From NCBI GenBank assembly GCA_902618205.1, contig CACMZL010000005.1, positions 59,184 through 123,183 on the forward strand: a stretch of DNA of 64,000 nucleotides, given 5' to 3'. The notes below the pieces were generated by a model. It saw only the letters and a list, made by a program, of their open reading frames with translations, made no database searches and was not told the DNA's origin. A program made the translations under genes and the position numbers. The DNA comes from an uncultured Pelagibacteraceae bacterium. GTDB taxonomy: Bacteria; Pseudomonadota; Alphaproteobacteria; Pelagibacterales; Pelagibacteraceae. Shown piece after piece: positions 1 through 64,000 of this stretch (its first letter is position 1; each line of letters starts with the position of its first letter).

Positions 1-590
1 ATACCTAAAGAGCTTGATGCTGGATTAAAAATTCTAAAATTTATTTCTGCACGTGGGAAAACTAAGTAAAATATAATAATAAATGGGAAAATACTTAATC
101 CAAAACCCAAATATTTAAATACATTTTTTATATTAAAATCTAACAATTCCTTTTGCTGAATAAGATACATATTTATTATGACCAGTATTACGATAGTAAA
201 ACTTAACAAAGTGCTTAGTATATCTTGGCCTTTAATAAGGCTTGAAACCGATATTATTAAACAAATCAAGCTGAATGAAAGTTTGTTATCTTTATTTTTT
301 AATTCTGAAAACTTCATGATCAATAATATTGCTAAACAGTTTAGGAAAAATTCCTCTGAAAACACATACTGATTAAAAATAAGCTGAATATAAATCGCGC
401 CTATTGCAATAATACCTAAGATTAAACTTTTTAATTTAATATTGATTTGAAAAAATAGAATATTGAAAATAAACACAATAAACCAAAATAATTTATTATT
501 TAATGTTAAATCTGCTGATAGTGAAAAAGTACACAGAAGCAAAAGCAGAAAAGTAAATACTGATAAATTGTAATTCTTAATTTTTAGCAT
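1..590 (-). CDS. DUF3488/transglutaminase-like (TgpA-type) membrane protein, N-terminal part; runs off the left edge of the window
   Basis: Not in the ORF track. Manual translation from ATG at 590 (MLKIKNYNLSVFTFLLL...) stays open to base 1. It gives several hydrophobic segments and ends ...IIFYLVFPRAEINFRIFNPASSSLG, containing the xFPR motif typical of DUF3488/TgpA N-terminal domains. It overlaps the DUF58 stop by 14 bp and follows MoxR-DUF58, the usual context. Confidence 0.7.
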   Translation of the reverse strand, partial: MLKIKNYNLSVFTFLLLLLCTFSLSADLTLNNKLFWFIVFIFNILFFQINIKLKSLILGIIAIGAIYIQLIFNQYVFSEEFFLNCLAILLIMKFSELKNKDNKLSFSLICLIISVSSLIKGQDILSTLLSFTIVILVIINMYLIQQKELLDFNIKNVFKYLGFGLSIFPFIIIFYLVFPRAEINFRIFNPASSSLG

Positions 591-1491
591 TGGCAAAATA
601 TTTTAATATTCGATTTAAAGATTGATTATTATCATTTAGGTATAACTCGTTTTTTTTATGTTTGATTTTCAAATTCAATTTTTTTTCATAACAATAATTA
701 ACTATATAAGATGAGTAATTTAGTAATTTTTCAAATTCAATATGCGGATATTTATCTAAATCTAAAATTAGATTTGACAATTTTTCAGTATCACTGAAAG
801 TTTTTACATATCTTTTGTCGTTAATTATTGATTTTTTCCATGCAATTTTAGAAAAACTATCTCCATTTTTAAATTCATCAATGCCATCAAATTCATCTGC
901 ATTTATGATATTAATTATTTTAAATTCTTTTAATAATTCGTCGCTTGGAAGAACTTTTTTTGGATAAATAATTATTTCACTCTTTGGATTAAAAATAAGT
1001 TTAGTTCGCATCACTCCAAAGGGATAAATCGATTTAAGTGTTATTGGATTAAAATATGATTTGCCTCTAAGTTTACTTTTATACTCTATTTTAAAAAAAT
1101 TAAGCCTGTCATTAAAATTATAATTACCAACATTTTTTTTATTATATTCTATATCAATATTAATTTTTTTTTCTTTTGATGAATTTAAGATTTGAAAACT
1201 AATCGAATTTACAGTTTCTGCTTCAACTAAATACTCGTCTTTGCATATAAAATCTAGCTTACTTATATTTTGATGTGAAATAAATATTGATATAAAAAAA
1301 ACAAAGAAAATTACTATAGAAATTAATAGTCCCGAATTATTTTCATAAAAAACTGAAATTAAAAAACAAAAAAAGATAAATAAACCTAAGCCTAAACCAT
1401 TAAGGTTGGGATAAATATAAATTTTCGCATTTTTTTTAAAATCAAGGAAACTATTGAAATTAAAGCTAAAAGGTCTGGATTGGATTTCCAT
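577..1491 (-). CDS. DUF58 domain protein (MoxR-associated)
   Basis: Two N-terminal TM helices, SIYPFG motif, IIIYPK, and a degenerate EFxxGDxxxxIAWKxS motif; directly downstream of MoxR. Confidence 0.8.
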   Translation of the reverse strand: MEIQSRPFSFNFNSFLDFKKNAKIYIYPNLNGLGLGLFIFFCFLISVFYENNSGLLISIVIFFVFFISIFISHQNISKLDFICKDEYLVEAETVNSISFQILNSSKEKKINIDIEYNKKNVGNYNFNDRLNFFKIEYKSKLRGKSYFNPITLKSIYPFGVMRTKLIFNPKSEIIIYPKKVLPSDELLKEFKIINIINADEFDGIDEFKNGDSFSKIAWKKSIINDKRYVKTFSDTEKLSNLILDLDKYPHIEFEKLLNYSSYIVNYCYEKKLNLKIKHKKNELYLNDNNQSLNRILKYFANAKN

Positions 1492-2369
1492 TATCCAATA
1501 TTAATTTTTTCAAGGATTTCTTTATTAACATAACTAAATTTATCCTCTTGATTTAAAAACTTAATTCTATGCCTTAAAATATAAGGCATTGTATCTTTTA
1601 TGTCTTGATGAGAAACATACTCATTTCCGTTAACAATTGCCCAGCCTTTAGCTAAGTCGATTATTTGCTTCATGCACCTTGCTGAAATATATATATTTTG
1701 CCCTAAAGCTTTTATTGTTTGTTCTATTTCAACGACATATTGATAAATCTCGTCTTTTACAGTTATTTCATTTTTTTTATCATTAATTTGAGACCAATTA
1801 ATTGTCTCACTTACAGAATTTGAAAAAGAGATATTTTTTTTTAACATTAAAATTTTTTCTTTTTGATCTAAGTCTGACAGTGAATAAGAAATCATGAAAC
1901 GATCCAATTGTGAGTCTGGTAGAGAACTAGTTCCAGAAGTATCCATAGGATTTTGAGTTGCAATGACAAAAAATGGTTCTGGTAAGTTGTAGCTCTCTCC
2001 ATCTATTGTAACGTTTTTTTCTTCCATTGCTTCTAGGAATGCACTTTGAGCTTTTGGGCTTCCCCTATTTAGTTCATCTGCCAAAACAATATTTGTAAAA
2101 ATAGGACCTTTCTGAAATTTTAACTTATCATCTGATAAAATGTTAAATCCAAGAATATCACTTGGTAATAAATCAGATGTAAATTGGATTCTTTTAAAGT
2201 TGAGTCCTAAGCTTGATGTTATTGCTTTAGCGAATGTAGTCTTTCCTGAACCTGGATAGTCTTCAATTAAAATACTTCCCTCAGAGATGATTGCAGCTAG
2301 AGTTAATTTGATTTTATCTATATTGCCAACTATAGTTTTAGAAGTATTTGATATTATATTTTCAAACAT
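1491..2369 (-). CDS. moxR: MoxR family AAA+ ATPase
   Basis: Walker A EDYPGSGKT, RIQFTSDLLPSDILG, Walker B LADELNR, VIATQNP, QLDRF. Confidence 0.92.
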   Translation of the reverse strand: MFENIISNTSKTIVGNIDKIKLTLAAIISEGSILIEDYPGSGKTTFAKAITSSLGLNFKRIQFTSDLLPSDILGFNILSDDKLKFQKGPIFTNIVLADELNRGSPKAQSAFLEAMEEKNVTIDGESYNLPEPFFVIATQNPMDTSGTSSLPDSQLDRFMISYSLSDLDQKEKILMLKKNISFSNSVSETINWSQINDKKNEITVKDEIYQYVVEIEQTIKALGQNIYISARCMKQIIDLAKGWAIVNGNEYVSHQDIKDTMPYILRHRIKFLNQEDKFSYVNKEILEKINIG

Positions 2370-2383
2370 TTAAATTTTTTTGA

Positions 2384-3148
2384 TTAATAAAAAATTATAG
2401 ATTGAATATTACTTTTAAAAATTAAATATATCAATGTGCCAATAATGATGTAAGGGCCAAATGGGATCTGAGACGAAAGTTTTTTTGATTTTTTCATTAG
2501 ACTAGGGATCACAAATAATAAAGCTATTATAGATGATAAAAATATTACAAAAGGTATTGAGATCCATCCAAACCAGAATCCAATTGCTGATAAAAGTTTA
2601 GCATCACCTAAACCCATTCCCTCTTTATTTCTAACTTGTTTGTAAAAATAAATTATAGACCAAATAATTAAATAACCAAAAATTCCTCCAATTAAAGAAT
2701 TAATAAAATTTGGAAAAATTGGATTTAAATTTGGGTCAAAAGATTTTATAAAACCGATAATCATCAAAGAAAAAGTTAATACATTAGGAATTATATAATG
2801 CTTTAAATCTATGAAAAAGATTATAATAAAAGACAATCCTAAGATTAAAAATAGTAAGGTTGCTATACTGATTCCAAATAAGTAATAAATAACTAAAAAA
2901 TAAAAAATTGTTATTAACTCAATTATTAAATATTGAGATGAAATTTTTTTTTTACATTTTCTACATTTGCCATTTAAAAATAGAAATGAAATTATAGGAA
3001 TATTATCTTTCCAAGTAATTAATTCTTTACAATTTGGACAAAATGATCTCCCTGATACAACTCCCTTATTTATAGGAAGTCTATAAATACAAACATTTGC
3101 AAAACTCCCCCATAGACCTCCAAGAATAATTACAAATATTAGATCCAC
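2384..3148 (-). CDS. pilD: Prepilin peptidase / N-methyltransferase (A24)
   Basis: GSFANVCIYRLP, two CxxC pairs (RSFCPNC, GKCRKC), IDLKH and MGLGDAKL catalytic Asp motifs, C-terminal IPFGPY; GTG start. Confidence 0.93.
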   Translation of the reverse strand: MDLIFVIILGGLWGSFANVCIYRLPINKGVVSGRSFCPNCKELITWKDNIPIISFLFLNGKCRKCKKKISSQYLIIELITIFYFLVIYYLFGISIATLLFLILGLSFIIIFFIDLKHYIIPNVLTFSLMIIGFIKSFDPNLNPIFPNFINSLIGGIFGYLIIWSIIYFYKQVRNKEGMGLGDAKLLSAIGFWFGWISIPFVIFLSSIIALLFVIPSLMKKSKKLSSQIPFGPYIIIGTLIYLIFKSNIQSIIFY

Positions 3149-3156
3149 AGAATATG

Positions 3157-3186
3157 ATTATAATTTAATGTTTGATGTAATGTGAA
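3157..3186 (-). promoter_or_regulatory. sigma70-type promoter for pilD: TTCACA-N18-TATAAT, 8 nt before GTG
   Basis: Minus strand reads TTCACA ttacatcaaacattaaat TATAAT catattct GTG. Confidence 0.6.
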
Positions 3187-3271
3187 TTAATCCATCTATT
3201 ACATACTGTACCATTAGAACTGCATCCTGTAGGTGAATGTATAAATTAGGTGTATTAATTATAATCTCCAT
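3158..3271 (-). CDS. Possible 37-aa small ORF or gene remnant (MEIIINTPNLYIHLQDAVLMVQYVIDGLIHITSNIKL)
   Basis: ATG-to-TAA frame filling the pilD/phosphatase spacer; no family recognised; overlaps the pilD promoter. Confidence 0.2.
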   Translation of the reverse strand: MEIIINTPNLYIHLQDAVLMVQYVIDGLIHITSNIKL

Positions 3272-3273
3272 TG

Positions 3274-3303
3274 TTGAAAAATTTACCAAAAATTGCTTAA
3301 AAT
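3274..3303 (+). promoter_or_regulatory. sigma70-type promoter for the GAF-PP2C gene: TTGAAA-N18-TAAAAT
   Basis: TTGAAA at 3274-3279 and TAAAAT at 3298-3303, 13 nt before the ATG at 3317. Confidence 0.45.
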
Positions 3304-3316
3304 ACTAGTTAAATAA

Positions 3317-4606
3317 ATGTTTCTATTTAAATCAAAAAAACCGATCGAACCAAAAAAAGAGGCTGAACAAGTTAACGTCGACTTAGAGCTTGTCACAAAA
3401 ATGAATCAAGATTTTGCTTTGTCTCTCGATTTAAACGACACTCTAATGAATGCACTGCGGGTAATTATTGCAAGACTAAATGCGGAAGCTGCAAACATTT
3501 TTTTAATAAATGAACAAAAGAAAAAGTTTGAATGTATTGCTTCACTTCATCAAGATTATTTAGATGAGTATGAGCTAGATTTAAAAGATGGAGTTATGGG
3601 TAAAGCTGTGCAGCAAAGAAAATGTATTCGTGTAGGAAATGTAAGAAAAGATGTTAGAGAGATAGCCGAATTTTATTTTGATTTAGATAATAAAACAAAT
3701 TTTACAACATATTCAGTTTTATGCTCACCTTTGATTGCAGCAAATGAATGTATCGGAGTCATTCATTGTTTAAATAAAAAAACTGAAGATAAATTATTTA
3801 TAGAGGATGACAGAAAACTTTTAGAAACACTTTCGGCGCCAGCCGCTTTAGCAATTAGAAATGCAAAGATGGCAAAAGAAATGGTCGAAAAAAATAAAAT
3901 ACAAAAAGAAGTAGAAATCGTTGGAGAAATTCAAAGATCTTTATTATCTAAGAATAAAGAAAAAGACTTTCCTATTTCAGGAATAAATATACCAGCAAAA
4001 GTTGTTTCTGGAGATTTTTATAATTTTTCCGATTTAGGAAATGGTAAATATGGATTTGGAGTTGCTGATGTATCCGGGAAAGGAATAAAGTCATCGCTCC
4101 TAATGTCTAAAGCATCCAGTTTGTATAGGTGCTTAAGTAAAACCAATTTTTCTGCTTCTGACTTACTATTCCAGTTAAACAATGAGATATGTGAAACTAT
4201 ATCTAGAGGTATGTTTGTTACTATGTTAATTGGAATATACGATTCAAATAAAAAAGAACTATTGTTATCAAGTGCAGGTCATGAGCCACCTTTGATTTTG
4301 TCTGCTGATGGAACTTTTAGTAATTTCTCAGAAGCAGGCCCTCCACTAGGCATTATGCCTAAAACAAAATATCCTGAGCACACTATACCTTTCGAAAATA
4401 GCTCAATGTATATTTTTACAGATGGAATTACCGAGATAAAAAATCCAAATGGGGAAATGTTAGGATCAGAAGGTTTTGAAAATTATATTAAAAAATATCA
4501 ATCAACTGCGATCAACGATAGACTTAAAACAATGATTGATGATATTCTTAGTGCAGGACACATACAAAAAGATGATTTAACGATTGTTGCTATAGATGGA
4601 AAATAG
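3317..4606 (+). CDS. GAF domain + PP2C/SpoIIE (RsbU-like) Ser/Thr phosphatase
   Basis: N-terminal GAF (SVLCSPL, IGVIHCLNK, F-x-x-D-D-x-x-LL); PP2C motifs SGDFY, ADVSGKG, MFVT, SAGH, FTDG, DDLT. Confidence 0.9.
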   Translation: MFLFKSKKPIEPKKEAEQVNVDLELVTKMNQDFALSLDLNDTLMNALRVIIARLNAEAANIFLINEQKKKFECIASLHQDYLDEYELDLKDGVMGKAVQQRKCIRVGNVRKDVREIAEFYFDLDNKTNFTTYSVLCSPLIAANECIGVIHCLNKKTEDKLFIEDDRKLLETLSAPAALAIRNAKMAKEMVEKNKIQKEVEIVGEIQRSLLSKNKEKDFPISGINIPAKVVSGDFYNFSDLGNGKYGFGVADVSGKGIKSSLLMSKASSLYRCLSKTNFSASDLLFQLNNEICETISRGMFVTMLIGIYDSNKKELLLSSAGHEPPLILSADGTFSNFSEAGPPLGIMPKTKYPEHTIPFENSSMYIFTDGITEIKNPNGEMLGSEGFENYIKKYQSTAINDRLKTMIDDILSAGHIQKDDLTIVAIDGK

Positions 4607-5737
4607 CTAATAAACTGATATTTGTTCCTGATTATATATTTTACAACTCATAACAATGCTCAATCCCAACATAATAGATAATAAAGATGATCCACCATAA
4701 GACATTATGGGTAATGGTGCGCCAACAATTGGGAGCATTCCTAAAACCATTGCAATGTTAACAAATACATATAAGAAAATTGCTGTAGCAAAACCAAAAC
4801 AGTATAATTTTGCAAAGAAACTTCTGGATACCAATCCAACGTTAATAATTCTATAGATTAATAATATGTATAAAAATAAAAGTGTAATTGATCCAATAAA
4901 TCCAAATTCTTCAGAAAATAGCGTAAATATAAAATCTGTGTGTTTTTCAGGTAAAAACTCTAGATAGCTTTGTGTCCCTTTTAAATACCCTTTTCCAAAA
5001 AAACCACCAGATCCAATAGCTATTTTTGATTGAATTATTTGATATCCAGCCCCCAAAGGGTCTCTATCTGGATTGAAGAAAGTTAAAATTCTTGACTTTT
5101 GATAGGGTTTTAAAATGGATATAGCAAAAGGCAAAGATACTAATAATAACAATCCTGAATAAACAAAATATTTAATATTAAGACCTGCCAACCAAATTAT
5201 GGCAATACCACTGCCTGCGATTAAAATAGAAGTTCCTAAATCAGGTTGTTGGATAACAAGATAACATGGAATGATTAAAAGAATAATCGGTTGAATTAAA
5301 AATTTATAGCTTTGAATATCTGAGCTTTGAATTCTATGATAATATCTAGCAAAACATATTATTACTGCAATCTTCATTAATTCTGAAGGCTGTAAATTTA
5401 AAAAGTATAAGTTTATCCATCTCGTTGCTCCTGAGGCTGAAATTCCAAAAAATAAAACAGTTATTAACAAAATTAATCCGACAGTATAAAATAAGTAAGC
5501 ATTTTTATACCAGGTTGAAACTCTGACAAAAGATAAAACTAAAAATAAACTAAAAAATATAGATAATCTAATTATATGATTTTTTGTATAAAAAGAAAAT
5601 TTACCCCCTTCTGTAGAATAAATTGCAAATACACTAGTTGATCCTATAGCAATAATTAATAAGATTAATAAATAATCTATCGATTTTAGTTTATCTAAAA
5701 AACTATAATTGCTGGCTTGTATTCTTTCTCTTAACAT
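4607..5737 (-). CDS. rodA: Rod shape-determining protein RodA (SEDS)
   Basis: GATRWI, LQPSELMK, QPDLGT, GYQIIQSKIAIGSGG, LPEKHTDFIF, SYGGSS. Confidence 0.96.
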   Translation of the reverse strand: MLRERIQASNYSFLDKLKSIDYLLILLIIAIGSTSVFAIYSTEGGKFSFYTKNHIIRLSIFFSLFLVLSFVRVSTWYKNAYLFYTVGLILLITVLFFGISASGATRWINLYFLNLQPSELMKIAVIICFARYYHRIQSSDIQSYKFLIQPIILLIIPCYLVIQQPDLGTSILIAGSGIAIIWLAGLNIKYFVYSGLLLLVSLPFAISILKPYQKSRILTFFNPDRDPLGAGYQIIQSKIAIGSGGFFGKGYLKGTQSYLEFLPEKHTDFIFTLFSEEFGFIGSITLLFLYILLIYRIINVGLVSRSFFAKLYCFGFATAIFLYVFVNIAMVLGMLPIVGAPLPIMSYGGSSLLSIMLGLSIVMSCKIYNQEQISVY

Positions 5738-7686
5738 TATGCTAAACTAGTATTTCCATTATTAAATTGTTCTCTTAATTTATGTCTATCAATAATTCTT
5801 TTGATCAATTTACTTGCAAGTGGAGCGGCTGCTTTACTTCCAGAACCTCCGTGTTCAATAATTACACTAATTGCATATCTTGGATCCTTGTATGGCGCAA
5901 AAGCAACATATAATGCGTGGTCTCTTTTTTTGTATTCAATTTGTTCAGTATCTAAATCTAATTCTCTATCAAGATCAGTAATTCTTCTTACTTGTGACGT
6001 CCCAGTTTTGCCTGCGAATTGATACTGAGGATCGTCATAGCGAGATTTGTATGAAGTTCCATATTGTTCATTTGTAGAACCAAACATTGCATCTAATACA
6101 AAATTAATGTTGGACTTTTTGTGATACATCCTCTGATAATATTCAACATTTATGTCATCTAAGTAATTTCTTTCATGCAAAGGAAAATTTGATCGATCCA
6201 ATTTAATTTTATTTATTATATCTTTATAATTTATAGAATAATCTTTTATGATATGTGGTTTTATTTTATATCCTCCATTTGCAATTTGCGCGGTCATCAG
6301 GCAAAGCTGAAGGGGTGTAGTTTGAATATAACCTTGTCCTATACCATTGATTACAGTTTCTCCTAAGTACCAACTTTGCTCCAATGCTCGTCTTTTCCAT
6401 TTTGTATCAGGAACCAGTCCTTTTTTTTCATCGTTAAAAATGTCACCAAGTATATTATTTCCAAGTCCATATCTTTTTGCAATTATTGATAATTTATCAA
6501 CACCAAGTAGTCTTGCCATTTCATAAAAGTATATATCGCACGATTGTTTGATTGCATTTCTTAACTTCATGTACCCATGACCTTCTTTTTTCCAACAATG
6601 ATATTTTACACCGTATAATTCATATGGATGTTTATGACCTTTGCATTTTATTGTTTTATTAGGATCTAAAATGCCATATTCTAAAGCTGCTAAAGCAACT
6701 AATGGCTTGAAAGTTGATCCTGGTGAGTAAAGTCCGGCAATAGACTTATTTATCAAAGGTTTTAAGGGATTATTTCTAATTTCTTGCCAATCTTTCTGAT
6801 TAATTCCGTGTGTAAATTTGTTTGGATCATATGTTGGTGATGATGCCATTGCAACTACTTCTCCAGTAAATATGTCCATTGCACATATTGAGCCTGCTTT
6901 TCCCTTAAGCAGCTCTTGGGCATATTTTTGAATTTCTATATCTATTGTTAAGTTAACTTTATTGCCCTGCCTTTCTTTGATGTAGTCTATTTGGCTTATT
7001 CTTTTTCCAGATGCATTAACTTCATATCTTTTTATGCCGTAGTTACCTATTAACATTTTTTCTTGTGAATTTTCTATTCCATATTTTCCTACTTTTAAAC
7101 CTGGAACAAAATTTTCTTTTATCTCAGTTTTTTCAAGATCTTTTGGACTAGCATCACCAACATAACCAACTATATGTACTAAATCATTTGCATAAGGATA
7201 AAACCTAGATGTTGATAATACGGGTTTTGCACCTTCTAATTCATGCAAATATAAATTAATTTTTGAGAATTGTTCCCAAGTTAAATTGTCCGAAACTACC
7301 AATGTATCCCAAGGTTTTAATCTTTCCTTCTTTTTATATAATTTTTTAATTTCAAACTGATCTAATCCGATTATATTTTTAATTTTAAATATTGTTACAT
7401 CAAAATCATTAATTTCATCTAATATTAAGTGAAGCTGAAAAACTCTATCGTTACTTGCTAGTACTTTATTAAAGTTATCTACAATTATTCCTCTCTGAGG
7501 AGGAGTTTTCCATTCACGTATTCTATTTTTATCAGATAAAATTTCATATTTTTCTCTATCAGAAATTTGTAAATTATATAATCTTGATGAAATACCAGCA
7601 AAGAGTAATATTTTTGCTGCAGCTAATATAAACATCCTCCTTGTTATAACTCTACCTTTTTCTATGTTTCTTCCTCTATTCAGCAT
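5737..7686 (-). CDS. mrdA: Penicillin-binding protein 2
   Basis: PPQRG, PGSTFK (SxxK), SCD, KTGT motifs; lies between mreD and rodA. Confidence 0.96.
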   Translation of the reverse strand: MLNRGRNIEKGRVITRRMFILAAAKILLFAGISSRLYNLQISDREKYEILSDKNRIREWKTPPQRGIIVDNFNKVLASNDRVFQLHLILDEINDFDVTIFKIKNIIGLDQFEIKKLYKKKERLKPWDTLVVSDNLTWEQFSKINLYLHELEGAKPVLSTSRFYPYANDLVHIVGYVGDASPKDLEKTEIKENFVPGLKVGKYGIENSQEKMLIGNYGIKRYEVNASGKRISQIDYIKERQGNKVNLTIDIEIQKYAQELLKGKAGSICAMDIFTGEVVAMASSPTYDPNKFTHGINQKDWQEIRNNPLKPLINKSIAGLYSPGSTFKPLVALAALEYGILDPNKTIKCKGHKHPYELYGVKYHCWKKEGHGYMKLRNAIKQSCDIYFYEMARLLGVDKLSIIAKRYGLGNNILGDIFNDEKKGLVPDTKWKRRALEQSWYLGETVINGIGQGYIQTTPLQLCLMTAQIANGGYKIKPHIIKDYSINYKDIINKIKLDRSNFPLHERNYLDDINVEYYQRMYHKKSNINFVLDAMFGSTNEQYGTSYKSRYDDPQYQFAGKTGTSQVRRITDLDRELDLDTEQIEYKKRDHALYVAFAPYKDPRYAISVIIEHGGSGSKAAAPLASKLIKRIIDRHKLREQFNNGNTSLA

Positions 7687-8197
7687 GTTCTTGTTTTAAA
7701 CCTAGTAAATAAATTTGATTAAATATTTTTGCCACTGCTGGATAAATTAAAAATGAAAAAAAGGCTGTTGACATTAAAGTCCCATAACTAATATTTTTGT
7801 CAAAGAAAATTGCTAATACTGTAAAATGAATTGAGCTTACAATTAATATTGCTATAAAAAATAATATCCAATCGTAAATTAAATTAGGAACTAAAGTCCT
7901 TGTCCTAAAAAAAGACGCAATAACACATAGTAAAAGATAATTTATTGATGAAACACCTATTGGTAGGTTTTGTACAACGTCGTTAATTACTCCTGCGAAA
8001 AAAATAAGCCCATAACCTAGCATCTCAGGTTTTCTCAATACCCAATAAAAAACAATTAAGTGAACAAAATTGAAAGATATATTTATTTTAAATATGTTAA
8101 ATGAGAATGAGTAACCTGTTAGAGCAAAGAAAAATAATAAAATAATTGGAAAACCATTTAGTAAAAATTGATAAAATTTTATGTCTCCTCTGGCCAT
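7676..8197 (-). CDS. mreD: Rod shape-determining protein MreD
   Basis: Hydrophobic 173 aa with GVINDVVQNLPIG; position between mreC and mrdA. Confidence 0.85.
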   Translation of the reverse strand: MARGDIKFYQFLLNGFPIILLFFFALTGYSFSFNIFKINISFNFVHLIVFYWVLRKPEMLGYGLIFFAGVINDVVQNLPIGVSSINYLLLCVIASFFRTRTLVPNLIYDWILFFIAILIVSSIHFTVLAIFFDKNISYGTLMSTAFFSFLIYPAVAKIFNQIYLLGLKQEHAE

Positions 8198-9034
8198 TTA
8201 CTTATTTACCTGTACATAATTAAGTTGATTTAAGTTACTAAAAAACTTCACATACTTTTTATTATCTTGAAATATTATTTTTCCAACTGGAATTGATGCT
8301 GGAATTGTACCATCTGAGCCTGAGGTATACACAATTTCATTCTCTTTTATCTCATTATCTTTCGGTAGGTATTCTAGTTCTGCATATTCATCATTTCCAT
8401 TTCCTGAGAGTATTGCATTGATACCACTTGGCTCAATAATAATAGGGATTTTGCTATTAAGATCATTAGCCAGTAATACTCTTGAGCTTAAAAAGTTAAC
8501 ATTTACTACCTTTCCAATGTAATATAATCGATCTTTAACAGCTGATCCTAATTTAACTCCATTTTTTTGACCTTTGTTAATTATTAAGGACTTTAAATAA
8601 GGACTTTGTTTATCTAATAAAATCTTAGTTAACATATATTCTTTAGAAAAAAGATCTCTTTCCTCTATCAATTTTTTTAGAAGAGCATTTTCTGATTTGT
8701 AAAAATCAACTTCTTTTCTAAGTGAGTCAAGATTAAGGTCCTTGTCTCTTAAAACTGAAAATTCTTCGTACATACTCATATGATCTTGGAAGAGGTAATA
8801 TTTATCTTTTACATATTTGAATGGGCTCGATACTACATATGAACCTCTAAATATTATGTCTTTTGTAATAGACCTAAATTGATTAACTGGACCAGTTTTA
8901 AAATACTCTAATGATAAAACTAAAATAGATATGATTAATAAAGTAAATAAGGAAAACTTTTGTCTATTTCCTTTTTTTAAAAATGCTGAACGAATAGCAA
9001 TAATAAAATCGTCTCTACTCGATTCTGTTGACAT
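8198..9034 (-). CDS. mreC: Rod shape-determining protein MreC
   Basis: TM helix, coiled coil, INKGQKNG, LANDLNSKIP, VYTSGSDG. Confidence 0.92.
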   Translation of the reverse strand: MSTESSRDDFIIAIRSAFLKKGNRQKFSLFTLLIISILVLSLEYFKTGPVNQFRSITKDIIFRGSYVVSSPFKYVKDKYYLFQDHMSMYEEFSVLRDKDLNLDSLRKEVDFYKSENALLKKLIEERDLFSKEYMLTKILLDKQSPYLKSLIINKGQKNGVKLGSAVKDRLYYIGKVVNVNFLSSRVLLANDLNSKIPIIIEPSGINAILSGNGNDEYAELEYLPKDNEIKENEIVYTSGSDGTIPASIPVGKIIFQDNKKYVKFFSNLNQLNYVQVNK

Positions 9035-9039
9035 AATAT

Positions 9040-10071
<1,032 letters not shown>

Positions 10072-10075
10072 TTAA

Positions 10076-11650
10076 TTATATTCCTTTCACTTTTTGATGT
10101 TTAATATTTTGAGATGGTGCTTTTTTCTCACGTTTTATAAGCATTTTATTCAATGCATTTAAATATGCGTTTGCTGATGCAACTAAAGTATCTGTGTCAG
10201 CTGATTGACCCACTGTAGTCCTATCGTTTTCCTCAATTTTTACGCTAACAGTTGCTTGAGCATCTGTGCCTTCTGTTACTGCGTGTACTTGATAAAGAGA
10301 TAATTTTACATCGTGAGGAAATAATTTTTTTATACATTTAAATATTGCATCAACCGGTCCATCCCCTGTTTCTGTAGTATTTTTAATATCGCCATATACA
10401 TCTAATGTCATTTCGGCTTTTTGTGGTTCTCCTGTGCCAGCAAAAACTTTTAAAGATTTCAAATTAATTGCATTTATTTTATTATCTACAATTAAACTAT
10501 CATCAACCAGCGCAACTATATCCTCGTCGTATATATGCTTTTTTTTATCAGCTAAAACTTTAAATTTTCCAAATGCAGCTTGGATAATATCGTCTGTAAG
10601 ATCTGAATAACCTAAGTCGGATAATTTATCTTTAAAAGCATGTCGTCCTGAATGTTTTCCCATAACAAGCGAGGTTTTTTTAACACCTACGCTCTCTGGA
10701 GTCATAATTTCATAAGTTTCTCTATTTTTTAGCATTCCATCCTGATGAATTCCCGACTCATGTGCAAAAGCGTTTTTTCCAACTATTGCTTTATTAAATT
10801 GAACTGGGAAACCGGTTGCATTTGAAACAATTTTTGAAGCTTTGCTTATTAATTCTGTTTTAATTCCAGTATTATATGGCATCAAATCATTTCTTGTTTT
10901 AATTGCCATAACTACTTCCTCTAAAGCAGCGTTACCTGCTCTCTCACCTATTCCATTAATTGTACATTCTATTTGTCTTACACCCTCTGAAACTCCAGCC
11001 AATGCATTTGCCACTGCTAAGCCAAGATCATTGTGACAGTGTGCAGATAATATTGCTTTATCTATATTTGGAACATTATTCTTTAAGTGTTTAATTGTTT
11101 TTGCAAATTCTTCAGGAATAGAATAGCCAACAGTATCTGGAATATTAATTGTTTTAGCCCCACATTTAATTGCAAGTTCAACAGTTTTACACATAAAATC
11201 CATATCTGTTCTTGTTCCATCCTCACAAGACCATTCAACATCATCAGTAAAGTTTCTTGCATATGTTACACTTTCTTTTATTGCATCTAGAACCTGATCA
11301 TTTGTCATTTCAAGTTTGTGTTTCATATGTAAAGGACTTGTAGAAATAAAAGTATGAATTCTAAATCTTGGAGCATGTTTCAACGACTCATGGCATGCAT
11401 CAATATCTTTTTTTAGTGCTCTAGAAAGACCACATGGAATTGAGTTTTTCATTATTTTACTTATTTCAGAAACTGCCTCAAAATCTCCTGGTGATGCTAT
11501 TGGAAAACCAGCTTCGACAATATCTATTCCCATTTCATCAAAAACTCTAGATATCTGAATTTTCTCCTCGACACTCATAGATGCGCCTGGCGATTGCTCA
11601 CCATCTCGCATAGTCGTATCAAATATGTATAATTTTTCTTTATCTGACAT
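10076..11650 (-). CDS. leuA: 2-isopropylmalate synthase
   Basis: IFDTTMRDGEQSPG, HCHNDLG, GIGERAGNA, HESGIHQDG, C-terminal regulatory domain GDGPVDA. Confidence 0.97.
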   Translation of the reverse strand: MSDKEKLYIFDTTMRDGEQSPGASMSVEEKIQISRVFDEMGIDIVEAGFPIASPGDFEAVSEISKIMKNSIPCGLSRALKKDIDACHESLKHAPRFRIHTFISTSPLHMKHKLEMTNDQVLDAIKESVTYARNFTDDVEWSCEDGTRTDMDFMCKTVELAIKCGAKTINIPDTVGYSIPEEFAKTIKHLKNNVPNIDKAILSAHCHNDLGLAVANALAGVSEGVRQIECTINGIGERAGNAALEEVVMAIKTRNDLMPYNTGIKTELISKASKIVSNATGFPVQFNKAIVGKNAFAHESGIHQDGMLKNRETYEIMTPESVGVKKTSLVMGKHSGRHAFKDKLSDLGYSDLTDDIIQAAFGKFKVLADKKKHIYDEDIVALVDDSLIVDNKINAINLKSLKVFAGTGEPQKAEMTLDVYGDIKNTTETGDGPVDAIFKCIKKLFPHDVKLSLYQVHAVTEGTDAQATVSVKIEENDRTTVGQSADTDTLVASANAYLNALNKMLIKREKKAPSQNIKHQKVKGI

Positions 11651-11661
11651 CGTAAATTTTT

Positions 11662-11698
11662 AGCTCGAGCATAATACATGCTCTCGCTCAGATTGCAA
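11662..11698 (-). promoter_or_regulatory. Putative leuA promoter (TTGCAA-N16-TATTAT) overlapped by the inverted repeat GAGCAT-N5-ATGCTC
   Basis: Seen directly; the repeat extends to AGC-GA-GAGCAT-gtatt-ATGCTC-GA-GCT on the minus strand. Confidence 0.45.
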
Positions 11699-11727
11699 AA
11701 TAAATTGGTTAATTTAACCCAATTTTA
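11696..11727 (-). terminator. Weak AT-rich hairpin after ilvC
   Basis: Minus strand aaattggg-ttaa-a-ttaa-ccaattt followed by attttg. Confidence 0.3.
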
Positions 11728-11735
11728 ACATGAAA

Positions 11736-12776
<1,041 letters not shown>

Positions 12777-13325
12777 TTATTTAAATATTTCTGCACCTCT
12801 TGTCATAGCTACGGCTCCTGTTCTTGAAACACTCACTAATCCGAATTTTTTTAAATCCTTTGACATTTTGTCTATTTCTCGTCTTAAAGCTGTTATTTGA
12901 ATAACATTCGATTTTTTTGTTTTGTCTAATAATATAGGATTATATTTTTTACAAGCTTTCAGTGCACCTTCTAATTTATTATTTGAACCAACAATTTTAA
13001 ATAACGCCATCTCCTTAAAAATGACTGCTTTATCTTCTCTTTTAAAATCTGCAACTTTATGAACAGGCACAAGTTTTCTTAATTGAAGCTTAATTTGGTT
13101 AACAACTTGCGGTGTACCTGTGGTTACAATTGTTATTCTTGATATTTTTAATTTTTCATCAACTTGGGCAACTGCTAAAGATTCAATATTATAACCTCTG
13201 CCAGAAAATAGACCAACTACTCTAGCCAATACACCAGCTTCATTATCCACCCAAACGACTATTATATGTGTATCAAATTTTTCTTTTTTATTTGAAAAAC
13301 TATACGCTGATTTTGAATTAGGCAT
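12777..13325 (-). CDS. ilvH: Acetolactate synthase small subunit
   Basis: ACT domain DNEAGVLARVVGLFSGRGYNIESL; C-terminal SRTG. Confidence 0.95.
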   Translation of the reverse strand: MPNSKSAYSFSNKKEKFDTHIIVVWVDNEAGVLARVVGLFSGRGYNIESLAVAQVDEKLKISRITIVTTGTPQVVNQIKLQLRKLVPVHKVADFKREDKAVIFKEMALFKIVGSNNKLEGALKACKKYNPILLDKTKKSNVIQITALRREIDKMSKDLKKFGLVSVSRTGAVAMTRGAEIFK

Positions 13326-15091
13326 TAAACTAAGGACTTACCTTTGCCAGTAATCTTCTTACTTTCTTGATCTTTGGGCCCTAAAATCATCTGATTATGA
13401 GGCTTTCCTGATGGTATCATTGGAAAACAATTTTCTACTTTATCAACCATACAATCAAAAATTACAGGTCTATCTATATTCAACATTTCAATAATTTTAT
13501 CGTCTAACTCTTCTGGAGTTTTTGCTCTTATACCAACGCAGTTATATGCTTCTGCTAATTTAACAAAATCTGGTAGAGCAGCAGTATAACTTTCAGAGTA
13601 GTTTTTATCATGCAAAAGTTCTTGCCATTGTCTAACCATTCCCATGTATTGATTATTCAATATAAATATTTTAATCGGAAGGTTGTATTGTACAGCTGTA
13701 GACATCTCTTGTATTGTCATTAATACTGAAGCTTCTCCTGCAATATCAATAACTAATTTTTTTGGATGAGCAACTTGTACTCCCACTGCTGCTGGTAAAC
13801 CATATCCCATAGTACCTAAACCACCAGATGTCATCCAACGATTTGGTTTATTAAATTTATAATGTTGTGCGGCCCACATCTGATGCTGTCCTACCTCAGT
13901 TGTAATGTAGGAATCTTTGTCTTTAGTCAATTCATATAATCTTTCAATCGCATACTGAGGTTTTATTGTCTCTTCACTTTCGATATAATCCAAAGATCTA
14001 ACCGACCTCCATTTTTGAATTTTTTCCCACCATTTAGAAGTTTTTTGTTTATTTGATTTTAAAAATTTCGATTTTTTTTGTTTTAAAATTTTTAAAGTAG
14101 ATGAAAGAACAGTTTTTACATCTCCTACAATAGCTAAATCAACTTTAACATTTTTATTAATAGACGATGGATCTATATCAATATGAACTTTTTTTGATTT
14201 TGGAGAAAATTCATCTATTTTTCCTGTTATCCTGTCATCAAAACGTGCACCAATATTAATCATTAAATCACAGTCGTGCATTGCATTATTTGCTTCGTAA
14301 GTTCCATGCATACCTAACATTCCTAAAAATTGATTATCATCGCCTGGGAAGGATCCTAATCCTTGTAAAGTTGATGTAATAGGAAAGCCTGTTGCATAAA
14401 CAAGTTCTCTTAAAAGTTCACTTGCCTTGGGTCCAGAATTAATCACTCCACCGCCAGTATAAAAGATAGGTTTTGAAGATTTACTCATTAATTCAATTAA
14501 TTCATCAATGCTGTTTTGATTAAAATGATTGTGAGACTTTCCATTTAGTTTTTTTTCTTTTTTGGGTTTCTTATATTTTACTTTTTGAAATTGAATATCT
14601 TTTGGTATATCAACTAAAACTGGTCCGGGTCTGCCCGTTGTAGCTACCTCAAATGCTTTATGTATTGTGCTAGCTAAATCATTTATATCTTTGACTAACC
14701 AATTATGTTTTGTGCAAGGTCTAGTTATTCCAGTAGTATCGCATTCTTGAAATGCATCTGTACCAATTAAGTGAGTTGGAACTTGTCCTGAGATACAAAC
14801 TAGTGGAATAGAATCCATATACGCATCAGTCAAAGCTGTAACTACATTTGTTGCACCTGGTCCTGATGTTACTAAAATAACACCTGGTTTACCTGATGAT
14901 CTTGCATATCCTTCTGCAGCATGACCTGCACCTTGTTCATGTCTAACTAAAACATGTTTGATAGATTGAAAATTTTGTAATTCGTCATAAATTGGAAGCA
15001 CTGCACCGCCTGGATAACCAAAAATATGATCTACATTTTGATCCTCCATACATTTAAATACGATTTCAGCTCCAGAGTATAATTTTGACAT
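13325..15091 (-). CDS. ilvB: Acetolactate synthase large subunit
   Basis: FGYPGGAVLP, RHEQGA, TSGPGATN, WMTSGGLGTMG, LGMHG. Confidence 0.97.
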   Translation of the reverse strand: MSKLYSGAEIVFKCMEDQNVDHIFGYPGGAVLPIYDELQNFQSIKHVLVRHEQGAGHAAEGYARSSGKPGVILVTSGPGATNVVTALTDAYMDSIPLVCISGQVPTHLIGTDAFQECDTTGITRPCTKHNWLVKDINDLASTIHKAFEVATTGRPGPVLVDIPKDIQFQKVKYKKPKKEKKLNGKSHNHFNQNSIDELIELMSKSSKPIFYTGGGVINSGPKASELLRELVYATGFPITSTLQGLGSFPGDDNQFLGMLGMHGTYEANNAMHDCDLMINIGARFDDRITGKIDEFSPKSKKVHIDIDPSSINKNVKVDLAIVGDVKTVLSSTLKILKQKKSKFLKSNKQKTSKWWEKIQKWRSVRSLDYIESEETIKPQYAIERLYELTKDKDSYITTEVGQHQMWAAQHYKFNKPNRWMTSGGLGTMGYGLPAAVGVQVAHPKKLVIDIAGEASVLMTIQEMSTAVQYNLPIKIFILNNQYMGMVRQWQELLHDKNYSESYTAALPDFVKLAEAYNCVGIRAKTPEELDDKIIEMLNIDRPVIFDCMVDKVENCFPMIPSGKPHNQMILGPKDQESKKITGKGKSLV

Positions 15092-15127
15092 TCAGACAAT
15101 CTAGCTGAAGTTGTGCTAATAGGTCAA
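15092..15127 (-). promoter_or_regulatory. Putative leaderless promoter for ilvB: TTGACC-N18-TAGATT-N6-ATG
   Basis: Minus strand TTGACC tattagcacaacttcagc TAGATT gtctga ATG; no Shine-Dalgarno sequence. Confidence 0.55.
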
Positions 15128-15132
15128 GCAAT

Positions 15133-16053
15133 CTATGCTAATTTATGAAATTTTTTTAAAAATGATTTAAGTCTATTAAATTTTAATTTTTTCCAATCAG
15201 ACATTTGTCCTCTTGCCCAAGTAGACTGTCTCTTGGCATATTGCCTTGTTTTTATTGATATTTTTTCTTTCAGTTCATTAATATTTATTCTTTTGTCTAG
15301 GTATTCTTTAATCTCACTTAGACCAATAACTTTATTTGATGATAAATCTTTGTTAATTTGTAATTTATAAAACCTCTTAGCCTCTTTTATTGCCCCATCT
15401 CTCAACATTTCATTTGTTCTTAATGAAATTCTCTCAAGTAACTTATCTCTGGGATAATCAATATGTAACTTTATGAAACTGTCTTGAGTAAAATCGGAAT
15501 ATGTTTCATTATACCAATCAAACAATGATTTATTCGTAAACTTTTTTACTTCATAGGCTCTTATTGATCTTTGTGTATCATTTTTGTTAATTTTTTTTTT
15601 GCAAAGTGGGTCAAGTTTAATAAGCTCAGAGTAAAATTTAATTTGTCCTATTTTTGATTGTTTTTTTCTTATTCTATTTCGAATAGTAAATGGAATATCT
15701 GGGATCTTAACTATACCATCGATAAGAGCTTTAAAATACAAACCAGTGCCTCCGACAAGAATTGGAATTTTGTTCTTTTTCTTAATATTATTAATTTTTT
15801 TTTTGGCATCCTTAAGCCAATTTCCCGTAGAATAATTTTCCTTTACACTTTTAAATCCATATAAATGATGTTTTATATTTTTTAAATCATTTGGCTGTGG
15901 TCTTGCTGTCAGAATATTTAATTCCTTAAATATTTGCATACTATCTGCATTTATGACTTCTCCATTTATTTTTTTTGCAAGCTGAATAGCAAATTTTGAT
16001 TTTCCAGATGCTGTAGGTCCTGAAATAAGAATTATTTTGGACTTTAAGTCCAT
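15133..16053 (-). CDS. miaA: tRNA dimethylallyltransferase
   Basis: GPTASGKS, NADSMQ, VGGTGLY, TRQYAKRQSTW. Confidence 0.96.
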   Translation of the reverse strand: MDLKSKIILISGPTASGKSKFAIQLAKKINGEVINADSMQIFKELNILTARPQPNDLKNIKHHLYGFKSVKENYSTGNWLKDAKKKINNIKKKNKIPILVGGTGLYFKALIDGIVKIPDIPFTIRNRIRKKQSKIGQIKFYSELIKLDPLCKKKINKNDTQRSIRAYEVKKFTNKSLFDWYNETYSDFTQDSFIKLHIDYPRDKLLERISLRTNEMLRDGAIKEAKRFYKLQINKDLSSNKVIGLSEIKEYLDKRININELKEKISIKTRQYAKRQSTWARGQMSDWKKLKFNRLKSFLKKFHKLA

Positions 16054-17471
16054 TAATTTAGTTTAACACCAATATATCGTCTTTGGTTATTATTATTGTA
16101 AATTGCAATAAGTAAACTTTTATCATTACTTTTTAGAGCTAGTTTTACAATGTTATCTAAATCACCAATGGTGTTGATCTTTTTCTTTTGTGCTTCAACA
16201 ATAATATTATTTACTTGAAGATAGTTAACAGGGCTATCTTTATCGATTTCTGTAATAACTAATCCTGTAGTATTTTTTGGTAAATTTCTTTCTTTAATAT
16301 CATCTTTAGTCAGTAATCTTACTTTTATTTTTAACCCATCAATTGTATCCTCTTTAGGTTTTTCTGTTACTAAACCTTGGGATTTAAAGTCTTCAGATGT
16401 TTCTAGCCTTCCAAGTATAATTTCTTTTGTTATTTCTCGTTTATTTCTCCAAACTTTGAGTTTTACTTTTTTTCCAACTTCAGTTTCTGCAACTATTCTG
16501 GGAAGTTCACTCATTTCATTAATTTTTCTACCATCAAATTCTAAAATTATGTCTCCAGCTTTAATTCCTCCTTTATCTGATGGACTATTTTCAGCTACAC
16601 TAGCAACAAGTGCTCCTCTTGGTTCGTCTAATTTTTCAACATCTGCAATGTCTTTTGTTACAGTTTGGATTCTTACACCTAGCCATCCTCTTTTGGTTTC
16701 ACCAAATTCTATTAATTGATTAATTACTTTTTGTGCACTATTAGAAGGAATTGCAAAACCAATTCCAATTGAGCCCGATTGACCTAATATTGCAGTATTA
16801 ATTCCAACTACATCACCATCCATGTTAAACAATGGACCTCCTGAATTACCTTGGTTTATAGATGCATCAGTTTGAATATAGTCTTCATATCTAGAAAGAC
16901 CTATACTTCTGTTTCTTGCAGAGATTATTCCTGCAGTTACTGTACCACCTAAGCCAAATGGATTTCCAATTGCAATAACCCAATCACCTATTCTTGCAGT
17001 ATCAGAGTCTCCAAATTTAACTGGGGTAAATTTCTGATCTGACTCTATTTGAAGAACTGCCAAATCCATACCAGGATCAGCTCCAATTACTTTTGCCTTT
17101 ATATTTTTTTCGCCATTAACTCTAACAAAAACATCTTCTGCGCCCTGTATCACGTGATTATTTGTAATAACAATTCCTTTTTCATCTATTATAAAGCCAG
17201 ATCCAAGCGCACTTGTCTGTCGCTTTTGAGGAGTTCCATAATCTTTGAACATGTCTTCAAAAGGAGAACCTGGAGGAAATTCAAATGGAAATGGATTTGA
17301 CCTTGTAGTTATTGTTGTCGTAGTAGAGATATTTACGACTGACGGCATTAATTTTTCAGCTAGATCTGCAAAAGATGCAGGCATATTTGCTGCATTAGTT
17401 GTATTTTGAATATTAATTGAAAATAATATTAGTAAAAAAATCTTTATGAATTTCATCTTTTTAAGTACCAA
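16053..17471 (-). CDS. degP: Periplasmic DegP/DegQ (HtrA) serine protease; start possibly 17456
   Basis: Signal peptide, LGSGFII, TNNHV, DLAVL, QTDASINQGNSGG, two PDZ domains. Confidence 0.94.
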   Translation of the reverse strand: MVLKKMKFIKIFLLILFSINIQNTTNAANMPASFADLAEKLMPSVVNISTTTTITTRSNPFPFEFPPGSPFEDMFKDYGTPQKRQTSALGSGFIIDEKGIVITNNHVIQGAEDVFVRVNGEKNIKAKVIGADPGMDLAVLQIESDQKFTPVKFGDSDTARIGDWVIAIGNPFGLGGTVTAGIISARNRSIGLSRYEDYIQTDASINQGNSGGPLFNMDGDVVGINTAILGQSGSIGIGFAIPSNSAQKVINQLIEFGETKRGWLGVRIQTVTKDIADVEKLDEPRGALVASVAENSPSDKGGIKAGDIILEFDGRKINEMSELPRIVAETEVGKKVKLKVWRNKREITKEIILGRLETSEDFKSQGLVTEKPKEDTIDGLKIKVRLLTKDDIKERNLPKNTTGLVITEIDKDSPVNYLQVNNIIVEAQKKKINTIGDLDNIVKLALKSNDKSLLIAIYNNNNQRRYIGVKLN

Positions 17472-17638
17472 ATAATAAAAAAACCAATCACTGCAAATAT
17501 TAATCCACCAGTTCTTAATTGATTATCAGTGGCTTCTTTTAATTTCATAATCATATTTTTCATTTTTGATGGAAATATGGCGTAAAGAATACCTTCAATA
17601 AAAAGAAATAGACCAAATGCAATGATCAATTCTCTCAT
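17453..17638 (-). CDS. DUF2065 small membrane protein
   Basis: GLFLFIEGILYAIFP...LRTGGL; conserved position after hflC. Confidence 0.85.
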   Translation of the reverse strand: MRELIIAFGLFLFIEGILYAIFPSKMKNMIMKLKEATDNQLRTGGLIFAVIGFFIIWYLKR

Positions 17639-17643
17639 TAAAA

Positions 17644-18513
17644 TTACTCTACTTTTTGATCAATATTTCCGAAAAATTTAAAAAATTCACTATCTGGTGA
17701 AAGTATCATTGAAGTTTCACCGCCAATTAAAGCTTTTTGGTATGCCTGCATGGCTCTATAAAATGCAAAGAATTCAGGGTCTTGTCCGAAGGCATTAGCA
17801 AAAATTTTATTCTTTAAACCGTCGCCTTCTCCTTTCATAATCTCAGATTTTTTCTGTGCATCTGCAAGTATAACTGTTACTTCTTTATCAGCAGTTGAAG
17901 TAATTGTTACTGCCATTTCTGCACCTTTTGCTCTAAATTCTTTTGCTTCTCTTTCTCTTTCAGTTTGCATCCTTCTAAAAATTGCATCACTGTTTGCTTG
18001 AGGAAGATCTGCTCTTTTTATCCTTACATCAACAATACTAATACCAAAATTTTCTGCTTCATTATTTACACCTTCTTGAATTAATGACATTTGTTTTGTT
18101 CTATCTTCTGATAAAAGTGTTTGTAGTTCTTGCTGACCAAGCACGTTTCTTATTCTAGAATTTATAATAGTAGCTAATCTTGATCTTGCAACTCTTTCAT
18201 TTCCAACAGATATATAAAATTTAAGAGGATCAATTATTTGAAATCTCGCAAAGGCATCGACGATAAGTCTTTTTTGATCTGATGCAATCACTTCCTCAGG
18301 TGGTGTATCAAGATTTAAAATTCTTTTATCTAAAAATACAACGTTTTGTATGAATGGAATTTTAAAATTAATTCCAGGTTTGGAAATAATTCTTTTAGGA
18401 TCTCCAAATTGAAGAACAATAGCTTGGTTAACTTCTTTTACAATAAAAACAGAAAAGTATATTGTTGCAGCAATCAGTATAATTATTGGTAATAAAAATT
18501 TTCCCGCTTTCAT
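17644..18513 (-). CDS. hflC: FtsH modulator HflC
   Basis: SPFH domain, VRIKRADLP, RMQTEREREA, FFAFYRAMQAY. Confidence 0.96.
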   Translation of the reverse strand: MKAGKFLLPIIILIAATIYFSVFIVKEVNQAIVLQFGDPKRIISKPGINFKIPFIQNVVFLDKRILNLDTPPEEVIASDQKRLIVDAFARFQIIDPLKFYISVGNERVARSRLATIINSRIRNVLGQQELQTLLSEDRTKQMSLIQEGVNNEAENFGISIVDVRIKRADLPQANSDAIFRRMQTEREREAKEFRAKGAEMAVTITSTADKEVTVILADAQKKSEIMKGEGDGLKNKIFANAFGQDPEFFAFYRAMQAYQKALIGGETSMILSPDSEFFKFFGNIDQKVE

Positions 18514-18514
18514 T

Positions 18515-19606
18515 TTAATTAGTTCCTGTCTTTAATTCTTGTAAAGGCAAGTATGGCACTACACCTTCACCTGAATTTTTATCGATTATTATTTTATTAA
18601 TATCAGCTAACACTTCTTCCATTGTCTCAAGATACATTCTTTCTTGAGTTACTTTTTTGGCTTTTGCATACTCATTATATATTGATAAAAATCTACTTGC
18701 TTCTCCTTCTGCCTTAGCAACAACCTCTTTTTTATAAGCTTCTGCTGCTTGTAGAATTTTTGCTGCTTCTCCTCTTGCTCTTGGGATTACATCATTAGCA
18801 TATGCTTCTGCTTCGTTTTTAGATCTTTCCATATCTGCTCTTGCAGCTTGAACATCTCTGAATGCATCAATAACTTGGTCTGGTGGATCTGCTTTTTGAG
18901 TTTGAACTTGTGTAATTTGAATTCCACTTGTGTATTCATCTAAAATTTTTTGAATAATTTCTTGAGTATCAGCTTCTATGAGAGATCTACCTTCGGTCAA
19001 AATTGGTTGAATATCAGATCTTGCAATTACTTCTCTCATTGCTGTTTCTGCAGCTGCTTTAACTGTTCCTTCTGGATCTTGAATTTTAAATAAAAAATTA
19101 CCAGCATCTTTGATTACCCAAAATACTGAAAAATCTATGTTAACTATATTTTCATCTCCCGTCAGCATTAAACTTTCTTCTGGAACGTCTGCCACTCCGC
19201 CTGAAGAAAATCCACTGTCTCTCTCTGACCTAAATCCAATATCCATTCGATTAACTTTTGTGACTTTAGGGGTTAATACATTTTCTATTGGAAAAGGAAG
19301 ATGGTAATTCAATCCTGGCTGTGTAGTTTTGACAAATTTTCCAAATCTTAATACTACTCCTTGTTCATCAGGTAAAACCCTATAAAGACCACTTAAAGTC
19401 CAAACAATTAAAAGAATTATAAGACCAATTATTATTGGTTTTGCACCACCTTTACCGCCACCTAAAAATTTATTTATTATTGATTGTAATTTACTTATAA
19501 CTTCATCAATATTTGGGGGAGTAGGACCTTTTCTAAATCCACCATTTCCACTACCACCTCCTCCTGGAGGTGTTCCCCATGGGCTTTGATTTCTAAAATC
19601 ACTCAT
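18515..19606 (-). CDS. hflK: FtsH modulator HflK
   Basis: N-terminal PWG/Gly-rich segment, MLTGDENIV, VIDAFRDVQAA, RMYLETME. Confidence 0.96.
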   Translation of the reverse strand: MSDFRNQSPWGTPPGGGGSGNGGFRKGPTPPNIDEVISKLQSIINKFLGGGKGGAKPIIIGLIILLIVWTLSGLYRVLPDEQGVVLRFGKFVKTTQPGLNYHLPFPIENVLTPKVTKVNRMDIGFRSERDSGFSSGGVADVPEESLMLTGDENIVNIDFSVFWVIKDAGNFLFKIQDPEGTVKAAAETAMREVIARSDIQPILTEGRSLIEADTQEIIQKILDEYTSGIQITQVQTQKADPPDQVIDAFRDVQAARADMERSKNEAEAYANDVIPRARGEAAKILQAAEAYKKEVVAKAEGEASRFLSIYNEYAKAKKVTQERMYLETMEEVLADINKIIIDKNSGEGVVPYLPLQELKTGTN

Positions 19607-19636
19607 AATAAGACACTCTATATAGTGTCTTTATTA
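19606..19636. promoter_or_regulatory. Inverted repeat AAGACACT-N6-AGTGTCTT in the hflK/mrp divergent spacer
   Basis: Perfect 8-bp arms at 19610-19617 and 19624-19631, extendable with one bulge (TAATA/TATTA). Confidence 0.5.
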
Positions 19637-19660
19637 GTAAAAACAAGATAATGGTAAATT

Positions 19661-20485
19661 ATGGACGAAAAAAAAGTAGGTTTAAGTGACACAACAAAGG
19701 CAAAAACTGAGCCAAAAACCTTCAGACGGAACCCAATTATTGGAACAAAGTTTACAATTGCAATATCAAGTGCAAAAGGAGGAGTAGGAAAGTCAACATT
19801 TGCCTCGAATCTTGCATTAGCATTAAAAAAAATGGATTTAAATGTTGGTTTGCTTGACGCAGATATATATGGACCATCATTACCAAAATTATTCTCAATA
19901 AATGAAAAGCCTGAAAGTGATGGGCAAAATTTAAAGCCAATTGTAAAATATGGAATTCAATGTATGTCTATAGGATTTTTAACAGATGAGCAAACACCAA
20001 TGATTTGGCGGGGTCCAATGGTAATTTCTGCGATAAAAACTTTTACACAAAAAGTTTTGTGGAAAAATTTAGATTTTTTAATTGTTGATATGCCTCCAGG
20101 AACTGGTGATACACAATTGACTTTTGCTCAAGAAATAAACATGGATGGAGTAATAATTATATCTACACCACAAGAAATAGCTTTACAGGATGTCAAACGT
20201 GGAATTAGGATGTTTGATAAACTTAAAGTAAAAATATTAGGGCTTATAGATAATATGAGTCATTTCATTGGAGATGATGGAAAAAAATACGCAATTTTTG
20301 GTGAAGGTGGAGTAAAAAAGACTGCTGAAGAATTTAAAAAAGATTTTATGGGAGAAATACCAATTGACCCTGAAGTAGGAAAGCAAGGAGATTTGGGTTC
20401 ACCTATTGTTGAAAGTAAACCAGACCATGAGATATCCAAAATATATTTTAAGTTTGCCGAAAAAATTAAATCAATTTATCTTTAA
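19661..20485 (+). CDS. mrp: Mrp/ApbC family P-loop ATPase, atypical (no CxxC, no N-terminal DUF59 domain)
   Basis: [41 protein letters not shown]. Confidence 0.92.
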
Positions 20486-21413
20486 GATCAAAAGCTTCCA
20501 TAAGTTCGTTCCATTCTCTTTTCGATAAACTTGTGTCATTGATAGAAACATTTTCACCTTTTATAAGCTTTTGAATAATAATTTTTCCTTTTGCAGAAAC
20601 TTCTGTTCCACCAACCCTATAATCCATAAAAGCTTCATAAGTTATTGGTACCCATTTTTTAACAGTATCAAGCATAGCATCTGCATAAGCTCTTATCTCG
20701 TACTGAGCATGATGATCTGCTCTAAGCCTTAAAAAATTCATCAGATTTAATAAATCCGTTTTCCAATACCATTGTGTGTAAGTATTTAATGTTAAATTCA
20801 TTCTAGCGAGCTCTCTTGCTAAACCTACGGTATTTTCATCTATAGTTGATCCATCATATCTTTCATTAAGCATAGTTTCATAATTATTATAAGTTTGTTC
20901 AGCATCTCCTTTTAATAAATTCAAAACTTTTTTTGCTTTATCTCCATCTAAAATATCACCTCTACCTTGTCTATTGCTCTGAGATTGAGCAGCAAGATGT
21001 TGTGGCTCTGGTAGATAAAATTCTTTATCTAAAATTGAGTATCTTGCAGAATATTCATTTACATTTGCTGTTCTATGTCTAATCCATTGTCTTGCTATAA
21101 ATATAGGTAGCTTTACATGATATTTTATTTCACACATTTCAAAAGGAGTGCTGTGCCAATGTCTCATCAAATATTTTATTAAACCAGCATCTGTTGAAAC
21201 TTTTTTAGTACCTTTTCCATAAGAAACTCTAGCTGATTGAACTACGGAGCTATCATCGCCCATATAGTCTACAACTCTTATAAAACCATGGTCTAATATT
21301 GGAATTGCATCGTACAGAATTTTTTCAAGTTCTGTAGCTGTTACTCTTTTTGTTAAATTTTGCTGAGATTGCTGTTCTTTTATTTCTTTTTTTTGTTCGT
21401 CGGTTAACTTCAT
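20466..21413 (-). CDS. thyX: FAD-dependent thymidylate synthase
   Basis: [14 protein letters not shown] signature, HSTPFE, RELAR, HAQYEIR. Confidence 0.97.
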
Positions 21414-21460
21414 GAATAATTTATTGAATCTATTGAATTTGGTTTTATATTATTAATGTT

Positions 21461-21714
21461 GGTTTTCCAACTATGACGATAAACGAATTTCGTAATAACC
21501 ATTACGGACGTGGGGGCAGTACCCACCACCTCCACCATTTTCAACTTATGGGGGTGAATTAGGATCGACGGATGACTAAAAGTTATTCTTTCGTTCGGTA
21601 TTGTTCCGCCGTGAAGGGCTAATTTATAAATGCTAACGAAAGTTACGCACTTGCAGCTTAATTAATTTATTAATTAAGTTACGGGGTTTGGGGCACCTGG
21701 CAACAGAACGCCCC
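21461..21714 (+). ncRNA. ssrA: Two-piece (circularly permuted) tmRNA: acceptor piece ~21461-21537, intervening segment 21538-21549, coding piece 21550-~21714
   Basis: The acceptor piece ends CACCTCCACCA (21537). The coding piece starts GGGGGTGAA...GGATCGAC, forming a 7-bp acceptor stem with the G3:U70 alanine pair. T-loop GGCAGTA; 3' motif CACCTGGCAACAGAA. Outer boundaries are approximate. Confidence 0.95.
21632..21661 (+). other. tmRNA proteolysis-tag reading frame ANESYALAA*
   Basis: gct aac gaa agt tac gca ctt gca gct taa, preceded by the resume context ATAAAT; the stop lies in an AT-rich hairpin. Confidence 0.93.
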
Positions 21715-21732
21715 TTAATAAATATTTGTTTT

Positions 21733-21818
21733 TGGTGCGGTCAGAGAGACTCGAACTCTCATGGGCTAGGCCCACACGGCCCTCAACCGTGCCTGTCTAC
21801 CAGTTTCAGCATGACCGC
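21733..21818 (-). tRNA. tRNA-Leu (anticodon GAG), 86 nt, long variable arm, CCA encoded
   Basis: GCGGTCA acceptor stem, anticodon arm CACGG-TTGAGGG-CCGTG, GTTCGAGTC T-loop, ACCA end. Confidence 0.96.
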
Positions 21819-21830
21819 ATGTTATGCGGC

Positions 21831-21859
21831 AGATTAAATGAATGACAATTCTATTTCAA
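21831..21859 (-). promoter_or_regulatory. tRNA-Leu promoter TTGAAA-N17-TAATCT followed by a GC-rich discriminator (GCCGC)
   Basis: Seen directly; a GC-rich discriminator is typical of stringently controlled stable-RNA promoters. Confidence 0.6.
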
Positions 21860-21876
21860 GTTGATAAGTTTTTTTT
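21842..21876 (+). promoter_or_regulatory. Putative leaderless nadA promoter ATGACA-N17-TAAGTT-N6-ATG
   Basis: ATGACA 21842-21847, TAAGTT 21865-21870, six T, then ATG 21877; no Shine-Dalgarno sequence. Confidence 0.55.
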
Positions 21877-22866
21877 ATGGAATTTACTAGTGAAATAAAA
21901 AAAGCAACAAACTCAATTTACAATAAAGTATCAAAAAAAATTCCGGAAATAGAATGGGCTACACATGCACCATATATTTATAAAATTAATAAATTAAAAA
22001 AAGAGAAGAATGCAGTAATTCTTGCACACAATTATCAAACACCAGAAATTTATCACGGCATTTCAGATTTTTCTGCAGACTCTTTAGCGTTAGCAGTAGA
22101 GGCTGCAAAAACAAAAGCAGATATAATTGTAATGTGTGGTGTTCATTTTATGGCTGAAACTGCAAAACTAATGAGTCCTGAAAAAAAAGTGTTACTACCA
22201 GATATGAAAGCAGGCTGCTCGTTATCTTCATCTATAACGGGTGATGATGTTAGAAATCTAAAAAAACAATATCCTGGTGTTCCAGTAGTCTCGTATGTAA
22301 ATACATCTGCTGATGTTAAAGCAGAAACTGATGTTTGCTGTACATCTGCAAATGCAGTAAAAATTGTAGAGTCATTAGGAGTAAAAAAAGTAATATTTTT
22401 ACCTGACGATTTTTTAGCTAAATATGTGGCATCACAAACTGATATAGAAATTATTTCTTGGAAGGGAACTTGTGAAGTGCATGAACAATTCAATGATCAA
22501 GAAATTAATGATATTAGAAAAGCTAATCCAGGCATAAAAATAATAGCACATCCTGAATGTCCTCCTGATGTAATACAAGCATCTGATTTTGCAGGTTCTA
22601 CAAGCGGAATGATTAAATATGTGAGAGATAATCAACCAGAAAAAGTTATGATGGTCACAGAATGCTCGATGAGTGACAATGTCCAAATTGATAATCCAAA
22701 TGTTGAATTTATTAGACCATGTAATCTTTGCCCTCATATGAAAAGAATTACTTTACCTAAAATATTAGATTGTTTAGAAAATGAAACTAACGAATTAATT
22801 ATGGACGATGAGACAATTCAAAAAGCAAGAAAATCTGTAGAGAGAATGGCAGAAATAGGCAGATAA
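21877..22866 (+). CDS. nadA: Quinolinate synthase
   Basis: ILAHNYQ, CGVHFMAETAK, YVNTSA, AHPEC, CNLCPHM. Confidence 0.97.
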   Translation: MEFTSEIKKATNSIYNKVSKKIPEIEWATHAPYIYKINKLKKEKNAVILAHNYQTPEIYHGISDFSADSLALAVEAAKTKADIIVMCGVHFMAETAKLMSPEKKVLLPDMKAGCSLSSSITGDDVRNLKKQYPGVPVVSYVNTSADVKAETDVCCTSANAVKIVESLGVKKVIFLPDDFLAKYVASQTDIEIISWKGTCEVHEQFNDQEINDIRKANPGIKIIAHPECPPDVIQASDFAGSTSGMIKYVRDNQPEKVMMVTECSMSDNVQIDNPNVEFIRPCNLCPHMKRITLPKILDCLENETNELIMDDETIQKARKSVERMAEIGR

Positions 22867-22871
22867 AATCT

Positions 22872-23708
22872 GTGTCTAAAATTCAATTAAGTAAAAATTT
22901 TATAAAATCTTTATGTAAATTAGCTTTGAATGAGGACTTATATCCATCAGGCGATATTACTTCAGAATTAATCAATAAAAATATTAAAAAGAAAGTTAAA
23001 ATGATAAGTAACCAGAAAGGTATTTTGGGTGGTATAGAATTTGCGAAAGAAACTTTTAAATTAATCGATAAAAAAATAAAATTTAAAAATAAAAAAAAAG
23101 ATGGATCTCGAATTAAAAAAGGTGAGGTAGTTGCAACTATTGATGGTGACCTAAAAACTATTTTAACTGGCGAAAGAGTAGCATTAAACTTTGTTTCTCA
23201 TATTTCTGGAATAGCAACTAAAACAAATATGTTTGTAAAAAAGGTAGGAAAAAAAACTAAAATATGCTGTACAAGAAAAACGATTCCGAATCTTAGAGTA
23301 ATCCAAAAATATGCTGTCAAATTAGGTGGTGGGACAAACCACAGATTTAACTTAAGTGATGAATACTTAATAAAAGATAACCATATAAGTTCTGAAAAAA
23401 ATTTTGAAAATTTAATTCAAAGAGCCATCAAAAATAAGGGTAGAAAAAAAATTACAGTAGAGGTTGATAATTTATCTCAGTTAAAGAGAATATTGGGTCT
23501 GAAATTTGATAGAATTTTATTAGATAATATGAATTCAAAAAATTTAAAAAAAGCAGTCAAAATGTCTAGAAAATTTTATGAGACGGAAGCATCAGGGGGA
23601 ATTAACATAAATAATGTTAAAAATGTTTCCTCTACTGGTGTAGATAGAATTTCTGTAGGATCATTAACTCACTCAATGAATGCATTAGACTTAAAATTGG
23701 AAATATAG
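22872..23708 (+). CDS. nadC: Nicotinate-nucleotide pyrophosphorylase (carboxylating)
   Basis: LNEDLYPSGDITS, ERVALNF, TRKT, HRFNLSD, IKDNH, EASGG; GTG start. Confidence 0.95.
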   Translation: MSKIQLSKNFIKSLCKLALNEDLYPSGDITSELINKNIKKKVKMISNQKGILGGIEFAKETFKLIDKKIKFKNKKKDGSRIKKGEVVATIDGDLKTILTGERVALNFVSHISGIATKTNMFVKKVGKKTKICCTRKTIPNLRVIQKYAVKLGGGTNHRFNLSDEYLIKDNHISSEKNFENLIQRAIKNKGRKKITVEVDNLSQLKRILGLKFDRILLDNMNSKNLKKAVKMSRKFYETEASGGININNVKNVSSTGVDRISVGSLTHSMNALDLKLEI

Positions 23709-23718
23709 AATTTAAATT

Positions 23719-26376
23719 TTATTTTTTTAATTGAGCTTGCGCTGCAGCAAGTCTTGCAACGGGAACTCTATAAGGAGAGCAGGATACATAATCTAAGCCA
23801 GCACGTGCACAAAAGTCGATACTTTTAGGATCACCTCCATGTTCACCACATATACCAAGTTTGATTTTTTTGTTAATTTTTCTACCTTTTTTTGTTGCCA
23901 TTTTTATTAAATCTCCAACTCCGTCGTCTATAGAAACAAATGGGTCAATCTCGAAAATTTTATTATCAATATAATCATTTAAAAACTTACCACTATCATC
24001 TCTGCTAATTCCAAAAGTTGTTTGTGTTAAATCATTTGTTCCAAAACTAAAGAATTCTGCATGTCTAGATATATCATCTGCTTTAATTGCTGCTCTTGGG
24101 AGTTCAATCATTGTACCCACTAAAAAATTTAGTTTAGTTTTGGTTTTGTTTTCAACTTCTTTTGCAACTCTAATTACTAAATCTTTCATTATTTTAATTT
24201 CTGCTTCAGTTGACACTAAAGGTATCATGATCTCAGGAGTAATCGATTTTATCTTTAGTTTTTTACATTCAACTAGCGCATGAAAAATTGCAGTACACTG
24301 CATCTCATATATTTCTGGGAATGATATACCTAATCTACAACCTCTATGGCCAAGCATTGGATTTTGTTCATGAAGTTCTGTTATTCTTCCCTCTAATTCA
24401 GAACTTTTGATGCTTAAAGCATTTGCAACATCGCTAATTTCTTTTTGATTTTTTGGTAAAAATTCGTGTAGCGGTGGATCTAATAATCTAACTGTAACAG
24501 GTAGGCCATTCATGATTTTAAAGATATCAATAAAATCCTTTTTTTGAAAAGGAAGTAGTTTCTTTAAAGCAATAGCCCTATCTTCTTTTGATTTTGATAA
24601 TATCATCTCTCTTACAGATAAAATTCTCTCTTCATCAAAAAACATATGTTCTGTTCTACAAAGACCTATTCCTTCAGCCCCAAATTCTCTAGCAGTTTTA
24701 CTATCTAGAGGTGTTTCAGAATTAGTTCTAATTTTTAGTTTTCTAAATTTATCAGCCCAACTCATGAGTTTAGAAAAATCTCCTGAAATTTCGGGTTTAA
24801 CAGTTTTAACCTCTCCTTTTATAATTCTACCAGTTGATCCATCAATAGTAATTAAATCGCCTTCTTTAATTTCATTATTTTTCGTTTTAAAAATTTTATT
24901 TTGGTAATCTATTTCTATTTCGCTTGAGCCGGATACACAAGGTCTACCCATACCTCTTGCAACTACTGCAGCATGACTAGTCATTCCTCCTCTTGCGGTA
25001 AGAATTCCTCTAGCTGCATGCATTCCATTAATATCTTCAGGTGATGTTTCTACTCTTACTAGGATTGTATTTTGCATCATTCCATTTAATCTTTCAGCTT
25101 CATCAGAAGTAAATACAACTTTTCCACTAGCTGCTCCTGGCGAAGCTGGAAGGCCTTTGGCTATTACTTCTAGATTTGCTGTTTCATCTAACGTTGGATG
25201 AAGCAGAGTATCTAATGAATTTGGCTGTACTCTAAGTACTGCCTCTTTTTTTGTGATGAGTTTTTCTCTTTCCATGTCAACAGCAATTTTTACTGATGAT
25301 TTTGCAGTTCTTTTTCCAGATCTTGTTTGCAACATCCACAACTTACTATTTTCGACTGTGAACTCTACATCCTGCATATCTTTATAATGTTTCTCTAATT
25401 TAATAAGAATATTTTTTAGATTTTTGTAAACTTTAGGCATAGATTCTTCCATGGAAAGAGGTGTTTCTTTTGCATCTTGTCTAGCTTTCTTAGTAATATG
25501 TTGGGGGGTTCTTGTTCCAGCTACAACATCTTCTCCTTGAGCATTTATTAAATATTCGCCGTAGATTTCATTCATTCCATTGGATGGATTACGTGTAAAT
25601 ACAACACCTGTCGCACAATCATCACCCATATTACCAAAAACCATGGCTTGTACATTTACTGCAGTTCCCCATTCAGATGGGATATGATTTAATTTTCTAT
25701 AAACCTTTGCTCTGTTACTCTCCCATGACAAAAAGACTGCACTAATTGCACCCAGTAATTGTTCATTAATATTTTGAGGAAAATCTTTTTTGGTTTTTTC
25801 TTTTACAATATTTTTAAAGTCTTTAATCAATCCATCCCAGTCATCTTCATCCAAATCAGTATCTAGCAAAACACCTTTCGTAAGTTTGTAATTTTCAATT
25901 AATTCTTCAAAATTATAACTTTCAACACCCATAACGACATTTGCATACATTTGTATAAATCTTCTATAACTATCTTTTACAAATCTCATATTTGATGTTT
26001 TATTTGCTAAAGCAATCACAGTTTTATCATTTAGTCCAAGATTTAAAATTGTATCCATCATTCCTGGCATGGAAACCCTTGCACCAGATCTTACAGATAA
26101 CAACAAAGGGTTTTTCAAATCTCCAAATTTTTTACCAGAGTCCTTTTCAACATTTTTTAACTCTCTATTTATTTCATTTATGATTTTGGGCTTTAATTTC
26201 TTTTTATTTTTATAAAATAAATCACAAACTTCAGTAGAAATTGTAAATCCAGGTGGGACAGGTAAACCCATCCTTCCCATTTCTGATAAATTTGCACCTT
26301 TGCCTCCTAAAATATTTTTTGGGTTTTTTATTTTTATTGTGTCTTTAGATTTAAAATTAAAAACTAATTTTGGCAT
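23719..26376 (-). CDS. ppdK: Pyruvate, phosphate dikinase
   Basis: LGGKGANL, SVRSGARVSMPGMMDT, GGMTSHAA phospho-His motif, GLCRTEHMF, CGEHGG. Confidence 0.98.
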   Translation of the reverse strand: MPKLVFNFKSKDTIKIKNPKNILGGKGANLSEMGRMGLPVPPGFTISTEVCDLFYKNKKKLKPKIINEINRELKNVEKDSGKKFGDLKNPLLLSVRSGARVSMPGMMDTILNLGLNDKTVIALANKTSNMRFVKDSYRRFIQMYANVVMGVESYNFEELIENYKLTKGVLLDTDLDEDDWDGLIKDFKNIVKEKTKKDFPQNINEQLLGAISAVFLSWESNRAKVYRKLNHIPSEWGTAVNVQAMVFGNMGDDCATGVVFTRNPSNGMNEIYGEYLINAQGEDVVAGTRTPQHITKKARQDAKETPLSMEESMPKVYKNLKNILIKLEKHYKDMQDVEFTVENSKLWMLQTRSGKRTAKSSVKIAVDMEREKLITKKEAVLRVQPNSLDTLLHPTLDETANLEVIAKGLPASPGAASGKVVFTSDEAERLNGMMQNTILVRVETSPEDINGMHAARGILTARGGMTSHAAVVARGMGRPCVSGSSEIEIDYQNKIFKTKNNEIKEGDLITIDGSTGRIIKGEVKTVKPEISGDFSKLMSWADKFRKLKIRTNSETPLDSKTAREFGAEGIGLCRTEHMFFDEERILSVREMILSKSKEDRAIALKKLLPFQKKDFIDIFKIMNGLPVTVRLLDPPLHEFLPKNQKEISDVANALSIKSSELEGRITELHEQNPMLGHRGCRLGISFPEIYEMQCTAIFHALVECKKLKIKSITPEIMIPLVSTEAEIKIMKDLVIRVAKEVENKTKTKLNFLVGTMIELPRAAIKADDISRHAEFFSFGTNDLTQTTFGISRDDSGKFLNDYIDNKIFEIDPFVSIDDGVGDLIKMATKKGRKINKKIKLGICGEHGGDPKSIDFCARAGLDYVSCSPYRVPVARLAAAQAQLKK

Positions 26377-28440
26377 TTATGCTTCTATTTTTGAAAAGTT
26401 AAAATAATTATCGAAGCTTTTACACAACATTTTTAAAAGTTCTAGTCTGTTTTTTTTAATTAATTCTTCTTGATCATTAACTATTACATTATCAAAAAAC
26501 TCATTAACCTCTATTTTGGCACTTGAGAGTGTTTTAAGACTTTCATCATAATCCTCGTCTCTACCTATGCTTGAAAAATACTTTCTTATAGAATGTATTT
26601 TTTTATAAAGATTTTTTTCATAATCATTTTTAAAGAGACCAGGATCGGCAGAACCTATAATTTCTAGTTTTGATTTACTCTCGCTATTTAAAATGTTTGC
26701 AGATCTTTTATAAATTGCAATAACATCAAGACCAAAATCTTTTTTTATATTTTTATTCAAATTTAATGATTTATTAAAAATTTTTAGTAAATCATCTATT
26801 CCATAAGAATTAGTGGAACATTCAATAATATCCGACCTAATATTTTTTTCTTTTAAATAATTTTTTAATCTATCTAAAATAAAATCTCCCAATTCATCAT
26901 TTATCAATTTTGAGTCAAAAGAGTAATTTTGTTCTTTGTATAAATTTATTGAATAATTTATTAGATCTCTTAATTTTATTTTTTTTTGATTTTCAATTAT
27001 TAACCTTAATAAACTAATTGCCATTCTTCTTAAGGCATAAGGATCTTTTGAACTAGTTGGTTTGAGATTAATTCCAAAAAATCCAACTAAAGAGTCTATT
27101 TTGTCACTTAACGATAATGCTATGCTGTATGGTTTTTTTGGAACTTTACTATCAATGCCACTTGGTAAGTAATGCTCTGAAACAGCTAAACTTATTTCTT
27201 CGTCAAAACCTTGCTCTCTTGCGAAATATCCACCCATCACTCCTTGTAATTCGGGAAACTCTCCAACTAAATCAGACATTAAATCTACTTTGCAAATTGA
27301 GGAGGCAATTTCTATCTTTTCTTTACTTATTAAAAGTTCATCTGATATTATTCCGCTAAGTTTTCTTACTCTTTGTGTTTTATCAAAATAACTTCCCAAC
27401 CCTTTAAAATAATTAATTTGCTTCAATCTAGACACCTGTTTAACTAAATTTTGAGACTTATTTCTATTCCAAAAAAATTCTGCATCTGCCAACCTTGCAT
27501 CTACAACATTTTGATTTCCTAATTTAACTAATCCCTTTTTGTCCTTGCAATCTGCTACAACTATAAAATTATTTGTTATTTTGTTTTTGCTATCAAATGT
27601 AGGAAAATATTTTTGGTGATGCTGCATTGTAATAATAAGTATTTCTTGGGGAATTTCTAAAAATTTCTTATTAAACTCACATACTAAAATTTTTGGTTTT
27701 TCAACAATATTTATTATTTCGTCTAAAAGTTTTTCATTCGCGTTTATATGAATTTTTTTTTGATTAGTTGCTTTGTTTATTTCTTTAATTATAAATTCTT
27801 TCCTTTTATCTTGATCAATTGTTACTCCTTTTTGTTTAAAAAATTTTATATAAGATTTAAAATCATTAAAACATTTTACTTCATCTTCTAGATCTTTATC
27901 CGTAAAAGTTTTATTTGAACTATGTAAATGGTTTAATTTAAATTCAATTATTTTTTTATCGTATAAAGCTAATATTGATTTCAACGGTCTTCCCCAATAT
28001 AAATCATGATTGCCCCATTTCATTGATTTTTTCCATGAAATTTTCAAAAGTAAACTTGCAATACTTTCTTTTAATAGATCGTATGTTTTTATTTTTTCCG
28101 ATGGTTTATTGTAGAAGTAGAATATGCCTTTTTCAGTGCTTTTTTTGGAAACTTTTTCTTTACTTATTTTATTGGATTTTAAAAATCCTTCTAAAGCCTT
28201 TTCTGGAGCATTTATATTAGGACCTCTAATTTCCTCTGCTTTTTTTATTACATCTTTAGAAATCTTATTTATATTAACAATGAGCCTATTTGGAGTTGAA
28301 TAAGTATTAATTTTACCTTTAACTATAATTTCATTATCATCAAAAAATTTTTTAAAAATTTGTGTTAATTCATTTCTAGCATTGATTTGTAATCTGGAAG
28401 GTATTTCTTCACTAAATAATTCAAGAAAAAATTCAGACAT
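26377..28440 (-). CDS. glyS: Glycine-tRNA ligase beta subunit
   Basis: LELFSEEIP, RPLKSIL, EFPELQG, SKDPYALRR, NRLELL. Confidence 0.96.
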   Translation of the reverse strand: MSEFFLELFSEEIPSRLQINARNELTQIFKKFFDDNEIIVKGKINTYSTPNRLIVNINKISKDVIKKAEEIRGPNINAPEKALEGFLKSNKISKEKVSKKSTEKGIFYFYNKPSEKIKTYDLLKESIASLLLKISWKKSMKWGNHDLYWGRPLKSILALYDKKIIEFKLNHLHSSNKTFTDKDLEDEVKCFNDFKSYIKFFKQKGVTIDQDKRKEFIIKEINKATNQKKIHINANEKLLDEIINIVEKPKILVCEFNKKFLEIPQEILIITMQHHQKYFPTFDSKNKITNNFIVVADCKDKKGLVKLGNQNVVDARLADAEFFWNRNKSQNLVKQVSRLKQINYFKGLGSYFDKTQRVRKLSGIISDELLISKEKIEIASSICKVDLMSDLVGEFPELQGVMGGYFAREQGFDEEISLAVSEHYLPSGIDSKVPKKPYSIALSLSDKIDSLVGFFGINLKPTSSKDPYALRRMAISLLRLIIENQKKIKLRDLINYSINLYKEQNYSFDSKLINDELGDFILDRLKNYLKEKNIRSDIIECSTNSYGIDDLLKIFNKSLNLNKNIKKDFGLDVIAIYKRSANILNSESKSKLEIIGSADPGLFKNDYEKNLYKKIHSIRKYFSSIGRDEDYDESLKTLSSAKIEVNEFFDNVIVNDQEELIKKNRLELLKMLCKSFDNYFNFSKIEA

Positions 28441-28441
28441 T

Positions 28442-29326
28442 TTAATTTTGTGTTTCTACCCAGATTTTTCCAATTTCTTTTGTCAGATCTCTGATCCTTG
28501 CAATATATTCTGCTCTTTGAGCAACACTTATAACTCCTCTAGCATCTAAAATATTGAACACATGACTTGATTTTAAACATTGATCATATGCTGGAAGAGA
28601 AATTTTCTTTTCAATTAATGATTTTGCTTCTTCTTCGAGCATATCAAAAATTTTAAATAATTTATCTGTGTTTGCATACTCAAAATTATAGGCTGAAAAT
28701 TCTTTTTCAGCTTGATGAAAAACATCTTTGTATAAAACTCCCTCATCATTCCAAATTAAATCAAAAACATTTTTTTTACCTTGAATAAACATACATAATC
28801 TCTCTAAACCATAAGTAATTTCAACAGATATTGGATTGCATTCCATACCTGCCATTTGTTGAAAATAAGTAAATTGAGTAACTTCCATACCATCACACCA
28901 TACTTCCCATCCAAGACCAGCAGCACCTAAGGTTGGACTTTCCCAATCATCCTCTACAAATCTGATATCGTGCTCTTCGTATTTAATACCTACTGATGAA
29001 AGGCTATTAAGATACATTTTTTTAATATCTTTTGGTGAAGGTTTTATTAAAACTTGAAATTGATAATAGTGTTGCAAACGATTAGGATTTTCTCCATACC
29101 TTCCATCTGTTGGTCTTCTTGATGGTTGAACGTAAGCTGTTTTCCATGGTTTAGAACCTAATGATCTTAGAGTTGTTGCTGGGTGAAATGTTCCTGCTCC
29201 AACTTCTAAATCATAAGGTTGTAAAATAACGCAACCTTTTTTTGACCAGTACTTTTGAAGATTTAAAATTGTATCCTGAAAAGAAATAAATGATTTTGAA
29301 TTTTTTGTTTTTTTTTTATAAACCAT
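28442..29326 (-). CDS. glyQ: Glycine-tRNA ligase alpha subunit
   Basis: [35 protein letters not shown]. Confidence 0.98.
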
Positions 29327-30122
29327 ATTTTTGCCAAATAGATCTTTCTTCTAAAACACTTATCAATTTATCCGCATGGTCTTCAGAAGACGAAAGTTTT
29401 TTGGCAAGCCATCCTTTAGACTTTTCAAATTTTTTAATTTCAACATCTTCACCAAATTTTTCTCTCAATATCTGTTCTGCATTCCCTATTCCATCTATCA
29501 AACCAAGTTTTAAAGATGTTTTGCCAGACCAAAATTCTCCAGAAAAAAGTTCAACATCAGTTTTGTTTAATTTTGTTGATCTACTTTCCTCTACAACATT
29601 AATAAATTCTTGGTGAAGTTCCAGTTGAATATTTTTTAATCTTTGAATGTCCTCTTCTTTCTCGTCTAAAAAAGGGTCTAAAGTACTTTTATTTTTTCCA
29701 GCTGTGTAAACTCTTCTTTGAACACCTATTTTTTGAATTAAATCTTTAAAACCAAAAGAAGAATAAATTACTCCTATTGATCCGATTATAGAACTTGCAT
29801 TAGCATAAATCTCATCACCTGCGCATGCAATTAGATAGCCTCCAGATGCAGCAACATCTTCAGCAAAAACTATAACTTTTTTTTTGTTTTTCTTAGACTG
29901 TTCTCTAATAAATTTATATATTAGATGTGATTGAACGGGTGAACCACCTGGTGAATTAATTGAAATTGCAACAGCCTCTGCTTTTTTAACTGAAAAAGCT
30001 TTTTTTATCATTTCTTCTTGAGAGGAATATTCTATTCCTTGTTTAAACTTTCCAACATTTCCTATGACACCGGTAAGTCTTAAATGACTAACAATTTTTT
30101 TTTTTTTAAAAAATGAAAACAT
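29316..30122 (-). CDS. S49 family (SppA/SohB-like) serine peptidase
   Basis: [34 protein letters not shown]. Confidence 0.92.
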
Positions 30123-30230
30123 ACAAATGATTATAAAAATTTCACTTATTTATAAAGCTACTTATAGTTGAAGAATTAGGTGCGTCAATTGATAAGTATA
30201 TTAATAAACTTAATGTAATATTTTGAATTT

Positions 30231-31244
30231 ATGGGTTCAGTAGTTCAATTAAAAAAGCAAATAACTAATGCGTATACAGATTTAGTAAATTCTGTTGATG
30301 AAAAACTAAGTTTAGTTGAAGACAAAATTTCTTATAAATTAGATAGTAAAGTTGAGCTTGTTAAAGAAATGACAGCTTACCATATGACTAGTGGAGGTAA
30401 AAGATTAAGAGCATTGCTTACTTTGGAGTGTGCTAAATTGTGTGGATATACAAAAGGTAGTAGAGATGTGAACCTAGCTGCATGTGTTGAACTCATACAC
30501 GCAGCAACTCTTATGCATGATGATGTAATTGACAGCGCAGATTTAAGAAGAGGAAAAAAAACTACAAATAAAATTTGGGGAAATCAGTCATCAATTCTTG
30601 TTGGGGACTATTTATTAAGTAGATGTTTTGAAATGATGGTTGAGGATGGAAGTATTGAAGTATTAAAACTTTTATCTTCTACATCATCAACTATTGCTCA
30701 AGGAGAAGTTTTGCAATTACAACATAAAGGTGACTCTGAAATGTTAGAAGATACATATTTGAATATAATTTCTTCTAAAACTGCAGCTTTATTTTCTGCA
30801 TCTTCAAAAGTTGGGTCGATAATTACTGATAAAGACAATAAATTTAAAGATGCACTAGAATTCTATGGAAAGAACCTTGGATTAACATTTCAGATTGCAG
30901 ATGACACACTTGACTATAACTCAGAATTAAAAATGTTTGGTAAAGAGATAGGGAAAGATTTCTTTGAGGGCAAGGTCACTCTCCCGATTATTCTATTACA
31001 TCAAAAATTATCTTCAGATGAAAAATTAGTTTTAAAAAAAATATTTGAACAAAATATCAGATCTAAAGAGCAATTTGACTATGTGCTTACATTGGTAAAA
31101 AAATATAATATAATTAATGAGTGTTACAAAAAAGCGGAGCACTATATAAGTTTAGCATCAAATTCATTAAGTATATTTCAAGATTGTGAAGAAAAAACTA
31201 TACTCAAAAATTTAACTTCATTTAGTATTAATAGAAAATTTTAA
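30231..31244 (+). CDS. ispB: Polyprenyl (octaprenyl-type) diphosphate synthase
   Basis: GGKRLR, ELIHAATLMHDDVID..RRG, KTAALF, FQIADD. Confidence 0.93.
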   Translation: MGSVVQLKKQITNAYTDLVNSVDEKLSLVEDKISYKLDSKVELVKEMTAYHMTSGGKRLRALLTLECAKLCGYTKGSRDVNLAACVELIHAATLMHDDVIDSADLRRGKKTTNKIWGNQSSILVGDYLLSRCFEMMVEDGSIEVLKLLSSTSSTIAQGEVLQLQHKGDSEMLEDTYLNIISSKTAALFSASSKVGSIITDKDNKFKDALEFYGKNLGLTFQIADDTLDYNSELKMFGKEIGKDFFEGKVTLPIILLHQKLSSDEKLVLKKIFEQNIRSKEQFDYVLTLVKKYNIINECYKKAEHYISLASNSLSIFQDCEEKTILKNLTSFSINRKF

Positions 31245-31864
31245 GGTGATAAGAGAATTTTTTTCCAATCATTATTTTCTTTAATATATTTTAATCTTTC
31301 GTGAATTCTATTTTCACCATCTAACCAAAATTCAATTTCGTGGTGTTTTAACCTCCATCCTGACCAATGATCAGGTCTTGGAACATTATTTTCGTCTTTA
31401 TAGAGATCTTTAAATTTTTTTATAGATTGGTTTAGCTCTTCTCTATCTTTTAAAATTGAACTCTGATTTGATGCCCATGCACCAATTCTACTTCCGTAAC
31501 TTCTGGATTTATAATAATTATCAGCTTCTTCATCAGAAACTTTTTCAGCAGTACCAACTATTCGAATTTGTCTGAGTAAACTTTTCCAATGAAAGCACAT
31601 CGAAATGTTTGGATTCTGCTTTATAGAGTTTCCCTTATTACTATTAAAGTTAGTGTAAAAAACAAATCCATCCTCTCCATAATCTTTGAGCAATACCATT
31701 CTTACATTCGGATAACCTTTTTCGTTAATAGTGCCTAGTGCTAATGCATTTGGATCATTTATTTCTGTTTTCTTTGCTTCTTTATACCATTCAGTGAATA
31801 ATAATATTGGATTATCGAGATCTAGAAAGCATTTATCTAACCCTAAAGAATTTTTTTCGTTCAT
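31241..31864 (-). CDS. pdxH: Pyridoxamine 5'-phosphate oxidase
   Basis: RMVLLK, FYTNFNSNKG, RQIRI, SRIGAWASNQS, WSGW, EFW. Confidence 0.95.
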   Translation of the reverse strand: MNEKNSLGLDKCFLDLDNPILLFTEWYKEAKKTEINDPNALALGTINEKGYPNVRMVLLKDYGEDGFVFYTNFNSNKGNSIKQNPNISMCFHWKSLLRQIRIVGTAEKVSDEEADNYYKSRSYGSRIGAWASNQSSILKDREELNQSIKKFKDLYKDENNVPRPDHWSGWRLKHHEIEFWLDGENRIHERLKYIKENNDWKKILLSP

Positions 31865-31896
31865 AATTTAACCAAAATAATTTATATAATAATATA

Positions 31897-32982
31897 ATGT
31901 CTTTTAATACATTTGGAAAATTTTTTCGATTTACTACTTGGGGTGAGTCTCACGGTCCAGCAATAGGATGTGTTGTTGATGGTTGTCCTCCAAATATTAA
32001 GCTTAATATCAGAGACATTCAGTTAGAATTAAATAAAAGAAAGCCTGGTCAGTCAAAATTTACAACCCAAAGAAAAGAGGATGATAAAGTAGAAATTTTA
32101 TCAGGAACATTTGAGGGCAAAACAACTGGTACACCTATCTCAATGATTATCTTCAATAAAGATATGCGTTCTAGGGATTATAAAAATATTAAAGATAAAT
32201 TTAGACCTGGTCATGCTGATTATACATATTTTAAAAAGTATGGAATTAGAGATTATAGAGGTGGAGGCAGACAGTCAGCAAGAGAGACTGCATCAAGAGT
32301 GGCAGCAGGGGCAATAGCAAAACAAGTTTTGCAAAATATTATTGGGAAAAAGTACAGTGTAATTGGAGCCGTAACACAATTAGGAATACTAGGATGTGAC
32401 ACAGAAAAATGGAATGACAGTTTCATCACAAAAAACCATTTATTTTGTCCAGATAAAACAGTTTTAAAATTATGGGAAAAATATTTACTTGGGATAAGAA
32501 AAGCTGGCTCATCATGTGGGGCAATTATTGAAGTAAGAGCAAGAGGTGTACCTGTCGGATTAGGAGCTCCAATTTATTCAAAATTAGATATGGATTTAGC
32601 ATCAGCAATGATGAGTATTAACGCAGTAAAAGGGGTAAATATAGGATCAGGAATGAACTCTGCTCAACTTTCTGGTGAACAAAATTCTGATGAAATGTCC
32701 CAAGCAGGAAAGAAAACAAAATTTAAATCGAATAATGCTGGAGGAATTCTTGGAGGTATTTCTAGTGGTCAAGAAATAATAGTTTCTTTTGCAGTAAAAC
32801 CAACTTCATCAATTCTTTCTCAAAGAAAAACAATTAATAAATTTGGAAAAAATACTTCAATTTCAGTCACAGGGAGACATGATCCATGTGTAGGTATTAG
32901 AGCAGTGCCTATTGGCGAAGCAATGATGCATTGTGTAATTCTTGATCACTACTTAATGAATAAAGCTCAATGTGGAAATTAA
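31897..32982 (+). CDS. aroC: Chorismate synthase
   Basis: [37 protein letters not shown]. Confidence 0.98.
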
Positions 32983-34889
32983 TTAGTTTTTTTAATTAAA
33001 ACTTTAGAATTTAGAGTTTCTAAAACCTTCGCTTCAATAGATTTAGCATCTAGACCAGCTTCTTTATACATTTCTTCTGGTTTATCTTGGTCTAAAAATT
33101 TATCAGGCAAAATCATTGATCTAAATTTTATATTATTATCTAATAAATTCTTTTCATTTAAGAAATGATTTACATGAGCTCCAAAACCTCCTATAGATCC
33201 TTCTTCCAAAGTAATTAGCACTTCATGATTTGTTGCAACTTGCCACATAAGATTTTCATCCAGAGGTTTTGCAAATCTAGCATCTATAATTGTTGGATTA
33301 ATTCCCATTTTTTTTAAACCTTCTTCAGCCAATAAACATTCTTTTAATCTGTTACCAAAACTTACTAAGGCAACTTTCTTACCTTCTCTTATAACTCTAC
33401 CTTTTCCAATATCTATTTTTTCGTTGATATCAGGTAATTCTAAACCTGCTCCATTTCCTCTAGGATATCTAAATGCACATGGTTGATTATTAATATCTAC
33501 TGACGTATTGACCATTCTTACCAATTCTGCTTCATCACTTGCTGCCATAACAATAAAATTAGGTAAAGTTGATAAATATGTAATATCAAACGCACCTGCA
33601 TGAGTGGCTCCATCGGCGCCAACTAAACCAGCTCTATCAATTGCAAATCTTACTGGTAAACTTTGAATTGCAACGTCATGAACTACCTGATCATAAGCTC
33701 TTTGTAAAAATGTTGAATAAATTGCTGCATAAGGCTTATAACCCTCTGTTGCTAAACCTGCAGCAAAAGTAACAGCATGTTGTTCAGCAATTCCAACATC
33801 AAAAGTTCTGTCAGGGAATACTTTACTAAATGCGTCCATTCCTGTCCCAGATGGCATAGCAGCAGTTATACCTACAATTTTACTATCTTTCTTTGCATGC
33901 TCTATTAATGTATTTGCAAATACCTTTGTAAAAGCAGGAGTCTTAGTTGTTGATTTTTGTTGAACTCCAGTTTGAACGTCAAATTTTGTAACTCCATGAT
34001 ACTTATCATCAGATTTTTCAGCAAAACTATATCCTTTCCCTTTTTGAGTTTTTATATGAATTAGTATTGGACCATTATGATTGCTTTCTTTTGCATTTTT
34101 TAAAATTGGCAATAGCACATCTAAATCATGACCATCAATTGGACCAACATAATAAAAACCTAATGAATTAAATAATGTACCACCTGTAACAGCTGATCTC
34201 AAAAAATCTTCAGCCTTTCCAGCCTTTTTGCTAAATCTTTTTGAAAATGATGAAATAATCATTTTAACTGTTTCTCTGAAACTAAAATAAATCTTACCTG
34301 AAAAAATTTTAGCAAGATAAGATTTCATTGCGCCAACTGGTTTTGCAATTGACATATCATTGTCATTCAAAATTACGATCATTTTTGTTTTTGAGTCCCC
34401 GGCATTATTCATAGCTTCATATGCCATTCCTGCACTCATGGCACCGTCACCAATAACTGCTATAACCTGATCTGATTTATTTGATAGTTTATTCGCTGTT
34501 GCGATGCCAAGTCCAGCAGAAATAGAAGTAGAACTGTGAGCTGCACCAAAGGGGTCAAATTCACTTTCTGATCGCTTTGTAAAGCCAGATAATCCATTTC
34601 CTTGTCGTAAAGTTCGTATTTTATCTTTTCTTCCTGTTAAAATTTTATGAGGGTATGATTGATGACCAACATCCCATATCAATTTGTCCCTTGGGGTGTC
34701 AAAAACATAGTGAAGTGCTACTGTTAATTCCACAACACCTAAGCCTGCGCCTAGATGACCACCTGTTTTTGAAACAGCATCAATCATTTCGCTTCTTACT
34801 TCTTCTGATAGAACTTTTAATTCTTCATTATTCAGTTTTTTTATATCTGAAGGAAAATTAATATTATTTAAATATTTATAATTTTGCAT
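32979..34889 (-). CDS. dxs: 1-deoxy-D-xylulose-5-phosphate synthase
   Basis: [40 protein letters not shown]. Confidence 0.98.
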
Positions 34890-35759
34890 TTATTTATTTC
34901 TACTTAATATAAATTCAATTGTCTCTTTTAAATCACTAGCATTATTTCCGTAGCTAATTAAACTATTAAATATTTCTTTTTTTATTTCTGAAGCATATTT
35001 AATAGCATTTTTATATCCTAGTAAACTTATTAATGTTGCTTTTCCCCTTTTTGAATCTTTATTTGTTTTTTTTCCTGCAGTTTTTGATGTACCTCTATAA
35101 TCAATTAAATCATCTGCAATTTGAAAAAGTAAACCAATTTTTTCACCAATAACTGAGAATTTTTTTATTTGATCTTTTTTATTTGTCAAAATAACTGGAG
35201 ACAAACAGCTGAATGAAAATAGTTTTCCGGTCTTTTTAATCTCCATATCTATAACTTTTTGTTTAGAAACTTTTTTTCTTTCATAATTTAAATCCAAAAA
35301 TTGACCTCCAGCTATTCCTTGGTGTCCCGATGATTGAGATATTAGATTTATTAGGGATATTTTTTTATTGTTATTTATATTGAACTTTGGATCAGATAAA
35401 ATTTCAAAAGCCAATGTCAAAAGGGAGTTTCCAGCTAAAACTGCCGTTGATTCTCCAAATTTTTTATGTGTAGTTAGTTTGCCTCTTCTAATATCATCAT
35501 CATCCATACAAGGTAAATCGTCATGTATTAGTGAATAAGCGTGTATACATTCAACAGCTGAACACAAATATAAAAGATATTTTTTTTCTACATTAAAAAT
35601 TTTTCCAATATCAAATATAAGCTTAGATCTTATTTTTTTTCCTCCAGGAAATAAACCATATTTAATAGGTATAATTAGATCTGTTTTTTTTTGTTTCGCT
35701 AAGTAATTTTTTAAAAATTTATTTACTTCATTAACAGTTTTAACTAATTTTTTTTTCAT
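34890..35759 (-). CDS. ispA: Farnesyl diphosphate synthase
   Basis: GGKKIR, HAYSLIHDDLPCMD, KTGKL, FQIADD. Confidence 0.94.
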   Translation of the reverse strand: MKKKLVKTVNEVNKFLKNYLAKQKKTDLIIPIKYGLFPGGKKIRSKLIFDIGKIFNVEKKYLLYLCSAVECIHAYSLIHDDLPCMDDDDIRRGKLTTHKKFGESTAVLAGNSLLTLAFEILSDPKFNINNNKKISLINLISQSSGHQGIAGGQFLDLNYERKKVSKQKVIDMEIKKTGKLFSFSCLSPVILTNKKDQIKKFSVIGEKIGLLFQIADDLIDYRGTSKTAGKKTNKDSKRGKATLISLLGYKNAIKYASEIKKEIFNSLISYGNNASDLKETIEFILSRNK

Positions 35760-35994
35760 TTTTTTTTGAGGTTAATTCTTCTATTTTTAGCTTGGTACTT
35801 TCAGATATATTTTTTGAATCCTTTTGAAATTTTTTCTCTATTATATTGTTTAACTTTATTAAATATTGATAATCATCAATGGATTCTTCCAAATTTTTTT
35901 TATTTTCTAATTTTTGAATCAAACGATCTGCTATTTCTGTGAGTTCAGTCAAAGATTTTAATTCAATATCATCTGGCAAAATTTTTTCATTCAT
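35740..35994 (-). CDS. xseB: Exodeoxyribonuclease VII small subunit
   Basis: 84-aa helical protein in the conserved xseB-ispA-dxs position; motif match is weak. Confidence 0.7.
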   Translation of the reverse strand: MNEKILPDDIELKSLTELTEIADRLIQKLENKKNLEESIDDYQYLIKLNNIIEKKFQKDSKNISESTKLKIEELTSKKNEKKIS

Positions 35995-36019
35995 ATAATA
36001 TTTTGTAATATTATATGAA
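35990..36019. promoter_or_regulatory. Perfect 13-bp inverted repeat TTCATATAATATT-TTGT-AATATTATATGAA spanning both start codons; TATAAT on each strand
   Basis: Seen directly in the 20-bp xseB/tsaC divergent gap. Confidence 0.6.
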
Positions 36020-36950
36020 AATTAATGATACAAATATTAAAAAAGCGATAAAATATTTAAATAATAACGAATGTATTGGCATACCTACAGAAACTGTATA
36101 TGGATTAGCAGCTAATGCCTATTCTGATAAAGCTACCAAAAGAATATTTAAATTAAAAGGAAGACCTGCTGATAACCCCTTAATAGTTCATTATTATAGT
36201 GTTAAAGATTTGGAAAAAGATTGTGAGACGAATAATTTGTTTAATAAACTCTATAAGTCATTAAGCCCTGGACCAATCACATTTATATTAAAACTAAAAA
36301 AAGAAAGTAAAATTTCAAAAAACGTTACAAATAACAAAAAAACACTAGGCGTAAGATTCCCAAGTCACCAAACTGCTAGAATATTATTAAAATCTTTAAA
36401 ATATCCTTTAGCAGCACCAAGCGCAAATATCTCTGAAGGTATAAGTCCAGTGACAAAAGATGATGTATATGATGAATTTGGAGAAAAAATTAAATTCATT
36501 TTAGAAGGTGGAAGGTCAAAAGTTGGTATTGAATCTACGATAATAAGTTTAGTAAAAAAACCCCAAATTTTAAGATTGGGTGGTTTAGATATTTCTATAT
36601 TAAGTAAAAAATTAAAAACAAATTTAAAAACTAAATTACACAATAAAAGCAATATAAATTCTCCAGGGAGAGGAAGAATTCATTATTCACCAGGTATACC
36701 CATTAGATTAAACGCAGTTAAAATAAAAAAAGACGAGGCTTTTATTCTAATTAAGAAGAAAAGAGAAAATAATAAGAATTATTTTTACTTAAGTAAGACA
36801 AATAATCTAATGGAGAGTGTTAAAAATTTATATAAAACATTAAGAAGAATTAAGAAGTTAGGTTACAAAAAAATAGCTGTACAAACAATTCCGAACCGAA
36901 ACTTTGGATTAGTAATTAACGATAGACTTCTTAGAGCATCAAAAAAATGA
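36015..36950 (+). CDS. tsaC: L-threonylcarbamoyladenylate synthase (Sua5/TsaC)
   Basis: PTETVYGLAA, KGRPADNPLI, PGPITF, AAPSAN, GIESTI, HYSP. Confidence 0.95.
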   Translation: MKINDTNIKKAIKYLNNNECIGIPTETVYGLAANAYSDKATKRIFKLKGRPADNPLIVHYYSVKDLEKDCETNNLFNKLYKSLSPGPITFILKLKKESKISKNVTNNKKTLGVRFPSHQTARILLKSLKYPLAAPSANISEGISPVTKDDVYDEFGEKIKFILEGGRSKVGIESTIISLVKKPQILRLGGLDISILSKKLKTNLKTKLHNKSNINSPGRGRIHYSPGIPIRLNAVKIKKDEAFILIKKKRENNKNYFYLSKTNNLMESVKNLYKTLRRIKKLGYKKIAVQTIPNRNFGLVINDRLLRASKK

Positions 36951-37684
36951 AAAATTTAGTAGAAGTTAAAAATATAAAAAAAAACTATGGAAAGAATGAA
37001 GCTGTCAAAGGTATAAGCTTTAGCATAAAAGAAAACGAAATTTTAGGCCTATTAGGTCCAAATGGTTCAGGCAAAACAACTACTATTGGCATGTTGTTGG
37101 GACTTTTAAAACCAACTAGTGGAGAAATTTTTATAAATGGACAAAAATTGGAGGGAAATAGAATTGAAATCTTAGAACAAATAAACTTCATATCTCCATA
37201 TATTGAATTACCGAAAAAACTTACGGTTAAACAAAATCTAACCGTTTATGGAAAATTATATAAAATAAATAATATTAATGATAGGATCGAATTTTTATCA
37301 GAAAAATTAAGATTGGGAGGATTGCTTAATAACATTACAGGTGAATTATCATCTGGACAAAAAAATAGAGTTAGTTTGGCAAAAGCATTAATTAACGAGC
37401 CGAAAGTATTACTATTGGATGAACCAACCGCATCATTAGATCCAGAAGTAGGTGATTTTGTTAGATCTTTTTTGGAAGATTATAAAAAAGAAAAAAAAAT
37501 ATCTATACTTCTTGCCTCTCATAATATGAATGAAGTCACTAGACTTTGTAAGTCAATTCTAATGATGAAAGATGGAATAATAATCGATAAAGGAAATCCT
37601 GAAGAATTAATCAATAAACATGGCAGAAAAAACCTTGAAGAAGTTTTTTTAAAATTATCTAGGAGTAAAAATGAGCTTAACTAG
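36947..37684 (+). CDS. ABC-2 type exporter ATP-binding subunit
   Basis: GPNGSGKTT, LSSGQ signature, LLLDEPT, SH switch. Confidence 0.93.
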   Translation: MKNLVEVKNIKKNYGKNEAVKGISFSIKENEILGLLGPNGSGKTTTIGMLLGLLKPTSGEIFINGQKLEGNRIEILEQINFISPYIELPKKLTVKQNLTVYGKLYKINNINDRIEFLSEKLRLGGLLNNITGELSSGQKNRVSLAKALINEPKVLLLDEPTASLDPEVGDFVRSFLEDYKKEKKISILLASHNMNEVTRLCKSILMMKDGIIIDKGNPEELINKHGRKNLEEVFLKLSRSKNELN

Positions 37685-38462
37685 AATGTATGGTCTATTT
37701 TTAAGACATTTTTATTTAATTACCAGATCTTTCCCAAGGGTTTTGGATCTTGTTTATTGGCCGACTATTCAAATTACATTGTGGGGATTCATCTCAAATT
37801 TTTTTGCTACACATACAACATATTATAATAATGCTGTAGGGGTTATATTAACATGCGCAATCCTTTATGATTTTCTTTTCAGAACAAGTATTGGGTTTAA
37901 TATGCTGTTTCTTGAAGAAATTTGGAGTAGAAACTTTACAAATTTATTTATTGCGCCAATGAAAATTGGTGAAATATTAACTTCACTTGTTGCTACAGCT
38001 TTAATAAGAGCTCTAATAGGTTTAATACCAGCAGTACTTTTAACTTCTCCATTGTTCGGTATTTCTATTTTAGATTTAGGAATATTTTTATTCTTTTTAT
38101 TTTTGAGCCTATATTTATTTGGAATAACACTTGGCATCCTGGTATCTGCTGGTCTATTAAGATATGGGCCCTCTTTTGAAAATATAGCATGGTCTACAAT
38201 GTTTTTATTAGCTCCATTTGGATGCATTTATTATCCAATTGAAATATTGCCAGAGGTGTTTCAGAAAATAGCTTACTTATTACCATTGGTATATATTTTT
38301 GAAGAGACAAGAAATATTTTGATTAATCAAACTGTAGATATTCAAAATATCTATTATGCATTCTTGTGGAATGGGGTTTACTTTGTATTATCAATTGTAT
38401 TATTCTATTATTCATTCAATGTCGCAAAAAATAAAGGGACGCTTATTAATATGGGTGAATAG
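37671..38462 (+). CDS. ABC-2 type exporter permease
   Basis: About six TM helices, YWP, EEIWSRNFTNLFIAP, YYPIEILP, LLPL. Confidence 0.88.
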   Translation: MSLTRMYGLFLRHFYLITRSFPRVLDLVYWPTIQITLWGFISNFFATHTTYYNNAVGVILTCAILYDFLFRTSIGFNMLFLEEIWSRNFTNLFIAPMKIGEILTSLVATALIRALIGLIPAVLLTSPLFGISILDLGIFLFFLFLSLYLFGITLGILVSAGLLRYGPSFENIAWSTMFLLAPFGCIYYPIEILPEVFQKIAYLLPLVYIFEETRNILINQTVDIQNIYYAFLWNGVYFVLSIVLFYYSFNVAKNKGTLINMGE

Positions 38463-38539
38463 TGGTGCGCCCGCAAGGAGTCGAACCCTGAACCTCCAGA
38501 GCCGAAATCTGGCGCTCTATCCAGTTGAGCTACGAACGC
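38463..38539 (-). tRNA. tRNA-Arg (anticodon TCG), 77 nt, CCA encoded
   Basis: GCGTTCGTAGCTCAACTGGATAGAGCGCCAGATTTCGGCTCTGGAGGTTCAGGGTTCGACTCCTTGCGGGCGCACCA; anticodon arm CCAGA-TTTCGGC-TCTGG; Arg identity elements A20, C35, G36 present. Confidence 0.95.
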
Positions 38540-38562
38540 ATAATAATTTAATATATTAATTT

Positions 38563-39543
38563 ATGAAAAATTTCATCAATTTTATTATTAAAGAAGATGA
38601 TAATAACAAGAGAGTAGATACGATATTAGCAAATCATGATAAAAGGTTAAGCAGAACTAGAGTAAAAAATTTAATTCTAGATAGTAAATTAAAAATTAAC
38701 GAGAAAATTATAAAAGACCCTTCAATTAAAACAAAATTAAATGACAAAATTGATCTTGAAATTATTGAACCTAAGAAACAAAGCTTAAAACCTTACAATT
38801 TTAAATTAAACATAATTTATGAAGATGAAGACTTAATTGTAATTGACAAACCTTCTGGAATTTCAATGCACCCTGGCCCTGGTAATTACGATAATACAAT
38901 AGTTAACGCTTTAATGAATTATAATGGTAAAAATTTATCTGATATTGGAGATGAACTTAGACCTGGTATAGTACATAGAATTGATAAGGATACATCAGGA
39001 TTAATTGTAATTGCAAAAAATAATTTAACCCATGAAAAATTATCAATTCAATTCTCTGAACATTCTATAACTAGAGTTTATCAAACTTTAATATGGGGAA
39101 AATTAAGACCTCAAAAAGGAAAAATTGAAAACTTAATAACTAGAAGTTCAAAAAATAGACAGATGATGGAAGTATCATCAAGCAAAGGTAAAAAGGCGAT
39201 TACTCATTATGAAACTTTAGAGCTTTTTGAGAATGATAATGTTCCAACTTTTAGCTTTATACAATGTAAATTAGAAACTGGGAGAACTCATCAAATAAGA
39301 GTTCATATGTCATACAAAGGTAATAATATTCTTGGTGATAAAAAATATAAAAAGAAATTTAAGAAATTTAAAAATATTGATGAAGACCTTAATGATAAAA
39401 TTTTAAATCTAGATAGACAATTTTTACATGCAAAAAAGTTAGGTTTTGACCATCCTAGGACAGATGAAAGACTAGAATTTTCATCAAATATCCCAAAGGA
39501 GTTAAGTGATATCCTAAAAAAACTAAGAAAATTAAGTAAATAA
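38563..39543 (+). CDS. rluD: RluA-family 23S rRNA pseudouridine synthase (RluD-like)
   Basis: S4 domain, VIDKPSG, HRIDKDTSG, LETGRTHQIRVH, QFLHA. Confidence 0.92.
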   Translation: MKNFINFIIKEDDNNKRVDTILANHDKRLSRTRVKNLILDSKLKINEKIIKDPSIKTKLNDKIDLEIIEPKKQSLKPYNFKLNIIYEDEDLIVIDKPSGISMHPGPGNYDNTIVNALMNYNGKNLSDIGDELRPGIVHRIDKDTSGLIVIAKNNLTHEKLSIQFSEHSITRVYQTLIWGKLRPQKGKIENLITRSSKNRQMMEVSSSKGKKAITHYETLELFENDNVPTFSFIQCKLETGRTHQIRVHMSYKGNNILGDKKYKKKFKKFKNIDEDLNDKILNLDRQFLHAKKLGFDHPRTDERLEFSSNIPKELSDILKKLRKLSK

Positions 39544-39586
39544 AACGATTGTAAAAAAAAATTTCTCTATTACATAACTACTTCCA

Positions 39587-40477
39587 ATGAGTAATAATTC
39601 GTACAACTTGCCTACGCTTTCGAATGAAGGTGGCTTAGCAGCTTATCTAGCTCAGATAAAAAAGTTTCCTATGCTAGATGCAGAAGAAGAATATATGCTT
39701 GCTAAAAATTGGCAAACTACAGGAAATGTTAAATCAGCTGAAAAACTTGTTACAAGTCATTTAAGATTAGTTGCTAAAATAGCGATGGGTTACAAAGGCT
39801 ATGGTTTGCCTCTAAATGAAATGATTTCAGAAGGTAACGTCGGTTTAATGCAAGCTGTTAAAAAATTTGAACCAGAAAAAGGTTTTAGACTTGCAACTTA
39901 TGCAATGTGGTGGATTAAAGCTTCTATTCAAGAATATATTCTAAGATCATGGAGCTTAGTAAAAATTGGAACTACAACAGCTCAGAAAAAACTTTTTTTC
40001 AATTTAAAGAAATTAAAAAATCAAATTGCACCTAGAACAGAGGGTGACTTACGTGATGAACACGTAAAAGACATAGCAAACAGATTAGATGTTAGTGAAC
40101 AAGAGGTAGTATCTATGAATAGAAGGCTATCAGGTAAAGAGCAGTCATTAAATGCACCAATTGGAGAAGACGGTGATGAGTGGCAAGATTGGGTTGTGGA
40201 TAATGATATGGATCAAGAACTTAAATTTGCACAAAATGAAGAAATGGAACAACGAAAAGATCTTCTTCAGGATTCTATTAAAATTTTAAATGAAAGAGAA
40301 AAAGAAATTCTTTACTCTAGAAGATTGACTGATAATCCGATAACTTTGGAGGACTTAAGCAAGAAATTCAAAATAAGCAGAGAAAGAATAAGACAAATTG
40401 AAAATAAAGCTTTTGAAAAACTTCAAAAACATATGCTGAACTCTGCTAAATCAAAAAATTTATTACCAGCTAATTAA
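39587..40477 (+). CDS. rpoH: RNA polymerase sigma-32 factor
   Basis: HLRLVAKIA, EGNVGLM, RpoH box QKKLFFNL, SRERIRQIE. Confidence 0.97.
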   Translation: MSNNSYNLPTLSNEGGLAAYLAQIKKFPMLDAEEEYMLAKNWQTTGNVKSAEKLVTSHLRLVAKIAMGYKGYGLPLNEMISEGNVGLMQAVKKFEPEKGFRLATYAMWWIKASIQEYILRSWSLVKIGTTTAQKKLFFNLKKLKNQIAPRTEGDLRDEHVKDIANRLDVSEQEVVSMNRRLSGKEQSLNAPIGEDGDEWQDWVVDNDMDQELKFAQNEEMEQRKDLLQDSIKILNEREKEILYSRRLTDNPITLEDLSKKFKISRERIRQIENKAFEKLQKHMLNSAKSKNLLPAN

Positions 40478-40482
40478 GCTTA

Positions 40483-42276
40483 TTAAAATTCTTTTCTAAT
40501 ATTTGCAGTTAAACTGGTATTAAATGCTTCTTTATCATTTCTATAATGATCGACCATGAAACTTATATTTAAACCATCTTCTAACGCAGCCCCTATTCCA
40601 AGTGTTAGTTTTGCATGTGATGTATTTTGATCAGATATTGCATTAGCATAAATAGTTGAAGAATCATTCACATAATAAGCTTCTGACAATGAATTTATTG
40701 TTTTATTTTTACCAATTTCAAACTGTATTAAAGGAGTGATAAATCCTTGATCTATCTCTAAAATATTTGAAAAATTAAATCCAAAAGATAATGACGAACT
40801 TTTTATATTTTGATCATTGTAATTAATTGAATCACCATCACCACTTTCAATGTAATCATCTAATATCGTATAACCCAAATCTATTCTAGAATAGTAATTT
40901 AAGTTTTTACTTTTTTTTTGTTCTAATGGTTCATACAAGTAAGTGAAGCTTCCAAATAATTGTTTTCCATCTCTGAGGCCTTTATTATTTCCCCCAGATA
41001 CTTTTCTATTGATATCGATTTCTGTTTCTCCAAATCCAATGGCAGCCTCAAAATATCGATTTTCAAAAAATTGGTTGCTTCCATAGATTAATAAAGATTT
41101 TGCTGTTGCATCCATATGTGCATCATTACTTCCAATTTGAGTTTCTTGCTCAGATTGATTCAATGCTAAACCTATAGTTTTTAGATCTGTAATTTTTTTA
41201 TCAAATCCTAATGTAAAACCTTTGGTGCTAAGATCTTGACCTAAGTCTTTACCTTTGTTGTTTATTCTACCAAAAGAAAGATTGCCTTCACTCCAAAAAG
41301 CAAATTTTCTCTGTTTTTTTTCGTATTTTATTAAGTTGGCGGTTAAAGCATCAACTAATTTGTTTGCATACGGGTCGTTAAAATTTAATGCTATTTTATT
41401 TTTTGAAGTGTTGCTATTTTGAATTGGCCTTATAAAATTTAATCGGCTATTTACTCTATTTAATGACTGTGTCATTGATTGAATTGAAGCTGTTGTTTGA
41501 TTTTTTACTAAAGTTTTTACAGTATCGTTAAAAATTTGTCCTTTTGCAGTAGTAAAATTTAAAGTTGTTGTGTTTGAAATACCAGCGTAAGAGTTTCCAA
41601 CTGCATCATCAAATGCTGTTGAGTCTATTTTTATGTGATAGGATGTGTCATTTTCTAAGTCAGATGATGGATTAATAGTAATTTCAGTTGTTCCGCTTCC
41701 AGATAATAAAGATCCTGTTACATCAATCTCTATTGCTTCGCCTGTTGATGTATTTATTATATCAATATTTCCACTTTCGGCATCTACAGCTTCATTAAAT
41801 GTAAGGACTATATTTGATGATATACTAACTTTAGATGTATCATCAGATGGAGAAGTAGATATTAAAGTAGGATTATTATTGTCAACTGTCTTAAAATTTA
41901 AAGTTGTTTTACTTGCAATACCGTCAAATCCATTGAATGCAGAACTATCTATTAAAACATAGTACTCGGTATCTTCCTCTAAATTTGATGAAGGAGTTAT
42001 TATTACTGAAGCATTTCCAGACATATCCAAAATTAAGAACATTGAATTTGATGCAAATGATTCTACTGTACTATCGTCAGAAGTTTTTTTTAAAATTACA
42101 TTTCCGTTATTTGTAGTTACACTGCCTGCCCATACAAGTGTAATAGAAGTATCTACAGCAATCTGTGTTGCATTATCTGCAGGGGTGGTTGATGATAAAT
42201 CAACAGCGTATACATGCTTAGGATTGACTAAAATAATTATAAAAAAAACAAATATATGAAAATATTTATTATTCAT
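40483..42276 (-). CDS. Autotransporter with two tandem Ig-like (SbsA/Big_5-type) passenger domains and a C-terminal beta-barrel
   Basis: Signal peptide; two repeats (S-T-x-P-x-D, x-L-x-x-x-T-x-Y, IDSxAF, TTLNFxT) 113 codons apart; helical linker; barrel from FAFWSEG to the terminal Phe (RKEF). Confidence 0.8.
   Translation of the reverse strand: MNNKYFHIFVFFIIILVNPKHVYAVDLSSTTPADNATQIAVDTSITLVWAGSVTTNNGNVILKKTSDDSTVESFASNSMFLILDMSGNASVIITPSSNLEEDTEYYVLIDSSAFNGFDGIASKTTLNFKTVDNNNPTLISTSPSDDTSKVSISSNIVLTFNEAVDAESGNIDIINTSTGEAIEIDVTGSLLSGSGTTEITINPSSDLENDTSYHIKIDSTAFDDAVGNSYAGISNTTTLNFTTAKGQIFNDTVKTLVKNQTTASIQSMTQSLNRVNSRLNFIRPIQNSNTSKNKIALNFNDPYANKLVDALTANLIKYEKKQRKFAFWSEGNLSFGRINNKGKDLGQDLSTKGFTLGFDKKITDLKTIGLALNQSEQETQIGSNDAHMDATAKSLLIYGSNQFFENRYFEAAIGFGETEIDINRKVSGGNNKGLRDGKQLFGSFTYLYEPLEQKKSKNLNYYSRIDLGYTILDDYIESGDGDSINYNDQNIKSSSLSFGFNFSNILEIDQGFITPLIQFEIGKNKTINSLSEAYYVNDSSTIYANAISDQNTSHAKLTLGIGAALEDGLNISFMVDHYRNDKEAFNTSLTANIRKEF
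41553..41908. repeat. 17-bp exact direct repeat TAAAATTTAAAGTTGTT at 41553-41569 and 41892-41908 marking the Ig-domain duplication
   Basis: Copies are 339 bp (113 codons) apart and in frame. Confidence 0.8.
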
Positions 42277-42324
42277 ACTAATAATATATGATGGATTTTA
42301 TAGTTAATTAAATTAATTCTAATA

Positions 42325-43614
42325 TTAATTAAATGGATCTATTAAAAGAATAGTATCTTCCCTCTCTGGACTTGTTGAAATACTTGATATTTTTGTCTCA
42401 ATGAACTCCTCAATGGCTTTTACATAAATCTTTGCATTATTAGGTAAATCATCAAATTTTTTAATACCTTGGGTTTTAGATTTCCAACCTTTAAATGTTT
42501 TGTAAACTGGTTTGACATTTAATTGATCTTCAACAGCTGCAGGAAAATAATCTATTTTTTTTTCATTTAACTCATAAGCTACGCAAAGATTTATTTCATC
42601 AAGTTCATCTAATACATCTAATTTTGTTAATGCTATACCATTAATGCCTGAAATCTTTATAGTTTGTCTTACTAAAACTCCATCAAACCAACCACATCTT
42701 CTTTTTCTACTAGTTACAGTTCCAAATTCATGTCCCTTCTCACCCAAATGATTACCAATATCACCTGTTAATTCTGTTGGGAAAGGTCCTTCACCTACCC
42801 TTGTTGTATATGCTTTTGTAATTCCTAACACATAGTTTATTGAATTTGGACCGCATCCAGATCCTGTTGCTGCTGAAGCTGCTACTGTATTGGAAGAAGT
42901 TACATATGGATATGTCCCATGATCCACATCAAGTAATATTCCTTGAGCTCCTTCAAATAATATTTTTTTATTTTCTGATTTAAATTGATCTATCTTTCTC
43001 CAAACAGGAGCTGAATATTTTAGTATATTTGGGGCTATTTTTAATAAGTCCTCAACTAGTTTGTCTTTTTCATATATTGGCTTACCCAATCCCTTTCGGA
43101 TAGCATTATGATGTTCTAAAACCACAGCTAATCTATTTTCTAGATTTTTTTTGGAAGCAAGGTCCATTACTCTTATAGATCTTCGTCCAACTTTATCTTC
43201 ATAAGCTGGCCCAATTCCTCTTCTGGTAGTTCCAATTTTTGATTTACCAGCAGCGTCTTCCCTTATTTCATCCATCTCTCTATGGAATGGTAAAATTAAT
43301 GTAGCAGCCTCAGATAAAATCAGATTATTTTCATTGATTTCTACACCTTTAGATTTCGCTTCTTCAATTTCATCTAAAAGCGCCAAAGGATCTACAACAA
43401 CTCCATTTCCTATAATTGAAATTTTATTTTTTCTAACAATCCCAGAAGGTAACAATCTTAGTTTATAAGTAACACCATCTATGACTAACGTATGACCAGC
43501 ATTATGTCCTCCTTGAAATCTTATAACAACATCTGCTTCGCTGGATAACCAATCAACTATTTTACCTTTTCCTTCATCTCCCCACTGCGATCCAACTACG
43601 ACTACATTATTCAT
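42325..43614 (-). CDS. purA: Adenylosuccinate synthetase
   Basis: [38 protein letters not shown]. Confidence 0.98.
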
Positions 43615-44423
43615 CTAAATTTCTTATCTATAGTAAAACTATTTAAATGGTTAATTGGTCCATTTCCTTTTCCAAAGTTTGGTCTTGTCCTAATGGCATT
43701 ATTTACATATCTAATACCCAACTCACAAGATTTCTTTAGACTTTTTCCACATCCATAATACGTTGCAATTGCACTTGATAATGTACATCCAGTTCCATGA
43801 GTATTTTTTGTTTTAATTTTTTTATTTATAAATATTGCAGTTTCTTTTTTATTTACGAAGATATCTTTTAAGTTTTTAGAACTTAAATGACCACCTTTAA
43901 TTAAAACATTCTTAGCACCTAAATCTAATAATATTTTAGCAGCATTTTTCATATCCAATATAGATTTAATTTTTATTTTAGTTAGTATTTCTGCTTCAGG
44001 AATATTTGGCGTTATTAAATCAACTTTTTTTATAAGTTTTTTTTTCATAACTAAAATAGCTTTGTTATCAATAAGCTTAGCTCCGCCTTTGGCTACCATA
44101 ACAGGATCTAATATTATTTTTTTTAAATTCGATTTCTTTATTGATTTCAATACTGAGTTTATAACTTGAGTAGAATGCAGCATTCCTATCTTTACTGAAT
44201 CTGGCCTGATATCTTTTGAGGTAAATTCGATTTGATTAGAAATTTCTTTACTAGGTATGGGTATTATAGACTTAACACCTGTTGTATTTTGTGCTGTTAC
44301 TGCTGTAATTGCTGTCATAGCATAAGAGCCAAGGGAGGTAACTGATTTAATATCTGCTTGAATGCCAGCTCCACCAGAGGAGTCTGATCCTGCAATTATT
44401 AGTATTTTAGATTTAATTTTCAA
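43611..44423 (-). CDS. thiD: Hydroxymethylpyrimidine/phosphomethylpyrimidine kinase
   Basis: [45 protein letters not shown]. Confidence 0.96.
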
Positions 44424-44424
44424 T

Positions 44425-45756
44425 TTATTGTATAGATTTTTTTATTATATTAACACAGAATTTATTTAATCTTGAGTCTTCAGACTCGATCATAATTCTT
44501 ATTTTAGGTTCTGTTCCAGATTTCCTCACCAGAATTCTACCTTTATTATTTATAATTTTTTTTGCTTGAATAATTGCTCTTTTACATTTTGGAGTATTAA
44601 TTATTGATTTATCTCTAACTTCTACATTCTCTAATATTTGGGGAGTGGGCTTAAATTTATTGAAAAGTTCACTTGCTTTTTTCCTTTTTCTTAAAGAAAA
44701 AAGTATTTCTAAAGCCACTAATAATCCGTCACCAGTTGTTGCAAACTTTCCAAGTATTATGTGGCCTGATTGTTCTCCTCCTAAATTAAATTTATTTTTT
44801 TTCATTTTTTCTTTTACATATCTATCTCCCACATTTGATCTTAAAAATTTAATTCCATTGTTTTTAAAAAAATTTTCTAAACCATAATTTGACATTAATG
44901 TACCAATGACACCTCCTTTTAAAATTTTTTTTCTTTTCCATCTCTCACCTAACATCGCAAGAATTTTATCTCCATCAATAATCTTTCCTTTTTCATCACA
45001 GACAATTATTCTGTCAGCATCTCCATCCAATGAAATACCTATATGAGCTTTATTTTTTTTTGTCATTTGACAAATTTTACTTGGGTAAGTAGATCCGGAT
45101 TTGAGATTTATATTTAAACCATTGGGAGATGTGCCTGTGTCATATACTTTAGCACCTAATGATTTAAATAAAGCTGGACCAGCTTTGTAGCCAGCTCCGT
45201 TGGCACAATCTAAAGCAATTTTAATACCTTTTAAACTTAATGAGGATGGGAAATTTTGTTTTAATATTTTAATATAACTATCGTTAGCATCCTCTAATCT
45301 TTTAACTCTCCCCAATTCTATTGGTTTTGATAGATTTTTAGTAATCTTTGAATCAATTAGTTTTTCAATTTTCTTCTCAATTCTATCAGATAATTTAAGT
45401 CCATCAGGTCCAAATAACTTTAATCCATTGTCGTGATATGGATTATGAGATGCAGTAATCATTATACCCATATTAGCTCTCATTTTTTTTGTTAGCATCG
45501 CTAAACCATTTGTTGGAAGGGGTCCCAAAGTATAAATATGCATTCCTGCTGACGCCAATCCAGACACTAAAGCTGGTTCAAGTGTATAACCTGATAATCT
45601 AGTGTCTTTTGCAATAATTGCCATTTGTTTACTTTTTTTTATATTTTTAAAGTATGTTCCCGCTGCTAAGCCAAATTTGAAAAACATTTCTCCATTTATT
45701 TTAGATCCATTAACTTTTCCTCTAATTCCGTCTGTTCCAAAATATTTTTTAATCAT
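44425..45756 (-). CDS. glmM: Phosphoglucosamine mutase
   Basis: FGTDGIRG, ITASHNP, DGDADR, GGEQSGH, RKSGTEP. Confidence 0.97.
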   Translation of the reverse strand: MIKKYFGTDGIRGKVNGSKINGEMFFKFGLAAGTYFKNIKKSKQMAIIAKDTRLSGYTLEPALVSGLASAGMHIYTLGPLPTNGLAMLTKKMRANMGIMITASHNPYHDNGLKLFGPDGLKLSDRIEKKIEKLIDSKITKNLSKPIELGRVKRLEDANDSYIKILKQNFPSSLSLKGIKIALDCANGAGYKAGPALFKSLGAKVYDTGTSPNGLNINLKSGSTYPSKICQMTKKNKAHIGISLDGDADRIIVCDEKGKIIDGDKILAMLGERWKRKKILKGGVIGTLMSNYGLENFFKNNGIKFLRSNVGDRYVKEKMKKNKFNLGGEQSGHIILGKFATTGDGLLVALEILFSLRKRKKASELFNKFKPTPQILENVEVRDKSIINTPKCKRAIIQAKKIINNKGRILVRKSGTEPKIRIMIESEDSRLNKFCVNIIKKSIQ

Positions 45757-45758
45757 TT

Positions 45759-46808
45759 TTAGTTTTGTAATTCTTTGAATACTTTAAATGCTTGATTAAT
45801 TTCTTTAATATCATGAACCCTTAGAATTTGAACTCCTTGAAGGTATGCTTGAATACATGAAGATACAGTTCCACCAATCCTTTCTTTAGTATCATTTTCT
45901 CTTGAAATATCCTTAATAAATCTTTTTCTAGACAAACCCAACATTACAGGAAGGCCTAGTGAATGAAAAATAGAAATATTCTTTAAAAGAGTAATATTAT
46001 GTTTCAAATTTTTTCCAAATCCGATACCTGGATCTAATATAATATTATTATGCTTGATACCTTCGTTTCTTAAATATTTTAATTTATTTTCAAAGAAATC
46101 ATAAATATCAAGTAATACATTATTGTAAGATGGTTTTAATTGCATATTTTTTGGTGTTCCTTTCATGTGATGAATGACAAAAGGTTTTTTTGTTTTTTTT
46201 AAATAATTTATAGTCTCAGGATCATAACTTAGTCCAGAAACATCATTTATAAGATCTACTTTTATTTTAGAGGCATTCTTCATCACAAAACTTTTTCTAG
46301 TATCTAATGAAACAAAACTTTTTTTATTTTTTAAAATTTTTAAGATAAACTTTATTCTATCCCATTCTTTTCTAGGATTAATATCTTGTGCACCTGGTCT
46401 TGTAGACTCTCCACCAACGTCTATTATCTTTGCGCCATTTGATAATAAGTTATTCACATGTTTTAACGCTAAATTTTTTTTATTATATTTGCCACCATCT
46501 GAGAAACTGTCTGGAGTTAAATTAACAATGCCCATCAAAATAGGGATATCCGATAAATTTACTTGTTTAAAAATTTTCTTTTTTTTTATATTTTTTAAAT
46601 CTCTATAAACTTTTTTTTTTAATTTAGTTGAAAGTTTGCTAATATCTTTAATATTGATTATTTTGTTTTTTTTTCTGTCAATGATTTCTAATTTATCAAA
46701 AGAAATATGATTGTAACCATTAAGAGGAATAGATTTTTTTTTTTTTATGTATGTTTTTGATGTTGTTCCGTAATAAAAATTACACGCTCTAGTGTAATAT
46801 TTATTCAT
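45759..46808 (-). CDS. folP: Dihydropteroate synthase with ~80-aa N-terminal extension
   Basis: MGIVNLTPDSFSDGG, DVGGESTRPG, DPGIGFGK, SRKRF, RVHD. Confidence 0.95.
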   Translation of the reverse strand: MNKYYTRACNFYYGTTSKTYIKKKKSIPLNGYNHISFDKLEIIDRKKNKIINIKDISKLSTKLKKKVYRDLKNIKKKKIFKQVNLSDIPILMGIVNLTPDSFSDGGKYNKKNLALKHVNNLLSNGAKIIDVGGESTRPGAQDINPRKEWDRIKFILKILKNKKSFVSLDTRKSFVMKNASKIKVDLINDVSGLSYDPETINYLKKTKKPFVIHHMKGTPKNMQLKPSYNNVLLDIYDFFENKLKYLRNEGIKHNNIILDPGIGFGKNLKHNITLLKNISIFHSLGLPVMLGLSRKRFIKDISRENDTKERIGGTVSSCIQAYLQGVQILRVHDIKEINQAFKVFKELQN

Positions 46809-46814
46809 TAACGC

Positions 46815-48707
46815 TTAGTGCACTATCTTTGGTTTTAGGCCCATTGAACCAAGTGCTGAGCTTTGATCATCATCTTCGACTTTGAGATCTTCTTTATTCT
46901 TAGGATATATATTTTTATTTATTAAATCTTCAATTTCGGCACCTGTTAAAGTTTCATAAGTAAGTAAGGCTTTTGCTAGTTTATGCAGATCATCAATTTT
47001 TTCAGTCAATACTTTTCTTGCTCTCTCGTAACCCATATCAACAAATTTTCTAATTTCGCTATCAACTTTTCTAGCTGTTTCCTCAGACATATTTTGCTGT
47101 CTTGCAACAGACCTTCCTAAAAATACTTCTTCTTCGTTTTCACCATAAGCAACTGGTCCCATTTCCTTACTTAATCCAGCTCTCATAACCATGGCTCGTG
47201 CTCTTTTAGTTGCCTGTTCAATATCGCTTGCTGCTCCAGTAGTTACTTTGTCATCTCCAAAAATTATTTCTTCCGCAACTCTTCCGCCCATTGCTATGGC
47301 CATTTGTGCTTGAAGTTGTTCTCTTGTTTGAGAAACTTCATCCCTTTCAGGTAATTGCATAACCATTCCTAGGGCTCTTCCTCTTGGTATTATTGTTGCT
47401 TTATGTATAGGATAAGCGGCTTTTTCATTTATTGTTACAATTGCATGTCCAGCTTCATGGTAAGCAGTTAATTTTTTCTCTTCCTCTGACATCACCATAG
47501 ATCTTCTTTCAGATCCCATCATTACTTTATCTTTAGCTTCTTCAAATTCTTGATACGTCACAATTCTTTTGTTTTTTCTTGCAGCTAGCAATGCTGCCTC
47601 GTTTACAAGATTTGCTAAATCTGCTCCAGAAAATCCAGGTGTTCCTCTAGCTACTGTTCTTAGATTTACATCGGGTGCCATTGATATTTTCTTTGCGTGT
47701 ACTTTTAAAATTTTCTCTCTACCGATTAGATCTGGATTAGAGACAACAACCTGTCTGTCAAATCTTCCTGGTCTTAAAAGAGCTGGATCTAATACATCTG
47801 GTCTATTAGTTGCAGCAATAATAATTACGCCTTCATTAGTATCAAAACCATCCATCTCAACTAATAACTGATTAAGCGTTTGTTCTCTTTCATCATTTCC
47901 TCCACCAAGACCTGCTCCTCTGCTTCTTCCTACTGCATCAATCTCATCAATGAATATTATACACGGAGAATGTTTTTTACCTTGCTCAAACATATCTCTA
48001 ACTCTCGAAGCTCCAACACCAACAAACATTTCAACGAAATCTGATCCAGATATAGTGAAAAAAGGAACTCCAGCTTCACCAGCAATCGCTCTTGCCAATA
48101 AGGTCTTACCAGTTCCTGGGGGACCTACTAGTAAACAACCTCTTGGTATCTTACCACCTAATCTGCTAAACTTTCTTGGATCTTTTAAAAATTCAACTAC
48201 CTCTTCTACTTCCTCTTTGGCTTCCTCAACGCCAGCAACGTCATTAAAAGTAACTTTTCCTTTTACTTCATTCATCATTTTTGCTTTCGATCTTCCAAAG
48301 CCCATGGCTCCACCTTTTCCTCCTTGCATTTGTCTCATGAAGAAAATCCATACGGCAATCAATAAAAGCATCGGGAACCATGAAAGAAGTATTCCTAATA
48401 ATGAAGGCATTTTTTCCTCTAATGGACTAGCGGAGATGCTAACACCTTTATCACTTAGTTTCTGGATTAAGTTAGGATCCTCAGGTGCATAAGTGGTAAA
48501 TTGTTTTCCATTTGATAATACACCTTTTATATTTTTTCCTTGTATCTCTACTTTAACTACTCTTCCATTATCGACTTCAGTTAAGAATTCTGAGAAAATA
48601 ATTTTATTTTTTTGAGAAATCGAACCTTGTGGGTTTTTAAACATATTATAAAGACCAATCGTTAAAATAACGATTATTCCCCACATAGCTAAGTTTTTAA
48701 AATTCAT
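46815..48707 (-). CDS. ftsH: ATP-dependent zinc metalloprotease FtsH
   Basis: [25 protein letters not shown]. Confidence 0.98.
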
Positions 48708-48771
48708 AGAGCATTAAATTAAGAATTATTAGTAAATTAACAAGTGTCAATTTGATCATTTAACAAAAAAA

Positions 48772-49878
48772 TTATCGTTTTTCTGGGTAAATAATCACCG
48801 AATCTTGAATTTTTTGAATAATACATCCAGAAAGTGTCAATTTTACGTTTTTGTTTGAAAACTTTATAGAATCTATAAGACTATTCACTTTTTTGCCTCT
48901 TGGATAGTTTTTTTTCCAACTAATGCGTTTAATTACTTGCATAATACTTCTCAAAATAATTTCCTCAGGGTTATTAAAAAATGATTGATTTAATATTATT
49001 TTTTTATCTTTCTCAAAATACTTTGAGTTTTCTAAAATATTTTTATCAACATAAAATTCGATTACTTGATCACTTTTTGACAAATTTTTTAAAGTTAAAT
49101 AGAATTTATTAAAACTTAGACCTTCTTTATCTAAATTTATTAGAAGTTTTCTAATTCTACTCCTTAAAAATTTATCATCATTATTTGTGGGATCATCTAT
49201 AAAAAATCCAAAAGTTTTTTTATTTATTTTAAGTAGATCTTTTTTTGAAATAGATAGAAATGGTCTAATAACATTAATTCCATTATAAATTATCACTTTT
49301 TTTTCAAAAGAAACAAGTCCTTTTAAACCAGAACCTCTCAGAAATCTTATAAAAAAATTTTCAATTAGATCATCTTTATGATGGCCTAATATAAGATAGT
49401 CTATTTTTTGTTTATTGCACTCTTCAAAAAATAAATCATATCTTAAGTCTCTTGCAAAAGACTGTATATTCTTATTAATTTTAACAATTTTTTTTGAGAG
49501 AATTTTACAATTAATTTTAAAGTTTTGTTTAAGTTTATACTTCAAGTTTTTAGCTTCGATTGTAGATTCTTTTCTTAGTTTATGATCTATTATTACAGGG
49601 TACAATTTAATATGATGTTTTAAAGCATAGCACTGAGAGAAAAATAAAACAGCTAAGCTGTCAGCACCACCAGATACTCCAACCATAATCTTTTTATTGG
49701 TCAAATCCATAGATGCGAGATTATTTGAAAATAGGTTATATAATTTTCTTACCTGGGGATCCTTTAATTTTGTTAGGTAAAAATTAAGAGTTTTCTTTGT
49801 TACACTCAAACTTTTTCTCTTCATATTTAGCTTTTTGAAGAACTGATTGAGTAGCATTTGGATACTGTTTTTTAACAC
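48772..49878 (-). CDS. tilS: tRNA(Ile)-lysidine synthetase; true start probably 49824 (MKRKS...)
   Basis: VSGGADS, DHKLR, ARDLRY, GHHKDD, IRPFL, DPTN; position between cpoB and ftsH. Confidence 0.93.
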   Translation of the reverse strand: MLKNSIQMLLNQFFKKLNMKRKSLSVTKKTLNFYLTKLKDPQVRKLYNLFSNNLASMDLTNKKIMVGVSGGADSLAVLFFSQCYALKHHIKLYPVIIDHKLRKESTIEAKNLKYKLKQNFKINCKILSKKIVKINKNIQSFARDLRYDLFFEECNKQKIDYLILGHHKDDLIENFFIRFLRGSGLKGLVSFEKKVIIYNGINVIRPFLSISKKDLLKINKKTFGFFIDDPTNNDDKFLRSRIRKLLINLDKEGLSFNKFYLTLKNLSKSDQVIEFYVDKNILENSKYFEKDKKIILNQSFFNNPEEIILRSIMQVIKRISWKKNYPRGKKVNSLIDSIKFSNKNVKLTLSGCIIQKIQDSVIIYPEKR

Positions 49879-50788
49879 CAGCTATCATCAAGCAACCCTG
49901 ATCTTTCTCTCCTATTTGAACTAAAGATACACCAAGCTTCAAAAGGTTAATAGGTGCTTTTTCACTCTTTGGATATTTTTGATAACCTTCTAAATAAGCA
50001 GATGCTGCATCTGTATAAAGCTGTCTTATTCTAAAAGTCTCTGCATACCAATATTGTGCATTTCCAGAAAGGTCATTATCTGGATTTGTGTCCACAAATT
50101 CTCTAAACGCTCTTTCTGCCATATTATAATCTCCAACTTTTAAAAAACTTGTTGCAAATTCATATTGTTCTAATGGAGATGCGTCAGGTAAAATTTTTTC
50201 CTCATTAATAAAATTTTCTGTTAAAACAGTTTTAGTTGTCTCAACAGATTTAATTGCTTGTGTCTCACTTGTGTCTGTCATATCTTTATAAGATATTGTT
50301 CCTAAATCTTGAGGTTGAGATGTGCCTGGCATAATTTTTTTGCTGGCTAGATTTGTCTCTGAATTTTCATTTGTTAATAAATTTTGTTCATTAATTTCAT
50401 TTTTTTTAACAAGGCTAGAATTGTTTTCTAAATCTTGAAATCTTAATTGGTTATCAGCTTGTGTTTTGGACAGTCTAGACGATAATTTGTCTACTTTAAA
50501 ATTAATTTCCTCAAATTTGTTAGTCAAATTTTGAAATTGTTTTTCTATTTCAGATAATTTTAACAAATGTCTTGTCAAGACATCTTCCGTTTCTTTATTT
50601 GACAAAGAGGTTTCTGCTCCAGTTTTTTTCTGAAATGACTCTGAATAAACTGCTCTTTCCAATGTTCTAAGATCTTTTTGAATAATTTCTAAGATTTCTC
50701 TCATATTCAATTCCTCAGAACCTGCACTAAATGTAATAAAAAAAATAGAAATTATATAAATAAAAATATTAATAAACTTTTTAAACAT
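49784..50788 (-). CDS. cpoB: Tol-Pal associated CpoB/YbgF
   Basis: Signal peptide, coiled coil, TPR (NAQYWYAE, LLKLGVSL); downstream of pal. Confidence 0.9.
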   Translation of the reverse strand: MFKKFINIFIYIISIFFITFSAGSEELNMREILEIIQKDLRTLERAVYSESFQKKTGAETSLSNKETEDVLTRHLLKLSEIEKQFQNLTNKFEEINFKVDKLSSRLSKTQADNQLRFQDLENNSSLVKKNEINEQNLLTNENSETNLASKKIMPGTSQPQDLGTISYKDMTDTSETQAIKSVETTKTVLTENFINEEKILPDASPLEQYEFATSFLKVGDYNMAERAFREFVDTNPDNDLSGNAQYWYAETFRIRQLYTDAASAYLEGYQKYPKSEKAPINLLKLGVSLVQIGEKDQGCLMIAGVKKQYPNATQSVLQKAKYEEKKFECNKENS

Positions 50789-50816
50789 TAAATTATTCTT
50801 TAATTATAATGATGGC

Positions 50817-50860
50817 AAAAAAAAGACCCTTAAATTATTTATAATAATTTCAGGGTCTTT
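50817..50860 (-). terminator. Intrinsic terminator after pal
   Basis: Minus strand AAAGACCCT-G-AAATTATT-ATA-AATAATTT-A-AGGGTCTTT running into a T8 tract. Confidence 0.8.
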
Positions 50861-50877
50861 AAATATTTAAAATAGCT

Positions 50878-51366
50878 TTAATTAGCTTTTACAGTTACAG
50901 ATCTTCTATTCTTAGACCAAGAAAGTGGATTTGAACCTGAGTCAACTGGTCTTTCTTTTCCATAACTTATTACTGAAATTCTATCAGCGGATATTCCATA
51001 AGTGATCAGATAATCTTTGGCAGCATTTGCTCTTCTTTCGCCTAATGCCAAGTTATATTCTCTTGTTCCTCTTTCATCGGCATGACCTTCGACTACAACA
51101 TTGATGCTAGAATTTTCTCTTAACCAATTTGCTTGTTTTCTTAATGTGTCTCTTGATTTAGTTGTTAAAATAGATTCGTTTGTCGCAAAAAATACTCTGT
51201 CCGGAACACCGTCAGCTAAATATTTAACTGTATCAGTTCCTGTGTAGACATCACCTTGCATTTGACCTTCAACTGTCGTCGTGGTTTTTTTCGTAGCACA
51301 AGCCGATACGATTAAACTTAATAATATAACTAGAAAAGTATTTCTAAATGATTTGCTAAAATTCAT
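50878..51366 (-). CDS. pal: Peptidoglycan-associated lipoprotein
   Basis: Lipobox VSAC, EGHADERGTREYNLALGERRA, SYGKERP; AAGGAG Shine-Dalgarno upstream. Confidence 0.97.
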   Translation of the reverse strand: MNFSKSFRNTFLVILLSLIVSACATKKTTTTVEGQMQGDVYTGTDTVKYLADGVPDRVFFATNESILTTKSRDTLRKQANWLRENSSINVVVEGHADERGTREYNLALGERRANAAKDYLITYGISADRISVISYGKERPVDSGSNPLSWSKNRRSVTVKAN

Positions 51367-51465
51367 TAATGCTCCTTAATAATTAATTAGAACTTTTTCA
51401 CAACTAATTAAATGTTTCAAGCATAAAAATCAACTTAATTTATATTAAAAATTAATAAAAAAGCC

Positions 51466-52812
51466 CTAATTACTTAATAAAGACGACCAAGATGGGTCGG
51501 AGGCATCCGTCTCTGTTTGAACTTGCCTTTCATTATAACCTGTAAGATCTATAGACCATAACTTGGCACTAAATCCCTCACCTTTATCGTTAGATTTGGT
51601 CTCTCTATAAAAAATTAACACTCTTCCATTTGGAGACCAAGAAGGAGCTTCTTGATAGTAATTTTCAGTCAATAATCTTTCCCCAGAACCATCGGTTCGC
51701 ATAACACCGATATAAAATTTTCCTTTATGTAGTTTTGTAAACGCAATTAAATCACCTCTTGGAGACCATACAGGCGTGCCATACAATCCTTTGCCAAATG
51801 AAATTCTTTTTACATTTGAACCATCAGATTTCATTACATAGATTTGTTGAAATCCGCTTCTATCAGAATTAAATGTTATAAATCGATTATCAGGTGAGTA
51901 AGAAGGCGATGTATCAATTGATGGATGATTAGTTATTCTTTCTACAATTCTATTTTCCAAATCCATTGTATAAATATCTGAGTTTCCATCTTTTGCAAAA
52001 CTCATAATAATTTTTTTTCCATCTGGTGAAAATCGTGGAGCAAATGTCATTCCCGGAAAATCACCAACTACTTCTTGGGTACCAGTTTCAATATCTAATA
52101 AATATACCCTTGGTAGATTTTTAAAATAAGATAGGTAAGTCACCATTTGACTTGTCGGATTAAATCGAGGAGTTAAAACTAATTCATTTCCTAGTGTTAA
52201 ATATTTTGTGTTAAAACCATCTTGATCCATAATAGCTAACTTCTTAACTCTTGCAGTCTTAGGTCCTTCTTCAGATACATAAATAATTCTGGTATCAAAA
52301 TATCCTTTTTCTCCGGTTAATCTTTCATAAACTTTATCAGAAATTATATGTCCAACTCTCCTCCAATTACCTGGGACTGTTGTAAATGCTAAAGCCATCA
52401 TTTCTCTTCCAGCTAAAATATCCCATAGTCTAAATTCAACTTTTAATTTTTTGTCCTCAATTGTTACTTTGCCAGTAATTAAAGCTTGAGCTTTAATCAA
52501 TGCCCAATCCTCAAATCTTGGTTTTAAATGAGCAATATCTGGCTTTTGTAAAAATGCTTCTTTACTAAGAGGATTAAATAAACCTGAAATTTTTAAATTA
52601 TTTTCCACAACTAATGAAATCTCAGATCCAACATTTTCAATTTTAAGTTCATTAATTGAATTTCTTTTTGAATTATCATCTTGAAACAATGGAGAAACTG
52701 CAATTGGTAAAGGGTCTAAATTACCCCTTGTTATATCAATCTCTATTAATGAATAAGCCTTAGATGACAATAAAAAAAATATAATAAAAAATAAATTAAT
52801 TATTCTAATCAT
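51466..52812 (-). CDS. tolB: TolB beta-propeller
   Basis: [17 protein letters not shown], repeated PxxSPDG/PxWSP motifs. Confidence 0.97.
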
Positions 52813-53780
52813 TATCCTCCGAGCATATCACGAGCGTCAAAATTTAAAATCATATTTTTCCATCTTTCATAACCACTTGTGGGAACTTTTAATGGATTAC
52901 ACAACTGAATAGCTCGTCTTACACTATCTGCTAGTGTTCTAAATTTTTCTTTACCAGGTGTGTTCATTTTTACATGATCTAACATTTCAAGTTTTTCAAT
53001 TGTTCCATCTGGCTTTAATTGGAGTTTAACTCTAACTAATAAATCTTCACTAAATGGCAAACCTATAGGAACACTCCAGCATGTAAATATTTGGGCCTTT
53101 AATGCGTCCTCTTCGCTTAGGGTTAATTTTGAATAATCCATAGTCTCATCAGTTGATTGAGAAATCTTATCAACTTCTTTTTTTGTTTCTGCTAAATTTT
53201 CCTTTTTTTTATCAATTAAAGCTGCAATTTCATTTAAATCTAATTTTTCTTTTTTTTCAAATTCAGAAACTTGTTTAACTTTTTTTTCATCTAAAATAGG
53301 TTTTTTAGTTTGAACTATTTTTTTGATGTTTTCGTCATTGATTTCTTTTGAAGGTTTCTGCTTTTTTTCTTCTTTAGGTTGAATTTTTTGTTTATCTTCA
53401 TCTGGCATAGGTACAGCATTTAATTTTTCTTTTTTTAACTTTTCTATTTTATTTTCACTGGTTGGTGTTTTTTTTGATGCAACCTTAGAAATTTCATTTT
53501 TTTTTTTATCTGTCTGAACTTCTTTTTTTTCATCTTTTTTTACTTTTTTAGGAGGAGCCTGTTCAGACAAAAGCTTTTCATTTTCTTTTTTTGCCTTCTC
53601 AATTATTTTTGATGCTTTTGGCGCGAAAGGAATATTTGTCTTTTCAGCTATTTGAATAAGCTCAACAGAGATAAGAGGTGGAATATCCAGAGGTTTTTTT
53701 GCAACAAATGGTAAAGCCAAAATACTTACCATAACAATTGCGACATGAAATCCAGATGAGATTAAAAGACCTCGATACAT
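52812..53780 (-). CDS. tolA: TolA
   Basis: N-terminal TM with SxxxH, Lys/Glu-rich stalk, C-terminal domain (QIFTCW, AIQLCNP, FD). Confidence 0.85.
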
Positions 53781-53785
53781 AATCT

Positions 53786-54202
53786 CTATCTCTCTTTATT
53801 CGGTTCAGATATTAAAGCAACTTTTGTAAATCCCGACCCTGAAAGCATTCCCATAATTTCGAGAACCCTTCCATAGTTAATAGCTTTGTCTCCCCTAACA
53901 TAAATTCTTGTATCAGTTCTATTATTTGACACTGCCAATATTTTTACAATCAAATTGTTAAACTCAACTTTTGTTTCCTGAATAAAAATTTCACCTTTAG
54001 AATTAATTGTTAAAGTTAATGGTTCATTTTCCTCAGGAAGTGTATCAGCAGAAGTTTCTGGTAGATCTACCTGGACTCCAACCGTAAGCAATGGTGCAGT
54101 GACCATGAATATAATTAGCAAAACCAACATTACATCAACAAATGGTGTTACATTAATTTCACTCATTGGATCGTTTTTTGAACTTTTGAGCTTAAATCCC
54201 AT
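53786..54202 (-). CDS. tolR: TolR
   Basis: EINVTPFVDVMLVLLIIFMVTAP, RGDK. Confidence 0.95.
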   Translation of the reverse strand: MGFKLKSSKNDPMSEINVTPFVDVMLVLLIIFMVTAPLLTVGVQVDLPETSADTLPEENEPLTLTINSKGEIFIQETKVEFNNLIVKILAVSNNRTDTRIYVRGDKAINYGRVLEIMGMLSGSGFTKVALISEPNKER

Positions 54203-54877
54203 TTAAATAATTGATAAGAATCTTTTTGAAAAATTTTCTAATTTTTGTGAGTATTTTCTAGAGTCTGAATTAAATTTATTATACGCAATTACAGCAGGAA
54301 TTGCTGCCAATAATCCAAGTGCAGTTGCAAATAAGGCTTCAGCAATACCTGGTGCAACTATTGCAAGGCTAGTGTTTCTTGAAATTGCAATCGATTGAAA
54401 TGAATTCATAATTCCCCAAACAGTTCCAAACAATCCTATAAATGGAGCTGTCGATCCAACAGTTGCCAAAAAACTATTATACTTTTCAACTACTACCATT
54501 TGTTTTTCAATATTTACTTCTAAAACACTAGATAGTCTCTCAGATAAATTTGATTTTGATCTAGTTTTCATAACTGTTTGCATAGAACTTTTAAATAATT
54601 TTGCCATAGGATCCTCAATATTTGAAGGCAGACTGTTATAAAATGTTTCAGCAGACTTTGATTTCCAGAATTTCTCTTCAAATTCTTCTGCGCTTTTATT
54701 AATTTTTCTAAACATTCTTATTTTTTCAAATATTATTGCCCATGAATAAATAGAACTCACAATTAATATTATGATTACTGACTTGACAATAATGTCCGCA
54801 CGTAAAAATAAACTAATTAAAGAAAAATCTGTGTTACTTGCTAAACCTAAACTTTGCGTTGCAATATCTGCTTCCAT
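54203..54877 (-). CDS. tolQ: TolQ
   Basis: STAPFIGLFGTVWGIM, APGIAEALFATALGL. Confidence 0.96.
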   Translation of the reverse strand: MEADIATQSLGLASNTDFSLISLFLRADIIVKSVIIILIVSSIYSWAIIFEKIRMFRKINKSAEEFEEKFWKSKSAETFYNSLPSNIEDPMAKLFKSSMQTVMKTRSKSNLSERLSSVLEVNIEKQMVVVEKYNSFLATVGSTAPFIGLFGTVWGIMNSFQSIAISRNTSLAIVAPGIAEALFATALGLLAAIPAVIAYNKFNSDSRKYSQKLENFSKRFLSII

Positions 54878-54933
54878 TCAATCGTTTCCCATTAAAATAT
54901 GTCATTAATTTGTCTTCAAAAAACTCTAATGGT

Positions 54934-55431
54934 CTAGTTATCGTTGTTTTCCCTTGTGTTTTCAAAATACTGAGCAATTAAAATAGCATCTGCTTTATTA
55001 TTATCTTTTTTTCTTGATAACTTATTAGAAATTCTAGGAAACATATCTATTACTTTAGTTCGACTGGCATCTTTTTCAGAATTAATCAAATTAAAATGTT
55101 TTTTCCATTTTGCTGGTCTAACATAAAAAATTGGAAGCTCCATTGCAGAACATATGCCTTTAATTACTCCAAATGATTGTCCAAAATTAAACATGCTTGT
55201 TACACCTTGTCCTGGCATAGCAGAAACTTGTTCGACTATTACACTCATTTTTTCATTCTTAAATTTATTTTTTATTAGCATTATTTCATTATAAATTTGC
55301 CTACCATTAACTTGTTTTTTATTTTTTTTTCCTTCAGCCATTGTAGGCATATCGATTACATCAATAACATTCCCACTAGAAAAAAAACAGATAGCACCTG
55401 CTATTCCTGGATCAATTCCAACAATAATCAT
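54934..55431 (-). CDS. RuvC-fold Holliday-junction-resolvase-like nuclease, non-canonical (MOC1/phage-like)
   Basis: GIDPG (D7), VEQV (E67), SMFNFGQSFG, PAKWKK, KKDNNKADAILIA (D143/D148); lies directly after yebC where ruvC is normally found. Confidence 0.75.
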   Translation of the reverse strand: MIIVGIDPGIAGAICFFSSGNVIDVIDMPTMAEGKKNKKQVNGRQIYNEIMLIKNKFKNEKMSVIVEQVSAMPGQGVTSMFNFGQSFGVIKGICSAMELPIFYVRPAKWKKHFNLINSEKDASRTKVIDMFPRISNKLSRKKDNNKADAILIAQYFENTRENNDN

Positions 55432-56154
55432 TTAATCTTCAAAGTTAACATTTGTATAAACATTTTGTACATCATCCTCATCGTCAAGAGTTTCTAAAAA
55501 TTTTACCATATTTTGATTTTCTTCACCTTTAAGAGATACCTTATTTATGGGTAGCCACTCGATTTCGGTAGAGAGAAAATTTGCAATAACTTTTTCAAAT
55601 TTTTTTTTTACTTCATATATTTCATCGATATCCGTATGCACTTCATGAAATTCATCTCGAGATATACAATCATTTGCACCCGACTCGATTGCCAATTCAA
55701 AAATTTTATCTTGTTCAATTTCATTTTTATCTATTTTAATTACACCCAATCTTTGAAAATTATGTGATGCAGAACCCTGGGTTCCTAAAGAACCGTTATT
55801 TTTCGAAAATATTGTTCTTATATTAGAAGCAGTTCTATTTTTATTATCAGTCAATGCTTCAACTATTACAGCAGATTTGCTAGGTCCAAAACCTTCATAC
55901 CTAATATTTTCAAAATTTGATTGATCATTGTTAGAAGACTTTTCAATTGCTCTCTCAATATTTTCTTTTGGCATGTTAGCTGATCTGGCTGCTTGTATTG
56001 CTGATCTTAATCTCGAATTCATATCGGGATTCTTATCTCCTAGTTTTGCAGCTACAGTGATTTCTCTAGAGAGTTTAGAAAAAATTTTTGATCTCTGTTT
56101 GTCAGCTTTGCCTTTTTTATGTTTAATACCCGCCCAATGTGAGTGTCCAGCCAT
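55432..56154 (-). CDS. yebC: YebC/PmpR family protein
   Basis: MAGHSHWAGIKHKKG, YEGFGP, TDNKNRT, DDEDDVQNVYTN. Confidence 0.96.
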   Translation of the reverse strand: MAGHSHWAGIKHKKGKADKQRSKIFSKLSREITVAAKLGDKNPDMNSRLRSAIQAARSANMPKENIERAIEKSSNNDQSNFENIRYEGFGPSKSAVIVEALTDNKNRTASNIRTIFSKNNGSLGTQGSASHNFQRLGVIKIDKNEIEQDKIFELAIESGANDCISRDEFHEVHTDIDEIYEVKKKFEKVIANFLSTEIEWLPINKVSLKGEENQNMVKFLETLDDEDDVQNVYTNVNFED

Positions 56155-56156
56155 AA

Positions 56157-56963
56157 TTAATTTACGTTATTTAAACTCCCACCAAAAATGAAACTTTCTA
56201 TATTTCTTGCTAGTCCATTTCTTGCATCGCAGTCTACAACTACCCCACTTAGAGATGCTTCTCCATTGGCAGGAAAATGTTTTACAGCTTCTTTTTTTAG
56301 AAATCTGTTAATTGAATTTTGTGCATTCATACCAATTACCGAGTCATAGTCGCCACACATTCCAGCATCAGTGATATAGCTAGTTCCATTTTTTAGGACT
56401 CTTGCATCATTTGTTGGCACGTGCGTATGCGTACCTACAACTAAAGTTGCGTATCCATCAAATAGATTACCTATAGCCATTTTTTCACTTGTTATTTCTC
56501 CATGAAAATCCACTATTAAAAAATCATAATCTTTTGATTTTTTTTTTTCTGCAATAAATTCAGTAGCAATTTTAAAAACATCATCACACTTTTTCATAAA
56601 AACGTTACCCATAAGATTTAGCACACCAACTTTTAGATTTTTTTTTGAATTGAATATGGAAAAACCTTTACCAGGTAAATTTCCACTCATATTTATTGGT
56701 CTTAATAATTTTTTTTCAGTTTTTATATATTCATAAATTTCTTTTTGATCCCAAACATGATTGCCTGTTGTAATTACATCTACACCTACATTAAAAAGTT
56801 CATTAGCAATATTTTCAGTTAGACCCACACCTTCACTGGCTGCATTTTCACCATTAACACAAACAAAATCTATACCTTTTTTTGAGACTATATTTGGCAA
56901 GTTTTTTTTTACTGATTTAAAACCTGCGTCTCCAACTATATCACCTAAAAATAAAATCTTCAT
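56157..56963 (-). CDS. YmdB-like metallophosphoesterase (TIGR00282-type)
   Basis: FLGDIVG, NGENAA, TTGNHVWD, DFHGE, GTHTHVPT, TDAGMCG. Confidence 0.93.
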   Translation of the reverse strand: MKILFLGDIVGDAGFKSVKKNLPNIVSKKGIDFVCVNGENAASEGVGLTENIANELFNVGVDVITTGNHVWDQKEIYEYIKTEKKLLRPINMSGNLPGKGFSIFNSKKNLKVGVLNLMGNVFMKKCDDVFKIATEFIAEKKKSKDYDFLIVDFHGEITSEKMAIGNLFDGYATLVVGTHTHVPTNDARVLKNGTSYITDAGMCGDYDSVIGMNAQNSINRFLKKEAVKHFPANGEASLSGVVVDCDARNGLARNIESFIFGGSLNNVN

Positions 56964-56965
56964 TT

Positions 56966-57505
56966 TTACATTAATTTTTCTGTCAAAATTAAATCTAATT
57001 TTCTATCAAAATTTTCAATATTAATTTTATTAACTTTTTGATGTGAAAAAGCCAGTCCAATTGTTGTACATTTTTTTATTTGAGAAATTTTTTCTAAATA
57101 TCTATCATAAAATCCACCACCATAGCCAATTCTGTTCCTGAATTTATCAAAAGCAACTATTGGTACAAATATTATATCTGGGTATACTTTTTTCAATTTT
57201 ATTGGCTGGGGAATTCCTAATGAACTTATTGTTAAAGGATCATTTGGACTCCATTTATAAAAATCCATTTGATGATTTCTTTTTATAATTGGCAACGAAA
57301 TACTATAACCGTTAGAATAAAATTTTTTTAGTATTTGCAAACAATCAAATTCAAAATTTATTGGAAAATAACCTCCAATAATTTTATTTTTTGATAGATT
57401 AATTTTATTATGAAAACTATTTATAATATTATTACCTATTTCGATTTCAAAATATTTTTTTTTTCTTAAGTTAATATTTTTTTTTCTTAATTTAAATTTT
57501 GACAC
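56966..57505 (-). CDS. ygfA: 5-formyltetrahydrofolate cyclo-ligase
   Basis: PDIIFVPIVAFD..NRIGYGGGFYDR; GTG start. Confidence 0.92.
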   Translation of the reverse strand: MSKFKLRKKNINLRKKKYFEIEIGNNIINSFHNKINLSKNKIIGGYFPINFEFDCLQILKKFYSNGYSISLPIIKRNHQMDFYKWSPNDPLTISSLGIPQPIKLKKVYPDIIFVPIVAFDKFRNRIGYGGGFYDRYLEKISQIKKCTTIGLAFSHQKVNKINIENFDRKLDLILTEKLM

Positions 57506-57512
57506 TTATATT

Positions 57513-57959
57513 TTATGAAATAGAAGTATTTGTGCTATTTTTTTTGACAAAGTCTTCTATTTCTAAAGTTACTTTGTCTATTAAATTTTCATAACTTATT
57601 TTGTAATTTTCAATATCATTCTCAAGTTCTTCTTGTGTTGAGCTTAAATTTTTAATTTCATTTTCTTTGTAATCTTTGTACTTATAAACTAAAGATTTTA
57701 ATTCTTTAAACTTTTCTTTTAATTCTTGAAGCTCTTTTTTTTGTACATCTACTTTTTTTTTGGTTTCAAAATACTCATCCATTACTTTTATAGAAGATAT
57801 TAGTAATAATTTATTCTCTCCAATATTTCCAAGATCAAATTTTAGATCATTAAATTTTTTATTTAAACTCAAAGATAATTCTTCCAAATGTTCCTCTTGT
57901 CCATCTTCACAAGATAATAAATATTCTTTACCATTAAATTTTATATTTACATTTGCCAT
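57513..57959 (-). CDS. zapA: Cell division protein ZapA with C-terminal coiled-coil extension
   Basis: MANVNIKFNGKEYLLSCEDGQEEHL, LLLISSIKVMDE. Confidence 0.85.
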   Translation of the reverse strand: MANVNIKFNGKEYLLSCEDGQEEHLEELSLSLNKKFNDLKFDLGNIGENKLLLISSIKVMDEYFETKKKVDVQKKELQELKEKFKELKSLVYKYKDYKENEIKNLSSTQEELENDIENYKISYENLIDKVTLEIEDFVKKNSTNTSIS

Positions 57960-58300
57960 TTGTCTATTTCTTCCAATAAATTATCTGTTTCTTGATTTAA
58001 TTCATCAATTTTTTCATTAAATTGATTTTCTTTTCTTTTTGAAGTTTCGTAATCCTTTTTTAATTCATTTATTTGACTTCTAAGTTTTAAGTTTTCTTCT
58101 TCTAAGCTTTGGAGAGATGTGGTTATCTGTTTTTTTTCAATTTCTAATTGATTTTTTTGATCTTTTAAAATTGCAACTTTATCTAATTCTTCATTATGTT
58201 GAATGTTTATCTCTCCTAATTTTTTTAAAGTATCTTTTAATTTTTTTTCTTTTTCATCAATGTTTTTCATATATATATCTATATTAATAAATTGAATCAC
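57947..58300 (-). CDS. Coiled-coil protein upstream of zapA (ZapB-like/DUF4164-like); start probably 58270
   Basis: Heptad-rich E/K/L/Q sequence; conserved position between tkt and zapA. Confidence 0.6.
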   Translation of the reverse strand: MIQFINIDIYMKNIDEKEKKLKDTLKKLGEINIQHNEELDKVAILKDQKNQLEIEKKQITTSLQSLEEENLKLRSQINELKKDYETSKRKENQFNEKIDELNQETDNLLEEIDKWQM

Positions 58301-58322
58301 CTAAGTCTAGATAGGATACTTT

Positions 58323-60278
58323 TTGAAAAATACAGAAAAAAATTTATCAAATGCTATTCGTTTTTTATCAATGGATGCGGTTCAAAACGCTAATTCTGGT
58401 CACCCAGGTATGCCAATGGGTATGGCTGACGTTGCAACAATTTTATTTAAATATTTTCTAAAATTTAATGCAAAAAATCCAAACTGGCTTAATAGAGATA
58501 GATTTATTTTATCAGCTGGACACGGGTCAATGTTGCTTTACTCGCTTTTGTACTTAACTGGATATAAAAGTGTATCACTTAACGACATCAAGAAATTTAG
58601 ACAACTAAATTCAATTTGTGCAGGACACCCAGAGTATCATCCAAACTCAGGTATTGAAACAACAACTGGTCCTTTAGGTCAAGGAATTGCAAATTCTGTG
58701 GGTTTTGCAATTGCAGAAGAAATTTTAAAGAAAAAATTAGGAAGTAATTTAATTAATCACAAAACCTATGTCTTGGCTGGTGATGGTTGCCTTATGGAAG
58801 GAATAAGTCATGAAGCAATGAGTCTAGCTGGTCACCTTAGACTTAATAATCTTATAATGCTTTTTGATAATAATTCTATTTCAATAGATGGTCCTACTAG
58901 TTTAGCAGTCTCAGATGACTATAAAAACAGATTTAAAAGCTATGGATGGAATTATATTTTGATCAATGGGCATAATTACAGAGAAATTTATAATGCGTTA
59001 AAAAAAGCACAAACATCAAAAAAACCGACTGTGATTTCGTGCAAAACAAAAATAGGATTTGGATCTCCAAATAAAGGTGGCAAGGCCTCTTCTCATGGAA
59101 GTCCTCTTGGAATAGATGAAATTAAGTTAGTTAGAAAAAAATTAGATTGGGATTATAAACCATTTAAAATACCTCAAAGAATTTTAACTGAATGGAGAAA
59201 AATTGGAGAAAAAGGTTTCAAAAAAGAAAAAATATGGAATAAAACTTTTAGCAAACACAAACAAAAATTTAAAAATATTATAAAAAATAAATTCTCGAGT
59301 TCAATTATAAAACAAAAAAAAGATGCAATAAAAAATTTTAAGACTATAGCTACAAGAAAATCCTCGGAAGAGTTTTTATCAGCTATATTAAAAGAGAGAA
59401 ATACTTTAATTGGTGGCTCTGCTGATTTAGCGGGATCAAACAATACAAAAACTACGTTACATAAAATTATTAATTCAAGTAACTTTGGTGGTAATTATAT
59501 TCACTATGGTGTTAGGGAGCACGCAATGAGTGGGATAATGAATGGATTAGCTCTTCATAGTAATTTCATTCCTTATGGAGGTACTTTTTTAATATTTTCA
59601 GACTATTGTAAACCTTCAATAAGACTGTCTGCTATAATGAAACAGAAGGTAATTTATATAATGACACATGACTCAATAGGACTTGGAGAAGATGGACCTA
59701 CGCATCAACCAGTAGAGCAACTTGCTGCTTTAAGATCTATTCCAAACTTAAATGTTTTAAGGCCAGCAGATCAAACTGAAACAATTGAATGTTGGGATAT
59801 TGCTTTAAACAGCAACAAAACACCTAGCATATTAGCTTTAACTAGACAAAACTTAAAACCAATAAGAAAGATTTTTAGCAAAAAAAATCAATGCTCTAAG
59901 GGAGCTTACGAAGTTATAAGGACTGGAAAAAATATAAATTTAACTATTTTAGCCTCAGGATCAGAGGTTAATCTTGCAATTGAGACTAGTCATAAATTGG
60001 CCAAACAAAAAATTTATTCAAAAGTAATATCAATGCCTTGCCAAGAAATTTTTGACAAACAAAACAAGAGCTATAAAGATAAAATCTTAAAAGAGAGCAA
60101 AAACACTTTTTCAATTGAGGCAGGATCAAAAATGTCTTGGGAAAAATATATTGAAAAGGGCTTGTCTTTTTCAATAGAAGACTTTGGTAAAAGCGCTCCT
60201 TATAAAAAAGTCTATGATCATTTTGGTTTAAGTAGTGAAAAAATTAGTAAAAAAATTAAATTTTATTTAAAAAAATGA
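58323..60278 (+). CDS. tkt: Transketolase
   Basis: SGHPG, SAGHGSM, TTGPLGQG, GDGCLMEG, GVREH, GEDGPTHQP; TTG start. Confidence 0.97.
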   Translation: MKNTEKNLSNAIRFLSMDAVQNANSGHPGMPMGMADVATILFKYFLKFNAKNPNWLNRDRFILSAGHGSMLLYSLLYLTGYKSVSLNDIKKFRQLNSICAGHPEYHPNSGIETTTGPLGQGIANSVGFAIAEEILKKKLGSNLINHKTYVLAGDGCLMEGISHEAMSLAGHLRLNNLIMLFDNNSISIDGPTSLAVSDDYKNRFKSYGWNYILINGHNYREIYNALKKAQTSKKPTVISCKTKIGFGSPNKGGKASSHGSPLGIDEIKLVRKKLDWDYKPFKIPQRILTEWRKIGEKGFKKEKIWNKTFSKHKQKFKNIIKNKFSSSIIKQKKDAIKNFKTIATRKSSEEFLSAILKERNTLIGGSADLAGSNNTKTTLHKIINSSNFGGNYIHYGVREHAMSGIMNGLALHSNFIPYGGTFLIFSDYCKPSIRLSAIMKQKVIYIMTHDSIGLGEDGPTHQPVEQLAALRSIPNLNVLRPADQTETIECWDIALNSNKTPSILALTRQNLKPIRKIFSKKNQCSKGAYEVIRTGKNINLTILASGSEVNLAIETSHKLAKQKIYSKVISMPCQEIFDKQNKSYKDKILKESKNTFSIEAGSKMSWEKYIEKGLSFSIEDFGKSAPYKKVYDHFGLSSEKISKKIKFYLKK

Positions 60279-61282
60279 CAATAAAAGTAGGCATTAACGG
60301 TATGGGGAGAATTGGCAGAATGATTGTGAGGTCAATTTATGAAAATTACAAAGGTAAAATAATTATCAAACATATTAATAATAGATCGAGCTCTGAAATT
60401 TGTGCAAATTTATTAAAATATGATTCAATTCATGGTAATTTTAGTTCTCTAGTAAAATCTGGAGGAAATTACATAAAAATAAATAAAGAAAAAATATCCT
60501 ACACGCAACACTCTATGATTAATGACATAAAGTGGAAAAAATATGGTGTAGATTATGTTTTTGAGTGCACAGGTAAGTTTAATTCTAAAGATCAATTACT
60601 ACCACATATAGAAAATGGGGTAAAAAAAGTTATTGTATCGGCCCCATGTAAAATGGCAGATAAAACTATAGTTTTTGGCGTAAATCATAAGAAGATCAAC
60701 AAGAATGATAAAATTATTTCAGCAGCTTCTTGCACAACAAATTGCTTAGCTCCTGTTGTAGACGTAATTAATAAAAATTTTATAATTCTTAATGGTTTTA
60801 TGACAACCATACATGCTTTTACAAGTGATCAAAGAATATTAGATAATTCTCACAAAGATCCAAGAAGAGCGAGATCTGCAAGTCAATCAATTGTACCCAC
60901 ATCTACTGGTGCATCAAAAGCTATTGGTGAGATTATACCCTCATTGAAAGGCAAGTTAGAGGGGATAGCAATGAGAGTGCCAACACCAAATGTTTCATTA
61001 ATAGAATTTATATTCAATGTAAAAAAAAATATTACCTTAAAAAAATTAAATAATTCTTTATTTTCAGCTTCTAAAACGAAACTTAAAAATATTCTAAATG
61101 TTACAGATGAGAAGCTAGTCTCAGTTGATTTTAATCACAATAGCGCATCTGCAATCATAGACTCTTCACTTACAAATGTAGTTGGTAATAAAATGGGTAA
61201 AATTTCAGCTTGGTATGATAATGAATGGGGTTTCTCGAATAGAATGTGTGATATTGCTGAGTATGTAAGTAAGATCAAATAA
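60275..61282 (+). CDS. gap: Glyceraldehyde-3-phosphate dehydrogenase (type I)
   Basis: GINGMGRIGR, SAASCTTNCLAP, WYDNEWG. Confidence 0.95.
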   Translation: MTIKVGINGMGRIGRMIVRSIYENYKGKIIIKHINNRSSSEICANLLKYDSIHGNFSSLVKSGGNYIKINKEKISYTQHSMINDIKWKKYGVDYVFECTGKFNSKDQLLPHIENGVKKVIVSAPCKMADKTIVFGVNHKKINKNDKIISAASCTTNCLAPVVDVINKNFIILNGFMTTIHAFTSDQRILDNSHKDPRRARSASQSIVPTSTGASKAIGEIIPSLKGKLEGIAMRVPTPNVSLIEFIFNVKKNITLKKLNNSLFSASKTKLKNILNVTDEKLVSVDFNHNSASAIIDSSLTNVVGNKMGKISAWYDNEWGFSNRMCDIAEYVSKIK

Positions 61283-62454
61283 TGAAATCTATTGAAAATA
61301 TAGAAAATATTGAAAATAAAAGTGTAATTCTTAGACTTGATTTAAATGTTCCAATAAAAAATGGAAAAATAACAGACTCTAACCGGATTGATAAGATCAT
61401 GCCTACACTAGAATTTCTATTAAAAAAAAAAGCAAAGATTATAATAATTTCTCATGTTGGAAGACCAAAAGGTAAAGTAGTTAAGGAACTTTCTCTAGAA
61501 TTGGTATCGTTATATATTAAAGGTAAAATTAAAAAAGAAGTATCATTACTTAAAGAAAACATTTTTAATTTAAATAAAGAAGACATTTTTAAGAATTCAA
61601 ATGATGAGTTGGTGCTACTTGAAAATATTAGATTTTATCCTGAAGAAGAAGCCAACGATGATAAATTTTCAAAGAAATTAGCAAGCTTAGGTGAAATATA
61701 TGTTAATGATGCATTTTCGTGTTCACATAGAGATCATGCTTCTGTTTCAAAAATAACAAAGTATATTCCATCGTACAGTGGAATTCAAATTAATGCAGAG
61801 TTAAATGCTCTCAACAAGATAACTTCTGAAATAAAAAAGCCTATAACATGTATAATTGGTGGATCTAAAATATCTTCGAAAATAAATATAATAAAAAATT
61901 TAATACCAAAATTTAATAGTATTATAATAGTTGGTGCTATGGCGAACAATATATTGAAATACAAAGGTTTAAATATTGGTAACTCTGTATATGAAAAAAA
62001 TATTGATTACATAATTCAAGAAATTTTTTCATATGCTAAAAAAAATAAATGTAAAATATATTTTCCAAAAGATGTTAAAATTGGAAAAAAATTGAACGAT
62101 AAATCTTTTGAAAAAGATTTTAAAGATATCGAAAATGATGACATGATACTTGATGTAGGATCAAAAACATTAGTTGAAATAAAAAGAATTATTGACGATT
62201 CCTCGACAATATTATGGAACGGTCCGTTAGGTTACTTTGAAAATGAGAATTTTTCACTAGGAAGTTCAGAAATTGCAAAATATATAGTAAACAGAGGGAA
62301 CAAAATATTTTCTGTTGTTGGTGGAGGCGATACAGTTGCACTAATTAATTCACTAAATATAAAAAATAAATTTAATTTTGTTTCAACTGCAGGTGGAGCA
62401 TTTTTAGAATATCTTGAAGGCAAAGTTCTCCCTGGTATAAAAGCATTAAATTAA
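61282..62454 (+). CDS. pgk: Phosphoglycerate kinase
   Basis: RLDLNVP, SHVGRP, LENIRF, NDAFS, WNGPLG, GGGDT, STAGGA. Confidence 0.96.
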   Translation: MKSIENIENIENKSVILRLDLNVPIKNGKITDSNRIDKIMPTLEFLLKKKAKIIIISHVGRPKGKVVKELSLELVSLYIKGKIKKEVSLLKENIFNLNKEDIFKNSNDELVLLENIRFYPEEEANDDKFSKKLASLGEIYVNDAFSCSHRDHASVSKITKYIPSYSGIQINAELNALNKITSEIKKPITCIIGGSKISSKINIIKNLIPKFNSIIIVGAMANNILKYKGLNIGNSVYEKNIDYIIQEIFSYAKKNKCKIYFPKDVKIGKKLNDKSFEKDFKDIENDDMILDVGSKTLVEIKRIIDDSSTILWNGPLGYFENENFSLGSSEIAKYIVNRGNKIFSVVGGGDTVALINSLNIKNKFNFVSTAGGAFLEYLEGKVLPGIKALN

Positions 62455-63468
62455 ATGACTGAATTAAACAAAATTGCTCTTCAAATATTATCAAATGGCA
62501 AAGGTATACTTGCAGCTGATGAAAGTACGGCCACAATGACAAAAAGATTAGATTCAGTAAAAGTACATTCCGATGAAAATAATAGACTACTTTTTAGACA
62601 AACTCTTTTTTCATCTTCATCAATGAGTAAATGTATTGGTGGAGTAATACTATATGATGAAACAATAAGACAAAAAACATCTAATGGAAAAACTATACCT
62701 GAACTAATAAACTCAAGTGGTTCGTTAGCAGGGATTAAAGTTGATACAGGAACCAAGATATTGGCAGGATCTAAAGAAGAAAAAATTACTGAAGGTTTGG
62801 ATGGTTTAAGAGAAAGACTTAATGATTATTATGAACTTGGAGCAAGATTTACAAAATGGAGAGGAGTTTTTTTGATTTCAGAAGATTATCCTAGCCATTT
62901 ATCAATTAATGCAAATAGTCATGCATTAGCTAGGTATGCCGCGCTAGTTCAAGAAGCGGGGATGGTACCAATTATTGAACCAGAAGTTTTGATGGATGGT
63001 AATCACACCGCAAAAGATTGTATGAATAAAACATCCAAGGTAATTAAAAAATGTTATGAAGAATTAGATTTAAATAAAGTAGATTTAACTGGTACAATTT
63101 TAAAACCTAATATGATTTTGCCAGGAGCAGATTGTTCAGAACAAATTTCAAATGAAGAAATTGCTGAATTAACTTTAGAATGCTTAAAAAAAAATGTTCC
63201 ATCAGAAGTCCCAGGCATAGCATTTCTATCAGGTGGTCAAAACGAAATTGAAGCAACAGCCAATTTAAATGAAATTAATAAAAAAAATAACACAGGTTTT
63301 ATTATGACATATTCCTACGGAAGAGCACTACAACAAAGTGCGTTAAAGTTTTGGTCTAAAGACATAAATAATATAATTGGTACTCAAGAAATATTTGATC
63401 ATAGGGCAAAAATGTGTACTTTAGCTGCACAAGGGAAATGGTCAAAAAATCTTGAAAATAAAAAATAG
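62455..63468 (+). CDS. fba: Fructose-bisphosphate aldolase class I
   Basis: GKGILAADES, GIKVDTG, FTKWR, IIEPE, LKPNM, FLSGGQ, YSYGRALQ. Confidence 0.95.
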   Translation: MTELNKIALQILSNGKGILAADESTATMTKRLDSVKVHSDENNRLLFRQTLFSSSSMSKCIGGVILYDETIRQKTSNGKTIPELINSSGSLAGIKVDTGTKILAGSKEEKITEGLDGLRERLNDYYELGARFTKWRGVFLISEDYPSHLSINANSHALARYAALVQEAGMVPIIEPEVLMDGNHTAKDCMNKTSKVIKKCYEELDLNKVDLTGTILKPNMILPGADCSEQISNEEIAELTLECLKKNVPSEVPGIAFLSGGQNEIEATANLNEINKKNNTGFIMTYSYGRALQQSALKFWSKDINNIIGTQEIFDHRAKMCTLAAQGKWSKNLENKK

Positions 63469-64000
63469 AAAATTTATTTATCTTATATCGCCTAATAAAA
63501 TTAAAAATTCCTTTTTTAAAACTCTAAACTTGGTTTTAAAATCAAAAAAAGTTTCTTTTTTTCAATTAAGACTTAAAAATGAAAAAATAGAAAAAAAAAT
63601 GATAATTGCAAAAAAAATATTAAAAATTTGTAAAATAAATAAGGTTAAATTTATTATAAATGATGATCCAGATCTTGCTTTAAAAATCGATGCGGATGGA
63701 TGCCATTTAGGTCAAGATGATGTAAATTTAATAGAAGCAAAAAAAATTTTAAAAAATAAAATTATAGGTATTACATGTCATAATTCCTATAGACTAGCGA
63801 AAAAAGCTGAAATTTCTGGCGCTACATATGTTGCATTAGGAGCATTTTATAAAACGAAAACAAAAAAAATTGTGCATAAAGCGAGTATTAAAACTCTTAA
63901 AAAAATTAAAAAAGCGATAAATTTACCAGTGGTTGCAATCGGAGGAATAAATGAAAAAAATTATAGAAATCTATTATTGAATAAAGCAGATTTTTTAGCT
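63452..64000 (+). CDS. thiE: Thiamine-phosphate synthase, partial (runs off the right edge)
   Basis: Not in the ORF track. Manual translation from TTG at 63452 gives FIYLISP, FQLRLK, INDD, ADGCHLGQDD, GITCHNS, YVALGAFY, VAIGGI, and stays open to base 64000. Confidence 0.92.
   Translation, partial: MKIKNRKFIYLISPNKIKNSFFKTLNLVLKSKKVSFFQLRLKNEKIEKKMIIAKKILKICKINKVKFIINDDPDLALKIDADGCHLGQDDVNLIEAKKILKNKIIGITCHNSYRLAKKAEISGATYVALGAFYKTKTKKIVHKASIKTLKKIKKAINLPVVAIGGINEKNYRNLLLNKADFLA

Follow-up and report, generated by a model that had tools for sequence, protein, structure and literature searches.

The gene between yebC and tolQ in this uncultured Pelagibacteraceae genome most likely codes for a domesticated resolvase of Holliday junctions that belongs to PHROG 1770, a RuvC-like family carried by phages which also includes MOC1 of plant chloroplasts. 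This resolvase would have replaced ruvC, ruvA and ruvB. This reading draws on the sequence of the protein and on its predicted structure, and junction cleavage is proposed by homology. The protein, here called HJR, has a RuvC/RNase-H fold and falls outside canonical RuvC, although databases label the SAR11 gene as RuvC or crossover junction endodeoxyribonuclease. HJR most likely works without RuvAB, and the displacement of ruvC-ruvA-ruvB(-ybgC) by its gene, in the slot that yebC and tolQ enclose, would date back to an ancestor of the Pelagibacteraceae.

Within the window, by which we mean the whole stretch of 64,000 nucleotides analysed, the HJR coding sequence lies on the minus strand at 54934..55431 and encodes a predicted 165-aa resolvase of the phage/MOC1 type with a RuvC fold (ORF list, PHROG 1770). 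Directly upstream is yebC (55432..56154, minus strand; NF001030, 313 bits), whose TAA stop codon abuts the ATG of HJR with a gap of 0 bp (...GAT TAA ATG ATT...). On the other side, a spacer of 56 bp (54878..54933, minus strand), where relatives carry ruvA-ruvB-ybgC, separates HJR from tolQ (54203..54877, minus strand; TIGR02796, 258 bits), the first gene of tolQRAB and the downstream flank of the slot. An earlier, sequence-only reading of this DNA had described a 165-aa ORF with these same distances to its neighbours, which the ORF list and the TAAATG junction bear out, and all the motifs that it quoted are found in the protein: GIDPG with D7, VEQVSAMPGQGVTSMFNFGQSFG with E67, PAKWKK, and KKDNNKADAILIA with D143 and D148. 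Its range of 54878-55431 was right at the upper end, where HJR starts (55431), and wrong at the lower end, where the spacer had been counted in and HJR in fact ends at 54934. A sequence scan for promoter-like and terminator-like sites between yebC, HJR and tolQ found none above chance, which is compatible with one transcript, and the sequence suggests that yebC and HJR are probably transcribed together.

The arrangement that the earlier reading took as normal is indeed the prevailing one in other alphaproteobacterial families, where 12 of 16 loci show the order yebC-ruvC-ruvA-ruvB-(about 500 bp, ybgC)-tolQ-tolR-(tolA)-tolB. In several of those loci, as in the window, MTHFS-ymdB lies directly upstream of yebC. 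SAR11 keeps both flanks of the ruvCAB slot. The order yebC-HJR-tolQRAB is identical in 80/80 Pelagibacteraceae loci, and is thus neither a chance arrangement nor an assembly artefact; it is also found in two further genera. With few exceptions among the 80 SAR11 loci, the spacer between HJR and tolQ measures 55-72 bp. The claim that ruvA, ruvB and ybgC are missing was correct for the locus itself, where the 56-bp spacer is all that is left, but a ybgC-like gene sits elsewhere in this genome, so ybgC has not been lost.

The same slot holds a different enzyme in the sister family, in which a phage PD-(D/E)XK nuclease unrelated to HJR directly follows yebC (Hjc-like; assigned through PHROG 244, through PF24608, whose cut-off it exceeds, and through weak matches to Hjc). 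A PD-(D/E)XK-type nuclease also stands directly after yebC in one other alphaproteobacterial lineage that lacks RuvB. That relatives fill the slot with an unrelated resolvase-type nuclease is independent evidence of what the slot is for. A single-sequence AlphaFold2 model of the sister-family protein was unusable (pLDDT 46.6), and its profile matches among PDB sequences, all of them designed repeat proteins, were rejected as spurious.

Sequence comparisons place HJR with phage proteins and MOC1. Residues 1-159 match positions 4-150 of the 158 in the PHROG 1770 profile (E 1.2e-36), and HJR is 30-47% identical to proteins of 108 isolate phages and at least 573 viral contigs, which are alike in motifs and length. 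Among proteins of known structure, the best relatives found by phmmer are MOC1 enzymes, with E-values from 1.5e-16 (NtMOC1) to 3e-9, compared with 0.025 for RuvC. Against the Pfam RuvC model (PF02075), HJR scores 20.8 bits, below the gathering score of 22.2, and it lies far under the cut-offs of the NCBIfam RuvC equivalogs (30.1 bits versus 163 for NF000711; 19.8 versus 100.65 for TIGR00228). Alignment with alphaproteobacterial RuvC by hhalign gives a probability of 96% at 23% identity, indicating that HJR and RuvC belong to the same superfamily and to different families. The AlphaFold2 model of the HJR monomer (pLDDT 93.9) shows an RNase-H-like fold with the catalytic acidic tetrad and lysine. 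A Foldseek search of the PDB with this model returned MOC1 structures for all of the top 12 matches (TM 0.82-0.86, rmsd 2.2-2.7), followed by RuvC structures (TM 0.56-0.71, probability 1.0). The profile, sequence and structure matches, together with the missed RuvC cut-offs, agree with the earlier proposal that the protein resembles bacterial RuvC less than it does MOC1 and phage resolvases.

The active site is conserved. The first catalytic Asp, D7 in GIDPG (codon 55411..55413, minus strand), aligns with D116 of NtMOC1 and D7 of E. coli RuvC, and the second acidic residue, E67 (55231..55233, minus strand), with NtMOC1 E175 and RuvC E66. The conserved catalytic lysine, K120 (55072..55074, minus strand), aligns through its KD motif with ZmMOC1 K229 and PaRuvC K119. 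The third and fourth acidic residues, D143 and D148 in KKDNNKAD (54988..55005, minus strand), align with NtMOC1 D253 (H in Zm) and E258 and have the D-x4-D/E spacing of MOC1, whereas the C-terminal acidic pair of canonical RuvC is spaced D-x2-D in the alignment. In hhalign, D7, E67, K120 and D148 are aligned to RuvC residues. D7, E67 and K120 do not vary across 51 diverse homologues, nor across 81 SAR11 sequences; among the latter, D143 is also invariant and position 148 is either D or E. Mutation of ZmMOC1 K229 or PaRuvC K119 abolishes cleavage (PMC11183143), and the MOC1 residues used for comparison are established by experiment, with their roles given in PMC7078210 and PMC11183143.

Two functional residues of MOC1 are not kept in HJR. 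ZmMOC1 D117, a metal ligand and the second Asp of the DPD motif, is replaced by G9 of a DPG motif, a glycine that is invariant across the phage-type family, and NtMOC1 D183, which reads cytosine in the base-recognition loop, is replaced by Q75 within an invariant GQG. Details of the mechanism and the sequence preference of HJR may consequently differ from those of MOC1, and with Q75 at the position of D183 the C-specific cleavage of MOC1 is not expected. A loss of C-specific cleavage would fit a genome with 29% G+C.

The MOC1 structures compared (PDB 6kvn/6kvo for NtMOC1; 6is8, 6jrf and 8kfr for ZmMOC1) are the closest solved relatives of HJR in both sequence and fold, and MOC1, too, resolves junctions by itself, in a compartment that has no RuvAB. 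Although they are the nearest characterised enzymes, MOC1s are only 25-30% identical to HJR, which is a bacterial, chromosomally encoded protein without a transit peptide or N-terminal extension. HJR resembles canonical RuvC (E. coli, 1hjr; T. thermophilus, 4ld0) in its RNase-H-like fold, in the alignment of its lysine and its first two acidic residues, and in its position after yebC. It differs in scoring below the curated cut-offs, in its separate place in the tree (below), in the spacing of the acidic pair and in lacking the RuvAB partner with which RuvC acts in vivo.

If it acts like its homologues MOC1 and RuvC, an HJR homodimer would bind an open four-way junction and introduce two symmetric nicks through a metal-ion site made up of D7, E67, D143 and D148, while K120 would stabilise the transition state; the nicked duplexes would then be ligated. 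Movement of the junction, if any, would be left to RecG, RecA or spontaneous migration, and cooperation with RecG is suggested by analogy with RusA. Work from the Lloyd and Sharples laboratories reportedly showed that RusA, from a cryptic prophage of E. coli, suppresses ruvA, ruvB and ruvC mutants when expressed, and that it needs RecG to do so. In that case a phage-derived stand-alone resolvase and RecG substitute for RuvABC, and the SAR11 inventory likewise comprises a phage-type resolvase and RecG without RuvABC. RusA has a fold unrelated to that of HJR, however, and is a laboratory suppressor in E. coli, whereas the SAR11 arrangement is fixed in the wild type throughout an entire order.

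It is also conceivable, but unlikely, that the main job of HJR is a different one, such as broad debranching (of stalled forks, flaps or replication intermediates), nucleoid segregation or that of an anti-phage nuclease, with classical recombination junctions left to RecG, RuvX or topoisomerases. Many phage resolvases act as broad-specificity debranching enzymes, and RuvC-like enzymes of phages often show less junction specificity than RuvC, as known from RuvC of the lactococcal phage bIL67 (PDB 4ktw, one of the Foldseek matches). MOC1 is a nucleoid-segregation factor in chloroplasts, and its base-reading residue is among those not retained in HJR. Moreover, the genome encodes RecG (695 bits over its full length) and RuvX (YqgF), which is sometimes proposed as a resolvase, besides RecA and PriA. 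Yet the location in the ruvC slot and the coupling to yebC, as for ruvC, argue for functional replacement, as does the filling of this slot by an unrelated resolvase-type nuclease in relatives. Searches of this genome for canonical RuvC and PDDEXK_15 found no other resolvase family, and no defence-system genes flank HJR in the ORF list.

The phage ancestry proposed for HJR is consistent with its phylogeny. SAR11 HJRs form one clade (support 100/99) among sequences from viral contigs, isolate phages and metagenomes, and a branch with 100/100 support separates canonical RuvC from the phage-type sequences; plant MOC1 is nested in the phage-type clade of the same tree. Vertical inheritance of an alphaproteobacterial ruvC that evolved fast after the loss of RuvAB, and became phage-like in looks only, could account for the presence of HJR at the exact ruvC site beside yebC and for its weak recognition by RuvC models. 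In addition, an unrooted tree in which the SAR11 clade is sister to all canonical RuvC, beside the RuvC stem, is not rejected by the AU test (p-AU 0.49), but this value comes from uncertainty over where the very long RuvC stem attaches, and does not reflect kinship. Vertical descent was assessed through a constraint joining SAR11 with alphaproteobacterial RuvC, and the branch test with all RuvC on one side was set aside. Forcing SAR11 together with alphaproteobacterial RuvC, E. coli RuvC excluded, costs 110.6 lnL and is rejected (p-AU 8.7e-5), and with it the grouping that the sequence-only reading had named as grounds for abandoning its proposal. HJR is 40-47% identical to viral proteins as against about 23% to RuvC, its D-x4-D spacing is that of the phage/MOC1 family, with which it also has the derived motifs AMPGQGVTSMF, WKK and KKDxGRADA in common, and tblastn with E. 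coli RuvC does not pick it up at E 10. Vertical descent is thus largely refuted, and we regard it as very improbable. The displacement of ruvC in situ by a phage-type resolvase, as first proposed, is upheld by the viral-clade tree and the kept slot; no pelagiphage donor was identified, and identity to the nearest sequences from viruses does not exceed 47%.

Since its capture, HJR would have become a single-copy core gene of its host. It is present as a single copy in 90/91 Pelagibacteraceae genomes; in the one exception yebC is missing as well, making an assembly gap more likely than a true loss. A profile search of genome contigs with a narrower HJR alignment gave matches from Pelagibacteraceae only. 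The GC and GC3 of the gene equal those of the genome, and its dN/dS of 0.10 indicates purifying selection. The core context MTHFS-ymdB-yebC-HJR-tolQRAB, found in 80/80 loci, marks HJR as a domesticated derivative rather than a phage-encoded protein, and this context, together with the copy number and host-like composition, sets it apart from PHROG 1770 members such as a Salmonella phage epsilon15 gp, Planktothrix phage PaV-LD ORF119 and proteins of phiCbK-like Caulobacter phages, for which we found no report of biochemical characterisation. The family is overwhelmingly phage-borne, and the three other alphaproteobacterial copies lie in mobile contexts, adjoining an XRE-type regulator or a serine recombinase, but a prophage remnant or selfish-element gene without host function is hardly credible for HJR given its identical synteny across loci and genera, its low dN/dS and invariant active site, its host-like composition, the single SAR11 clade and the lack of flanking phage genes in the ORF list.

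The supposition that ruvA and ruvB are missing and have not simply been relocated is confirmed by genome-wide searches. Profiles, tblastn and phmmer detected no ruvA, ruvB, canonical ruvC or radA in this genome (28 contigs, 97% complete), so that among the four genes earlier listed for a whole-genome check, recG is present and ruvA, ruvB and canonical ruvC are absent. E. coli RuvA and RuvB as tblastn and phmmer queries retrieved only unrelated AAA+ proteins here. A RadA motif match turned out to be DusA only, and the absence of RadA was then checked with E. coli RadA. As RuvA, RuvB and RadA are absent, HJR must act without a RuvAB motor. The idea that RuvAB is present but was missed through assembly gaps or extreme divergence, and still serves HJR as a motor, can point to the 28-contig assembly and to a RuvA search that covered this genome, but has next to no chance of being right, with RuvB found in 0/151 genomes in a sample of the order, dozens of them assembled as a single contig and 99-100% complete, and detected by the same model in 285/298 good-quality genomes of other alphaproteobacteria, down to 0.8 Mb.

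Taking these data together, we tentatively suggest that the whole order Pelagibacterales may carry out homologous recombination with neither RuvAB as a motor nor, in this genome at least, RadA, and that phage resolvases with two unrelated folds may have overwritten the ancestral ruvCAB block in its place beside yebC, namely the RuvC/MOC1 type in Pelagibacteraceae and the Hjc-like PD-(D/E)XK type in the sister family, with a likewise placed nuclease after yebC in a third, RuvB-less alphaproteobacterial lineage. Published inventories already record that SAR11 lacks RecBCD, RecF and MutSL (PMC12374537). In the literature searched, we found no mention of RuvAB loss in SAR11 or of the phage/MOC1 nature of the SAR11 'ruvC'.

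If this picture is correct, a free-living bacterium resolves its junctions by means of a single domesticated phage enzyme without RuvAB, a state otherwise known to us mainly from laboratory suppressors (RusA) and organelles (MOC1). Two unrelated nuclease folds in one slot of sister families would then show non-orthologous displacement in a natural experiment of unusual clarity. HJR would also be a relative of MOC1 that comes from a bacterium, is easy to express and has other base-reading residues, which would make it useful for the study of resolvase specificity. The picture would further suggest that plant MOC1 originated from the phage-type family and not from cyanobacterial RuvC. SAR11 bacteria, which rank with the most abundant organisms on Earth, are noted for very high recombination. 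A phage resolvase in the yebC slot with RecG only would amount to a minimal recombination toolkit on which streamlined ocean bacteria have converged, and freedom from RuvAB-directed branch migration and from the sequence preference of RuvC could help explain why SAR11 recombination is unusually promiscuous.

The candidate resolvase gene (HJR), from a Pelagibacteraceae (SAR11) assembly of single-cell or metagenomic origin, is a 165-aa ORF on the minus strand at positions 54934–55431 of the window. It lies between yebC upstream (55432–56154, minus strand; NF001030, 313 bits), whose TAA directly abuts the HJR ATG, and tolQ downstream (54203–54877, minus strand; TIGR02796, 258 bits), which begins 56 bp after the HJR stop. 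This is the arrangement described in the sequence-only reading, except that its span, starting at 54878, took in the 56-bp spacer. A scan of the yebC, HJR and tolQ junctions revealed no promoter-like or terminator-like signal beyond chance. With a G+C content of 28.9% and a GC3 of 17.5%, HJR is the same as its neighbours and the genome (29.4%), it is under purifying selection (dN/dS of 0.10 among close relatives), and identical copies are carried by AG-894-A03 and AH-287-G19. The public name of the protein is ‘crossover junction endodeoxyribonuclease (RuvC)’. At the corresponding locus of the SAR11 SAG AG-349-P05 (L045:6001–6429, plus strand), the resolvase ORF is shortened to 143 aa and is 96% identical to that point, probably reflecting a frameshift or assembly error.

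Canonical RuvC models recognise HJR weakly, under all curated cut-offs (PF02075, 20.8 bits against 22.2; NF000711, 30.1 against 163; TIGR00228, 19.8 against 100.65), and E. coli RuvC as a tblastn query did not retrieve it even at E 10. PHROG 1770 (‘Holliday junction resolvase’) matches HJR over its full length (E 1.2e-36), and the top sequence matches among solved structures are plant chloroplast MOC1 proteins, among them NtMOC1 (1.5e-16) and Zea mays MOC1 (8kfr, 4e-10), compared with 0.025 for RuvC (7w8d). When we searched the PDB using Foldseek with an AlphaFold2 model of HJR (pLDDT 93.9, pTM 0.90; input alignment of 48 SAR11 and viral sequences), the first twelve chains were MOC1 (TM 0.82–0.86, rmsd 2.2–2.7 Å), followed by RuvC of Deinococcus, Thermus, E. 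coli and Pseudomonas together with lactococcal phage bIL67 (TM 0.56–0.71), supporting the earlier suggestion that the protein is nearer to MOC1 and phage resolvases than to bacterial RuvC. Profile-profile comparison of HJR with 14 canonical RuvCs gave 96% probability (E 4e-9, 23% identity), and the two groups are distinct families of one superfamily. The HJR family is large, with 13,117 clusters (50% identity) matched at E ≤ 1e-3, and abundant in viruses: homologues occur in 108 isolate phages (30–40% identity) and, in IMG/VR, at no fewer than 573 loci (up to 47% identity).

The active site is conserved. Residues D7, G9, G12, P29, E67, F81, G84, G88, W109, K110 and K120 are invariant over 51 diverse homologues, with D143 and D/E148 almost invariant; among 81 SAR11 sequences, the sole change at any of these positions is one D148E. 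Alignment with NtMOC1 equates D7, E67, D143 and D148 with D116, E175, D253 and E258, a tetrad proven experimentally (PMC7078210), while K120 aligns with ZmMOC1 K229 and P. aeruginosa RuvC K119, mutation of either of which cripples the enzyme (PMC11183143). The C-terminal acidic pair has a D-x4-D spacing in HJR, shared with MOC1, whereas RuvC has D-x2-D. In contrast, the extra metal ligand of MOC1 (ZmMOC1 D117) is G9 in HJR, and the cytosine-reading D183 of NtMOC1 is Q75, inside an invariant GQG. HJR thus belongs to the phage-type family that contains MOC1 but, with G9 and Q75 in place of two MOC1 specialities, is not orthologous to MOC1, and it likely cleaves with a different preference.

Across other alphaproteobacterial families, 12 of 16 loci show the order yebC-ruvC-ruvA-ruvB-ybgC-tolQ-tolR-(tolA)-tolB, the order that had been taken as conserved, often with MTHFS-ymdB directly upstream of yebC. 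SAR11 loci instead read MTHFS-ymdB-yebC, the 165-aa gene and tolQRAB, an arrangement also seen in two further genera; retention of both flanks in 80/80 loci agrees with the proposed in situ displacement of ruvC. HJR is present as a single copy in 90/91 family genomes, and the one genome without it is missing yebC too, which probably reflects a gap in the assembly. The HJR family is otherwise rare in the class, occurring in 3/298 genomes, in mobile contexts and with RuvB retained. Separately, a 1.9-Mb alphaproteobacterium (G227) carries a canonical ruvC (L207:5864–6388, minus strand) with two in-frame stops (table 11) and an otherwise good RuvC alignment, which may be due to pseudogenisation, recoding or an error in sequencing.

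In a maximum-likelihood tree of 92 rows (LG+C20+F+G4), 15 alphaproteobacterial RuvCs and E. coli RuvC split from all others on a very long branch (100/100), whereas the SAR11 proteins (ten, representing three genera) group in a single clade (100/99) nested in a viral, isolate-phage and metagenomic radiation. The alternative that HJR is a fast-evolving, vertically inherited ruvC is rejected: forcing SAR11 together with alphaproteobacterial RuvC, the placement named beforehand as counter to displacement, costs 110.6 log-likelihood units (p-AU 8.7e-5). A position of SAR11 as neighbour of the RuvC stem is compatible with the data (p 0.49), and the tree does not fix the stem attachment within the phage-type family; therefore, donor and polarity within that family are not settled by it. 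Both MOC1 rows (MOC1_Nt and MOC1_At) fall within the phage-type clade, where they lie beside viral and metagenomic sequences and at a great distance from canonical RuvC. This suggests acquisition of MOC1 from this phage-borne family and not its descent from cyanobacterial RuvC; the exact neighbour of MOC1 has modest support (87/80).

HMM searches of the source genome (1.38 Mb, 28 contigs, 97% complete) found no RuvA, RuvB or PF02075, the RuvB model giving only weak cross-matches to AAA+ proteins such as FtsH, Lon and ClpX. Searches by tblastn and phmmer, with RuvA, RuvB, RuvC and RadA of E. coli as queries, found none of these. The RadA query matched just RecA and the Lon protease domain; RadA/Sms is absent. 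RuvB was found in 0/151 genomes of Pelagibacterales, many of them closed, and in 285/298 good-quality genomes of the class, 0.8–1.2 Mb genomes included. The loss of ruvA and ruvB first noticed at the locus thus holds genome-wide and, for RuvB, throughout the order. YbgC, also listed as missing, is indeed absent from the locus; however, a ybgC-like thioesterase gene on another contig (C3:158184–158576), 32–36% identical to the post-ruvB ybgC of other alphaproteobacteria, indicates that it was relocated, or a paralogue retained, rather than lost. The genome encodes full-length RecG (679 aa, E 9e-209), RecA and PriA (by motif) and RuvX/YqgF (PF03652, 140 bits); with RuvAB and RadA absent, RecG is therefore the sole recognised branch-migration helicase remaining.

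In the second family of Pelagibacterales, sister to Pelagibacteraceae, RuvB, canonical RuvC and a PHROG-1770 protein were all not found, and the same flanks enclose a 125–127-aa ORF between yebC and tolQ (L111:7169–7549, minus strand; L112:8301–8681, L113:8166–8543 and L114:8353–8736, plus strand). This ORF matches PF24608 ‘phage putative PDDEXK endonuclease’ (31–34 bits, gathering score 27) and PHROG 244 (E 2e-20), with weak matches to Hjc, carries the motif E14...D50-x9-E60-A-K62, and is predicted to be a phage-type PD-(D/E)XK nuclease; it is labelled ‘putative PDDEXK endonuclease’ by NCBI and ‘Holliday junction resolvase’ by JGI. Another RuvB-less alphaproteobacterial lineage (1.4-Mb genomes, labelled by NCBI as Hyphomicrobiales or Rhodobiaceae MAGs) has a 168-aa PF24608 protein (77 bits) immediately after yebC (L227:8437–8943, minus strand; L228:1745–2251, plus strand), which shares only about 23% identity with that of the sister family. 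There, the gene is followed by a tilS-like ORF (SGGPDS motif) and then an FtsH-like AAA+ ORF, and no tolQRAB is present at the yebC locus. Because two unrelated resolvase-type folds occupy one slot in RuvAB-less lineages, there is strong circumstantial evidence that selection maintains the function of the slot, junction resolution coupled to yebC. Eight further alphaproteobacterial genomes are RuvB-less (G175, G436, G326, G392, G241, G406, G353 and G167), several of them 1.4–1.6 Mb and closed or nearly closed, and neither PHROG 1770 (E ≤ 1e-15) nor PF24608 was found in these eight.

By analogy with MOC1 and RuvC, an HJR homodimer would bind the open junction and make two symmetric, metal-dependent nicks, followed by ligation; from the gene content, we infer that it would do so without RuvAB. 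In E. coli, prophage RusA together with RecG substitutes for RuvABC, an arrangement mirrored by HJR and RecG in SAR11.

Neither the protein family nor the concept of RuvC replacement by phage resolvases is new, and the gene is already labelled RuvC in databases. In the searchable literature, with subscription journals largely outside it, we found no description of the phage/MOC1 family membership of the SAR11 gene, of order-wide RuvAB absence (RuvB in 151 genomes, RuvA in the source genome) or of the occupation of the slot by distinct nuclease folds in sister lineages. SAR11 bacteria are also without MutSL, RecBCD and RecF (PMC12374537), and we speculate that loss of RuvAB-directed resolution, beside these losses, may shape the promiscuous recombination of SAR11.
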